64,000 nucleotides of DNA, from contig JBKJLC010000293.1 in the NCBI GenBank assembly GCA_046597055.1, positions 1 to 64,000 on the forward strand. The letters are read 5' to 3'. This document shows, one piece after another, positions 1-64,000 of this stretch (position 1 is the first letter of the stretch; each line of letters opens with the position of its first letter). Position numbers and translations under genes: made by a program. Source of the stretch: Kofleriaceae bacterium. Its GTDB lineage: Bacteria > Myxococcota_A > Polyangia > Haliangiales > Haliangiaceae. The notes under the pieces are model-generated. The model worked only from the letters and a program-made list of their open reading frames with translations. It was not told where the DNA came from and searched no databases.

Positions 1-1
1 C

Positions 2-243
2 GCTGGGGCACGCGCGGCCGGCCTCGCCGTCGGCGAAGCCGAGGTCCCGGCGCTTGCTCGATCCGGGGTCCCCGGGCGTGACGCACGCCGGTGCCATTGC
101 CCCAACCCGCCGACGCACGCACCACCCGGCCGGGGAATTTACGAGCGCGCCTGGGACCTCGTCCCCGCCTCGGCGCGCCCTCCGTGCAGACCTCGAGCAC
201 CCGGCCCGGGCTCGACCGAGGTGCTTCTCGTGCGACAGCCCCA
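2..243. repeat. Copy 1 of a dispersed structured non-coding repeat (weaker similarity may extend to ~415)
   Basis: Positions ~9-184 are near-identical to ~20598-20772, with looser similarity continuing to ~243/20830. Internal long inverted repeat (40-60 vs 142-161). Confidence 0.85.
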
Positions 244-463
244 TGCCGGGCGTCCTGAGTCCATGCCCCGTTGACCCGGCGCAGCCGGGCGCACCGCGAC
301 GGGCTGCGCCGAGCGAAGCGAGGCGGCGCCGTTCCGTACAGATCGGGCGCGGCCTCCGGGCCGCGGCCGAACGATCGAAAAGGAGGGTGGGATTCGAAGA
401 ATCACAGCCTCGACTTGGGTTTCGCTGTTCAGGCGGCGCGACGGCCCGAGCCCTGGCTCACGG

Positions 464-1402
464 TCACCGAGAAAGGCGCGGCTCGTCGAGCACGTGGCGG
501 ATCTCGACGTAGCGGACCGCGAAGCCGAGCCGCTGGTACAGGCGGGGCGCGCCGGTGGGGCTGTCGCTGTCGACGTGGAGATGGACGTCGGTGATGCCGT
601 CGTCGCGCAGCTGCGCGAGCGCGCGCACCAGCAGGCTGGCGCCGAGGCCCAAGCGCCGATGCGCGCGGCGCACGCCCACGGCCCCCACGTAGGCGAGCCG
701 CGGCTGCTCGTCGTCCACCGCGACGAAGCAGAAGCCGGCGATCGCGCCATCGGCGGTCTCGAGGACCAGGTCGTGCTCGGGCCGGTAGCCCGGGCTGGCG
801 TTGTCGTGATGGAACTCGGCGATCGTCAATGGGCTGAAGTCGTGGGCGTCGGCGAACGCCTCGTTGAACGCCGCGACGTAGCCGTCGGCATCGGGCGCGC
901 CGAGGCCGGGCCGGATCCGGTAGCCGGCCGGCAGCGGCGCCGCCGGCAGCTCGGTGGCCAGGGCGCGGGCCATGCTGTGGCGCACGCGGTGTGGCACGAA
1001 GCCGAGCGCGGCCAGGCGCCCGGCGCGATCGGGATCGCGCACCGCGATCGCGTGCACCAGCCGGCGCGGCGCCGGGGCCGCCTCGCGCAGGCGCCCCGCG
1101 GCCCAGTCGATCACCGCGGGCTCGAGGTCGAGGTCGCGGGCATCGCCGATCGCGTAGTGGAGCCGTCCCGACGTGGTCTCGGCAGATGGCTCGATCCGGA
1201 GCCGCGCAAAGGCGCGGATCGCGCCGGTCGGATCGCACCACACGCGCAGATCGCGCTCGCCATCGATCTGCGGCGACGTCAGCTCCGAAACCAAGGCCGG
1301 GCGCGACCGCGGCTCGAGCTCGGCCTCGCCGGCGAGCGCGGCGTGGTTGATCAGCTCGACCAGCCGATCGTGATCGGCGGACGTGGGAGCACGGGTGCGC
1401 AT
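464..1402 (-). CDS. Tandem GNAT-family N-acetyltransferase (MshD-like architecture)
   Basis: C-terminal GNAT motifs VGVRRAHRRLGLGASLL and GAPRLYQRLGF; ~310 aa fits two GNAT domains; ATG at 1402 chosen. Confidence 0.85.
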   Translation of the reverse strand: MRTRAPTSADHDRLVELINHAALAGEAELEPRSRPALVSELTSPQIDGERDLRVWCDPTGAIRAFARLRIEPSAETTSGRLHYAIGDARDLDLEPAVIDWAAGRLREAAPAPRRLVHAIAVRDPDRAGRLAALGFVPHRVRHSMARALATELPAAPLPAGYRIRPGLGAPDADGYVAAFNEAFADAHDFSPLTIAEFHHDNASPGYRPEHDLVLETADGAIAGFCFVAVDDEQPRLAYVGAVGVRRAHRRLGLGASLLVRALAQLRDDGITDVHLHVDSDSPTGAPRLYQRLGFAVRYVEIRHVLDEPRLSR

Positions 1403-1448
1403 CGCGCGCGACAGTACACCGGCCGGCCGCACGGTCGGGCTTGACGTC

Positions 1449-1469
1449 TTAGTGTATTGATGACACCAA
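1449..1469. promoter_or_regulatory. 21-bp palindromic operator, NrtR-box-like (GT-N7-AC core), next to a TTGACG -35-like hexamer
   Basis: TTAGTGT-ATTGATG-ACACCAA; arms match 6/7; AT-rich island in GC-rich DNA, 10 nt before the sirtuin ATG. Confidence 0.5.
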
Positions 1470-1479
1470 TCATCGCACC

Positions 1480-2226
1480 ATGCAGCCGCTCGCCATCACC
1501 CCGACCACCCGCGTGCTCGTCCTGACCGGCGCCGGCTGCTCTGCCGAGAGCGGCGTGCCGACCTTCCGCGATGCCGGCGGCCTGTGGGAGGGCCACTCGG
1601 TCACCGACGTGGCGACCCCCGCGGGCTTCTTCCACGACCCGCTGCTGGTCTGGCGCTTCTACTCCGAACGGCGCACCGCGCTGACCGGCATCACGCCCAA
1701 CCCGGCGCACGTCGCGCTCGCCGAGCTCGAGCGCCGGCTGGGCGATCGCTTCCTGCTCGCGACCCAGAACATCGACGGCCTGCACCAGGCCGCCGGGAGC
1801 GAGCGCGTGATCGAGCTGCACGGCGCCCTCATGCGCTCGCGCTGCACGGTCTGCGACCGCCCGGCGTTCGAGGATCGGACCGCCTACCGGACCGGGGTCG
1901 CGCCGATGTGCGGGCGCTGCCTGGCGCGCGGCAAGGACGCGCTCCTGCGTCCCGACGTGGTCTGGTTCGGCGAGCGGCTCGCGCCCGACGCGCTGGCGCG
2001 GGTCGAACGCTTCGTGATCGACGCCGGCCCGCAGCTGATCTTCCTGGCGATCGGCACCTCGGGCCTGGTCGAGCCGGCCGCCAGCCTGGTCGACGGCGCC
2101 GAGGCCGTCGGCGGCGCGACCTGGCTGGTCAACGCCGAGCGACCGGCCAACGCCGACCGGTTCGGCCAGGTCGTCCTCGGTCCGGCCGGGCGCGTGCTGC
2201 CGGTCCTGTTCGGAGCCGGCGGCTAG
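1480..2226 (+). CDS. cobB: NAD-dependent protein deacylase (sirtuin, class III)
   Basis: GAGCSAESGVPTFR, TQNIDGLH, ELHG, two CxxC pairs, LRPDVVWFGE, IGTSG; FYSER carries the YxxR desuccinylase signature. Confidence 0.93.
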   Translation: MQPLAITPTTRVLVLTGAGCSAESGVPTFRDAGGLWEGHSVTDVATPAGFFHDPLLVWRFYSERRTALTGITPNPAHVALAELERRLGDRFLLATQNIDGLHQAAGSERVIELHGALMRSRCTVCDRPAFEDRTAYRTGVAPMCGRCLARGKDALLRPDVVWFGERLAPDALARVERFVIDAGPQLIFLAIGTSGLVEPAASLVDGAEAVGGATWLVNAERPANADRFGQVVLGPAGRVLPVLFGAGG

Positions 2227-3872
2227 CTCATGTTGGTCTTGAACTTGACGTCGGTCTTCCCGAGCTTGATGACGTCGTTGTCGAGCAGCTCGTGGCGGTC
2301 GACCCGGCGCTCGTTGACGTAGGTGCCGTTGCTCGAGAGGTTGTCGACGAGGGTGAAACCGTCGGGCGTCATCGCGATGTGGACGTGCTCACCGCTCATG
2401 TAGCGGTCGTCGAAGAAGATGTGGGCCTCGCGCGCGTTGCCGATCTTGGTGACGCCAGAGCCGAGCTTGAAGGTCTGGAACTGGTGCGGGCCGTTGATGG
2501 GCACCAGCCATCCGACCAGCGGGATGCCGTCGATGTTGATCGCGACCGTGCGGTGCCCCACCGCGGGCTCGGGCACGGGCTTCATCGGGCGGTGGACCGG
2601 ATCGCGCGTGGCGACCGGGACCGGGGCCGGGGCCAGCGCTATCGCGGTCGGCTTGCGCCCCCGCCGCCCGAGGACGATCAGCGCGAACAGCAGGGCTGCG
2701 CCGAGCGCGACCCACGGCCACCAGCGGGTGCGCCCCGGCGCGAGCGTGCCGAGCGTGGCGAGCTGGGTGGCGCCCACCGGCTCCTCGTCGAGGAGCAGGC
2801 TCAGCTCGTGGGGCTTGCCGTCGAGCTCGACGCCGCGCCGCTGCCGGGTCCGCGCGTCGACGACCTGGCCCGGAAACTCGAGCCAGAACCGATCGTTGAG
2901 CGCGTCCGACGCGATGCTCGACAGCTTGGCCGCCAGCTCCCGCGCGGTGCGGACCCGCACGTGGGCGCCGCGCTCGCCGAGCAGCTTCATGTGCTCGGTG
3001 CCGCGCAGCTTGGTGTCGCGGTCGTCGGGGATGTACTTCGACTCGGCCTCGAGCTGGAGCGCGAACACGCGCACGTTGTCGTGATCGAGCTTCTGCTTCA
3101 CCGCCCGCAGCGCATCGGCGCCGCCCGACTCGACGCCGTCGCTGATGATGATGAGGATCTTGCGGGTCGCGACCGCCTGCTCGAGCTGCGCAGCCGCCAC
3201 CTGCAGGCCGACGCTCAGGTCGCGCCCGGTCTGGTTCTGCTGGAGCTGCTGGGGCCCCAGCTGCGCGCCGCCGAGCCCGGTGAGCTCGGCGAGCGGCGCC
3301 CGCACCTGCGCGCCGGAGCCGTAGACGACGATCGCGCCCTTCGAGCCGGGCGGGCCCGCGCACGCCAGCGCCGCCGGCAGCTCGGCGGCGGGATCGCACG
3401 CGACGTCGAGGGCGTCGCGGATCGCCGCATGCACGCCAGGCGCGCGGCGCTTGCCGATCACCTTGCGGACGACCGGCGCCGCCTCGGCCCCTTCCTCGCC
3501 CCCGGCTCCTTCGGGGGTCGCGTCCTCGACGTAGGTGTCGTTGCCGAAGTAGTACTCGTGGCCCTCGATCAGCACCACCACGGCCAGCGTCTCGGTCGAG
3601 CGGTGGTACGGGATCACGCGGGTCGCGCTCACCGGCCGCAGCCGGCCATCGACCTGGCGCAGGGTCCAACGCGCGACGTCCTCGCCGGTCGGGGCGCCCT
3701 CGCCGACGACCTTGATCCGGAGCCGCGGCGGTGGGCTCGGCTCGAGCCTGGTGGCCTCACCCGGGGCGATGTCGACGATCGACCATGCCGGCGCGTCCCC
3801 GTGCGCGATCCGCACCCCGCTCATTGCTGCAACCACGGTCATGACGACCGCCCAACCAGACGCACGCTTCAT
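2223..3872 (-). CDS. Membrane-anchored protein: signal peptide, vWA-like domain, TM helix, C-terminal FHA domain
   Basis: IIISDG vWA-like motif; TM WWPWVALGAALLFALIVLG; FHA motifs MSGEH and SSNGTYVN. Confidence 0.8.
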   Translation of the reverse strand: MKRASGWAVVMTVVAAMSGVRIAHGDAPAWSIVDIAPGEATRLEPSPPPRLRIKVVGEGAPTGEDVARWTLRQVDGRLRPVSATRVIPYHRSTETLAVVVLIEGHEYYFGNDTYVEDATPEGAGGEEGAEAAPVVRKVIGKRRAPGVHAAIRDALDVACDPAAELPAALACAGPPGSKGAIVVYGSGAQVRAPLAELTGLGGAQLGPQQLQQNQTGRDLSVGLQVAAAQLEQAVATRKILIIISDGVESGGADALRAVKQKLDHDNVRVFALQLEAESKYIPDDRDTKLRGTEHMKLLGERGAHVRVRTARELAAKLSSIASDALNDRFWLEFPGQVVDARTRQRRGVELDGKPHELSLLLDEEPVGATQLATLGTLAPGRTRWWPWVALGAALLFALIVLGRRGRKPTAIALAPAPVPVATRDPVHRPMKPVPEPAVGHRTVAINIDGIPLVGWLVPINGPHQFQTFKLGSGVTKIGNAREAHIFFDDRYMSGEHVHIAMTPDGFTLVDNLSSNGTYVNERRVDRHELLDNDVIKLGKTDVKFKTNMS

Positions 3873-4058
3873 CGCGGCTGCCCTCCCACCAAGTTATGGC
3901 GACAGCCCTTCCCTCGCGCCCACGGCACAGCACGGCAATCAGGGGCAAGTACGAAGGCGACCATCGGTGACTGTCTGGCCGCTCCTGTCGACCAGCCGAC
4001 CGCCCGGTTGCCTGCGTTGTTCGGGCGCGGCGGCCACCGGCCGCGGCCGCCTCGGCGG

Positions 4059-4655
4059 CTACAGCTTCACGGTGACCGCGAACAGGATGTCGAGATCGAC
4101 CCCGGTGTAGTCGAGGTCGAGGTCGTCGTCGTCGTTCGCGTCGTCCTCGTCGAAGTGGAACGCCAGCGGCACGCCGAGCTGGGCTCCGACCGCGACCGAG
4201 CCGAGGTTGACCAGGACGCCACCGGCGATCTCGGCGGCGATGCCGGCGTCGGTCTCGCCGAACTCGACGTTCAGCGCGTCGACCTCGCCGTGGACCCGGA
4301 CCAGGTCGACGCCGGCCGCGACCCGACCGAACACGAACGCCCGCTCGCCGACCCGCTGACCGAACCGGCCGCCGAGCTGGAGGCGGAACCGCTGGATGTC
4401 GATCTCGGTGAACGGGATGTCGTAGTCGTCGGACACCGGCGTGAAGTCGAACGCGAGCTCCGGGCCGATGCCGCGCTCGAGCAGCGACCCGACCCGCAGG
4501 CCCAGCTTGGGGCTCGACTCGGACACGCGCTCGTAGTCCTCGTCGGCGAGAGGGATCGCGATCCCGGCGACCGGCTCGATGAAGGTCTCGGCCGTGGCGA
4601 CCAGCGGTGCGCCGAGGACCGCGACGAGACAGGTGGCACGCAGGTACGTCGTCAT
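4059..4655 (-). CDS. Outer-membrane beta-barrel protein
   Basis: Signal peptide, alternating amphipathic strands, ends in a strand (ILFAVTVKL). Confidence 0.65.
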   Translation of the reverse strand: MTTYLRATCLVAVLGAPLVATAETFIEPVAGIAIPLADEDYERVSESSPKLGLRVGSLLERGIGPELAFDFTPVSDDYDIPFTEIDIQRFRLQLGGRFGQRVGERAFVFGRVAAGVDLVRVHGEVDALNVEFGETDAGIAAEIAGGVLVNLGSVAVGAQLGVPLAFHFDEDDANDDDDLDLDYTGVDLDILFAVTVKL

Positions 4656-4755
4656 GCGCGGAACGTAGCCCACGCCGACCGCGGAGGGTTCTTCAAGTCG
4701 AGGCGCGCGACCGGCGTCACGATCCCCGACCCGGACCCGGTCGAAGGCCGGGTCT

Positions 4756-6393
4756 TCAGTTCAGATCGCCGGCGACCGTGACGTAACCTTGGTCACCACC
4801 GACCCGGAGGTCGGTCACCGAGATGCCGTACACCGACGGCAGCGGGATGCCGCCCAGGATGGGCGCGAGGGTGTCGACCATGATCCGCGCGACCCCCGGG
4901 AAGATCGTCTCGAGCTGGTCGTCGGCGACGCCGGTCGAGTTGCTGAGCACGTTGGCGGTGAGCCGGTCCATGCCGATCGTGAGCCGGGCGGCGCCGTTGT
5001 AGCTGGGGTTGGGCTCGACCCGCAGCGTGAGCTCGAGGTTGAACGCGACCCGGGTCAGGGTGTCGCCGCCGGCCTGGAAGTCGACCATCAGATCGCCCAT
5101 CGCGACCCGCAGCGAGCCGTCGCCGGCCGCGCTCACCAGCGGCGGCAGCAGCGCCTCGAGCACGACCCCGTCATACATGCCCAGCGGCTCGGCGCGGCGG
5201 ACCGAGAGCGCACCGGCCGACCAGAACCCGGACAGGGCCTGGTTGATCGTGTCGTCGGACACGGCGAGCTCGAAGCCGGCGCCGGTGCGCGCCGGCGGCA
5301 CCTGGTCGTCGGTGTAGACGAAGCGTGCGTCGCTGCCGATCAGCCGCAGCCGCCCGTCGAGCATGATCTCGGCCCCGCCCGGGTCGAGCGCGATGCCGGC
5401 CGGTGTGACCGCGACCTCGACCGTCTGGCCCAGGATGTCCAGCTGCTGCGGGCCGACCGCCACGCCGCGCAGCGCCTGGTCGAGCACCGGCGCCATGAAC
5501 CGCTCGACCGCCCACGCCAGCACGTCGCCGGTCGCGCGATCGAGATCGAGCAGGTCGAGGACGGCCCCCGGCACGCCGCTCGCCTGCAGGTTGAAGCCCT
5601 CGAGCGTGACCTGCGGTGTGCCGAGCCGGACGTCGAACCGGCCCCCGGCGACCATGATCGCGAGGGTCCCGCGGATGCGCGCGCGGCTGGCGCGCACGGT
5701 GATGTCGGTGGCGCCACCGATGCAAGCGGCGGCGTAGCGGGCGTGGAGCGGCACCACCAGCCCGCGCAGGTCGACGTCGAGCGCGAGGCCGTCCTCGACC
5801 GGCACGACCGCGATCGCCGCGGTGGTCACGTCGAGACCGGGTCGCACGCTGACCTTCCCGTAGAGACAGTCTTCTCGGCCATTATTGAGCCCGCGCGCGA
5901 GCACCGGATTGAACGGCGCCACGAACGCGCCGAGGTCGCTCTCCTCGACCAGCCGGCCGGCCGCGTCGGCGAGCCGATCGAACGCCGCCGCCGACAGCGC
6001 CGCCGAGATCGCGTTGTCGATCATCTGGTCGGCCGGTCGCATCGTGCCGGTGACCACCGCGCGGGTGTCGGCCTCCTGCCGGCCGGCGGCGTCGATCGCG
6101 AGCGTCTCGAGGAAGCTCACCCCGGGCGCGAGCGCGACGGCAACGGCGAACGACCCGTCGGCGGCCACCGCCGCGCGCGCGCCGTTGACGGTGACGGCCA
6201 TGACCGCCTCGCCGTCGAGACCAGGCCGCGCGGTCCCGGTGACCTCGATCGTGGTCAGGCCCTCGGTCATCGTGCCGCGCGCTGGCGACGTCACCTCCAG
6301 CAAGGGCAGCGCCGGCCGGCTCAGCTCCTCGGAGGTGCAGGCACTCGCGAACAGGGCAGCGGTGAGGATGGCAAGCGTGGTGAGGTGGCGCAT
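4756..6393 (-). CDS. Lipoprotein with N-terminal Ig-like domain and probable BPI/LBP (TULIP)-like region
   Basis: Lipobox FASAC; VTSPARG...VTVNG Ig-like segment; LAVSDDTINQALSGFW resembles a BPI-like helix (inferred). Confidence 0.6.
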   Translation of the reverse strand: MRHLTTLAILTAALFASACTSEELSRPALPLLEVTSPARGTMTEGLTTIEVTGTARPGLDGEAVMAVTVNGARAAVAADGSFAVAVALAPGVSFLETLAIDAAGRQEADTRAVVTGTMRPADQMIDNAISAALSAAAFDRLADAAGRLVEESDLGAFVAPFNPVLARGLNNGREDCLYGKVSVRPGLDVTTAAIAVVPVEDGLALDVDLRGLVVPLHARYAAACIGGATDITVRASRARIRGTLAIMVAGGRFDVRLGTPQVTLEGFNLQASGVPGAVLDLLDLDRATGDVLAWAVERFMAPVLDQALRGVAVGPQQLDILGQTVEVAVTPAGIALDPGGAEIMLDGRLRLIGSDARFVYTDDQVPPARTGAGFELAVSDDTINQALSGFWSAGALSVRRAEPLGMYDGVVLEALLPPLVSAAGDGSLRVAMGDLMVDFQAGGDTLTRVAFNLELTLRVEPNPSYNGAARLTIGMDRLTANVLSNSTGVADDQLETIFPGVARIMVDTLAPILGGIPLPSVYGISVTDLRVGGDQGYVTVAGDLN

Positions 6394-6423
6394 CGATTCC
6401 CCCGGGGTTGCCGATGCATCTTC

Positions 6424-6439
6424 AGCAACATCGGTTCCA
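6424..6439 (-). promoter_or_regulatory. sigma54 -24/-12 promoter
   Basis: Minus strand TGGAACCGATGTTGCT (GG-N10-GC), ~30 nt upstream of ATG 6393. Confidence 0.65.
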
Positions 6440-6563
6440 GGGTCGTCCGGCCGGCGCTTGCCTGCATGCCCTCGACATCACTGGGGTGAGGCCGGCTCCA
6501 TGTGGGACTACCGACCCCAGCGCAACCTGGGGACAGCGGCGGCTCCCGTGACCACGCGGTGCG

Positions 6564-8951
<2,388 letters not shown>

Positions 8952-9128
8952 GGAAGCTGGCCACTCTATCCAAAACCCCACCCGTGACAAGAGCGGCGGG
9001 ACCCCCTTGCGTGCCGCGAACCGCGCTCGGTCCACCCCGGCGTCTCAGGCGTGAGCCGATGGCCGAGACCGCGGGAATCCCACGAGAAAGCCATTGCGTC
9101 ATCCGTCAAAAAGCCGTACGGAAACGAA

Positions 9129-11173
<2,045 letters not shown>

Positions 11174-11177
<4 letters not shown>

Positions 11178-11704
11178 CGGTGCGGTCCGCGCTCGCGCTG
11201 GCCGCGGCGGTCACCCTGGCCGCCGGCTGCATGAAGCCGGACACCCGCGGCGCGCGGCTCGAGCTGGCCGACGCCCGGCTCGAGATCGCTCAGCACGACG
11301 GCGCTCGCCACGTCGTCAGCATGACCAGCCAGGGCGTGCTCGCGTTCGACCGCGAGGTGTTCGCGACCATCGGCAAGGACGGCGACCTCCGCGCCGGCGG
11401 CGCCGAGACGGCCAAGCTGCAGAAGGATGGCGTGCTCTGGGTCCAGGGGGTCCGGAGCAACAACGTCGTGATCCGGCCCGACGGCACCTTCGAGATGTAC
11501 GGCGAGGTCGCGCTGACGATCGGCGCCGACGGTGCCGTGACCGGGCCGCTGCTGGCGTCGATGGCCCATCCGCGGATGGTCACCGAGGACGCGACCGTCA
11601 CCTACGTCGGCCCGCCCGAGGCCCGGCGCGCGCTGATGACCGGCTTCGTCGCGTTCGTGACCGGCACGCCGCTGCAGCCGCCGTCGCCGCCGGTCAAGAA
11701 GTAG
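11174..11704 (+). CDS. Hypothetical lipoprotein
   Basis: GTG overlaps speA stop (GTGA); lipobox LAAGC. Confidence 0.7.
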
Positions 11705-12229
11705 CTACTTCTTGCGCTGACCGCGGCAGAGGAACGACGCGAAGTTGTCCCAGTCGATCGGGGGCAGCGTGTCCTCACCAAAGGCGACGCACGCCGAGGT
11801 CAGGAACGCGCGCGGATCGAGGTGCGACCAGCGCCCGCCACCGGGCGCGTCGACCTCCTCGGCCTCCACCGCGAAGAAGCTCCCCGACTCGTCGGCGAGC
11901 CCGGCCCGGACCAGCTCGTCGAGATCGAGGATCTGGTCGCGCACGGTCGACTCCCAGGTCGCGAACCCGTCGGGCATCTCCTCGATCGTCTGATCGCGGA
12001 GGGTCCGCCACTGCGGGTCGAACGGCGGCGCCTGCTCGTCGAAGGCGGCGGCCAGCAGCTCGCCCAGCTCGCCGGCGGTGAGGTAGCGGCGCCCGGCGCG
12101 GTGGTGCTCGGTGCCCAGCCGCCACAGCGCGCGCAGGTACTCGTCCAGCGTCCGGCCCCCAGGGTTCTCCAGCGTCGACAAGAAGTCGTGGAGGTCACGG
12201 CCGGAGCGCAGGGGACGAGAGAGGACCAT
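11705..12229 (-). CDS. Hypothetical cytoplasmic protein
   Basis: Protein-like C-terminal portion of the 814-aa ORF starting MVLSRP; Trp/acidic-rich; convergent with the preceding gene. Confidence 0.7.
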   Translation of the reverse strand: MVLSRPLRSGRDLHDFLSTLENPGGRTLDEYLRALWRLGTEHHRAGRRYLTAGELGELLAAAFDEQAPPFDPQWRTLRDQTIEEMPDGFATWESTVRDQILDLDELVRAGLADESGSFFAVEAEEVDAPGGGRWSHLDPRAFLTSACVAFGEDTLPPIDWDNFASFLCRGQRKK

Positions 12230-12505
12230 GGACGCGGTTGTAGGCGAGGAGCCGGACTTCAGAACTGGTGAAACGCCCGAACGCCAGCGTGTAGCGACGA
12301 TTGCCGCCCCCTGCCTGCAACCCCTGGCAGGGTCAGGCCAGCCAGCGGGCGAGTCGGACGGCCGAACGAAGGGACGAGGGTCGGGGCCGCCGGTGGCGTG
12401 CAGGATCGGATGTCGACCGCGCGCCAGGCGAGCGAGTCGAGCCCGGCTCCGAGCTTGCGGCCGGCGGCCTCTCCCTGCGTGGCGGGCCCGTGGTAAGCGA
12501 GGCTC

Positions 12506-14140
12506 ATGCACGACGCGATCGTCGCCGTTCCGCCGCCCGTCAACGAACCTGTCCTGAGCTACGCCCCGGGCAGCGCCGAGCGGGCCCGGCTCGAGGTCGA
12601 GCTGGCCCGGATCGCCGGCGAGGAGCTCGAGATTCCCTGCATCATCGGCGGCGAGCGGGTGACCACCGGGCGGCTGGTGCCGGTCGTGATGCCGCACGCG
12701 CACCGCCACGTCCTGGCCCGGTTCCACGCCGCCGACGGCGATCTGGTCGAGCGCGCGATCCGCGCCGCGACCGACGCCCGCCGCGAGTGGGAGGTCATGC
12801 GCTGGGAGTCGCGGGCCGCGGTGTTCCTGCGCGCGGCCGAGCTGCTGGCGGGCCCGTGGCGCATGACGCTGGTGGCCGCGACCATGCTCGGCCAGTCGAA
12901 GACCTGTCATCAGGCCGAGATCGACGCGGCCTGCGAGCTGATCGACTTCCTGCGCTTCAACGTCAGCTTCGCGGCCAACCTCTACGCCCAGCAGCCGCTG
13001 TCGAGCCCGGGCATGTGGAACATGATGGAGCTGCGGCCGCTCGAGGGCTTCACCTTCGCGCTCACGCCGTTCAACTTCTCGGCGATCGCCGGCAACCTGC
13101 CGACCGCTCCGGCCCTGATGGGCAACACGGTGCTGTGGAAGCCGGCCGAGTCGCAGATGCTGGCCGCCTACTACACGATGCTCCTGCTCGAGGAGGCCGG
13201 CCTGCCGCCGGGCGTGATCAACTTCTTGCCGGGCGCCGGCCACGAGCTGGCGCCGGTCGCGCTGGCCCACCCCGATCTCGGCGCGATCCACTTCACCGGC
13301 TCGACCGAGGTGTTCCGCTCGATGTGGAAGCAGGTCGCCGGCAACCTCGAGCACTACAAGAGCTACCCGCGCCTGGTCGGCGAGACCGGCGGCAAGGACT
13401 TCATCGTCGCCCACCCGTCGGCCGATCCGCGCGCGGTCGCGACCGCGATCGTGCGCGGTGGCTACGAGTACCAGGGCCAGAAGTGCTCGGCGGCGTCGCG
13501 GATCTACCTCGCGCACAGCATCTGGAAGCAGATCGAGGGCGAGTTGGTCGCCACCATCGACAGCCTGCCGGTCGGCGACGTCCGCGACTTCGGCAACTTC
13601 ATGGGCGCGGTCATCAAGCAGGGCGCGTTCGACCGCCACGCCGCGGCGATCCGCGAGGCCCGGGACACCCGCGGCATGCGGGTGATCGCCGGCGGCGGGT
13701 GCGACGCCGCCGACGGCTGGTTCGTGCGGCCCACGCTGATCACCACCGACGACCCGACGGTCCGGCTCATGCGCGACGAGCTGTTCGGCCCGGTCGTCAC
13801 CCTCCACGTCTTCCCCGACCACGCCTGGGACGAGGTGCTCGACCTGGTCGACCGCACGTCGCCGTTCGCGTTGACCGGCGCGGTGTTCGCCCGCGACCGC
13901 ACCGTCCTGGCGCACGCCACCCAGCGGCTGCGCCACGCCGCCGGCAACTTCTACATCAACGACAAGCCGACCGGCGCGGTGGTCGGTCAGCAGCCGTTCG
14001 GCGGCGCCCGCGCGTCGGGCACCGACGACAAGGCCGGCTCGCCGCTGAACTTGATGCGCTTCGTCTCGGCCCGGACCATCAAGGAGACGTTCGTGCCGGC
14101 CACTGACTGGCGCTACCCGTACCTCGGCGACCGCCCGTAG
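12506..14140 (+). CDS. pruA: L-glutamate gamma-semialdehyde (P5C) dehydrogenase
   Basis: QAEIDAACE, PFNF, FTGST, GETGGK, YQGQKCSA, ELFGP, NDKPTGAVVGQQPFGG. Confidence 0.95.
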   Translation: MHDAIVAVPPPVNEPVLSYAPGSAERARLEVELARIAGEELEIPCIIGGERVTTGRLVPVVMPHAHRHVLARFHAADGDLVERAIRAATDARREWEVMRWESRAAVFLRAAELLAGPWRMTLVAATMLGQSKTCHQAEIDAACELIDFLRFNVSFAANLYAQQPLSSPGMWNMMELRPLEGFTFALTPFNFSAIAGNLPTAPALMGNTVLWKPAESQMLAAYYTMLLLEEAGLPPGVINFLPGAGHELAPVALAHPDLGAIHFTGSTEVFRSMWKQVAGNLEHYKSYPRLVGETGGKDFIVAHPSADPRAVATAIVRGGYEYQGQKCSAASRIYLAHSIWKQIEGELVATIDSLPVGDVRDFGNFMGAVIKQGAFDRHAAAIREARDTRGMRVIAGGGCDAADGWFVRPTLITTDDPTVRLMRDELFGPVVTLHVFPDHAWDEVLDLVDRTSPFALTGAVFARDRTVLAHATQRLRHAAGNFYINDKPTGAVVGQQPFGGARASGTDDKAGSPLNLMRFVSARTIKETFVPATDWRYPYLGDRP

Positions 14141-14305
14141 CTGGCCCACAGGTCAACCGCGTGGGTGCGACGCCCGTGTCCCGCGACAGTCCCATCGTGT
14201 CGCAGGCGTGTCGCGACGGTCGCGGCCGGTGAGTCTTCCCCCAGGGTTACGAATGCGCGCAGAGTCTCGGTCCTGGGTCCGGTTCGTGCTGAAAGAGGCT
14301 GCGCG

Positions 14306-17092
14306 ATGAGAACCAAGCTTGCCGTCCTCGGCGTCGTCGGCCTCGTGGCTGCCGCGCTCATCTACTGGTTCGGTTTCCGGGATGCGCCGCGCCCGACGAC
14401 CACGGCCGCCGCCACCACCGAAGACACCTGGGGCACGCCGGCCAAGAAGGCCGAGCCGCCCGCCGAGCCCGCCGCGCGGCCCAAGGGCATGCCGCGGATG
14501 GCGTTCGAGACCGATCCCGACGGGCCGCTGGCGCTCGAAGGCCAGGTGCTCGACGAGCAGGACCAGCCGGTCGCCGGCGCCCGGGTCCGCATCTCGACCA
14601 GCCCGCCCCGCACGGTCGAGACCGACACCGACGGCTCGTTCACGATCGACAAGCTGCTCGGCCGCAGCTACCGGCTGACCGCGCGCGCCGGCGACAAGAT
14701 CGGCGGCCCGGCGACGGTCAAGGTCGTCGCGAACCCGGATCCGGTCGTGATCCGGCTGCGCCCCGGCGTGGCGCTGACCGTCAACGTCAGCGACGCCGCG
14801 ACCAAGAAGCCGATCGCGGGCGCGACCGTGACCCTGGTCGACGGCAGCGAGATCACCGAGACCACCGGTGCCGATGGCAAGGCCGTGTTCCGCGGCCTGG
14901 ACGACGGCTGGACCACCGTGATGGCGTCGGCGCCTCGCTACGGCGCGGCGACCGGCACCAAGACGATCAGCGTCGGTGACAAGGCGGCGACCCTGGAGCT
15001 GGCGCTGCGCACCGGCGCGGCGCTGTCGGGTACGGTGGTCGACGAGTCCGGCACCGGCATCGGCGGCGCGCGGGTCTGGCCGGTCGACGTGTCGAGCGCC
15101 TGGGAGCAGGCCGGCGCCGACCTGGCCGCGGTCACCAGCGCCGCCGACGGCACCTTCACGATCGCGGCGCTGCCCGCCGGCTCCTACCTGCTGCGCGGCA
15201 AGACCGAACAGCACGCACCGGCCTCGACCGCGCCGATCACGGTCACCGGCGAGACCGCCACCACCGGGATCCGGATCGTCATGAAGGCGGCCGCCTCGGT
15301 GAGCGGCGTGATCGTCACGGTCGAGGGTCGGCCGGTGCCGTACGCGACCGTCACGCTATCGTCGCGCGAGCTCACGAACGACATGGTGCAGCGCAAGGCC
15401 GCGGCCGATGAACAGGGCCGATTCGAGCTGCGCGCCCTGCCCCGCACCGCGGTCAAGCTGCGCGCCGAGTCCGACGACGCGGCCTCGCGCGCGATCGACG
15501 TCGACCTGGCCGCGACCCCGATCACGAAGGACCTCAAGCTGGTGCTCGACCAGACCGACACCATCGCCGGCATCGTCGTCGACGGCGCTGGCGAGCCGAT
15601 CGCGGAGGCTCAGGTCCGGGCGTCGCCCGACTTTGCCGGGGGCGACAAGAACGCCGAGGACTTCGTGCTGGCCCAGGGCGCGTCGGCGAGCACCGACGGC
15701 GACGGCCGCTTCACCCTGCGCGGCCTCGAGACCGGCAAGTTCCGGATCACCGCATCGCGCACTGTCGGCGGCCAGACCGCGCGCGGTGGCCGCGCCGGTC
15801 AGGTCGCGAGCACCGGCGAGAAGAACCTGAAGATCGTGTTGCCCGCGCCCGGCGGCGTGAAGGGCAAGGTCGAGCGCGACGACGGCGAGCCGCCGGCGAT
15901 GGCGCTGGTGTCCGCCGACTGGGAGCACCGGGTCACGATTCGCGACGGCGCATTCGAGCTGACCGATCTGGTGCCCGGCAAGTACGACCTGCGCGTCACC
16001 GGCTCGGACTTCGCGGAGAAGGTCGTCCGTGACGTCACGATCGCGCCCGGCAAGATCACCGACACCGGCACCATCGTCGTGCGCCCCGGGCGCACGATCA
16101 GCGGCCGTGTGGTCGACGCGAGCGGCCAAGGCGTCGAGGGCGCGCGGGTGCTGTTCGGCCGGATCCTGATCGGCGATGGCAAGCAGACCGGCCGCGCCGA
16201 CGAGGCCGACGCGGCGCAGTTCGGCATCCGCCAGACCGCGACCGACGCCAGCGGTGGCTTCGTGATCAGCGGCGTGTCGCGCACCAGCGCCTCGATCGTC
16301 GGCGAGCACCCCGATCGCGGCCGCTCGCTCGGGCAGAAGGTCCCCGCCGGCGGCGAGGACGTGAAAGGCCTCACGCTGACGCTCAAGGGCTACGGCTCGA
16401 TCGCCGGGACCGTGACCCGCGCGGGCGTGCCGGTGGCTGGCGCGTCGATCAGCGTCGCGTCGCAGGGCTCGAGCGGACAGGCCACGTTCGTGGTCGCTGG
16501 CGACGATGGGGCGTTCGTGATCGACAAGGTGGCGGCCGGACCGACCAGCCTGACCGCGATGAAGAACGGCATGATGTCGGCCGAGGGCTCCTCGCGGAGG
16601 GTGACGGTGGTCGCCGGTCAGCGCGTCGACGGCTCGATCGCGATCCCGGTCGGCGCGGTCGCGCTGACCATCAAGATCGTTCCCAGGGAAGGGGCCACCG
16701 TCAACGCAGCCCAGCTGTTCCTGTTCCGCGCCGCCGGTGTCACCCTGACCAAGGCTGACGATGTCTTCGACGCGTTCTACGGCGCCACGGGTGTCCGCGC
16801 CACGCTCAAGGACGAGGTTGACCTGACGCCGGGCGGCGCCGCCGGGATGAAGATCTGGACGGGGGGCGACGCTCACCCGCTGTTCAAGGACCTCCCCGAG
16901 GGCGTCTACAGCGCGTGCATCATTCCCATCACCGGCGACATCATGGGCGATCCCCAGCTTCTGGGCCGGGTCCTGGAGAGCCTCGACCAGCTCGAGGTCA
17001 TCTGCCAGAACGTCACGGTGACCCCGGCGCCGCTCGCGCAGACCACGCCGATCACGGTGCCGAGCATGAGGACCCTCGTACCCACCGAGTGA
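14306..17092 (+). CDS. Exported protein with multiple carboxypeptidase-regulatory-like (transthyretin-fold) repeats
   Basis: N-terminal TM/signal; repeated G.V.D..G.P..GA.V and TD.DG.F motifs. Confidence 0.85.
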   Translation: MRTKLAVLGVVGLVAAALIYWFGFRDAPRPTTTAAATTEDTWGTPAKKAEPPAEPAARPKGMPRMAFETDPDGPLALEGQVLDEQDQPVAGARVRISTSPPRTVETDTDGSFTIDKLLGRSYRLTARAGDKIGGPATVKVVANPDPVVIRLRPGVALTVNVSDAATKKPIAGATVTLVDGSEITETTGADGKAVFRGLDDGWTTVMASAPRYGAATGTKTISVGDKAATLELALRTGAALSGTVVDESGTGIGGARVWPVDVSSAWEQAGADLAAVTSAADGTFTIAALPAGSYLLRGKTEQHAPASTAPITVTGETATTGIRIVMKAAASVSGVIVTVEGRPVPYATVTLSSRELTNDMVQRKAAADEQGRFELRALPRTAVKLRAESDDAASRAIDVDLAATPITKDLKLVLDQTDTIAGIVVDGAGEPIAEAQVRASPDFAGGDKNAEDFVLAQGASASTDGDGRFTLRGLETGKFRITASRTVGGQTARGGRAGQVASTGEKNLKIVLPAPGGVKGKVERDDGEPPAMALVSADWEHRVTIRDGAFELTDLVPGKYDLRVTGSDFAEKVVRDVTIAPGKITDTGTIVVRPGRTISGRVVDASGQGVEGARVLFGRILIGDGKQTGRADEADAAQFGIRQTATDASGGFVISGVSRTSASIVGEHPDRGRSLGQKVPAGGEDVKGLTLTLKGYGSIAGTVTRAGVPVAGASISVASQGSSGQATFVVAGDDGAFVIDKVAAGPTSLTAMKNGMMSAEGSSRRVTVVAGQRVDGSIAIPVGAVALTIKIVPREGATVNAAQLFLFRAAGVTLTKADDVFDAFYGATGVRATLKDEVDLTPGGAAGMKIWTGGDAHPLFKDLPEGVYSACIIPITGDIMGDPQLLGRVLESLDQLEVICQNVTVTPAPLAQTTPITVPSMRTLVPTE

Positions 17093-17133
17093 CGTCGGCG
17101 CGGTGGGCGCGCACGACCGCCGCGTTGATCGCC

Positions 17134-17625
17134 ATGAACACGTCACGAGCGCTCGTCGCAACCGCCACGACCGTCGCGCACGCTGATGCCATGATGCTCA
17201 CAGACGTCGGGCTGCGAGCGCCCCGGCGCGAGCTGCGCGCCCTGGCCGGCGTGATCGAGGACAGCCTGCCCCACCACGGCTACCGGATCGAGCCCCAGGC
17301 GGGTGCGTACACGATCCGCGGCGATCTGTGGGATCACCTCTACGGCGCGCACCTGGCGGCGCGACGCCCGGGCGTGTTCCTGCCGCTCACCCTCGAGATG
17401 GGGTCGTGGTTGTGGGTGAAGAAGAACCCGCGCCAGCTGCTGGTCCGCGAGGGGTCGTTCAACCCGATCAAGCCGCACCGCGTGCAGCGCACCCTGCGCC
17501 GCCACCAATCGCTGATCGAGCTCCTGCACCGCGCGGTCGCCTCGCACGAGGCGTGGACGGTGCTCGATGCGCCCCGGCGGCTCGACCTGGCCCGCCGCGC
17601 GTTCGCGGCCTGGTACGCACGCTGA
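17134..17625 (+). pseudogene. C-terminal fragment of an M14-like zinc carboxypeptidase (DUF2817-like)
   Basis: GDLWDHLY, FLPLTLEMGSWLWVKKNP and FNP motifs present; no N-terminal zinc-binding region and no room for one after the upstream gene. Confidence 0.55.
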
Positions 17626-17656
17626 CCGCCCCGCGCCGGGGGTCCGCCGACCTCGA

Positions 17657-18163
17657 TCAGCGCGGCGCGGTGGTGTCGGCCCGCGCGACCTGGGCCCCGG
17701 TGACCTCGACCGGCGCCAGCGCCCGCTCGATGCGGATCACCGGGCTGGCGGCCACGTCGCGCGCGGCCCAATCGACCACGTCCGACACGCGACCATCGGC
17801 CGCGCGATAGATCCACACCGCCTCGTCGCGACCGAGCGCGAATCCGTTGCGGGCGGTGCTGATGCGCTGAGTGTGGCGCTCGCCCGGGGCCAGCTTGACC
17901 CCGGTGAACCGGCGCGCGCGATCCAGGTCGTGCTCGCGATCGACGAACACGTAGTCGTCGAGCTCGACCGACGTGGCCGACGCGTTGGTCACCTCGATCC
18001 AGTCGTCGGGCTCGGCGCGGGCGGCGACCGCGGTCACCACCACGATCCCGAGCGGCGCGGCGCTGTCGAGGTCCGCCGCGGCGAGAGGGCCGTGATCGGT
18101 CGCCGCACCGCAGCCAGCCGCCACGAGTGCGATCCCGAGCGCGCAGAACGTCCGGTTGATCAT
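17657..18163 (-). CDS. Lamin-tail-domain-like lipoprotein
   Basis: Lipobox VAAGC; DWIEVTN...VELDDY...LAPGE...FALG pattern. Confidence 0.7.
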   Translation of the reverse strand: MINRTFCALGIALVAAGCGAATDHGPLAAADLDSAAPLGIVVVTAVAARAEPDDWIEVTNASATSVELDDYVFVDREHDLDRARRFTGVKLAPGERHTQRISTARNGFALGRDEAVWIYRAADGRVSDVVDWAARDVAASPVIRIERALAPVEVTGAQVARADTTAPR

Positions 18164-18408
18164 GGTGGGAGCCTGGCCGAGCCAGGTGACGGCTTCATGA
18201 CGGCCGCGTCGACCGTTGGTGACGATCGGGCGACAGTCTCGACCGCCGGCCCGCCCTGGGGTCCGCCACCGTCGGGGCATCGGGCGGTGGTCGCTCCCGC
18301 GCCGTCCGGCCGTCGCCGCGAGTTTGCGATCGCGATGCGGTCCTGCTGTGTCCGCGTCGACGCGACGACACCGGGCGATCTCATCCTCGGGCGCAAAGGG
18401 AGGCTGCC

Positions 18409-18939
18409 ATGACCCGCTACACGGTTCGCACGCTCACCACCGACGATTTCCCGGTCCTCACCGCGCTCGAACGCGACGGGTTCGGCGCCGCCGGCGAGGC
18501 GGTGTTGTGCCCGCACTACCTCCGCGTGTGCACGGACATCTTCGCCGACACCTGCTTCCTGGCCTGCGACGAGGGCCGCCCGGTCGGCTACCTGCTGTGC
18601 TTCGTGCGCGGCCGCGAGGCGTGGTGCACCACCCTCGCGATCCGCGAGGAGTACCAGCGCAAGCGGGTGACCTCGATGCTGATCGGCGCGTTCGTACGCA
18701 CGGTCGTCGACCAGGTCGACGTGTGCTGGTTCACGGTCAAGGACGACAACGCGGCCGCGCGCGCGCTGCACCACATGCTGGGTGCGGTCGAGGTCGATCG
18801 CCGGATGGACTTCTACGGACCGGGCGACCAGCGGATCGTCGCCAAGATCGACCGCGACATCCTCGCTCGCATGCGCCCGAAGTATCAGCGGCTCGGGCTG
18901 CTCGACCGCCCGCCGAGCCTCGACGCCGAGGCGGCATGA
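18409..18939 (+). CDS. GNAT-family acyltransferase
   Basis: GGGAGG RBS; LAIREEYQRKRV and NAAARALH motifs. Confidence 0.85.
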   Translation: MTRYTVRTLTTDDFPVLTALERDGFGAAGEAVLCPHYLRVCTDIFADTCFLACDEGRPVGYLLCFVRGREAWCTTLAIREEYQRKRVTSMLIGAFVRTVVDQVDVCWFTVKDDNAAARALHHMLGAVEVDRRMDFYGPGDQRIVAKIDRDILARMRPKYQRLGLLDRPPSLDAEAA

Positions 18940-19598
18940 GCCGACCCGCGTTCCCGACCCTGGCCGCGGTCGCGCGGGTCGCGAGCGCCACCCGCGGCGC
19001 CAGCCGGATCGTACGCGCCAGCGCGGCGCTCCTCGCGGGGTTTGCCGACGCCCGGATCACCCGGCGACCCAGCCGCGGCGAGCGCGCCGCCGCCATGTCG
19101 GCGACCTGCGCGGCGGTGTGCGCCGTCCACGGCGTGGAGCTCGAGCTGGTCGGCGCGGTGCCGACCCGGGCGTGCGTGCTGGTCGCCAACCGCGTCTCGT
19201 ACCTCGATCCGCTCGCGATCCTCGCCCGGATGCCGGCGGCGCCGCTGGCCAAGGCCGAGGTCGCAGACTGGCCGGGGATCTTCGGCCTGGCGATGCTCGC
19301 CGGTGTCCCGGTCGTGCCGATCGCGCTCCGCTTCGAGGACCCCGGCTGTGCGTGGACCGGCGACGCCGACTTCTTGCCTCATTACTGGTGGCTGTCGACG
19401 CGCCCACGCGCGCGCCTGCGCATGACGGTCCGCGCGCCGATGTGGCCGCACACCGCCGAGCATCCGGAAGACTTCGCGGCCCGGGTCCGCACCGCCATCG
19501 CCCTCTCGCTCGACCGGGTGACGATCGTGCGGGCCCCCGACCGCCCGGCCGCGATCCACACCCGGCCCCGCCCCCTGCCCCACCAGGAGATCGCATGA
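18936..19598 (+). CDS. Degenerate PlsC-family acyltransferase (possible pseudogene)
   Basis: ATGA overlap; NRVSYLD replaces NHxxxxD; AKAEV..WP joins directly to GIF...PVVP, so the FPEGT block is missing. Confidence 0.65.
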   Translation: MSRPAFPTLAAVARVASATRGASRIVRASAALLAGFADARITRRPSRGERAAAMSATCAAVCAVHGVELELVGAVPTRACVLVANRVSYLDPLAILARMPAAPLAKAEVADWPGIFGLAMLAGVPVVPIALRFEDPGCAWTGDADFLPHYWWLSTRPRARLRMTVRAPMWPHTAEHPEDFAARVRTAIALSLDRVTIVRAPDRPAAIHTRPRPLPHQEIA

Positions 19599-20554
19599 CC
19601 CAAGAGAGCGCCTTCGAGTACCTGCGTCACGGCCAGACCCCCTTCTTCCGCCTGCCGATGTGCGACCTGGCAGGGCCTCGGCGCGAGGCATATCGCGACC
19701 TCGACGTCGTGATCGTGGGCGTGCCGACCGACGCCGGCACCACCTACCAGCCGGGTGCGCGGCTCGCACCCTGGGCGCTGCGGCGGGTCAGCGCGCTGGT
19801 GCAGCGCTACCACGCCGGCGTCGGGATCGACGTGTTCGCCACGCTGCGCTGCCGCGATGGCGGCAACATCGTCTTCCCACCGTTCGATCGCGGGGCGATG
19901 CGCGAGGCGGTCGCCGGCGAGATCGGCGCGATCGCCGCGAGCGGCGCGGTCCCGATCGTCATCGGCGGCGATCACTCGGTCGCCTTGCCGACGCTGCGCG
20001 CCCTGCGGGCCCGGCATGGCGCGCTCGCGGTGATCCACGTCGATGCCCACCTGGACACCAGCGGCCCCGAGATCTGGGGCGACGACCACCATCACGGCAC
20101 CCCGATGCGCCACGCGATCACCGAGGGCCTGGTCGCGCCCGGCCAGCTCTACCACGTCGGGATCCGCGGCTCGTGGGGCAGCCCCGACGACGCCGCGCTG
20201 ACGCTGGATGCCGGCAATCGCATCTACTTCCTCGACGACGTGGTCGCCCGGGGCGTGTCGCGGGTCGCCGCCGAGCTGCGCGAACGCATCGCCGGACGGC
20301 CGGTCTACCTGTCGTTCGACATCGACGCGGTCGATCCGTCGTATGCGCCGGGGACTGGCACGCCGGTCGCGGGCGGCCTGACCGGGCGCGAGGCGCTCGC
20401 GCTGGTTCGCGGCCTCGCCGGGATGAACCTGGTCGGTGCCGACCTGGTCGAGGTGGTGCCGGCGCTCGACCACGCCGACATCACCTCGCACCTCGGCGCG
20501 GCCCTGGTGTTCGAGACCCTGGCCGCGCTCGCGGTCACCCGCGTGCACGGCTGA
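19595..20554 (+). CDS. speB: Agmatinase / ureohydrolase
   Basis: GGDHS, DAHLD, HGTP, SFDIDAVDP.YAPGTGTP; ATGA overlap with the previous gene. Confidence 0.88.
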   Translation: MTQESAFEYLRHGQTPFFRLPMCDLAGPRREAYRDLDVVIVGVPTDAGTTYQPGARLAPWALRRVSALVQRYHAGVGIDVFATLRCRDGGNIVFPPFDRGAMREAVAGEIGAIAASGAVPIVIGGDHSVALPTLRALRARHGALAVIHVDAHLDTSGPEIWGDDHHHGTPMRHAITEGLVAPGQLYHVGIRGSWGSPDDAALTLDAGNRIYFLDDVVARGVSRVAAELRERIAGRPVYLSFDIDAVDPSYAPGTGTPVAGGLTGREALALVRGLAGMNLVGADLVEVVPALDHADITSHLGAALVFETLAALAVTRVHG

Positions 20555-20589
20555 CCTGCCGCCCGATGGGACTTCGACGTCCTGCTGAG

Positions 20590-20830
20590 GCTGTGGTCAC
20601 GCACGGCCGGCCTCGCCGTCGGCGAAGCCGAGGTCCCGGCGCTTGCTCGATCCGGGGTCCCCGGGCACGACGCACGCCGGCGCCATTGCCCCAACCCGCC
20701 GACGCCTGCACCAGCCGGCCGTGGAATTTACGAGCGCGCCTGGGACCTCGTCCCGCCTCGGCTCGTCCTCCGAGCTCATCAAGAACACCGCCCCGTGCTC
20801 GACGGGAAGGCGACTCGTGCGACGGCCACA
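20590..20830. repeat. Copy 2 of the dispersed structured repeat (weaker similarity may extend to ~21000)
   Basis: Direct repeat of 2-243. Confidence 0.85.
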
Positions 20831-21001
20831 CGGCGAAGCGCCGAGCTGCGCACCGCCACCTCGGCGATCGGCACTCGGCTCTCGGTGACTCGGACCTCGG
20901 TAGCCAAGCCGAGCTCGCGAGTCATCAGCGTTCCGCTCCGTGCAGGTCGACCAGTCGATGTCGTGTAGATACGGGCTCGGGATTGATCACAGCTCGCCAA
21001 G

Positions 21002-22471
21002 CCTGTACGCCGGCTACGACGCCTATCGGTCGACGATCGGCTACGTGCCGCAGGAGGACATCCTGCATCGCGCGCTGTCGGTCGACCGCGCGCTGCACCA
21101 CGCCGCCCGCGTGCGCTTGCCGAACGATACCGCGCCGGCCGAGCTCGCGGCGCGCATCGCGTCGGTCCTGGCCGCGGTCGACATGGCCCGCCACCGCGAC
21201 AAGCGCATCGACGACCTGTCGGGCGGCCAGCGCAAGCGGGTGTCGATCGCGTGCGAGTTGCTCGCCGACCCGCAGTTGCTCTTCCTCGACGAGCCGACCT
21301 CGGGGCTCGACCCCGGCCTCGAGCGCAAGCTGATGTACACGCTGCGTCGGCTGCCGACAGCGGCCGCACGATCGTCCTCATCACCCACGCGACCCAGAAC
21401 ATCCGCATGTGCGATCACATCGCGTACCTGGTCGGCGGCAAGCTCGCGTACTTCGGTCCCCCGGCCCAGGCGCTGGTGTTCTTCGGCGTCGCCGACTTCG
21501 CTGACATCTACGCGTCGACCGACGTCCAGGCAGTGCCCGACGCAGCGACCACCTGGGCCACCCGCTACCGGGCCTCGCTCGAGCACCAGAAGCACGTGAT
21601 CGAGCGGCCGGCCCGGGCGCCGGCGCACCCGTCGGCCGAGCAGCGCGCCGAGAAGGAGCGGCGCGCCCGCACGTTCGCGCTGTCGCGCCTGCGGCAGCTC
21701 GGGATCCTGTCGCGCCGCTACCTCGAGCTGATCGTCGCCGACCGGCGCAACCTGGGGCTCCTGCTGATCCAGGCCCCGATCATCGGCCTGCTGCTGGCGC
21801 TGGTGTCGCGCTCCGACGGGCTCACCGGCGGGAAGATCGAGGCCAAGAAGCTCATCTTCATGCTGGCGACCACCGGCGTGTGGTTCGGCGTGATCAACGC
21901 GGCCCGCGAGATCTGCAAGGAGGGGCCGATCCTGCGCCGCGAGCGGCTGGCCGGCCTGCGCGCCGGGCCCTACCTCGGCTCCAAGGTGCTGGTGCTGTTC
22001 CTGCTGGTCCTGGTGCAGAGCGCGTTACTGCTCGGCGTCGTGGTCGCGCGCATCGACGTGCCCGCCAGCGGGGTCGTGCTGCCGGCGCTGCTCGAGCTGT
22101 ACGTGACCATCTCGCTGGCCGGGCTGGCCGGCATCGCGCTGGGCCTGTGCATCTCGGCCAACGCGGCCAACCCTGACAAGGCGACCAGCCTCATCCCGAT
22201 CGTGCTGGTCCCGCAGGTGCTGTTCGCCGGAATCATGTTCGCCCTGCGGGGCCCGACCGCGGCGGTGTCGTGGCTGGTCTCGAGCCGGGCCGCGGTCGAT
22301 GCGATGAGCGCGACCGCCGACATGAACCGGCTGCGCGAGATCTTCCCGCTGCCCACCGAGCCGCAGTACGCGCACACGGCGGCGATCGTGCTGACCGCGT
22401 GGGGCGTGCTGATCGCGCAAGCGCTCGGGTTCGGCGCGGTCGCGTGGGTCGCGCTCCGCCGGCGCGCGTGA
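21002..22471 (+). pseudogene. 5'-truncated, frameshifted fused ABC ATPase-permease (ABCG/Rv1747-like)
   Basis: IGYVPQED, LSGGQRKR and LDEPTSGLD present, Walker A absent; one added base at ~21353 restores RRLADSGRTIVLITH; ABC-2 membrane domain follows. Confidence 0.85.
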
Positions 22472-22582
22472 CCCTGGGCTCGCCCGGCCCCTCCGGAGCT
22501 CGGCGATCGCGTCGCCGCGCAGCGCGGGTGGTCGCCCATCACCTACTGGGCACAGATCGATCACTGACACGACCCAGGCTGG

Positions 22583-23239
<657 letters not shown>

Positions 23240-23329
23240 GGGGGAATGATACTGCGCTCTCAGGAATCGGCCGGTCGGCCATGACGAATGCGCCGTCGTC
23301 ACGGTGCCTGCGGGTTACTGTCCGCGCCG

Positions 23330-24835
23330 ATGTGGGTCGCTCTCGCCGTCGTCGTGGTCCTGGTCGTTCTGACCGTTCTCTGGCGCAGCTACCTGACCAG
23401 GCAGGCCCGCCGGCGCAACTCAGCCGGCATCATCACCGGGAGCCGCGGGATCCTGTTCGGCACCCTGCTGGCGCGTCGGGCGGTGCGGCGGGTCTGGCTG
23501 CGCATCCGCATGATCTTCGCGGGCCGCGAGCGTCGCAAGGCGATGGACGACAAGGTCCGGGTCAAGACCGCCGAAGAAGCGGCGGCGCTGATGGGCAACA
23601 TGAAGGGCGTCTTCATGAAGCTCGGCCAGATCGTCAGCTTCGCCCACGAGTCGATGCCCGAGGGCGCGCAGGCCGCGCTGCGCACCCTGCAACAGGACGC
23701 GCCGCCGATGGACTTCGCGCTGGTGCGCGGCGTGGTCGAGACCGAGCTGGGCGGCGACCTCGCCCGTCATTTCCGCAGCTTCGACGAGGTGCCGCTGGCG
23801 GCGGCCTCGATCGGCCAGGTCCATCGCGCCCGCCTGCTCGACGGCACTGAGGTCGTGGTCAAGGTCCAGTACCCCGGGGTCGACGCCGCGATCACCGCTG
23901 ACCTGGGGGCGATCGATCGGCTCGGCGGCATGATCTCGATGGTCAACAAGGGCCTCGACGTGCCGGCGGTCCTCGCCGAGCTGCGCGAACGGCTCACCGA
24001 CGAGCTCGACTACCGGATCGAGGCCCGCAACCAGGAGCTGTTTCGCCACCTGTGGACCGGCCACCCGATGATCCGGGTGCCCCGCGCCTACCCGTCGCAC
24101 ACCCGCAAGCGGGTGCTCACCAGCGACTTCGTCCGCGGCTTCTCGTTCTATCAGTTCATCGAGGTCGCCGATCCGCGCGAGCGCCGGATCGCCTCGGCCG
24201 CGATCGCCGACTTCGTGTTCGACTCGATGTTCTGCCACCTCGTCTACAACGGCGATCCGCACCCGGGGAACTACCTGTTCCACGAGGACGGCGCGGTCAC
24301 CTTCCTCGACTACGGCTGCGTGAAGCGGTTCACCCCGGCGTCGATGGGCAACCTGAAGGGGTTCTTCCGCGCGATCCTCGAGAACGATCGCCCGACCTTC
24401 GACCGCTACGTCGAGACCATCGGCCTGGTTCGCCCCGGCCGCACCTGGGACCGCGCGAAGATGTGGGAGCACTGGAGCTACCACCTCGAGCCGTACACCT
24501 CGGGCGAGTTCGTGTTCACGCCCGAGTACCTGGCGCGCGCGCGCACCCTGATGAGCCCCGAGAACACCAAGGACATGAACCTGCCGCCTGACCTCCTGTT
24601 CTTCACGCGCATCACGTTCGGTCTCAACGCGATCTCGATGAAGCTGGGCGCGGCCGGCAACTTCACCACCGGCGCGCGCCGGCAGTTCTATCCCGACCAG
24701 GACTCGCTCACCGCGCTGTCGATGCAGGGCGTGACCGTGCCCGACGAGTTCCGGCTGCTCACCATGCGCGTGCGCGAAGGCCAGCGGGTCGCCGAGATCG
24801 AGGCCGCCGGCGTGCTGCCGGCGTTCGCGGGCTGA
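23330..24835 (+). CDS. ABC1/UbiB/AarF-family atypical kinase
   Basis: KLGQ, AAASIGQVH, VKVQYPG, ELDY, DPHPGN, LDYG; N-terminal TM. Confidence 0.92.
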   Translation: MWVALAVVVVLVVLTVLWRSYLTRQARRRNSAGIITGSRGILFGTLLARRAVRRVWLRIRMIFAGRERRKAMDDKVRVKTAEEAAALMGNMKGVFMKLGQIVSFAHESMPEGAQAALRTLQQDAPPMDFALVRGVVETELGGDLARHFRSFDEVPLAAASIGQVHRARLLDGTEVVVKVQYPGVDAAITADLGAIDRLGGMISMVNKGLDVPAVLAELRERLTDELDYRIEARNQELFRHLWTGHPMIRVPRAYPSHTRKRVLTSDFVRGFSFYQFIEVADPRERRIASAAIADFVFDSMFCHLVYNGDPHPGNYLFHEDGAVTFLDYGCVKRFTPASMGNLKGFFRAILENDRPTFDRYVETIGLVRPGRTWDRAKMWEHWSYHLEPYTSGEFVFTPEYLARARTLMSPENTKDMNLPPDLLFFTRITFGLNAISMKLGAAGNFTTGARRQFYPDQDSLTALSMQGVTVPDEFRLLTMRVREGQRVAEIEAAGVLPAFAG

Positions 24836-24857
24836 CCGGGCTGTTAAGGTAGCCGCA

Positions 24858-25406
24858 ATGACCCTCCGCCTCCTCGGCGTCGCCGGCAGCCTGCGCAAGG
24901 GCTCGCTCAACCACGCTCTCCTGCGCGCGATGGGCAAGGCGCTGCCCGACGCGGCCACGCTCGAGATCTTCGACGGGCTCGGCGCGCTCCCCACCTTCGA
25001 CCCCGACGCGACCGGCGAGCCCACCACGGTGACCGCGTGGCGCCAGGCCCTGACCGCGGCCGACGCCGTGGTGATCTCGACGCCCGAGTACAACTACAGC
25101 ATCCCCGGCGTCCTGAAGAACGCGATCGACTGGGCGTCGCGGCCGCCGGCGTCGCCCCTGCGCGGCAAGCCGATGGGCCTGGCCAGCGCGGCGTCGGGCA
25201 TCAGCGGCGGCATGCGCGCCCAGTACCACCTGCGCCAGATCCTGGTGTACACGAACTCGCCCGCCATGCTGCAGCCCGAGGTGATCATCCCGCGGGCGCA
25301 CGAGCGGTTCGACGCCGACGGCGAGCTGGTCGACGTCAGCACCCGCGAGCTGCTGATCAAGTACGGCGTCGAGCTGGTGCGCTGGGTCAAGCGCTTCCAG
25401 GACTGA
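24858..25406 (+). CDS. NADPH-dependent FMN reductase (ChrR/SsuE family)
   Basis: GSLRKGSLN, TPEYNYSIPGVLKNAIDW. Confidence 0.92.
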   Translation: MTLRLLGVAGSLRKGSLNHALLRAMGKALPDAATLEIFDGLGALPTFDPDATGEPTTVTAWRQALTAADAVVISTPEYNYSIPGVLKNAIDWASRPPASPLRGKPMGLASAASGISGGMRAQYHLRQILVYTNSPAMLQPEVIIPRAHERFDADGELVDVSTRELLIKYGVELVRWVKRFQD

Positions 25407-25698
25407 GCGCGTCGCCGGGAATAGCCCTCGGCGCGCGTCCGTTGCACGAGGTCGATGGACCGCATGTCCCCGGCGCGTCTCGCGCTGATCGTCGCCGTCG
25501 TCCGAGGCACCTGGTCGTACTTCACGGTGCCCCCGGGTCGCAGCCCGCCGCCGCGCGTGCCGGTCGTCCTCGCGGCGCTGGGGGACGCGCTCCGCCCGCT
25601 CGGCTTCGAGCGCGAGCGGCGCGCAGCCTGGAAAAGGGTGCGGACGCCGCCCGCCCGACACGACGGTGCGTGCCAGACCGGCGGCGCCCACGGGCAGC

Positions 25699-25848
25699 CT
25701 AGAACTGCATCTTGTCGCAGTCGTCGCCGCCGCCGCCCGAGCACGAGGTCGTGCCAGCGCCGCCGGAGATGGCCGCGAGCTGCTCCTTGGTCAGGGTCTT
25801 GGCCAGGGTGCGGGCGAGGATGCGGGTCGGCTTCTTCTCGTTCTTCAT
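25699..25848 (-). CDS. RiPP precursor peptide, 49 aa (double-glycine leader + graspetide-like core)
   Basis: MKNEKKPTRILARTLAKTLTKEQLAAISGG|AGTTSCSGGGGDDCDKMQF; GGAG RBS; 50 nt downstream of the ATP-grasp gene on the same strand. Confidence 0.85.
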   Translation of the reverse strand: MKNEKKPTRILARTLAKTLTKEQLAAISGGAGTTSCSGGGGDDCDKMQF

Positions 25849-25898
25849 GTTCGTCTCCGTTGTCGTTTGAGATTGCTGCGTGGTTGCGAGTGTCAGTG

Positions 25899-27029
25899 TC
25901 AGCCGGCGGCGACAATTGCAGCGTCGGTGTCGACTGCCGCCGGCCAAGTCGTGTGCTCCACGTGCACGGTCCGCTGCCGCGCGAGGAGGGCGATCGCCTC
26001 GGCCTGGAGCGAGGCGTACCGGACCCGGTCCGAGGTCGCGCGGTACGCGAAGTGCGGCCCCGAGCGCACGAGCTCGATGAACGCGTCGAGCACCGGGATG
26101 TCCGGACAGGTCTCCTCGAGCCACAGCCACTGGCCGCCCTCGTTGACCTCCAGGAACACCATGCGGCCGTCGGGCGTGACCAGGAAGTCGATGCAACCCG
26201 AGACCAACCCGAGCCGCCGCAGGAGCTCGAAGCACCGCGCCTGCAGCGCCGCATCTACCGCGTACGGCTCGACCGGGACCTCGATCCCGCCGCCGCGCCA
26301 GTCGATGATGGCATCGCCATGCTCCTGCGACCGCAGCTTCGCGCCGATGCACGTGCGTCCCAGCAGGGTGAGCCGGAGCTCGAACGCCTTCGGCACCAGG
26401 GGCTGGAAGATGCCCGGGGTCAGGCGCAGCAGTTCGTCGTCGGGGAGACTGGTCTCGTCGACGCGCGACGTGAACGCGTAGGTGATGTGGGCGTCGGTCT
26501 CCCAGATCGCGGGCCTGAACGTCTTGTAGATGGCGTTGCCCTGATGCCGACGCACGAACGCGCGAATGGCGACCGGATCGTTGCTGGCGAGGGTCTCCGG
26601 CACTTCGAGCCCGACCGCGTCCGCCAGCTTGAGCTGGAGGAGCTTGGACCCCGCGGCCCTGGCCCCGGCCGGCGGGTTCACCCAGAACGCCTCCGGGGCC
26701 AGCACGCTGTGGAGCGCCTGTCCGAAGTCCAGACACTCGCCCTCTGCGATCATGCGATCGCCCGGATGCAGGGTGTCCGGCAGGCGGGGCCGTGCCCAGC
26801 GCCGGTTCCACACGGTGTCGATGACCTCGGCGTCGATGCCGGCGCCCGGCCCGTCGATGCGCACCGAGCACTGCTGGTTCGTGATGGTCACCGAGCCGGT
26901 CTGCAACACCGGGAAGTCGCCGCCCAGGAGCACGTGCGGCCGCGAGCCCTTCCGCTCCAGTCCGAGTGCCACCGCGGCGGCATGAATGTCGTTGATCTGG
27001 GTCAGAATCAGAACGTCCGCCATCTCCAT
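25899..27029 (-). CDS. ATP-grasp peptide macrocyclase (graspetide synthetase, MvdC/MvdD-like)
   Basis: DIHAAAV, WNRR, WVNP, SKLLQL, VPETL.SND, IFQPLVPKAFELR, IDWR, IDF...FLEVNEGGQWLWLE. Start could be 27023. Confidence 0.88.
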   Translation of the reverse strand: MEMADVLILTQINDIHAAAVALGLERKGSRPHVLLGGDFPVLQTGSVTITNQQCSVRIDGPGAGIDAEVIDTVWNRRWARPRLPDTLHPGDRMIAEGECLDFGQALHSVLAPEAFWVNPPAGARAAGSKLLQLKLADAVGLEVPETLASNDPVAIRAFVRRHQGNAIYKTFRPAIWETDAHITYAFTSRVDETSLPDDELLRLTPGIFQPLVPKAFELRLTLLGRTCIGAKLRSQEHGDAIIDWRGGGIEVPVEPYAVDAALQARCFELLRRLGLVSGCIDFLVTPDGRMVFLEVNEGGQWLWLEETCPDIPVLDAFIELVRSGPHFAYRATSDRVRYASLQAEAIALLARQRTVHVEHTTWPAAVDTDAAIVAAG

Positions 27030-27383
27030 CAATCACTAGCAGGTCAGTGACATGCTCCACCATGGCTCCGCGCCCATCATGCACGCCGATGCCTCCCGTT
27101 GCCGCCGCGGTGTCATGATTGCCTGATTGGGGCCAGCTCCCAGACTGATCACAACTCGTGCATTGCCGAATTCACATTGCGCGAACACTGCACATGATGC
27201 GCAACACCACCGGATACGCCTTTGCACCGAGGCATACCGTCGAGGCGATGATCGATCGCGGCACCGTGTGCCCGCGCTCCATCGACCGGACCCGGTCGCC
27301 GTCCCACGATCCATCCATGATCGGGCCACATAAACCGGGCGACGCGCGCGGGTCGGGGTCCGCACCGAGCGCACCGTCGTCGA

Positions 27384-27995
27384 TCAGCGCCGCACGCGGC
27401 CGCGCTTCAGCGCCGGTGACACGTCGACGCGCCCGCCCGGCCGACAGGCCACGTCGGTGACCTCCGGCTGATATCCGTCGGCGCGGATCTCGACGCGGCG
27501 CTGCTGGCCCGCAGCGCAGGCCAGGTTGGTGACCAGCGGGGTGCGCCCGGCGGCGACGCCGTCGATGAGCACGGTCGCGCCCCGCGGCGTCGCATTGACC
27601 AGCAGGTACATGGCCTCGTCGGCCGCTGGTGACGGGCCGCGCGCGCCCACGCGTCCGTCGCGCCCGAGCGGCAAGATCAGCTGTCGCCGGTCGATGGCGT
27701 CGTGGAACGCCGGGTAGAAGACGGCGATCACCAGCGCCAGCGCGGCCAGCCCCGTCACGAGTCGCGCCGCGGTCACCCGGGGCCGCTCGGTGCGGTCAGC
27801 GCCCAGGACCGCGGCGGTTGGCACGGTTGGCGCGGTCGCCTGCGCGGGCAACGCTCGCCGCGAGACCGGCACCGGCGGTGCCGGCCCCCGCTGGTGCCGC
27901 GCCTGCGCGTCGAGGATCTCCTCGTCGCGGTCCATGTGAAAGCGACCGGGCTCGCCCGCCGGGTCGGGGTCGTCACCGGGCTTGCGCTCGCTCAT
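27384..27995 (-). CDS. Membrane-anchored PEGA-domain protein
   Basis: ATG overlaps the ATPase stop; one TM; VNATPRGATVLIDG..AGRTPL...IRADGY. Confidence 0.8.
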   Translation of the reverse strand: MSERKPGDDPDPAGEPGRFHMDRDEEILDAQARHQRGPAPPVPVSRRALPAQATAPTVPTAAVLGADRTERPRVTAARLVTGLAALALVIAVFYPAFHDAIDRRQLILPLGRDGRVGARGPSPAADEAMYLLVNATPRGATVLIDGVAAGRTPLVTNLACAAGQQRRVEIRADGYQPEVTDVACRPGGRVDVSPALKRGRVRR

Positions 27996-29494
27996 CCGCA
28001 CACCCGCAGCACCTCGCGCAACGACGTCGCGCCGGTCCTGACCCGCGCGATGCCGGCGTGGAGGAGCGGGATCATGCCCTCGGCGACCGCCGCGTCGTGG
28101 ATCCGCGTCGTCGGCACCTTGGCGTTCACCAGCTCCTGGATCGCCGGCGTCATCGCGAGCAGCTCGTAGAAGGCGATCCGCCCCAGGTAGCCGGTCCGAT
28201 CGCACTTCACGCACCCGGCCGCGCCGTACAGCTGCTCGTCGTGGATCCCGGCCTGCGTCAGGCGTCGCCGCTCGTCCGCGGTGGGCGACGCCAGCACCCG
28301 ACAGTCCGGACACAGCCCGCGCACCAGCCGCTGCGACATGCTCCCCAGCGTCGCCGACGCCAGCAAGAACGGCTCGACCCCCATCTCGATGAGCCGGTTG
28401 AACACGCCGGCCGCCGAGTCGGCGTGGATCGTCGTCACGATCTGATGTCCGGTCAGGCCCGCCTGCACCGCGATGTGCGCGGTCTCCGCGTCGCGGATCT
28501 CGCCGACCATGATGACGTTCGGGTCCTGGCGCAGGATCGATCGCAGGCCGGCGGCGAAGGTCAGCCCGACCCCGGGCTTGACCTGCGTCTGGGTCAGGAA
28601 TGGCAGGTCGAACTCGACCGGATCCTCGATGGTCGCGATCTGCGTGGTCTCGCCGCGGGACTGCTTGATGTGGGCAAGCGACGAGTAGATCGTCGTGGTC
28701 TTGCCGCTGCCGGTCGGTCCGACCAGGAACACGATCCCCTGCGGCCGCGTGAGCATCGCGCGAAACCGCTCGAGCAGGACCGGCGGCACGCCCAGCGCCG
28801 ACAGATCGGGGACGGTGAGCCCGACGTTGGCCACGCGGATCACCGCGCGCTCGCCGTGGTTGGTCGGCATCACCGAGATCCGCAGGTCGGCCGGCCGGCC
28901 CTCGGCGGAGATCACGAAGTGACCGTCCTGGGGCCGGTCGCTCTGGAAGGTCATGAGCTTCGCCATCACCTTCAAGCGCGACACCAGCGGCTTGTGGTGC
29001 GCGCGCGGGAACGTGATGAGCTCGTGCAGCACGCCCTGCACGCGAAACGAGATCTCGGTCCCCTGGGCGAGCGGATGCAGGTGCACGTCGCTGGCCCGAA
29101 CCCGCACGGCGGCCTCGAGCAGGACGTCGACGAACCGGACCATGTCGGGCGCGCTCGCCTCGGCCAGCCGCCGGAGCTCGCCCCGCACCTCGCCGAGCAG
29201 GTCGTGCACGAGGTCGGCGGCCAGCGCATCGATCACGGTGGTGGGGTCCTCCACCGACGCCGGCGCCGGGGCCGGCCGGCGGCGCGCGAGGAGCTGCCCC
29301 GCGATCGCGGTCACCACCACCGCGATCGCCGCCGCGATCACCGCCGCGCTGGCCGCTCGGTGCGAGCCGTACGCCCGGGCCTGCCGCGCCGCGGCGGCAC
29401 CGCTCGAAGGGCGGTAGGCCACCACGAACGCGATCAGCCCGGCCACCAGCGCCAAGCCCGCCAGCACCCAGACCGCCCGTGCCGCTGACCGCAT
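27992..29494 (-). CDS. GspE/PulE/PilB-family secretion ATPase with N-terminal TM helices
   Basis: ASDVH, RPQDG, GPTGSGKTTT, TIEDPVE, LRQDPNVIMVGEIRD, TGH, two CxxC pairs. Confidence 0.9.
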   Translation of the reverse strand: MRSAARAVWVLAGLALVAGLIAFVVAYRPSSGAAAARQARAYGSHRAASAAVIAAAIAVVVTAIAGQLLARRRPAPAPASVEDPTTVIDALAADLVHDLLGEVRGELRRLAEASAPDMVRFVDVLLEAAVRVRASDVHLHPLAQGTEISFRVQGVLHELITFPRAHHKPLVSRLKVMAKLMTFQSDRPQDGHFVISAEGRPADLRISVMPTNHGERAVIRVANVGLTVPDLSALGVPPVLLERFRAMLTRPQGIVFLVGPTGSGKTTTIYSSLAHIKQSRGETTQIATIEDPVEFDLPFLTQTQVKPGVGLTFAAGLRSILRQDPNVIMVGEIRDAETAHIAVQAGLTGHQIVTTIHADSAAGVFNRLIEMGVEPFLLASATLGSMSQRLVRGLCPDCRVLASPTADERRRLTQAGIHDEQLYGAAGCVKCDRTGYLGRIAFYELLAMTPAIQELVNAKVPTTRIHDAAVAEGMIPLLHAGIARVRTGATSLREVLRVCG

Positions 29495-29673
29495 CTCCGC
29501 CACGGTAGCGCACCGGTGATCCCCGGGGCGACCGATGCTGTCAGTCCATTCGCGCCCGTGCCGTGACCACCGTGCCTCGCATGTCAACGAACCACCACGG
29601 CGGTCCGCCCGACTCTTCCAGGTCGTGACCATCGGTTGCCGGACCGTGCTGGGCGTTGCAGGTCATCGGCCGC

Positions 29674-29689
29674 TGGCGTGACTCTCGCA
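29674..29689 (+). promoter_or_regulatory. Possible sigma54 promoter
   Basis: TGGCGTGACTCTCGCA (GG-N10-GC) just upstream of ATG 29703. Confidence 0.35.
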
Positions 29690-29702
29690 AGGACGCCTGG
29701 CC

Positions 29703-31280
29703 ATGAGACTGCTGCCTGGCCTGCTCGCCACCCTCGCCTGGGCGTCGCTGGTCGCCGTGACCGGCTGTGGCGACCCCGTGGACCCGATCGAGCCCGACGC
29801 CGGCGTGGGCGACGAGCTGGTGCGCCAGGAGCTCGAGCCGCCCGGTCGCAACTGTCCGCGCGGTGGCACCGCCACCCACCGCGGCCTCGACGACAACCGC
29901 GACGGCCTGCTGCAGGACGACGAGATCGACGCGACCGCGTACGTCTGCGCGGGCGCCGACGCCGACACCTGGCTGGGCGACTTCACCGCCGCCGACTGGC
30001 TCGACCCCGCCAAGGTGCGAGCCCTCGAGCGCGCACGGGTCGTGACCGGCTCGCTCACGATCGTCGCCAGTGCCACCACCAGCCTGCCCCGGCTCGCGCA
30101 GGTGGCGGGCACCGTGGCCTACCAGTCGACCACCGAGCTGCGGACGCCGCTGACGGTGCCCGCGCTCCGCACCATCGGCGGCGACCTCGTGCTCGCGAAC
30201 GTGGCGACCGAGGGGCTGGCGATGCCGGCGCTGCGCACCATCGCCGGCGACCTGACGATCTCCAGCGCGATGCCCTCGATCACGCTCGACCGGCTGGCAT
30301 CGGTCGGCGGCGGCGTGCTGCTGGTCGACCGCGCGCTCACGACGCTGGCGTTACCGCGCCTCGCGACCATCGGCGGCTCGCTGACGAGCCTCTCGACGGC
30401 CCGGCTGGAGACCCTCGAGCTCGCCAGCCTGCGAGCGGTGGGCGGCCATCTGCAGCTCTCCGACGCGGCGCAGCTGCGACGGGTGTCGTTCCCGCTGCTC
30501 GCGACCGTGCGCGGGGAGGTGTCGATCAGGTCGCTGGCGCGCCTCGACGCCCTCGAGCTGCCCGCGCTCACGGGCGTGGACAGCTGGCTCAGCGTGACCG
30601 CCTGCCCGCAGCTGCGCGCGATCGAGTTGCCTCGACTCGCCGACGTGACAGCGCTGAGCCTCACCGAGAACGCGCGGGTCGAGACCGTCGCCATCCCCGC
30701 GGTGGCCTTGGTGCAGAACCTCCACCTGGAAGCCATGCCGGCGCTGCGCGGCCTCGGGCTCGATCAGCTGGGAGCGATCACCAACGAGCTCCGGCTGCGC
30801 AGCCTGGGCCTCGCCGATCTGACGGGCCTGCGTGGCGTCCGGTCGGTCTCCCACGTCGTCGTGGATGACCTGGACCAGCTGCCGGATCTGCGTGGCCCGA
30901 GCTGGCCGGCGAGCCTCAAGAACGTCCAGATCCGGGGCTGTGCCGCGCTCACGTCGCTGGCCGGGTCGGACGGGCTGGTCCACATCGACGGAGACCTCTT
31001 GCTGCAAGACAATCCGGTCCTGGCGTCGCTGGCGGGGCTCGAGTCCGTGAGCTACGTCGGCGGTGCCCTCGGCATCACGAGCAATCCGGTGCTCTCCGAT
31101 CTCGCCGGGCTGTCCGGACTGAGCTCGATCGGCGGCGGGTTCGAGCTCGATGCCCCGGCGCTCGTCAGCCTCGCCGGCCTCGACGCCCTGCAGTCGCTCG
31201 GTGGCCAGCTCGTGCTCGGCAGCCTACCCGGCGTGCCTCCCGCCGAGCTCGACGCATTCCGCGCACGCGTCGGCCGGTGA
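29703..31280 (+). CDS. Lipoprotein with receptor-L-domain/LRR-like repeats
   Basis: Lipobox VTGC; EPPG.NC..GG...GLDDN.DG.L module; many LP.L..IGG.L and L.SLAGL repeats. Confidence 0.85.
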   Translation: MRLLPGLLATLAWASLVAVTGCGDPVDPIEPDAGVGDELVRQELEPPGRNCPRGGTATHRGLDDNRDGLLQDDEIDATAYVCAGADADTWLGDFTAADWLDPAKVRALERARVVTGSLTIVASATTSLPRLAQVAGTVAYQSTTELRTPLTVPALRTIGGDLVLANVATEGLAMPALRTIAGDLTISSAMPSITLDRLASVGGGVLLVDRALTTLALPRLATIGGSLTSLSTARLETLELASLRAVGGHLQLSDAAQLRRVSFPLLATVRGEVSIRSLARLDALELPALTGVDSWLSVTACPQLRAIELPRLADVTALSLTENARVETVAIPAVALVQNLHLEAMPALRGLGLDQLGAITNELRLRSLGLADLTGLRGVRSVSHVVVDDLDQLPDLRGPSWPASLKNVQIRGCAALTSLAGSDGLVHIDGDLLLQDNPVLASLAGLESVSYVGGALGITSNPVLSDLAGLSGLSSIGGGFELDAPALVSLAGLDALQSLGGQLVLGSLPGVPPAELDAFRARVGR

Positions 31281-31544
31281 CCGCCCCCAGGCCGACTCTC
31301 GAACGCCGTGCCTGGTCGCTGCCCCTGCTGCTCCTCCTCGTTGCGTGCGGCGGCGATGACGTCGCCCCCGACCCCGAAGGGCTCGACCCCGACACCCGCA
31401 GCGGCACGCGCCTCAAGCTGCACGGGTGGCGCTTCGACGACGCCACCTGCACCTGGAAGGTCGCGTTCGGATCGGAGGACCTCGCCGTCGACAAGACGAA
31501 CGAGTGCGGCAGGGCCCTGACGGTATGGCCGGACAGGTGGCGCG
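31277..31544 (+). pseudogene. Probable truncated lipoprotein (N-terminus only)
   Basis: GTGA overlap; lipobox LVAC and SGTRLKL motif; the frame then runs antisense into the M23 gene as low-complexity sequence. Confidence 0.4.
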
Positions 31545-32501
31545 CTACTCGGCGGTGGCTTCGACCGGTTCCGCGGGAACGAGGCGGACGTCGGCCATCG
31601 CGGGGATCGGCAGGATCTCGGCGCGGTCGAGGAACGGGGCCGGGTCGACGTGGAGGACCTGGCCGACCATGGCGAGCTCGAGGGCGAAGTGGAGGTGCTG
31701 AGGGCCGCGGAGGATGCCGGTCTTGCCGAGCGTGCCGACGACCTGGCCGGCGTCGACCATGTCGCCGTGGCGGAGGTCGGTGACGATCCCGTCGAGGTGC
31801 ATGTACGAGGTGAAGACGCCGTCCGGGTGCTCGAGGCGAACGTAGCGACCGCTGTGGCCGTCGCGACCGCGCTCGGTGTGATCGATGCGGACGACGATGC
31901 CGGCGGCGACCGCGACCACCGGACGGCCGATCGGACCGGCCAGGTCCACGCCGCAGTGGCCAGCGCCGCACTCGGTGCGCGCGACGCCGTCACGACCGGC
32001 ACCGAACCGGGCGGTGCGCCGGGTCGGCATCCGCTCGTCGGTGCCGGTCACCGGATGCGCCCAGTCGCGCAGCGTCGGGCGCAGCTCCTCGAGCGAGTCG
32101 ACGTCGTGCGCGGGGGGCGGCGGCAGGTCGTCGAACCCCGGCACCTCGAACCCACCGGCCGCGCCGGGCAGGCCGGGCGGGCTGGCCACCGCGGGGTTGA
32201 TCACCGGGCCGGCGATGGTCTCTCGACGTGGGGTCGTGATCATCAGCCCGACGGTCGCGGCGATGACCAGGCCACCCGCGAGCGCGGTCGGCCGCAGGTG
32301 GGAGCGCCGCGGCTCGGGACGCCGCACCGGCGGCGGCGCCAGCTCGGGCGGCGCCAGCGCGGGCACCGGCGCCGCCACGAGACGCCCGGTCGGCGACGTG
32401 CACCGATCGCACCACAGGGCCACCGAGCCGTTGCGCGCCACGATGGGACGACCGCGGTGGAGTGCCACCTCGTCACCACAGCCGGCGCACGTACCCCCCA
32501 T
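31545..32501 (-). CDS. M23-family metallopeptidase with N-terminal CxxC...CxxC and TM helix
   Basis: HCGVD, YMHL, HLHF. Confidence 0.88.
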   Translation of the reverse strand: MGGTCAGCGDEVALHRGRPIVARNGSVALWCDRCTSPTGRLVAAPVPALAPPELAPPPVRRPEPRRSHLRPTALAGGLVIAATVGLMITTPRRETIAGPVINPAVASPPGLPGAAGGFEVPGFDDLPPPPAHDVDSLEELRPTLRDWAHPVTGTDERMPTRRTARFGAGRDGVARTECGAGHCGVDLAGPIGRPVVAVAAGIVVRIDHTERGRDGHSGRYVRLEHPDGVFTSYMHLDGIVTDLRHGDMVDAGQVVGTLGKTGILRGPQHLHFALELAMVGQVLHVDPAPFLDRAEILPIPAMADVRLVPAEPVEATAE

Positions 32502-32612
32502 CAACGCGATGGTAACCAACCCGGCAGCGTCCGCAGGGTCGGTCCGCCCACAATCCAGCTGTGGCTCGATGTCGTACCTCTCCCTCTCCGTCTCCCCCGC
32601 AGGCCAGGCCGC

Positions 32613-34031
32613 TCAGGTCATCAGGATCAGCGCCGCGATCCCGGCCGCCACCACCACGATCGACACGACCGCGACCGGCAGCGCCCACCACGGGCCGCGG
32701 TACGGCGGGGGTGGCTCGGGCAGCGCGACGTGCGCAACCGGCGGCGGCAACGGCGTGACCTGCTCGGTCAGCTGGCGGAGCCGACCGGGGCCGACGCCGA
32801 GCACGGTCTTCTTCGCGGCGGCGTCGCTGTCGGACGGCTTCTCGCCGCCTTCCCAGCCGGTCACCGCGAACGTCGGCTCGTCGCTGGGCGCGGCCCGCGC
32901 CGGGCTCGGCGCCATCCGGTAGGTCGCGCCGGGATCGTCCTCGCCGAGCCCGTCCGGGGCGGGGGTCAGCGCCGCGCTCGGCGGTGGCGTCGGCGTGGTG
33001 CGGACCTTCGCCGCGCCGGCCATCTTCGACGGGGTGTCGCCGACCGTGCCGGCCTCGATCACCATCGAGGGATCGTCGCCGGGGTCGCCCGCGTCGTCGC
33101 TGGCCGGGCCGGCGGCGCCGGCGATGAAGCGTTCGGCCATGAATGCGGCCAGCGCGGCCGGGCTGGCCAGGCCGCCGAGCCCGACGGCGACCGCCTCGAG
33201 CGCGGTCGCCATCTCGATCGCGGTCTGGAAGCGCGCGTCGGGGTCGAGGGCCATGGCGCGCTGGACGATCGCCTCGAGCGCGGGCGGATAGCCCGGCACG
33301 ACCTTCGAGGGTGGCGCGATATCCAGGGTGACGATCTTCTGCAGGGTCTCGTAGTCGCTCTCGCCGCGGAACGCGCGGCGCAGCGTGGTCAGCTCGTAGA
33401 GCACGATGCCGAGCGAGAACACGTCGGCGCGGCGGTCGACCGGCTTGCCCTTGCACTGCTCGGGCGCCATGTAGGCGAACTTGCCCTTCACCGTACCCGA
33501 CTGGGTCTCCTGGGCGCGGCCCTTGGCGCGCGCGATGCCGAAGTCGAGCAGCTTGACCACCCCGTCGTAGCCGAGCATCACGTTGGCCGGCGTGACGTCG
33601 CGGTGGACGATCTCGAGCTGCGTGCCCGACAGGCCCTTGCGGTCGTGGGCGTGGTGCAACGCGTGGGCGACCCGCGCGACGATCGCGAGCGCGATGCCAG
33701 GCGGGATCGGCTGGCGGGCACGCGCCGAGACCTCGAGGACCGCGCGCACGGTCTCGCCATGCACGAACTCCATCGCGAGGAAGTAGACCTGGCCTTCCTT
33801 GCCGACCTCGAGCAGGCGCGCGATGTTCGGGTGGTTGAGGCCGGCGACCAGGCGCGCCTCGTCGAGGAACATCTGGATGAACTTCTGGTCCTCGGCGCGC
33901 TCGCGGGTGATGACCTTGACCACCGCCTCCTCGCCGGCCGGGCCCCGCGCGCGATAGATCTCGGCCATGCCGCCGGTCGCGAGCAGCGACTGGACCTGGT
34001 AGCGCCCGAGCTTTTGGACGGGCTCGGTCAC
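32613..34031 (-). CDS. Ser/Thr protein kinase with C-terminal TM
   Basis: GGMAEIY, VVK, HRDVTPAN, DFGIA, YMAPEQ, DVFSLG. Confidence 0.95.
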   Translation of the reverse strand: MTEPVQKLGRYQVQSLLATGGMAEIYRARGPAGEEAVVKVITRERAEDQKFIQMFLDEARLVAGLNHPNIARLLEVGKEGQVYFLAMEFVHGETVRAVLEVSARARQPIPPGIALAIVARVAHALHHAHDRKGLSGTQLEIVHRDVTPANVMLGYDGVVKLLDFGIARAKGRAQETQSGTVKGKFAYMAPEQCKGKPVDRRADVFSLGIVLYELTTLRRAFRGESDYETLQKIVTLDIAPPSKVVPGYPPALEAIVQRAMALDPDARFQTAIEMATALEAVAVGLGGLASPAALAAFMAERFIAGAAGPASDDAGDPGDDPSMVIEAGTVGDTPSKMAGAAKVRTTPTPPPSAALTPAPDGLGEDDPGATYRMAPSPARAAPSDEPTFAVTGWEGGEKPSDSDAAAKKTVLGVGPGRLRQLTEQVTPLPPPVAHVALPEPPPPYRGPWWALPVAVVSIVVVAAGIAALILMT

Positions 34032-35182
34032 AGGAACGACATCATGTAGTCGGGATCCTCGACCGCGCGCGCGGCCGCGGTGGCCTCGAGCGGCGCGAAC
34101 ACATCGACCATCACCGCCAGCTCGTCGGTGCGGGTGGCGCCGATCGACGCCTCGTAGCTACCCGGGTGCGGCCCGTGGGGAATGCCGCCCGGGTGGTGCG
34201 AGATGCTGCCGGGGCCCACGCCCTTGCGCGAGGTGAAGTTGCCGTCGGCGTAGAAGATGATCTCGTCGCACGACGGGTTGCTGTGCGGGTACGGGCACGG
34301 GATCGCGTCGGGCGCGAAGTCGACCAGGCGCGGCACGAAGCTGCAGATCAGCGCGCCCCGGGCGCCGAAGGTGCCGTGCCAGGTCGGCGGCAGGTGCACC
34401 GACGACACCCGCGGCTGGAACGCCAGGATCGGGAACACCCACGGATACACGGTGCCGTCCCAGCCGACGACATCGAGCGGCGAGGTGTCCATGGTGAAGC
34501 CGTGCCAGCGCCCGCCGCGCTTCACGACCAGGTCGCGCACGCCATCGTCGAACGGCGCGGCCAGGACCGGCCGCCGGAAGTCGCGATGGCTGTAGGGCGC
34601 GTCCATCCGCAGCTGGCCGACCCCGTTGCGCCACTGCTTGAGGAGGTGGAGGTCGTCGAGCTCGAACCACAGCCAGTGCTGCGGCCCGGCGTCGGGCAGG
34701 AACCGGTGCATGAGCGAGCGCGGCACCGCGACGTAGTCGCCCTGCGTGAAGGCCAGGTCGCCGAGCTGGCTGCGGAGCACGCCGCCGCCCTGGTGGACGT
34801 AGATCAGCAGGTCGCCGTCGCCGTCGGCGACCCACACCGGATCGGCCGCGTCGGGATAGGCGACGCCGGTGGTGAGGAGCCCGTTCCACAGGAGCGGCAC
34901 GAACGCGTCGACCGGGGCCCCGCCCTTGCGATCGATGCTCTGCGCCCGGTAGTGGCGCTTGGCCAGGGCGCGATCGCCCTCGGAGCCATGCGGCGCGGCC
35001 CAGCCGTGGCGGGCCGGCGCCGGCCGTTGCAGGTGCGGGCGGCGCAGGTGATAGAGGATCGTGTAGGGGCCGTCGAAGCCGTCGCGCGTGAAGCACTCCT
35101 CGAAGCGCAGCTCGCCGCCCGGGCCGCGCAGCTGGACGTGGTGCTTCCTGGCGACCTCGCCCTGCTGGACGCGGTCGAGCAT
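34028..35182 (-). CDS. hmgA: Homogentisate 1,2-dioxygenase
   Basis: PLDVVGWDG, HLPP, CSFVPR, PYPHSN, HPGGIPHGPHPG. Confidence 0.93.
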   Translation of the reverse strand: MLDRVQQGEVARKHHVQLRGPGGELRFEECFTRDGFDGPYTILYHLRRPHLQRPAPARHGWAAPHGSEGDRALAKRHYRAQSIDRKGGAPVDAFVPLLWNGLLTTGVAYPDAADPVWVADGDGDLLIYVHQGGGVLRSQLGDLAFTQGDYVAVPRSLMHRFLPDAGPQHWLWFELDDLHLLKQWRNGVGQLRMDAPYSHRDFRRPVLAAPFDDGVRDLVVKRGGRWHGFTMDTSPLDVVGWDGTVYPWVFPILAFQPRVSSVHLPPTWHGTFGARGALICSFVPRLVDFAPDAIPCPYPHSNPSCDEIIFYADGNFTSRKGVGPGSISHHPGGIPHGPHPGSYEASIGATRTDELAVMVDVFAPLEATAAARAVEDPDYMMSFL

Positions 35183-36339
35183 CAGACCGCTCCGCGCTCG
35201 CGCTGCTCGCGCTCGATGCTCTCGAACAGCGCGCGGAAGTTGCCGGCGCCGAAGCCGCGGTCGCCCTTGCGCTGGATGATCTCGTAGAAGAACGGCCCGG
35301 CCGCCTTGTCTCCGTAGAGGCCCGACGCCTCCTTCAGGAAGATCTGCAGCATGTACGCGTGGTGGTGATCGCCGTCGATCAGCACCTCGAGCTCGCGCAG
35401 CGTGGCGAGATCCTCGTCGATCACGTCGATGCCGGTCTGCTTGATGCGCTCGGGCAACATCTCGTAGTACGTGCCCGGGGTCGGCATGAACGACACGCCG
35501 CGCTCGCGCAGGCCGCGCACGCCGCCGAGGATGTCCTTGATCGCGAGCGCGACGTGCTGCACGCCGTCGCCGCCGAGCTCCTCGTTGAAGATGTTGATCT
35601 GCGACGACTTGAAGAACGGCCGCGCCGGCTCGTTGTTGGCGAAGCGGACGCCGCTGGCCGGGTCCCACATGACGATCGACTTGAGCCCGGAGCCGTGCTG
35701 ACGCGCCGGCTCGACGTCGCTGGTGTGGAACTCGACCTTCCACATCTGCTCGAGGCCGAGCACGTGCTCCATCCACAGGAGCGCCGGCTTCATGGTCTGG
35801 AAGTTCGAGGTGACGTGGTCGATCGCCTCGAAGCCGAACCGGTTCGACGGGCCGGTCGGCGCGACCGCGATCGCGCCCGGATACAACGACGCGTAGCCGC
35901 GCCGCTCGCGGAAGCGGAACGTGGTGTCGCCGAACGGGGTCGTGATCGAGAACTGGCGCAGGGTGCCGTGATCGTCGGTGTAGGTCTGCACCTCGTCGAT
36001 CGGCGTGCCGCCGCGCTCCTCGAGCAGCGCGAACGCGCGGGCGGCGTCCTCGACCTCGAACACCAGCGTGCCGACCCCGTCGGGGTGGCGACCGAGGAAG
36101 CGGGCGGCCCGACTCGACGCCGGCAGCCCCGGCAGCGGCGACGAGCACACGATCGTGCAGTCGGCCGCGGTGAACGCGACCGAGCGCTGGCGACCGGCCA
36201 GCTCGAGCTCGGGCGACGACCGCCAGCTCTCCGCGAAGTCCATGCGGTCGACGTAGAAGCGGCGGCTCCGGTCGAGGTCGCGGACGTAGTAATGGATACC
36301 TTCGATGCGCTTGATGCCGAGCGGCGCGAGCGGGACCAT
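35182..36339 (-). CDS. hppD: 4-hydroxyphenylpyruvate dioxygenase
   Basis: IDHV, NEP, GVQHVAL, LQIF, FYEIIQRKG..GFGAGNFRALFESIE; GGAGG RBS. Confidence 0.93.
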   Translation of the reverse strand: MVPLAPLGIKRIEGIHYYVRDLDRSRRFYVDRMDFAESWRSSPELELAGRQRSVAFTAADCTIVCSSPLPGLPASSRAARFLGRHPDGVGTLVFEVEDAARAFALLEERGGTPIDEVQTYTDDHGTLRQFSITTPFGDTTFRFRERRGYASLYPGAIAVAPTGPSNRFGFEAIDHVTSNFQTMKPALLWMEHVLGLEQMWKVEFHTSDVEPARQHGSGLKSIVMWDPASGVRFANNEPARPFFKSSQINIFNEELGGDGVQHVALAIKDILGGVRGLRERGVSFMPTPGTYYEMLPERIKQTGIDVIDEDLATLRELEVLIDGDHHHAYMLQIFLKEASGLYGDKAAGPFFYEIIQRKGDRGFGAGNFRALFESIEREQRERGAV

Positions 36340-36358
36340 GGCTTCCTCCGTGGAGACG

Positions 36359-37039
36359 TCAGACCCGGGCGACGACGGCGTCGGGCTGCTGATCGGGGTG
36401 CGCGGCGGGGAACGCCGGGAGCTGGTTGCACGCGGCCTCGATCGCGGCGAGCCGCGCGAAGCCACCGGGGTCGACGCCAAACCGGCGCGCCGAGTAGAGC
36501 TGCGGGATGAGGCAGCAGTCGGCGAGGGACGGCGCGTCGCCGACCGAGAACCGGCCGGCGGTGGGCGCGACCGCGGCCTCGAGCGCGGCCAGGCCCGAGC
36601 GGATGAAGCCCTGGACCCAGACCGTGTCGTCGCCGCCGAGCGCGACCACCGCGCGGGTCGTGGTGAGGTTCTGCAGCGGCTGGATCCCGGAGTTGACGAT
36701 CTCGGCGAGCGCGCGCGCGTGGGCGCGGCGCTCGAGCTCGCGCGGCAGGAGCGGACCGGTACCGGCCGTGGGCCAGCGCTCGTCCAGGTACTCGATGATC
36801 GGCAGCGACTGGCTCAGGAAGTGGACGCGGCCGTCGCCCTCGACGACCTCGAGCGTGGGGACCTGCGCCATCGGGTTGTGGGCGCGGTAGCCGGCGTCGT
36901 GCTGACCGCCGCCGCCGGCGACGCCGCCCTTGACGATGTCGACCGTGACGTAGTCCCAGGCCAGGCCCTTGAGGCCGAGCGCGATCCGCACCCGGTAGCT
37001 CGCCGAGCTGCGCCAGTAGTTGTGGAGGCGGAGGTTCAT
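36359..37039 (-). CDS. maiA: Maleylacetoacetate isomerase (GST zeta)
   Basis: YWRSSASYRVRIAL, SGIQPLQN, ADCCLIPQ, AHP..QPD. Confidence 0.93.
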   Translation of the reverse strand: MNLRLHNYWRSSASYRVRIALGLKGLAWDYVTVDIVKGGVAGGGGQHDAGYRAHNPMAQVPTLEVVEGDGRVHFLSQSLPIIEYLDERWPTAGTGPLLPRELERRAHARALAEIVNSGIQPLQNLTTTRAVVALGGDDTVWVQGFIRSGLAALEAAVAPTAGRFSVGDAPSLADCCLIPQLYSARRFGVDPGGFARLAAIEAACNQLPAFPAAHPDQQPDAVVARV

Positions 37040-38037
37040 GCCGGCACCTTGACCGCCGCGTCGGGGCCGACCACGCGCTGGCGGATGGTGCCGAACGGGT
37101 TCACGCCGCCCTCGAGCACCGCCTCGATCTCGATGGTGTCGCCGACCTTCATGAACGGCGTGGTCGGCTTGCCGTTGTCGATGGTCTCGATCATCCGACG
37201 CTCGGCCAGGCACGACACCCCGCGCGCGCGCTCGGCGTTCGACACCGTGCCGCTGCCGACGATGGTCCCCGCGGTGAACCGCCGGGTCTTCGCCAGGTGC
37301 TGGACGAGATCATGGAAGGAGAAGTGCATCTCGGGGCCGGCGTCGCAGTCGCCGATCAGCTTGCCGTTGTGGGTCGAGCGGATGCGGGCCTGCAGGCGGC
37401 CGCCGTGCCAGGCCGGACCCAGCTCGTCGGGGGTGACGGCGAACGGCGAGAAGGCGGTCGCCGGCTTGGACTGGAAGAAGCCGAAGCCCTTGGCCAGCTC
37501 GGTCGGCACCAGGTTGCGCAGCGTGAGGTCGTTGGCGAGCATCACCAGGCGCACGTGGCGGGCGGCGGCGGCGGCCTTGGTGCCGAGCGGCACGTCGCCG
37601 AGCACGACCACGACCTCGGACTCGTAGTCGAGGCCCCAGGCCGGATCGTGCAGCACGACCGGCTCGCGCGGCCCGAGCATGTCCCCGGAGCCACCCTGAT
37701 AGATGAGGGGGTCCGAGCGCAGCGTGTCGGGCGGCTCGGCGCCGCGCGCCTTGCGGACGAGGATGACGTGGTTGAGGTACGCCGAGCCGTCGATCCACTC
37801 GTACGCGCGCGGCAAGGGCGCCATCAGCCGCTCGACGTCGATCGCCATGCCGACCACGTCGTGGCGGTCTAGCTCGCCGGCGAGCTGGGTCAGCGCCGGC
37901 AGCGCCTCGTCCCAGTTATCCAGCGCGCCCTGGAGGTTGATCCAGGGGGCGGGGGCAGGTGCGGCGGCCTGGCCGTCGCTTCGGACGACCAGCAGCCGGC
38001 CATCGCGGGATCCGTCGCGGAGCGTCGCCAGCTTCAT
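37036..38037 (-). CDS. fahA: Fumarylacetoacetate hydrolase family protein
   Basis: MKLATL..G.RDG, DGSAYLNH, LRNL.P.EL.KGFGFFQSKP, GSGTVSN; operon context. Confidence 0.88.
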   Translation of the reverse strand: MKLATLRDGSRDGRLLVVRSDGQAAAPAPAPWINLQGALDNWDEALPALTQLAGELDRHDVVGMAIDVERLMAPLPRAYEWIDGSAYLNHVILVRKARGAEPPDTLRSDPLIYQGGSGDMLGPREPVVLHDPAWGLDYESEVVVVLGDVPLGTKAAAAARHVRLVMLANDLTLRNLVPTELAKGFGFFQSKPATAFSPFAVTPDELGPAWHGGRLQARIRSTHNGKLIGDCDAGPEMHFSFHDLVQHLAKTRRFTAGTIVGSGTVSNAERARGVSCLAERRMIETIDNGKPTTPFMKVGDTIEIEAVLEGGVNPFGTIRQRVVGPDAAVKVPA

Positions 38038-38519
38038 CGAGCCGGCACCTTACTCCTCGGCCGGGCGCGCTGCCAACCGCGCCGGGCCCAGGCTCGGGCA
38101 CAGACCGCAAACAAAAACAGCTGGATCAGGCGGCGGCGCGCAGCCACACCAGGCGCGGCCGCGAGCACGCGCTCAGCAGCTCGCGAAGGTCGCCGACCTG
38201 AGCGGCCACCGGCGGCTCGGGATGGCGATCGGTGCGGGGGCGTGACGTCAGAGATGCCATGGCGGCGAGGATGTGGTCGGGCTGGATGGTGCGCATGAGG
38301 ATCTCGGGGCGGGCTGCAGGAGGAAGCGGGGCGGTATCTACGCCCGCGTTCTCCGCGGCGCAAGTCAGCTGCCGTCGCTTGCCCGTCGGTGCGTCGCGAT
38401 GCCACTGGCGCATCGCGTGGCCGCCCCCGGCAGGTACGCGGAATGTCGCTGGCAACTGCAGGCGCCACCCGGCTGTCTGACCACCTCGAACGTTGGTCAC
38501 CATGTGGGTGCGAGCGCCG

Positions 38520-38715
38520 GCTCCCGGTGCGGCTTGCAGCGGCAGCTCCGGATCGACGATCCCCAGGCGACTCTGTCCGGCTCCCGGACACACCGCTCGC
38601 GCCGGTCACGGTGCCGGAGCCGCGAGCTGCGAGCCGGAGCCGGAGCGGGGCTGCAAGCCGGAGCCGGGAGCGGGGGCTGCAAGCCGGAGCCGGGAGCAAG
38701 CAGCGACTGTAAGCC
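38520..38715. repeat. REP/BIME-like cluster: three tandem ~25-bp units plus an inverted copy
   Basis: GCTGC(A/G)AGCCGGAGCCGG(G)AGC at 38626, 38650 and 38676; inverted GCTCCCGGTGCGGCTTGCAGC at 38520-38540. Confidence 0.75.
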
Positions 38716-38782
38716 CGCGGCTCGCGGCTCGTTCTGAGCCGGTACCGGCGCTGCGCTTCGCGGTGCCCAGGAGGAGCCTGCC

Positions 38783-39676
38783 GTGTCGCCTGCCCCCCGC
38801 TCTCGCGGCCTCGTCGCCGCCCTGCCCGTGGTCCGTCTCGCCGCCGTTGCGGCCCTCGCCATCGCCGCCGCCGGCTGCGCCGCGGCGCACCGGAGCCAGA
38901 TGGCCTCGGCCCCGATGAGCAGCGCCGCCGCAGAGCCGTCGGCCCCGCCGCCCCCGCTCGACCGCTCGGTGTTCTCGCGCGACACCAGCGGCCAGCTCGA
39001 CGAGGACTCGCTCCAGCAGATCCTCGCCGCCCCGATCGAGCTCGATCTGCCGGCGCGGGTTGGCGTCCTGCCGATCATCACCGCGACCGACTGGCGCGGA
39101 CCCAATCCCGACTACGCCAACGTGCCGGCCGGGGTGGCGCCGTTCGTCAAGCGCCTGCGCGGCTCCGAGCCGTTCACCCTCGTCACCGAGATGATGCCGA
39201 TCCCGTCGGGCGCGCTCGGGATGGAGGCGCTGCGCGAGATCAGCGCGCGTTACCGGCTGCGCTACGTGATCCTCTACCGGGAAATCATCACGACCCAGAC
39301 CCGGCACAACCCGTGGGCGTGGGGATACCTGACGATCCTGGGCGCCGCGTTCCTGCCCGGCCAGCAGCACCAGGTCCACGGCTACCTGGAGGCGAGCCTG
39401 TTCGACGTGAAGACCGGGCTGCTCCTGTTCACCACCCGGCGCGCGGTCAGCGGCGAGCGCCGCTCGAACACCTGGTACCAGGACGACAAGCAGGCGCGGC
39501 TGCGGTCGGCGCTGGTCGGTCGTTTCGGGCCCGACCTCGCCGACGACGTCAAGGCCGACCTCTACCGGTTCGCGGCGGCCGCCCAGGTCGAGAACGACCG
39601 GCGGATCGCCAGCACCGGCGGTCCGTCGTCGATGCCGGGGCTGCCGTCCGCCACCGTCGCCACCGACACGCCGTAG
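38783..39676 (+). CDS. Hypothetical lipoprotein
   Basis: AGGAG RBS, GTG start, lipobox AAGC, globular region with GC3-biased codons. Confidence 0.75.
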   Translation: MSPAPRSRGLVAALPVVRLAAVAALAIAAAGCAAAHRSQMASAPMSSAAAEPSAPPPPLDRSVFSRDTSGQLDEDSLQQILAAPIELDLPARVGVLPIITATDWRGPNPDYANVPAGVAPFVKRLRGSEPFTLVTEMMPIPSGALGMEALREISARYRLRYVILYREIITTQTRHNPWAWGYLTILGAAFLPGQQHQVHGYLEASLFDVKTGLLLFTTRRAVSGERRSNTWYQDDKQARLRSALVGRFGPDLADDVKADLYRFAAAAQVENDRRIASTGGPSSMPGLPSATVATDTP

Positions 39677-39733
39677 GCCGGTCCGGACGTGAGCGGTCGC
39701 ACCGGGGCGCCCGCGATCGGGCGCGCCGGGTGG

Positions 39734-40426
39734 TCAGTCGCGGCCGTACCCGGTGTGGCTCGGCCGGGCCGCGACCGCGCCCTGCAGGTAGCGCTGGAAC
39801 GGGACCCGACGCCCGGCGTTGACGCGCCAGAACGCGAGCAGCTGGCCCTCGCGGAGGAAGGCCAGGCCGACGTCGCCCGCGGTGAGGGCCTGGGCCAGGC
39901 CGGCGGTGGTGACCACCGCGTGCGCGGCGCCGGTGGCGAGCCGCAGCCGGATCCGCACCTCGGCCCCGCCCGCCGGGTTCGGGTCGAACGCGCCCTCGAA
40001 CATCGCGACCGAGCGCACGACCAGCGCGCGCCGGTGGTAGGTCTGGCGGCCGAAGCCCACCCCGGCCGCCGCCCAGGCCACGCCCGCCAGCGCGGCCAGC
40101 ACCCCCACCGTGGACAGGCCGAGCGCGGCCAGCGCGCTGACGGCCGCCAGGATGCCGACGCCGGTCATGACGGCGGCGAGATCGTAGGCGCTCGCCGGCG
40201 GCGCGTAGAGACCGAGCTCGGACATGCGCAAGAATTCCGGGTGATGGGCGACCTGCCGCATGCGCGCGAGGTCGTGGTCGCGGAGATTGGTGCCACGCGC
40301 CAGCTGGGGCGGCTGCCCGGACGCGGTCTCGCCGACCCCGGACGACGAGGTCGCGCTGAACCGCCCGGTGACGACACGGTCCGACCGCATCACCTCGGGG
40401 ACGGGCGGGCGAGACGTGCTGGGCAT
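39734..40426 (-). CDS. Hypothetical membrane protein (2 TM)
   Basis: Two hydrophobic helices; start uncertain. Confidence 0.55.
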   Translation of the reverse strand: MPSTSRPPVPEVMRSDRVVTGRFSATSSSGVGETASGQPPQLARGTNLRDHDLARMRQVAHHPEFLRMSELGLYAPPASAYDLAAVMTGVGILAAVSALAALGLSTVGVLAALAGVAWAAAGVGFGRQTYHRRALVVRSVAMFEGAFDPNPAGGAEVRIRLRLATGAAHAVVTTAGLAQALTAGDVGLAFLREGQLLAFWRVNAGRRVPFQRYLQGAVAARPSHTGYGRD

Positions 40427-40603
40427 ACCGGGTCGACGGAGGTCCCGCGGCGTCTTCCCGCGCAACGCCGCGAGTGCCAGCTTCTGCCGCCCATGACCAC
40501 CGGCCGTGGGCCCGATCGCACGCGCACGCACGCGCGCACGGCGCGGCTCGGTCGGCGCTCCGCCGGTACCGCCGAGTCGGGCGGGCGTCCCTGATCCGGG
40601 AAG

Positions 40604-43588
40604 TCAGGGCGCGGGCAGCCGCTCGAACAGCACGACGCTCGCGGCCCAGCTGGCGGGATCGCGGGCGACGTAGGCGGCGCGCAGCGCGGCGAGCGCGACC
40701 GCGGGCGCCTCGCCGGCCGAGATCCGTCCGCGCAGCTCATCGAAGAACCGGGTCGCCTGATCGTCGGGGATGTCGACGGTCGGCGCCACCACCGCGCGCG
40801 CGCCGGCCTCGACGAACGCATCGGGCAGGCTCCACCGCTTGTGGAGGAAGGGCGCGACCTCGGCGGCGCGACACGCCGCCAGCACGATCACCGGGGCGGC
40901 CGCAAACCGGGCCCGGCGCACCGCCGCCGCGGTCAGCGCCCAGCCACCATCGGCGCCCGGCGACAGCGCGAGGAACGACGCGTCGGCGATGCCGAGGTCG
41001 ACCTTGCCGTGGACGTGCAGCTCGGCGTAGGTCGCGGTGGCCAGCTCGGCGAGCACCCGCGCCGGGGTCGCGTCGGCGCCGCGCAGGGCGATCGCGCCGG
41101 GCGACGCTGGCCGGGGCGCGAGCGCGGGCAGCCCCAGCGCCGGCGGCGGCACCGCGTCGCCGACCACGAGCTCGCGCGGCGCGGCCGCGGTCGCACCCGC
41201 GGCCAACCGCCCCGACGCCCCGGCGACGAACGCCCACGGCAGCTCGACCGGCAGCAGCCCGGCGTGGCCGTGCACCGGCGGTCGCGCGAACACCGCCACC
41301 GACCGGCAGCCGCGCAGCGCCGCCCGCAGCGCCGCGGGCACCAGCGTGGCGTCGTCCCACGCGACCGCGGTGCCGACCTCGGTGTACGCGCCGGTCGCCG
41401 CGCCGTCGGGGCCACGCACGGCGGCGGTGCCGCGGGTGTCGTCGACGCTCACCGCCAGCGCGCACTGCGCCGGCGCCGCCACCCCCAGCTCGCCGGCGAC
41501 CGTGGTCACGACCTCGGCCCACGCACCGCGCCGGCCGGCGTCGTCGACCATCGTCGCGTAGATCCATCCGCGCTGCACGTCGTCGCCGTCGCGGGTCGCC
41601 GCCTGCGCCAGCTGGCGCAGGCGCGCCACCGCGCCCGGGTCCCGCTCGAGGTCGAGGCGCGCGCGCGCGACCTCGCGGGTCAGCCGCACCGCCGGATCGT
41701 CGACCTCCGCGGCCGCCGCCAGCCACAGCTCGGCCCGGGCCCGGTCGGCCGGGCTGCCCGACATGCGCGCGCGATCGACGAACGCGATCAGCTCGAGCGG
41801 GGCCGGATCGACCCCGCAGTCGCGCGGGCCCGGCAGCTCGACCGGGAGCGGCGCCGCGCTGGTGTAGATGTCGGTGAGCGCCAGGCCGATCGTCGCGAAC
41901 CGCGCGGTCGCGCAGACATCGCCGGCGCGGGCGCGCACCTCGGCGAACGTGGCCTGCGCCAGCGCCACTCGATCGCGGCCGCGCTGGTACTCGGCCAGCA
42001 GCCCGAGCGCGTGATCCTCGAGCGAGGGCGCGCCCGCCGCCGCGAAGTCGCGGACCGCGATCACCGCGTGCTCCTCGGCCTCGGGGAAGCGCGCGACCTC
42101 GCCGTAGAGCTGCGCCAGGTCGAGCGCCAGCGCGCCGCACCGGTGCGCCCAGGCCCGGGCGTCGCACCCGGCGAGCCCCGCGCGCAGGTGGGTCTCCGCG
42201 CGATCATCATCGCCGCGGTCGCGCATGTGCCGGGCCTGCTCGCGCACGGCGAGGAGCCCGAACCACGGGTCACCGGTGGCGACGGCGAGCCGGGTGAGGT
42301 CGGCCAGCCGGGTCTGGCTGGCGCCGGTCAGCATGATCGCGCCGAGCAGGAGGTCGGCCACCGCGGGCCCGGCCCGGTCGAGCCTCGCGACCAGCGCGGC
42401 ACCGTCGGCCGGCTGCGCGCGGCCGCGCGCCAGCTCGCGGTAGGCGCCCGCCAAGGGCGCGCGCGTCTGGAAGCTGGCGGCGGCCACGCGGTCGACCGCC
42501 CGCCGCGCGGCGTTGGTGCCGGCCAGGCGGTCGAGCTCGTCGGCGAGCGGGCCCAGCGCGAGCGCCTGGTCCCGGCTGATCGCGGCCCGGAGCGCGTCGT
42601 GGAAGTAGAGGCGGGTCAGCCCCGGCCGCTGCCGGGCGTGCTCGGCGGTGAGCGGCGGACCGGTGCGGTCGATCATCGCCTGGGCGGCGGCGTTGAACGC
42701 GAGCAGCCCCTCCGCGCGCCGGAGCATGGGCGCGCGCAGGCTCTGCGCCCGCGCCCGCGCCTCGTCGGACCAGCCCGGCTCGCCAGCGGCGGCGACCTGG
42801 TCGAGCTCACCGGCGGCGGTCAACGCCAGGCCCAGCTCGCGCAGCGCGAGCCCGCGGTTCCAGCGCGCCGCCACCAGCGTCGGCGCGGCGGCCAGCGCGC
42901 GATCGGCGGCCGCCAGCGCATCCTCGGGACGACCGGCCAGCACCGCGAGCGCGGCCAGATCGGCGTCGCGCGCGGGTGCCGGCGGCATCGCCTCGAGCAC
43001 CTGGCGAGCGCGGGCCAGCTCGCCGCTGGCCGCGTGCGCCGCCAGCAAGCTCGCGCGATCGCCGCGGCGTTCGAGATCGGCGAGCACCTGCAGCGACACG
43101 GCTTCGTGGCTGGCCTGGCTGCGGCTGACCACGTAGGGCCGGTGCCGCGCGAACGGCTCGGCGGTGAACCGGACCTCGACCGCGCGCTGCTCGGCGAGCG
43201 CGAGCGCCAGCGCGGGCGCCTCCACGAACGCGGGCGCCTTGCCCACCGCGGGCTCACGGCCAACCCGGCCCACCAGCAACACGCCCGCCGCCGCCGCCAG
43301 CGCCACCCCGACCAGCGGGACCGCCCGGCGCCAGCGGCCGCTCGCCGCGCGCGGCGCTGGCCGCGTCACGATCGAGGCCGCCGGCGCCATCGCGGCCTTG
43401 CCGGCGAGCACGGTGTCGAGCCCGACCAGATCGCCGAGCTCGTGCTGACAGCGGGTGCAGGTCGCGAGGTGGCGCAGCGCCGCGGCCTCCTGGTCGGGCC
43501 GCAGCTCGCCGTCGAAGTAGCGCGCGACCTGCGCGTGCGGATCGGCGATCGGTTCGCTCATTGGATCGCTCCCGGATCGGTCACTCAT
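40604..43588 (-). CDS. zf-HC2 anti-sigma / TM / TPR-like / CHAT (caspase-like) fusion protein
   Basis: HLATCTRC; hydrophobic helix; ARWNRGLAL; CHAT ELHVHG and VLAAC. Confidence 0.85.
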   Translation of the reverse strand: MSDRSGSDPMSEPIADPHAQVARYFDGELRPDQEAAALRHLATCTRCQHELGDLVGLDTVLAGKAAMAPAASIVTRPAPRAASGRWRRAVPLVGVALAAAAGVLLVGRVGREPAVGKAPAFVEAPALALALAEQRAVEVRFTAEPFARHRPYVVSRSQASHEAVSLQVLADLERRGDRASLLAAHAASGELARARQVLEAMPPAPARDADLAALAVLAGRPEDALAAADRALAAAPTLVAARWNRGLALRELGLALTAAGELDQVAAAGEPGWSDEARARAQSLRAPMLRRAEGLLAFNAAAQAMIDRTGPPLTAEHARQRPGLTRLYFHDALRAAISRDQALALGPLADELDRLAGTNAARRAVDRVAAASFQTRAPLAGAYRELARGRAQPADGAALVARLDRAGPAVADLLLGAIMLTGASQTRLADLTRLAVATGDPWFGLLAVREQARHMRDRGDDDRAETHLRAGLAGCDARAWAHRCGALALDLAQLYGEVARFPEAEEHAVIAVRDFAAAGAPSLEDHALGLLAEYQRGRDRVALAQATFAEVRARAGDVCATARFATIGLALTDIYTSAAPLPVELPGPRDCGVDPAPLELIAFVDRARMSGSPADRARAELWLAAAAEVDDPAVRLTREVARARLDLERDPGAVARLRQLAQAATRDGDDVQRGWIYATMVDDAGRRGAWAEVVTTVAGELGVAAPAQCALAVSVDDTRGTAAVRGPDGAATGAYTEVGTAVAWDDATLVPAALRAALRGCRSVAVFARPPVHGHAGLLPVELPWAFVAGASGRLAAGATAAAPRELVVGDAVPPPALGLPALAPRPASPGAIALRGADATPARVLAELATATYAELHVHGKVDLGIADASFLALSPGADGGWALTAAAVRRARFAAAPVIVLAACRAAEVAPFLHKRWSLPDAFVEAGARAVVAPTVDIPDDQATRFFDELRGRISAGEAPAVALAALRAAYVARDPASWAASVVLFERLPAP

Positions 43589-44147
43589 CGCCCTGCCCTC
43601 CGCCGAGGGTCGCGCGGAGCCGACGCCGCGCGCGCAGCACCCGGGTCCCGACCGTCGCGATCGGCACGCCCAGCTCGTCGGCGATCTCCTGGTACGACCG
43701 GCCGTCGAAGGCGAACCGCTCGAACGCGAGCCGCAGCTCGGCGGGCAGCCCGGGGAGCGCCGCGCGCACGTCCTCGGTGCTGAGCGACTCCCACCAGGCG
43801 CGGTCGTCGGGCGGCGCGGTCACCGGCATGCGATCGTCGAGCTCGGTGGTCGGCACCTCGCGCTTGCGGACCCGGTCGATGAAGAGGTTGTGCATCACCC
43901 GAGCCATCCAGGCGGCGTGGTTGACGTCGGGCGGCAGCCGATCGTGGTGGGCCACCGCCTTGAGGAGCACGTCCTGCACGAGGTCATCGGCGTCGAACCC
44001 GGACCGGCACAGCTTGCGGGCCAGGCCGGTGAGAAAGGCGCGGTGGGCCCGGGCGAGCTCCTCGAGGCGTCGGCGATCGCGGGCGGCATCCAGCGACGTA
44101 ACGGACGCGCGGTCGGTTTCTTCCTGGGGCGCCTCGGAATTCCGCAT
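43581..44147 (-). CDS. ECF sigma-70 factor
   Basis: DADDLVQDV, NLFID..RKR, SYQEIA.ELGVPIATV.TR..RAR. Confidence 0.92.
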   Translation of the reverse strand: MRNSEAPQEETDRASVTSLDAARDRRRLEELARAHRAFLTGLARKLCRSGFDADDLVQDVLLKAVAHHDRLPPDVNHAAWMARVMHNLFIDRVRKREVPTTELDDRMPVTAPPDDRAWWESLSTEDVRAALPGLPAELRLAFERFAFDGRSYQEIADELGVPIATVGTRVLRARRRLRATLGGGQGDE

Positions 44148-44305
44148 CAAATCGTCTGGATCCTGACCGCCCCAGCATAGACGGCCCGGGCGGGAACCGC
44201 CGCATCCGAACGCCACGTGCCCGGGTCTCCCGAGGAGAGCACGGACTTACCATCCCGTGCCGGGACCTCGGGACCGCGCCCGGCAGGTAAGGGCCCGACT
44301 TCGCC

Positions 44306-44938
44306 TTACCGGGCGGGGGCCGCGACCGCGTCTGCCGCGGGCGCCGCCGGCCGGCTGGCCAGGGTGTCGGCGATCGCCGGCCCGGCCTGGGCAGCGATGC
44401 GTCCCATCGCCACGCTCAGCGCGCGGGCCAGGCCCTCGGGGGTCTGCACGGTGAGCGGCTCGACCTCCTCGTACTGCTCGGTCCACAGGTTGTCGCCGCT
44501 GATCACGTCGGTCAGGCGCAGCTCGACCACCACGCGACCGAGCCAGCGCCCCTTCGCCTCGTCGACCTCCTCGATCGCCGCGACCCGGCCGGTCAGCACC
44601 GCCGAGGCCTGCGGCGACGCCTCGCGCACGACCGAGCGGAAGCGGCCGCTGCGCTCGAGCGCGACCTCGAGGTAGTTCGAGATCATGACGCCGGGCGCCG
44701 CGCTCCACCGGTGATAGTCGTAATAGTCGAACCGGTACGGGTTGGTCCGATACACGATGCGCTCGTCGTCGTAGGCGGCATCGGTCGCCAGCGCCTCGAG
44801 CACCAGCACGGCCTCGCCGCCGGCGGTGCGCCCGGTGGGCGGCGACAGGTGGTAGTAGCGGGTGGTCGGCATCTTGCCGCCACAGGCCGACCCGGCGCAC
44901 GCGAGCGCCAGCGTCAACACGAGTCCGGTCGCTCTCAT
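44306..44938 (-). CDS. PqiC-like ABC auxiliary lipoprotein
   Basis: Lipobox; RYYHL, IVYR, HRWSAAP. Confidence 0.85.
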   Translation of the reverse strand: MRATGLVLTLALACAGSACGGKMPTTRYYHLSPPTGRTAGGEAVLVLEALATDAAYDDERIVYRTNPYRFDYYDYHRWSAAPGVMISNYLEVALERSGRFRSVVREASPQASAVLTGRVAAIEEVDEAKGRWLGRVVVELRLTDVISGDNLWTEQYEEVEPLTVQTPEGLARALSVAMGRIAAQAGPAIADTLASRPAAPAADAVAAPAR

Positions 44939-45843
44939 GGCAGCTTCCTCTCACCCGTCGGGGTCGACAGCAACAGCCGCGACGGGCGCTGGCGCAGGTC
45001 GCGCGCCAGGTCCTTGAAGCTGCGGCTGGCCTGGCGCAGGTCGAACAGCGCCGAGCCCAGGTGGGTCTGGTTGGTGCGGACCACGCCGCGCAGGTCGTCG
45101 ACGAACGCGTTGGCGTTGACGACCATCTTGGGCAGGTCGTTGGCGACCAGGCCGTTGGCGGTGACCAGCAGGGCGTTGGCGCTCTTGGTCGCCTGATCGA
45201 CCGACGCCAGCGAGGCCCGGATCATCGTCCGGTTCTCGGACACCATGCCCTGCAGCTCGGCGCTGGTCAGGGCCATGTTGGCCGACACCGCCTTGGCGTT
45301 GGCGAACAGCTCCTCGATGCTGGCGTACTGCGACGGCTTGGTGATCGCCTCGAGGTTGGCCATGACCTGGTTGGCCCGGCCCATGATCTCGGTCGACTGG
45401 TCGACGATGCCCTTGGCCTGCTGCTCGAGCTTGTCGAGCATGGTCTGGCCAGTCGGGATCACCGAGCCGGCCGCCAGCCGCGGCGACGCCGCCGAGCCGC
45501 CCCGCAGGTCGATCACCTTGAGCCCGGTGATGCCGGCCAGCGACAGGACCGCGGTGGTGTCACCGCGGATCGGCTGGCCTTCCTTGACCTCGATCGCGAC
45601 CCGCACCTTGGTGGCGTCGCCCGGCGCCAGCGTGATCGACTTGACCGAGCCGACCCGGATGCCGGCGAAGGTGACCTCGGCGCCGTCGACCAGCCCGAGC
45701 ACCGACTCGTCGAACACGATGTAGTAGCGGTCGCGGGTCTCCCACAGACGGAGGCCGCCGAACACCACCAGCACCAGCGCCAGCAGGCTGGCGGTGGCGA
45801 TCACGAACACCCCGAGCTTGATCTTCTGTGCTTTGGACGTCAT
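44935..45843 (-). CDS. MlaD/MCE-domain protein
   Basis: GL..GAEV.FAGIRVGSV, GITG...I.L, helical tail ending PSRLL. Confidence 0.9.
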   Translation of the reverse strand: MTSKAQKIKLGVFVIATASLLALVLVVFGGLRLWETRDRYYIVFDESVLGLVDGAEVTFAGIRVGSVKSITLAPGDATKVRVAIEVKEGQPIRGDTTAVLSLAGITGLKVIDLRGGSAASPRLAAGSVIPTGQTMLDKLEQQAKGIVDQSTEIMGRANQVMANLEAITKPSQYASIEELFANAKAVSANMALTSAELQGMVSENRTMIRASLASVDQATKSANALLVTANGLVANDLPKMVVNANAFVDDLRGVVRTNQTHLGSALFDLRQASRSFKDLARDLRQRPSRLLLSTPTGERKLP

Positions 45844-45850
45844 GGGAACC

Positions 45851-46651
45851 TCACGCGGGCACGACGGAGCGCGCCGGCCGCCGGCGCTTCTTGTCGCCGC
45901 GGTCCACGGCGATACGGTGGAAGAAGTTGTAGACGGTCTCGTCGGTCGACGCCGACAGCTCGGGGATGGTGCCGGTGGCGCAGATCACACCGTCGGCCAG
46001 CATCACCGCGCGGTCGGCGATGGTCCGGATGCTCTCGAGCTCGTGGGTCACCGCGACGATCGAGATGCCGAAGATCTTGCGGAACTGCAGGAGGGTCTCG
46101 TCGATGCCGGCCGCCACCACCGGGTCGAGCCCGGCCGAGGGCTCGTCGCAGAAGATGATCTCGGGGTCGAGGATCGACGCCCGCGCCAGCGCCGCGCGCT
46201 TGCGCTGGCCGCCCGACATCTGCGACGGGTAGCGCTGCTCGAGCCCGCCCAGCCCGACCACCGCCAGCTTCATCATCGCCATCTCCTTGATGATCGAGTC
46301 GGGTAACGAGGTGCACTCGCGCAGCGGCAGCGCCACGTTCTCGAGCACGGTGGTCGCACCGAACAGCGCGTCCTGCTGGAACAGCATGCCGGTGCGGCGC
46401 AGCAGCTGATCGCGCTGCTCGTCGGGGATGCCGTAGAGCGGCTGGCCGAGCAGGAACACCTCGCCCGACAGCGGCGGCAACAGGCCGGTGATCGTGCGCA
46501 GCAGGGTCGACTTGCCGCAGCCCGACGAGCCGAGCAGGGTGACGATCTCGCCCTGCTCGATCCGCAGGTCGACGCCCTCGAGCACCGGCGACCCCGGGTC
46601 GTAGCCGACCACGACGTCCTTGCAGTGGACCAGCGGGTAGTCGGTGGTCAC
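45851..46651 (-). CDS. MlaF-like ABC ATPase
   Basis: GSSGCGKST, MSGGQRKR, DEPSAGLDP, VTHE; GTG start overlaps the permease stop. Confidence 0.92.
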   Translation of the reverse strand: MTTDYPLVHCKDVVVGYDPGSPVLEGVDLRIEQGEIVTLLGSSGCGKSTLLRTITGLLPPLSGEVFLLGQPLYGIPDEQRDQLLRRTGMLFQQDALFGATTVLENVALPLRECTSLPDSIIKEMAMMKLAVVGLGGLEQRYPSQMSGGQRKRAALARASILDPEIIFCDEPSAGLDPVVAAGIDETLLQFRKIFGISIVAVTHELESIRTIADRAVMLADGVICATGTIPELSASTDETVYNFFHRIAVDRGDKKRRRPARSVVPA

Positions 46652-47802
46652 GCGCCCCCCGAGGCGGTCAGCGTGGTGATGGTGGCGAACGCGGCGTCGA
46701 CCACGATGACGAGGAAGATGCACACCACCACGGTCTTGGTGGTCGAGGTGCCGACGCTGCTGGCGTCGCCGCCGGCGCCCAGGCCCATGTAGCTGCCGGT
46801 GAAGCCGATGATCCAGGCGAACACCAGGCTCTTGCCGACGCCGTGGACGAAGTCGCCGAGCACGACCGCGTCGGTGGTGCGGCCCCAGAAGGTGAGGATC
46901 GACATGTCCATCGACATCGCGGTGACCAGCATGCCGCCGCCGATGCCGATGAACATCGCGATCAGCGCCAGCGCCGGCTGCATGATCGAGAGCGCCAGGA
47001 TCCGCGGCAGCACCAGGAACCGGACCGGGCTCACGCCCATCGCCCGCAGCGCGTCGACCTCGGCGCGCACCCGCATGGTGCCGAGCTCGGCCGCGATCGC
47101 GGCGCCGGTCCGGCCGGTCAGGATGATCGCGGTCATCATGGGGCCGAACTCGCGGACCATGGAGACGCTGACCAGGTCGGCCACGAACACGCCGGCGCCG
47201 AACTGGCGCAGCTGGACCGAGCCCTGGAACGCCATCGTCATGCCCAGCAGGAAGCTGAGCAGGCCGACGATGAAGATGCCGTCGACGCCGATCGTGACGG
47301 CCTGGTGGAACAGCGCGCCCTCGGGCAAGCGCTTGCGCCGGGTCAGCACCGCCCACGCCTCGCGGCCGGTGTCGGCGACCAGGCCCCAGAAGTCGCGGGC
47401 CTTGCCGGCGGCCATGACCATGCGGTCACCGGCGCGCTCGAAGATGCCGACGTGCTCGGGCGCCGGGGCCCGCTCGTCGCGACCGCGGCGCAGCAGCTCG
47501 AGCGCCGCCTGGTGGCGGTCGCTGAGCGCGCGAGTGTCGAAGCGCTTGCCCCGCCGCGCCATCATGCGGGTAGCGAGCGACATGACCGCGACTCCCGAGG
47601 AGTCGAGCCGGCCGGTCTCGGAGAAGTCGACGATGACCGCCTTCACCTCGCGCCGCGCGGCCACCGCCTTGAGGCGCCGGTAGAAGGACCGGGCGGTCGG
47701 GATCGTGAGATCCCCCTTCACCCGCAGGACGACGGTCGTACCGATGCCCGGGGCGTGCGACGTCTCGCCGTCGTCGCGCGATTTTCTGAGCTGGGGCATC
47801 AC
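46648..47802 (-). CDS. MlaE-like permease with N-terminal STAS domain
   Basis: LDSSG STAS motif; REFGP, GAAIAAELGTM...EVDAL..MG. Confidence 0.92.
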   Translation of the reverse strand: MMPQLRKSRDDGETSHAPGIGTTVVLRVKGDLTIPTARSFYRRLKAVAARREVKAVIVDFSETGRLDSSGVAVMSLATRMMARRGKRFDTRALSDRHQAALELLRRGRDERAPAPEHVGIFERAGDRMVMAAGKARDFWGLVADTGREAWAVLTRRKRLPEGALFHQAVTIGVDGIFIVGLLSFLLGMTMAFQGSVQLRQFGAGVFVADLVSVSMVREFGPMMTAIILTGRTGAAIAAELGTMRVRAEVDALRAMGVSPVRFLVLPRILALSIMQPALALIAMFIGIGGGMLVTAMSMDMSILTFWGRTTDAVVLGDFVHGVGKSLVFAWIIGFTGSYMGLGAGGDASSVGTSTTKTVVVCIFLVIVVDAAFATITTLTASGGA

Positions 47803-47950
47803 CGTCCGCTTCGTTCTGCAAGAAGCGATGCAGTAGGTTTTCCGTCGTAATCTCGAGGTGCTACGTGCGCGGTACGAGCGCCCATGTCACACCGGGCGGT
47901 TGAGACACAGCGCACCTGGACCTGAGACGTCGCCGCTCGGTCGTCCCGGA

Positions 47951-51118
<3,168 letters not shown>

Positions 51119-51144
51119 GGAGATCTCCTGCCAACCAGCCGCGG

Positions 51145-52242
51145 TTACTGGACCTTGACGCCGTCGACGACCAGCTCGTCGACGGTGGCCGCGACCCGGT
51201 CACCGACCGCCACGCCGCGCACGATCGAGAGCTTGTCGCCGGGCAGCTCGGGGCCGATCTGGACCACGCGCTCCTCGAGCCGATCCTTCACCACCACGAA
51301 CAGCCGCCAGGTCTTGCCGCGCCGGACCACCGCGGTCTTCGGCACCGCCGGCAGCGGCTTCTGGCCCAGCGTGAGGGTCGCCTCGGCGAACATGCCGGGC
51401 GTCAGCGGCGAGCCCGGGGCCAGCTGGGCCTCGGCGACCAGCGCGCGGGTGCGACCGATCTCGGTGCCGATCTTGGTGACCTTGCCAGGGTAGCTCTTGC
51501 CGGGATACGCGATCGCGGTGACCTCGACCGGCTGGCCCTGCTGGATCCGCGGCACCGACGCCTCGGGCACGCTCAGATCGACCCGCAGCGGGTCGTCGTC
51601 GACCAGCGTCACCAGCGGCACGCCGGGGCCGACCCACTCGCCGGGCGCGACGTAGCGCTCGCTGATCACGCCGGCGAACGGCGCCCGCACGATGCCGTCG
51701 TTGATCGACTTCGATGCCAGCTGGAGCTGGGCGCGGGTGGCGGCCACGGTCTGGGCCGCGGCGGTGCAGCTGGTGGTGTCGCGATCGAACTGCGAGCGGG
51801 TGATCGCGCCCTTCTCGAACAGCTGCTGCGAGCGCTTGCACTCGCCGTCGGCCAGCCGCTCCTGGGCCTGGGCCGCCGCCAGCTGGGCGCGGATCGACTG
51901 CGCCGACAGCGCCGCGTTCGAGGCGTCGAGCCGGACCAGCGGATCGCCCAGCTTCACGCGATCGCCGCGGTTGACCAGCACGGTGAGGACCTTGCCGGGC
52001 ACCGACGACGTCACCTCCGACGACTCGTCGGGCTTGACCATGCCGGTCAGGGTGAGGCGGTCGGGCGCGGGCAGGCTCTCCACGGTGGCGAGCGCGATCT
52101 TGGCGGTCGCGGCGGCCGCATCGACCTTGCCCGACCGGGCCTCCGAGCGCGTACCGCACGCGGCGGCGGTGGTGGCGAGCGCGAGGGCGAGGGTGGTGCG
52201 CAGCAACATGAGACCTCGGGAAGGCAGGCGGGCGGGGATCAT
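51145..52242 (-). CDS. RND membrane-fusion protein
   Basis: Lipoyl halves GDRVKLGDPLVRLD and VRAPFAGV; LTPGMFA; start could be 52209. Confidence 0.9.
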   Translation of the reverse strand: MIPARLPSRGLMLLRTTLALALATTAAACGTRSEARSGKVDAAAATAKIALATVESLPAPDRLTLTGMVKPDESSEVTSSVPGKVLTVLVNRGDRVKLGDPLVRLDASNAALSAQSIRAQLAAAQAQERLADGECKRSQQLFEKGAITRSQFDRDTTSCTAAAQTVAATRAQLQLASKSINDGIVRAPFAGVISERYVAPGEWVGPGVPLVTLVDDDPLRVDLSVPEASVPRIQQGQPVEVTAIAYPGKSYPGKVTKIGTEIGRTRALVAEAQLAPGSPLTPGMFAEATLTLGQKPLPAVPKTAVVRRGKTWRLFVVVKDRLEERVVQIGPELPGDKLSIVRGVAVGDRVAATVDELVVDGVKVQ

Positions 52243-53657
52243 CGGACGTCGTTGCCGGTAACGTGGTGAAGGCGGGTCCGGGCGATCCGACGATCGATCA
52301 ACGCGTCGATCGATGCGATGCGGGCGCGGGTCAGCTCGGTTTCGGCGTCGACCAGCTCGAGCGCGGTGGCGCGCTCGGCCGCGAGCAGCTCCTGGCGAAC
52401 CCGGTAGCTCTCCTCGGCCGCGACCAGGCCCTGCTCGGTCGCGGCCAGCGCGGCGTCGGCGAGCAACACGGCCTGGCGGGCCGCGGTGATCTCGCCGCGG
52501 ATGCCGAGCTCGAGCCCGGCGCGATCGGCGGCCAGCGCGCGCTCCTGGGCGGCGAGCTTGGCGTCGTTCGGTCCGACGTGCAGGAAGTCGTTGAGCGACC
52601 ACGACAGCTTCGCGCCGGCCGCCCAGGTGAAGGTGAACTTGTCCTCGGCCGGGAACACCCGCTGGTTGGGGTTGTCGTAGACGCCCTGGGCGAACACGTC
52701 GAGCTGGGGGAGCCGATCGGCCCGCTCCGCCTTGCGCTGCTGGCCGAGGGCGGCCGCGGCCGCGTCGAGCGCACCCAGCTCGAGTCGCTGCTGGAGCGCG
52801 GTCCGCAGGAGCACGGCGTTCGCCGCCACCGCCTCGTCGGTCCCGGCCACGCGGACATCTTCGCCGATCACCAGCGGCTCGTCGGGGCCGGCGCCGATCG
52901 CGATCCGCAGCTGCTCGCCGCGCAGCGCGACCAGCTGGCCGACCTGCGCCACCGCCAGCTCGGCCTGCGCGCGCAGGGCCTCGAGCCGGAGCACGTCCGC
53001 CTTCGACACCCGCTGCGCCTCGGCGAGCGCGCGCACCCGATCGAGGTTGCCGGTCACCTGCACCAGCAGCCGGCCGGCGACGATCACCTGCAGCTCGGCG
53101 CGGACCCACTCGTAGTAGGCGACCCGGGCCCCGGCCGCCGCGGACAGCTCGCTGGCGTGGCGGGAGATGGTGGCGGCGGTGACCCCAAGCTCGGTCGCAC
53201 GCTTGAGCGTCGGCAAGTAGATGAACAGCTTGGTCAGCGGCATCGCGACCTGGGCGCCCAGGTGATACGAATTCTGGAAGATCGGAAACGGGATGCCCCC
53301 GCCCAGGGTGGGTGGGTCGAGGTACGACAGTCGGGTGTAGCCCGCGCTGACGGTGGTGAGCGGCACCAGGGCCACCGTGATCGACGACAGCCCGGTGCGG
53401 AGCTCCTCGACCTCGGCGGTCTTGCGGCGAACGGTCGGGCTGGCCTTCTTCGCCCGCGCGGCGGCCTGGTCGGCGGTGAGCCCGCCCGCCTGGCCGAGCA
53501 GCTTGCCAACCTCGTCGTCGAAGGAGGCGGTCGTGGTCGGTGGCGTCGGTGCCGCCGGAGCCGTGGGTGCCTGCGGCCGCGGGGCCGGGGAGCGCTGAGC
53601 GGCCGCCGGACCGGCGAACGCGGCGAGCGCGAGCGCCGCGGGGAGGAGACGTCGCAT
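52239..53657 (-). CDS. TolC-family outer-membrane efflux protein
   Basis: Signal peptide, LP.L motif, ATALELVDAE repeat; operon context. Confidence 0.88.
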   Translation of the reverse strand: MRRLLPAALALAAFAGPAAAQRSPAPRPQAPTAPAAPTPPTTTASFDDEVGKLLGQAGGLTADQAAARAKKASPTVRRKTAEVEELRTGLSSITVALVPLTTVSAGYTRLSYLDPPTLGGGIPFPIFQNSYHLGAQVAMPLTKLFIYLPTLKRATELGVTAATISRHASELSAAAGARVAYYEWVRAELQVIVAGRLLVQVTGNLDRVRALAEAQRVSKADVLRLEALRAQAELAVAQVGQLVALRGEQLRIAIGAGPDEPLVIGEDVRVAGTDEAVAANAVLLRTALQQRLELGALDAAAAALGQQRKAERADRLPQLDVFAQGVYDNPNQRVFPAEDKFTFTWAAGAKLSWSLNDFLHVGPNDAKLAAQERALAADRAGLELGIRGEITAARQAVLLADAALAATEQGLVAAEESYRVRQELLAAERATALELVDAETELTRARIASIDALIDRRIARTRLHHVTGNDVR

Positions 53658-53670
53658 GTCATGTCGGGCA

Positions 53671-53687
53671 AAGCACCGCTCGTGCCA
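53671..53687 (-). promoter_or_regulatory. sigma54 -24/-12 promoter of the efflux operon
   Basis: Minus strand TGGCACGAGCGGTGCTT (GG-N10-GC, perfect TGGCACG). Confidence 0.75.
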
Positions 53688-53830
53688 TCGCGCACCCTGG
53701 AGGTTGCGAGCGGTTATGTGCGGGCGAGCCGGGGCTGTCGGGTTCCGCTGTCGGATCGCCTTACAGCGAGTGACGGTTCAGCGTACGCCGCGACCTCGGC
53801 TGGCGCCGCCAGCTCGGCTAGCATGCCGCC

Positions 53831-55225
53831 ATGTCGTCGCAGGCCGCGCTGTCGGACCCGTTCCCGCCGGTTGGCCCGCGGCTCGCAGGGACCGCGGCCG
53901 TGTGGCGAGGTACCCGCAACGATCTGCTCATCGCCACCGGTCACCGGAACATGCGCTTCACCGCCACGGTGGGGCTCATCTCGAACGGGCTCCTGGCCGG
54001 CATCTTCGTCCACGCCGGGTATCCCACCTGGCGCGTCATCGCGCAGCTCACGGTGTTCGCGCTCATGGTGTCGGCGCAGTTCTTCACCGTGAGGCGGGTC
54101 CGCCGCACCGCGACCTGCATCGATCAGGCGGTGGTCGGCCTCCACAGCATGGCGCAGGTCTACCTGGTCGGCGTGGTCGCGCTCACCGGCGGTCTGCACA
54201 GCCCGCTGATCGCGTCGATCGGCTCCGCGACTGCGTTGCCCATCATCTTCTTCGGCGCGCAGGCGGTGTCGCGGCGGCTGACGGCGTCGCTGGTGGTCCT
54301 GTTCGTCGCGATGGCGATGCTGCCAGGCGCCTGGTTGGGCCCAGCCCTGCCACCCGATCACTACATCGCGGCCGCGATCATCTCGTTCGTGTGGACGGTC
54401 CTGATCGTCACCACCTTCGTGACGCGCATCCACCACGCGACCGTGGCGGCGTCGTGCACGGTCGACCGGCTCAGCGAGGAGCAGGTCGCGGCCAGCGCCG
54501 AGCAGCTGCTGCGCCTGCAGTCGGTGGGCTCGAAGGTCGCCCACGAGCTCAAGAACCCGCTAGCGTCGATCAAGGGGCTGGTCCAGCTGGTCGCGCGCTC
54601 GACCGAATCGGCCAAGAACCAGGAGCGGCTCGAGGTGGTGCGCAGCGAGATCGTTCGCATGGAGACGATCCTCGCCGAGTATCTGTCGTTCTCGCGTCCG
54701 CTCGACGAGCTGCGACCGCAGCCGGTCGACGTCGCCGCGCTGGTCGCCGACGTGATCACGGTGATCGCGGGCCGCGCCGAGCAGGCAACCATCGCCGTCG
54801 CGGTCGACACCCGGCCGGCAAAGATCGCGGCCGATCCGCGCCGGCTCAAGGAGGCGCTGCTCAACCTGCTGGCCAACGCGATCGAGGCGACCCCGGCCGG
54901 CGGCCGCATCGCGGTGATCGCCCGACCCGCCGACGGCGCCGACGGCGGCGCGATGATCGAGGTCCGCGACACCGGCCGCGGCATCAAGCCCGACGACCTC
55001 GCGCGGCTCGGCACCTCGTTCTTCACCACCCGCGACGGCGGCACCGGGCTCGGCGTGGTGCTGGCCCACAACGTCGTCGCCCAGCACGGCGGCACCATGC
55101 ACTACGCGAGCGCGCCCGGCCGCGGCACCAGCGTGACCATCCGGCTGCCCCCGGCGCCGACCCCGGCGGCCCAGGGCCTGGCGCTGACGACCTCGCCGGC
55201 CCGGTCGCTCGAGCCGGCCGCCTGA
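53831..55225 (+). CDS. Membrane sensor histidine kinase
   Basis: About 5-6 TM; AHELKNPL, NLLANA, DTGRGI, FFTTR, GTGLG. Confidence 0.95.
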   Translation: MSSQAALSDPFPPVGPRLAGTAAVWRGTRNDLLIATGHRNMRFTATVGLISNGLLAGIFVHAGYPTWRVIAQLTVFALMVSAQFFTVRRVRRTATCIDQAVVGLHSMAQVYLVGVVALTGGLHSPLIASIGSATALPIIFFGAQAVSRRLTASLVVLFVAMAMLPGAWLGPALPPDHYIAAAIISFVWTVLIVTTFVTRIHHATVAASCTVDRLSEEQVAASAEQLLRLQSVGSKVAHELKNPLASIKGLVQLVARSTESAKNQERLEVVRSEIVRMETILAEYLSFSRPLDELRPQPVDVAALVADVITVIAGRAEQATIAVAVDTRPAKIAADPRRLKEALLNLLANAIEATPAGGRIAVIARPADGADGGAMIEVRDTGRGIKPDDLARLGTSFFTTRDGGTGLGVVLAHNVVAQHGGTMHYASAPGRGTSVTIRLPPAPTPAAQGLALTTSPARSLEPAA

Positions 55226-55304
55226 GCGGAGCGGGCTCCGGCCAGCGACGACCGACGAAAGGGCGGGTGGAAGCCCATGCGTCCCCCCCGCGCGGCCGCG
55301 TACG

Positions 55305-56705
<1,401 letters not shown>

Positions 56706-56785
56706 CCGGCACCGCGCTGCGGTGCGCGCCGCCCCGCGCGTGAAGGACGCGTGAAGCCGGCTGGACCGCCCCTGCCGCCTGGCTG

Positions 56786-57604
56786 ATGATGGCCGCCGTG
56801 AAGCACCTCGCCGCGCTCATCGTCCTGGCCGGCCTCGTCACCGCGCCTTGCCCCGCCCGCGCCGACGACGAGGTGGCGCCGGTGGACCGCGGGCTCCACG
56901 GGCCGATCGTCCTGACCGGCGTGACCCTCTATATCCTCGGCGAGAGCGTGCTGAAGGGGCCGATCTCGCCCGACACCTGCCGCTGGTGTGGACCGGTCCT
57001 GTTCGATGGCGCCGTGCGCGACGCGCTGGTGTGGCCGCGCCGCGACATCGCGCACCAGCTCAGCAACGCCACCGGGTTCGTCGGCGCGCCGCTGGCCGCG
57101 TTCGGCGGGCTCGCCCTCGCCGCCCGTCTCGACGATCGCAGCGGCACGTTCGTCGACGACGCGCTGATCGTCGCCGAGTCCGCGGTGCTCTCCGGCACCG
57201 TCAACTACCTGATCAAGGCGGCGGTCGGCCGCGAGCGCCCGTTCGTGCACGCGCTCGCCGACGAAGACAAGCCGCTGACCCGACGCCCCCAGGACAACAA
57301 CCTGTCGTTCTACTCGGGCCACTCGGCGTACAGCATGAGCCTGGCCGTCTCGGCCGGCACGGTCGCGTCGATGCGCGGCTACCGGTGGGCGCCCGCGATC
57401 TGGGGCACCGGCGTCGGCCTGTCGCTCACGACCGGCTACCTGCGCATCGCCGCCGACAAGCACTGGACCACCGACGTCGTGGTCGGCTGGGTCGCCGGCG
57501 CCGCCATCGGCTACCTGGTCCCCCAGTTCCATCGCAAGTCCAGCCGCACCGGCGTGGTCCCCTCGGCCACCGGCCAGACCGTCGGCATGTCCTTCCGCTG
57601 GTAG
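56786..57604 (+). CDS. PAP2-family phosphatase
   Basis: K...GRERP, SFYSGH, RIAADKHWTTDV. Confidence 0.9.
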   Translation: MMAAVKHLAALIVLAGLVTAPCPARADDEVAPVDRGLHGPIVLTGVTLYILGESVLKGPISPDTCRWCGPVLFDGAVRDALVWPRRDIAHQLSNATGFVGAPLAAFGGLALAARLDDRSGTFVDDALIVAESAVLSGTVNYLIKAAVGRERPFVHALADEDKPLTRRPQDNNLSFYSGHSAYSMSLAVSAGTVASMRGYRWAPAIWGTGVGLSLTTGYLRIAADKHWTTDVVVGWVAGAAIGYLVPQFHRKSSRTGVVPSATGQTVGMSFRW

Positions 57605-57632
57605 CCCTTCGCCCCCGGACCCCGGCGCCGGG

Positions 57633-59474
57633 CTACAGCCGCTGGCCCCAGGGATGGCGCGCGATCAGCGCCACCGCCCGGGTCCGCGCCCGATCATCGA
57701 GCCGGTCGTCGGCGGCCTCCGCCAGCGCGGCCGCCAGCTCGGTCGCCGAGGCGAACCGGTCTATGCGATCCTTGGCCAGCCCGATCGCGAGCACCCGGTC
57801 GACATCGGCGGGCAGCTCGATCAGCGCCGACGGGCGGGTCGGCATCTTGAAGACGACGTCGTAGAGCGTCGACGGCACGTCCTTGCCGGTGAACGCCGGG
57901 TGGCCGGTGAGACAGCGGTAGACGATCGCCGCCAGCGCGTAGACGTCGGCGCGCAGGTCGACCTCCTCGCCGCGGGCTTGCTCGGGCGCCATGTAGCCCG
58001 GGGTGCCGACCACGTGCCCGGCGGTGAGGGTACCGCCGTGGTCGGCGACCTTCGACACGCCGAAGTCGAGCAGCTTCCAGGTGAAGCGGCCGGTCTCCTC
58101 GGCGAGGAACAGGTTGTGGGGCTTGATGTCGCGGTGCACGACGCCGGTCCGGTGCGCGACCTCGAGGCCGGTCGCGAGCTGCCGGACCAGGATCACCACC
58201 TGGGCGAGCGGGAGCCGACGGGCCCGGCGCAGGTGGTGGGCGAGATCGAAGCCGCGCAGCCGCTCCATCGCGATGAACGGAATCTCGCCGGCGGTCATGC
58301 CGACCTCGTGGACCGCCACCAGGTACGGGCTGTCGAGCCGCGCCGCCACCTCGGCCTCGCGCAAGAAGCGCGCGACCGCCTGCGGATCCGCCAGCGTGCT
58401 GGGGTGCAGCAGCTTGACCGCCGCGTCGCGCTGGTCGTGGACGCTGGTCGCGTCATAGACCTCGCCCATGCCCCCGCGCCCGATCAGGTTGCCCAGCCGG
58501 TACGAGCCGATCTCCTGGCCGGTGTAGCGGCCGGGACCGCCGACCTTGAGCGCGCGATCGAGCTCCTGGCGGACCTCGGCGAGCAGCGCCTCGCGCATCG
58601 AGATCGCGCGCACCGCGCGGTCGAGCCGCTCGACCGCCTCCAGCGTGGCCCGCCGGCTGCGCCGCCCGAAGTACAGCGCCGACAGGTACAGCATCTGGAT
58701 GGTGACGTGCGAGATCACCTGGTCCGGGATCGGCAGCGCGGTCGACCGCATCACGCTGATCTCGGTCACCGCCCCGGTCGCGAACAGCGCGGCCATGGTC
58801 AGGTGTCCGATCGCCCCGAACCCGTACAGGAGCAGCGCGTCGCGCAGGCTGTGGCCGAGGCTGAAAAAATAGACCCCGAACAGCATCATCGAGCAGGCCG
58901 GTGACACCACGCCCCAGTAGAGGGTGCCGCCCAGCATCGCGAGGATGCCGAACACGCCGGCGACCAGCACCCGGCTGCTGGTGAACCGCGCCGGATCGCG
59001 CATCTGCACCAGGAGCCAGCTGGTGGCGGCCACCACCGCGGCCAGGGTGACGCCGAAGATCGCCTTGGCCACCGGGTTGCCGCCAGCCGGCAGCACCGCG
59101 ACCGACGCGCCCAGCGCGAGCATGATCGCGAGTCGCGAGAACGCGCGGGTGCGCTCGATCTCCTCGACCCGCATCGCGTCGATCGGCGTGGCGGCGGTCG
59201 ACTGCCGGGTGTCGCCCTCGGCGCTCGGCAGCAGGCCGTGGGTCGACGGCAGTTGCTGGGTCGGCTGGCCGTGGACGACGTCGACCGGCCCGGTCGACGC
59301 GGTCGCGCTCGGTCCCGGCCGGCGGCGCGCCGCCGGGGCCGCCGCCTGGGTCGCCGACTCGCGGATCAGATCGAAGGTCGCACCGTCGAGAACGTCGCGA
59401 TCGTCGCCGTGCGGGTCGGGCGTCGCCGGATCAGCGCCGACGGCGTCCCCCTTGCTGCGCTCGCGCCCCGTCAC
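57633..59474 (-). CDS. Ser/Thr kinase with N-terminal multi-TM domain and C-terminal kinase
   Basis: About 5 TM; GRGGMGEVY, HRDIKPHN, DFGVSK, YMAPEQ. Confidence 0.93.
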   Translation of the reverse strand: MTGRERSKGDAVGADPATPDPHGDDRDVLDGATFDLIRESATQAAAPAARRRPGPSATASTGPVDVVHGQPTQQLPSTHGLLPSAEGDTRQSTAATPIDAMRVEEIERTRAFSRLAIMLALGASVAVLPAGGNPVAKAIFGVTLAAVVAATSWLLVQMRDPARFTSSRVLVAGVFGILAMLGGTLYWGVVSPACSMMLFGVYFFSLGHSLRDALLLYGFGAIGHLTMAALFATGAVTEISVMRSTALPIPDQVISHVTIQMLYLSALYFGRRSRRATLEAVERLDRAVRAISMREALLAEVRQELDRALKVGGPGRYTGQEIGSYRLGNLIGRGGMGEVYDATSVHDQRDAAVKLLHPSTLADPQAVARFLREAEVAARLDSPYLVAVHEVGMTAGEIPFIAMERLRGFDLAHHLRRARRLPLAQVVILVRQLATGLEVAHRTGVVHRDIKPHNLFLAEETGRFTWKLLDFGVSKVADHGGTLTAGHVVGTPGYMAPEQARGEEVDLRADVYALAAIVYRCLTGHPAFTGKDVPSTLYDVVFKMPTRPSALIELPADVDRVLAIGLAKDRIDRFASATELAAALAEAADDRLDDRARTRAVALIARHPWGQRL

Positions 59475-59528
59475 GTGATCCCGAGTCTAGCATCGGGGTC
59501 GCCTGCGCTCCGCCCGATGCGGACCCGC

Positions 59529-60449
59529 TCAGACGGGCGTGCACGCCGTCAGCGGGACGCAGCTGCCGGTCCAGCATCCGCCTTGCACCCCGGCGACGGT
59601 GCCGTCGGGGCAGACCGGTGGCGGCATCGCACACGCCGCGTCGCCGTAGCAGTCGCCCGGCTCGTCGCCGGGCACGCAGGTCCCCTCGCAGATCGGCGTG
59701 GGCGGGCACTCGAACCCGGGCGCCGAGTCGCAGGGATAACAGCGTGGCTCGCAGTGCGCCTCCGGGCCGCAGTCGATCCCGGCGCACACGTCGCCCGGCG
59801 GCACGCAGCGGCCGTAGCACACCGGCGGACACGCCTCGCCGGGTTCGCAGCCGGGCGGCGGCAGGCACTCGGTCTCGCTGGTGCAGTCCCAACCGCTCGG
59901 ACACTCGCTGTCCCCGTAGCAGCCGGGCACCGGCGTCTCCGACGCGCACTCGAAGAACCGCAGCGCGAGCGCCGGCGGCGTGAAGTACGCCAGCGGGCGG
60001 TAGTGCGCCTCGCAGTCGTTACGGCGCGAGCACGCGTGCGCGTCGAGCGCGCTGCACGCGACCCGCGAGTCGTCGGGGCCCGACGGCGCCAGGCCCCAGC
60101 ACTCGTGGAAGTTCCATGGCGCCTCGCAGCGGGCATTCGGCGGGCACTCGGTGTAGGCGGCCCGGCACGCGACGTCGGCGAGACAGCTCGCCTCGTCCAG
60201 GCCCTCGCAGGGTCCGGGACAGGTCGCCCAGTCGCGTGCCTCGGCCGGCTCGGGCGCGCCGACCCGGGGATCGTCGCAGCTGCTCCCGAACCCCTCGCAG
60301 ACGCCGCTCTGCGGGTCGCGAAGCCCGAGCCGTGCGATCTCGGCACAGTCGTCATCATCATCGTCCTCGCCCCAGTACACCGTGCAGCCGGCGGGGAGCG
60401 CGAGCAGCGCGGCGAGCACGACGAGACCCGTAGCAAGACGCTGGATCAT
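59529..60449 (-). CDS. Cys-rich lipoprotein
   Basis: Lipobox PAGC, GGAG RBS, repeated C...C.G.C modules. Confidence 0.85.
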   Translation of the reverse strand: MIQRLATGLVVLAALLALPAGCTVYWGEDDDDDDCAEIARLGLRDPQSGVCEGFGSSCDDPRVGAPEPAEARDWATCPGPCEGLDEASCLADVACRAAYTECPPNARCEAPWNFHECWGLAPSGPDDSRVACSALDAHACSRRNDCEAHYRPLAYFTPPALALRFFECASETPVPGCYGDSECPSGWDCTSETECLPPPGCEPGEACPPVCYGRCVPPGDVCAGIDCGPEAHCEPRCYPCDSAPGFECPPTPICEGTCVPGDEPGDCYGDAACAMPPPVCPDGTVAGVQGGCWTGSCVPLTACTPV

Positions 60450-60489
60450 GGACACGGCTCCTGTTAGGCGAGACAAGGCTCCCGCTCTC

Positions 60490-60505
60490 AGCAAGGCCCA
60501 CGCCA
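60490..60505 (-). promoter_or_regulatory. sigma54 -24/-12 promoter
   Basis: Minus strand TGGCGTGGGCCTTGCT (GG-N10-GC), ~40 nt upstream of ATG 60449. Confidence 0.65.
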
Positions 60506-60631
60506 GCGCGGCGCGCGAAACAACTGCGCGATCTCATGGACGCCGCGGCGACCGCGACTCAGTTTTGTGAGGCTTGACCGCGGGTACCATCGCGGTTTAC
60601 CCACGACGCGGGTCCGACCCGACCACCCCCC

Positions 60632-61363
<732 letters not shown>

Positions 61364-61410
61364 CCGAGCGGGGCCCCTGGGTGCCCCGCGACGCGTGCTA
61401 AAGACTGGCG

Positions 61411-63177
<1,767 letters not shown>

Positions 63178-63210
63178 TGCGCCGCGCGCGACCTCGGCTA
63201 TAGTCGAGGC

Positions 63211-63429
63211 ATGCGCTTCGAGATCCGTTACTGCGTGATGTGAGGCTACCGGGCCGAGGCTGCCCGGGTGGCGGCCGCATTGCGGAAGGCGCTGGGCGCC
63301 GAGGTCACGCTGGCCTCGGGCGGTCGCGGTGAGTTCACGGTCTGGCGCGACGGCGTGAAGATCGTGGATACGTCGAAGACCGGCGAGTTCCCGACCGACG
63401 ACGAGGTCGTGGCCGCGGCTCGCGCCTGA
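63211..63429 (+). CDS. Rdx/SelW-family selenoprotein (CxxU, in-frame UGA at 63241-63243), 72 aa
   Basis: MRFEIRYCVM-U-GYRAEAARVA...GGRGEFTV..DG...FP; GAGG before the ATG; hairpin directly after UGA. Confidence 0.88.
63245..63272 (+). promoter_or_regulatory. Putative bacterial SECIS hairpin
   Basis: GCTACCGGGC-CGAGGCT-GCCCGGGTGGC stem-loop with G-containing apical loop, just 3' of the UGA. Confidence 0.6.
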
Positions 63430-63440
63430 CCCGCGCGAGG

Positions 63441-64000
63441 TCAGCGCGCGCTACCCGGCGTCAGCTCGAACACCTCGACCGACGCTGCGCTGGCGGCCCG
63501 GTACATGCTCGGGTCGATCAGGTACAGCACCGCGTCGTCGTCGCCGTCGGGCGCGTGCGCGCCCAGCTCGTACCGGACCTGATCGCTGCGGACCCACAGC
63601 GTGCGCAGCCCGGCCGGCACCTCGCTCAGGTCGGGGTCGCGCCATCGAACCAGGTCGGCGACGCACTTGGGGTGCCCGGTATGCCCGGCCACCTGGCGAA
63701 CCCCGGCCGGCAGCGAGCGCGGGTGATACCGGCGGGGCCGGACCTGTTCCTGCTCCCACGACCGATCGGCGCCCGGTCGATCGGGATCCGCCGGCCGGTG
63801 ATAGAGCAGGCCACCGCCCTCGGCGAGCCCGCCATCGCGGCCGATCGCGCCCGGCACATGGAGCGGCGCCAGCGACAGCGGCACCCAGTCGCCAGCGGTC
63901 CAGGACGGCCGCACCACCTCGACCGCGGCGTCGAGGTGCCGCTCGAGCGCGTCGGCGATCACCTCGGCCGACCGCGCTCCGTCGAGGCCGAGCAGCCCGA
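63441..64000 (-). CDS. C-terminal part of a probable metallophosphoesterase-like protein (runs off the window)
   Basis: Open frame to the window edge; QVAGHTGH resembles the GHxH motif. Confidence 0.5.
   Translation of the reverse strand, partial: GLLGLDGARSAEVIADALERHLDAAVEVVRPSWTAGDWVPLSLAPLHVPGAIGRDGGLAEGGGLLYHRPADPDRPGADRSWEQEQVRPRRYHPRSLPAGVRQVAGHTGHPKCVADLVRWRDPDLSEVPAGLRTLWVRSDQVRYELGAHAPDGDDDAVLYLIDPSMYRAASAASVEVFELTPGSAR

What the first reader, a model, noticed from the sequence alone, without database searches (positions are those of the whole stretch)
25699..27135. Minimal graspetide RiPP locus with a double-glycine leader and a Cys-containing core
Seen: an ATP-grasp ligase with graspetide-synthetase motifs, followed after 50 nt by a 49-aa ORF with its own GGAG RBS, hidden at the end of a long spurious ORF. 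The leader ends LTKEQLAAISGG; the core is AGTTSCSGGGGDDCDKMQF. Established: graspetide ligases join Thr/Ser/Lys side chains to Asp/Glu, and L(S/T)xxEL-like...GG leaders are cut by C39-peptidase transporters. The microviridin PFFARFL leader and TxKYPSD core are absent. Inference: the donor block TTSCS and acceptor block DDCD, separated by a Gly4 turn, could form a hairpin of nested ester crosslinks. The two Cys would face each other, allowing a disulfide or Cys-Asp thioester. RILARTLA may be the enzyme-recognition motif. No protease or exporter is adjacent, so processing would be in trans. A weak sigma54-like site (TGGCCCCAATCAGGCA, minus strand, 27120-27135) lies upstream. Best candidate here for an undescribed system.
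Basis: partly seen in the sequence, partly recalled or inferred. Interest (0 to 1): 0.88.

Follow-up and report, generated by a model that had tools for sequence, protein, structure and literature searches.

The report
Two-gene group 8 graspetide locus
A soil bacterium carries a small two-gene cassette (an ATP-grasp ligase and its 49-residue substrate peptide) that should make a cross-linked peptide of an already catalogued but apparently chemically unstudied family, notable mainly for its compact cysteine-bearing core.

Summary
On the minus strand an intact 377-aa ATP-grasp ligase (25899-27032) is followed after 50 nt by a 49-aa ORF (25699-25848) with a GGAG 6 nt before its ATG. The ligase is a graspetide synthetase homologue (MdnB 5IG8, E 1.9e-42). 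The peptide's leader passes the curated double-glycine model TIGR01847.

A leader profile finds such peptides beside 78 of 87 ligase homologues and in 0 of 5,738 reversed decoys. A complex model puts leader residues 8-21 on the ligase (score 0.71, best control 0.00).

The locus is not an undescribed system. It belongs to graspetide Group 8. Near-identical cores (GG-TTSCSCGG[AP]DDCD) are listed as Group 8 in the supplement of Carter et al. 2026.

The twin locus in Paraliomyxa miuraensis carries HlyD and a C39 peptidase ABC exporter. The window's genome holds their reciprocal-best homologues (53-56% and 41% identity) on another contig, so processing in trans is plausible.

The sigma-54-like site is at chance level. 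The ester topology and the role of the two Cys remain untested.

Verdict: a new member of a known kind. One lead is worth following: the same S-C-S...D-D-C core recurs in published Groups 8, 25 and 41.

The parts
25899..27032 (-). Graspetide synthetase (ATP-grasp ligase), 377 aa including the TTG start; stop codon included in the coordinates
   Evidence: ORF and GC3 0.92. TIGR04187 2.8e-55, MvdC 7.3e-49, MvdD 8.5e-47, all below their curated cut-offs. PF21068 MvdD pre-ATP-grasp domain 29.9 bits against a cut-off of 27. PDB hits MdnB 5IG8 1.9e-42, MdnC 5IG9 5.5e-37, AMdnB 7M4S, CdnC 7MGV, 9BOU, PsnB 7DRM. 117 homologues.
25699..25848 (-). Precursor peptide, 49 aa: leader residues 1-30 (recognition stretch about 8-21, double-glycine G29-G30) and core 31-49, AGTTSCSGGGGDDCDKMQF
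   Evidence: Sequence. TIGR01847 18.5 bits against a cut-off of 15.7. Leader HMM E 2e-10. Alignment with 23 relatives. It is the only copy in the genome, E 1.6e-20.
25849..25898 (-). 50-nt spacer between ligase and precursor, with GGAG at 25858-25855, 6 nt before the ATG
   Evidence: Read directly from the sequence.
27033..27383 (.). Intergenic stretch upstream of the ligase, where G+C falls to 0.575-0.62; presumed promoter region, with no promoter identified
   Evidence: Composition profile. There is no sigma-70-like hit on the minus strand and no terminator-like site. The upstream gene ends at 27387 (PEGA-domain protein).
27120..27135 (-).
   Evidence: It has 3 mismatches to the consensus. 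The window has 90 such sites against 117 +/- 13 expected.

Best explanation
This is a two-gene biosynthetic cassette for a Group 8 graspetide. The steps below are inferred from the family, unless marked as shown. (1) The 49-aa precursor is translated from its own ribosome-binding site. (2) Its leader stretch T8-K21 (RILARTLAKTL) docks on the middle part of the ATP-grasp ligase. (3) The ligase uses ATP to phosphorylate side-chain carboxylates of D42, D43 and/or D45. Hydroxyls of T33, T34, S35 or S37 attack, giving two or three omega-ester (macrolactone) rings across the Gly-rich turn and so a small covalently stapled hairpin. (4) C36 and C44 stay free or form a disulfide after export. (5) An NHLM-like C39-peptidase ABC exporter and its HlyD-like partner, encoded on another contig (C245), cut after G29-G30 and export the 19-residue product. 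Shown here: ligase family, precursor family, leader conservation, gene order, and the existence and homology of the unlinked exporter pair. Not shown: any cross-link, its topology, cleavage, export or bioactivity.
For: The ligase is a graspetide synthetase homologue. The precursor carries a curated double-glycine signature. Leader-HMM hits lie within 2.5 kb of the ligase in 78 of 87 loci: 91 hits, of which 71 are upstream on the same strand, 19 downstream on the same strand and 1 other; 0 of 5,738 reversed decoys match. Eight of the 87 loci (window, L030, L078, L089, L090, L092, L093, L094) carry the compact core T/S-x-S/T-C...DD[CS]D, always downstream of the ligase. The window ligase forms a clade with L089, L090, L091 and L092 at SH-aLRT 100. 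L030 (Paraliomyxa) and L040 (Legionella erythra) are the same entries that Carter et al. 2026 file under Group 8. Complex model: score 0.71, best of 3 controls 0.00. That mark was reached by 116 of 157 solved complexes and 2 of 215 mismatched pairs. The runs agree in at least 57% of contacts and the partner pLDDT is at least 51. My own alignments were used, so these counts hold only roughly. In the model, precursor residues 8-21 touch ligase 169-207, and core residues 32-36 and 42-45 touch ligase 16-17, 78, 297, 301 and 303-304. The twin locus L030 reads ligase, precursor, GAF+HlyD, C39-ABC exporter. The window's genome has a PCAT at C245:12628-15000 that is 53% identical over residues 15-801 of 807. 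Its best match in the Paraliomyxa genome (56%, next best 43%) has coordinates that fit the exporter of that cluster. The adjacent HlyD-like gene is 41% identical over 446 aa, E 1e-86. Published background: donors are Ser/Thr/Lys and acceptors Asp/Glu, via an acyl phosphate. GG motifs and C39 transporters are common in graspetide clusters.
Against: No exporter, protease or other tailoring gene lies in window 12-43 kb. The genome is a bin with 7.55% contamination, so contig C245 may not belong to the same organism. The ligase scores below every curated NCBIfam cut-off. The complex pass may come from likeness to solved ligase-leader complexes. The published statement that the microviridin leader binds the middle subdomain was seen. 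The leader HMM was seeded from the same ORF set that it then searched, and at least one hit looks false (L017, 1.6 kb downstream). Only 3 of 24 aligned precursors match TIGR01847 at E up to 0.01. The ligases of L030 and L078, which have the most similar cores, do not group with the window ligase in the tree. Nothing tests whether esters form.
Confidence: 0.7

Rival explanations
1. The cysteines are part of the chemistry rather than bystanders. Either the ligase joins a Cys thiol to an Asp carboxylate (a natural thioester/thiolactone), or the Cys and Asp side chains form a metal-binding site held in shape by the ester staples.
For: C36 and C44 are kept in 7 of the 8 compact cores; L092 has DDSD with its Cys shifted. 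Relatives carry 3 or 4 Cys, an odd number that disulfides alone cannot use up. The same S-C-S..(C)..D-D-C core appears with unrelated leaders in published Groups 8, 25 and 41. Carter et al. state that some synthetases can form non-native thioester linkages. A Zn-tetracysteine RiPP family (cysimiditides) exists; I saw only its search listing.
Against: The window core and L078 have only two Cys, because the central Cys is replaced by Gly. This weakens a metal site in this copy. No natural graspetide thioester turned up in my searches. No metal-related gene is adjacent.
Confidence: 0.15
2. The cassette is an orphan fragment: a recently acquired or rearranged ligase-precursor pair cut off from its exporter. 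It yields at most an intracellular, leader-bearing product with no function.
For: No orthologue was found in the 30 relatives searched. The three other genomes with a match (two of the 16 congeners, one of the same order) reach only 32-34% identity. The left flank (ABC1 kinase, FMN reductase) is 77-81% identical at nucleotide level in six congeners. In two congeners a weak DUF7151-like stretch follows FMN reductase after about 0.8 kb, which suggests that window 25.4-29.7 kb is an inserted or rearranged block. HlyD, PCAT and the ChaN/Tiki-like gene that accompany relatives are all unlinked here.
Against: Both ORFs are intact. The ligase has host-like GC3 of 0.92 and keeps every column that is invariant in 26 homologues. 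The RBS and spacing are intact. Makarova et al. note that the C39 peptidase is typically not encoded in ATP-grasp loci.
Confidence: 0.1
3. The 49-aa ORF is a chance reading frame and the ligase acts on some other substrate.
For: It lies inside a 461-aa spurious ORF in a 72% G+C genome, where long chance ORFs are common.
Against: Leader and core are conserved beside distant ligases. The curated double-glycine model is passed. The complex model passes. No other copy or alternative precursor exists in the genome.
Confidence: 0.02

Closest known systems
Graspetide Group 8 (Lee et al. 2020 group 8; Makarova et al. 2022 precursor cluster 75; Carter et al. 2026 data set), e.g. the Paraliomyxa miuraensis cluster WP_266215262.1 and Enhygromyxa salina WP_106391303.1
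   Same: The leader is the same: basic N-terminus, R-[IV]-L-x-R-x-L-A..E-[EQ]-L..x-G-G. The ligase family is the same (44% identity to the Paraliomyxa ligase). The core is nearly the same, TTSCS.GG.DDCD, and the precursor lies downstream of the ligase.
   Different: The window core has Gly in place of the central Cys, so 2 Cys instead of 3. The HlyD and C39-ABC exporter genes that follow the precursor in Paraliomyxa are not adjacent here; they lie on another contig. The ligase clade of the window (with L089-L092) is separate from that of Paraliomyxa in the tree.
Microviridin synthetases MdnB/MdnC (Group 1; PDB 5IG8, 5IG9)
   Same: ATP-grasp fold with the MvdD pre-ATP-grasp domain. They are the best solved homologues (E 1.9e-42 and 5.5e-37). 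The leader is said to bind the middle subdomain, as in the model.
   Different: There is no PFFARFL leader and no TxKYPSD core. There is one ligase instead of two. The MvdC and MvdD models score 166.6 and 159.9 bits against cut-offs of 425 and 475. No acetyltransferase is present.
Pre-fuscimiditide / ThfB (Group 13)
   Same: According to the abstract of PMC12291112, the product is a stem stapled by two esters around a loop. This is the kind of hairpin proposed here. TIGR04187 is the best NCBIfam hit of the ligase.
   Different: The score is 187.7 bits against a cut-off of 350. No PIMT-type O-methyltransferase lies in window 12-43 kb. The loop would be 4-5 residues rather than 10. The leader is different.
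Double-glycine leader peptides exported by C39-peptidase ABC transporters (class II bacteriocins, NHLP/NHLM systems)
   Same: The leader passes TIGR01847. The candidate exporter's best model is TIGR03796 NHLM_micro_ABC1, and a HlyD-like partner is present.
   Different: TIGR03796 scores 632 bits against a cut-off of 853. The cargo is an ATP-grasp-modified peptide. The exporter is unlinked.

Membership tests
Graspetides (RiPP class) | Ligase of the MvdC/MvdD-type ATP-grasp family | tested here: met
   TIGR04187/04185/04184 at E 1e-47 to 1e-55; PF21068 above its cut-off; MdnB E 1.9e-42.
Graspetides (RiPP class) | Adjacent small precursor with a leader and a core rich in Ser/Thr/Lys donors and Asp/Glu acceptors | tested here: met
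   The core has T33, T34, S35, S37 and K46 as donors and D42, D43 and D45 as acceptors.
Graspetides (RiPP class) | Side-chain omega-ester or omega-amide cross-links in the product | not testable with these tools
   This needs mass spectrometry after co-expression.
Graspetides (RiPP class) | Leader peptide recognised by the ligase | tested here: inconclusive
   The complex model scores 0.71 against 0.00 for the best control, and the leader is conserved. This is a model only, and it may reflect memory of solved complexes.
Graspetide Group 8 | Synthetase groups with published Group 8 synthetases | tested here: met
   L030 and L040 are entries labelled Group 8 in the supplement of Carter 2026. The window ligase is 44% and 38% identical to them and sits among them in the 83-row tree, which is rooted at the midpoint only. 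The published similarity network (alignment score 70) was not re-run.
Graspetide Group 8 | Leader of the type R-[IV]-L-x-[RY]-x-[LM]-A ... G-G (Makarova cluster 75) | tested here: met
Graspetide Group 8 | High co-occurrence with an NHLM-type peptidase transporter (Carter 2026, section 7) | tested here: not met
   None lies in window 12-43 kb. A homologous HlyD+PCAT pair lies on contig C245. The paper describes co-occurrence as frequent, not universal.
Microviridins (Group 1) | PFFARFL leader, TxKYPSD core, MvdC and MvdD equivalogs | tested here: not met
   The motifs are absent. Scores are far below the cut-offs.
Graspimiditides (Group 13) | TIGR04187-type ligase together with a PIMT-type O-methyltransferase | tested here: not met
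   The ligase scores 187.7 bits against a cut-off of 350. No methyltransferase is among the 18 neighbouring ORFs scanned.
Double-glycine leader peptides | Match to TIGR01847 bacteriocin_sig above its cut-off, ending in GG | tested here: met
   18.5 bits against 15.7, residues 17-30. Among 24 aligned relatives, only 3 match at E up to 0.01.

The most novel reading that the evidence does not exclude
The compact S-C-S...D-D-C core recurs with unrelated leaders and synthetases in published Groups 8, 25 and 41. It may be a shared functional module whose cysteines are chemically engaged. One option is a natural ATP-grasp-made Cys-Asp thioester (thiolactone), which would be the first natural one in graspetides. 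The other is an ester-stapled Cys/Asp metal-binding knot. The two-Cys window variant would then be the minimal form and the best one for dissecting this.
Probability: 0.15. Interest if true: 0.7.

Novelty: new member of a known kind. Interest (0 to 1): 0.35.

Why it matters
I found no experimental characterisation of any Group 8 graspetide in the open literature searched. The two founding papers could not be read. A 19-residue core with only three Asp, four hydroxyl donors and two Cys is about the smallest substrate on which the ring pattern of this group could be solved. It would also show whether the conserved cysteines do chemistry. The locus further illustrates that a graspetide cassette can work, if it does, with an exporter encoded elsewhere. 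This matters for genome-mining rules that score neighbouring transporters. Otherwise it is an ordinary, already catalogued kind of RiPP cluster.

Tried and rejected
- Sigma-54 promoter: the site is at chance level. The genome has 80 matches to the sigma-54 activator domain, and activator genes lie next to the clusters in L059 and L089. Sigma-54 control is therefore not excluded, but this site is no evidence for it.
- Simple scans found no sigma-70-like site on the minus strand and no terminator-like site.
- Expression: no RNA holder listed; no reads were laid.
- Second ligase or second precursor in the genome: none. The only other ligase match is E 4.4e-5 at 29% identity, and the only precursor match is the window's own.
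- The compact Cys core was not seen in the 74 more distant metagenome loci L095-L168.
- The motif TTSCS is absent from the Makarova 2022 supplements. Attempts to tie the ChaN/Tiki-like neighbour to their 'cluster 23' by motif search found nothing.
- The literature search for 'OEP8' or 'group 8 graspetide' returned only unrelated chloroplast papers.
- Lee 2020 and Ramesh 2021 are not held. The PDF supplement of Carter 2026 is not held. Statements there about Group 8 could bear on novelty.
- Monophyly of the compact Cys core on the ligase tree is rejected as a simple story: at least 2 origins are forced by well-supported branches, and L078 sits on a long branch of 1.81.
- Earlier notes of this scan: nothing found by place or by sequence.
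Full report
**What is there**

The window has 72% G+C. On the minus strand, ORF 25899-27032 encodes a 377-aa protein with GC3 of 0.92. Its stop codon is followed by a 50-nt spacer. The spacer carries GGAG at 25858-25855, 6 nt before the ATG at 25848. A 49-codon ORF then runs to the TAG at 25701-25699.

The small ORF is the tail of a 461-aa open frame (25699-27084) that overlaps the ligase gene in another frame.

Upstream of the ligase lies a 350-nt gap (27033-27383) in which G+C drops to 0.575-0.62. Beyond it are a 203-aa PEGA-domain protein (27387-27995; PF08308, 33.3 bits) and a type II/IV secretion ATPase (27992-29632). Downstream, on the other strand, are an FMN reductase, an ABC1-type kinase and MsrA. 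None of the 18 large ORFs scanned between 12 and 43 kb is a peptidase, an ABC exporter with a C39 domain, a HlyD protein or a methyltransferase.

**The enzyme**

The ligase matches three ATP-grasp ribosomal-peptide maturase models of NCBIfam: TIGR04187 (2.8e-55), MvdC (7.3e-49) and MvdD (8.5e-47). It scores below each curated cut-off, so it belongs to the superfamily but to none of those named subfamilies. Pfam's MvdD pre-ATP-grasp domain is passed at 29.9 bits against 27.

The nearest solved structures are MdnB (5IG8, E 1.9e-42), MdnC (5IG9), AMdnB (7M4S), CdnC (7MGV), 9BOU and PsnB (7DRM).

**The peptide**

Residues 17-30 match the curated double-glycine leader model TIGR01847 at 18.5 bits against a cut-off of 15.7. 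The microviridin motifs are absent.

**Relatives**

- The protein search gave 117 homologues. The best non-self hit is 65% identical and all others are 55% or less.
- A scan of one genome per species found 578 relatives among 604 pattern matches. I kept the best 80. They are mostly Thermoanaerobaculia and other Acidobacteriota, Myxococcota, Legionella, Ideonella and Lysobacter.
- A metagenome scan found 119 relatives among 469 matches. Six of them, L089-L094, are 51-60% identical.

I collected 5,738 small ORFs within 2.5 kb of the ligase in 87 loci: 80 genome loci, 6 metagenome loci and the window. I built a leader HMM from 73 seeds chosen by a regular expression. It hit 91 ORFs in 78 of the 87 loci and 0 of 5,738 reversed decoys. 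Of the 91 hits, 71 lie upstream on the ligase strand, 19 downstream on that strand and 1 elsewhere.

Three caveats apply. The seeds come from the same ORF set. At least one hit (L017, 1.6 kb downstream) looks false. Several of the nine loci without a hit are cut by contig ends.

In an alignment of 24 precursors, R9 is invariant and L11 and A16 are kept in at least 90%.

**The core subtype**

Eight of the 87 loci carry a compact Cys-bearing core, and in all eight the precursor lies downstream of the ligase:

| Locus | Source | Core |
|---|---|---|
| Window | | TTSCSGGGGDDCD |
| L030 | Paraliomyxa miuraensis | TTSCSCGGPDDCD |
| L078 | Bryobacteraceae | TTSCSGGQADDCD |
| L089 | | TTSCSPCADDCD |
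| L090 | | TTSCCPCADDCD |
| L092 | | TTCSPCCDDSD |
| L093 | | VTCCPCADDCD |
| L094 | | TSCCPCADDCD |

Three Asp residues and a Thr/Ser cluster are constant. The Cys count runs from 2 (window, L078) to 4.

For the ligase tree I used 83 rows. L062, L081, L093 and L094 were dropped because their ligase fragments are shorter than 300 aa. The window groups with L089, L090, L091 and L092 at SH-aLRT 100. L030 and L078 fall elsewhere, so the core type needs at least two origins on well-supported branches. L078 sits on a long branch.

**Where it stands in the literature**

- Makarova et al. 2022 (PMC8939145; I read sections 5 and 6 and searched the supplements) report GG motifs in about half of graspetide precursors. 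They find a C39-peptidase ABC transporter to be the most frequent associated family, and note that the peptidase is typically not encoded in the ATP-grasp locus.
- Their supplement files Legionella and Janthinobacterium precursors with this leader type under cluster 75, which is 'known' as Lee et al. 2020 group 8. TTSCS does not occur there.
- Carter et al. 2026 (PMC13097080; I read sections 5 and 7 and searched supplementary file 2) list 21,584 predicted precursors in 43 groups. All six precursors that contain TTSCS are labelled Group 8: Paraliomyxa miuraensis, Enhygromyxa salina (two), Nannocystaceae (two) and one Acetobacteraceae.
- The Paraliomyxa entry has the same sequence as my L030 peptide, and its coordinates agree to within one base. 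The Legionella erythra entry is my L040.
- The paper states that Group 8 co-occurs highly with NHLM-type transporters.

The family and even this core type are therefore catalogued. I found no report of a characterised Group 8 product in the held library. I could not read Lee 2020, Ramesh 2021 or the PDF supplement of Carter 2026.

**Processing in trans**

In L030 the order is ligase, precursor, a GAF+HlyD protein and a C39/ABC exporter. The exporter's best model is TIGR03796 NHLM_micro_ABC1 at 593 bits, below its cut-off of 853.

The window's assembly has C39 domains above the Pfam cut-off in six places. The exporter at C245:12628-15000 is 53% identical to the Paraliomyxa one over residues 15-801 of 807, and the next best is 37%. 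Searched back, its best match in the Paraliomyxa genome is 56% identical (next 43%). The coordinates, 111157-113277, fit the exporter of that cluster as computed. That the contig is the same one is my inference.

The gene before the C245 exporter is HlyD-like and 41% identical over 446 aa to the Paraliomyxa HlyD (E 1e-86). No ligase or precursor lies beside this pair.

A third accessory gene also recurs. It is a ChaN/Tiki-like protein of about 345 aa that follows the cluster in both L030 and L089; the two copies are 36% identical over 262 aa (E 8e-50). Its single homologue in the window's genome lies on contig C11 (38% identity, E 2.4e-36) and has a lipoprotein-like N-terminus.

The bin has 7.55% contamination, so whether these contigs belong to one organism is unproven.

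**Binding model**

The ligase alignment A1 was folded with the precursor alignment A3.

- The score is 0.71 and the best of 3 controls is 0.00.
- That mark was reached by 116 of 157 solved complexes and 2 of 215 mismatched pairs.
- The runs agree in at least 57% of contacts, and the partner pLDDT is at least 51.
- My own alignments were used, so these counts hold only roughly.

Precursor residues 8-21 sit on ligase residues 169-207. Core residues 32-36 (GTTSC) and 42-45 (DDCD) lie near ligase residues 16-17, 78, 297, 301 and 303-304. Complexes of related ligases with their leaders have been solved; the published statement on the microviridin leader was seen. The pass therefore shows likeness, not proof.

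**Origin in this genome**

None of the 30 relatives searched, 16 of them congeners, has an orthologue. The three that match at E up to 1e-20 are 32-34% identical.

The left flank (ABC1 kinase and FMN reductase) is 77-81% identical at nucleotide level in six congeners. In two congeners a weak DUF7151-like stretch (33-34% over 58 aa) follows FMN reductase after about 0.8 kb. In the window that gene starts at 29703. Window 25.4-29.7 kb may thus be an inserted or rearranged block. The evidence for this is thin.

**Mechanism and what remains open**

By analogy with the family, the ligase should phosphorylate Asp carboxylates and join them to Thr/Ser hydroxyls. With three Asp facing a T-T-S-x-S block across a Gly-rich turn, this would give two or three nested or overlapping lactones. 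Published precedents for this kind of hairpin are plesiocin and pre-fuscimiditide (abstract).

Which residues pair cannot be derived from sequence. However, relatives with three Cys cannot use them all in disulfides.

The supplement of Carter et al. shows the same S-C-S..(C)..D-D-C core behind unrelated leaders in Group 25 (Nitrospirota, Chitinophagaceae) and Group 41 (Thermoanaerobaculia, Acidobacteriota, Burkholderiales). This hints that the core is a selected module whose cysteines matter. That is the most novel reading still open, and I give it about 0.15.

**Verdict**

The locus is a new member of a known, catalogued kind (Group 8), with an unlinked exporter and a minimal two-Cys core. 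Interest is moderate to low.

Noticed in passing
Published data (Carter et al. 2026, supplementary file 2), not the window: The compact core S-C-S-[GP]-[GC]-(C)-x-D-D-C occurs behind unrelated leaders in graspetide Groups 8, 25 and 41. Three Cys is the commonest count.
   Followed up: partly
L030:11953-12984 and L089:6293-7336; own genome G000:C11:38714-39460: A ChaN/Tiki-like protein of about 345 aa (weak PF04187 match) follows the cluster in two relatives; the two copies are 36% identical, E 8e-50. Its single homologue in the window's genome is unlinked and looks like a lipoprotein.
   Followed up: partly
L059:4643-6289 and L089:7382-8752; window 55722-56222: Sigma-54 activator genes lie convergent to the graspetide cluster in two relatives. 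The window's genome has 80 matches to the activator domain, and the nearest is 30 kb from the locus.
   Followed up: partly
window 25400-29700: The block holding the precursor, the ligase, the PEGA-domain protein (27387-27995) and the T2SSE ATPase (27992-29632) may be inserted or rearranged relative to congeners. In two of them FMN reductase is followed after about 0.8 kb by a weak DUF7151-like stretch.
   Followed up: partly
window 27992-27995: The stop of the secretion ATPase gene overlaps the start of the PEGA-domain protein gene, which suggests translational coupling.
   Followed up: no
G000:C190:6105-9821: A second C39-peptidase ABC exporter, 37% identical to the Paraliomyxa one, lies directly after a sigma-54 activator gene on another contig. 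Its cargo was not sought.
   Followed up: no
window 40604-43588: A 994-aa protein combines an N-terminal zf-HC2 (anti-sigma-like) motif with a C-terminal CHAT protease domain.
   Followed up: no
L055, L047, L070, L081 (Legionella loci): Several Legionella Group 8 loci carry two or three precursors with different cores, some of them with 2-3 Cys, on both sides of the ligase.
   Followed up: no
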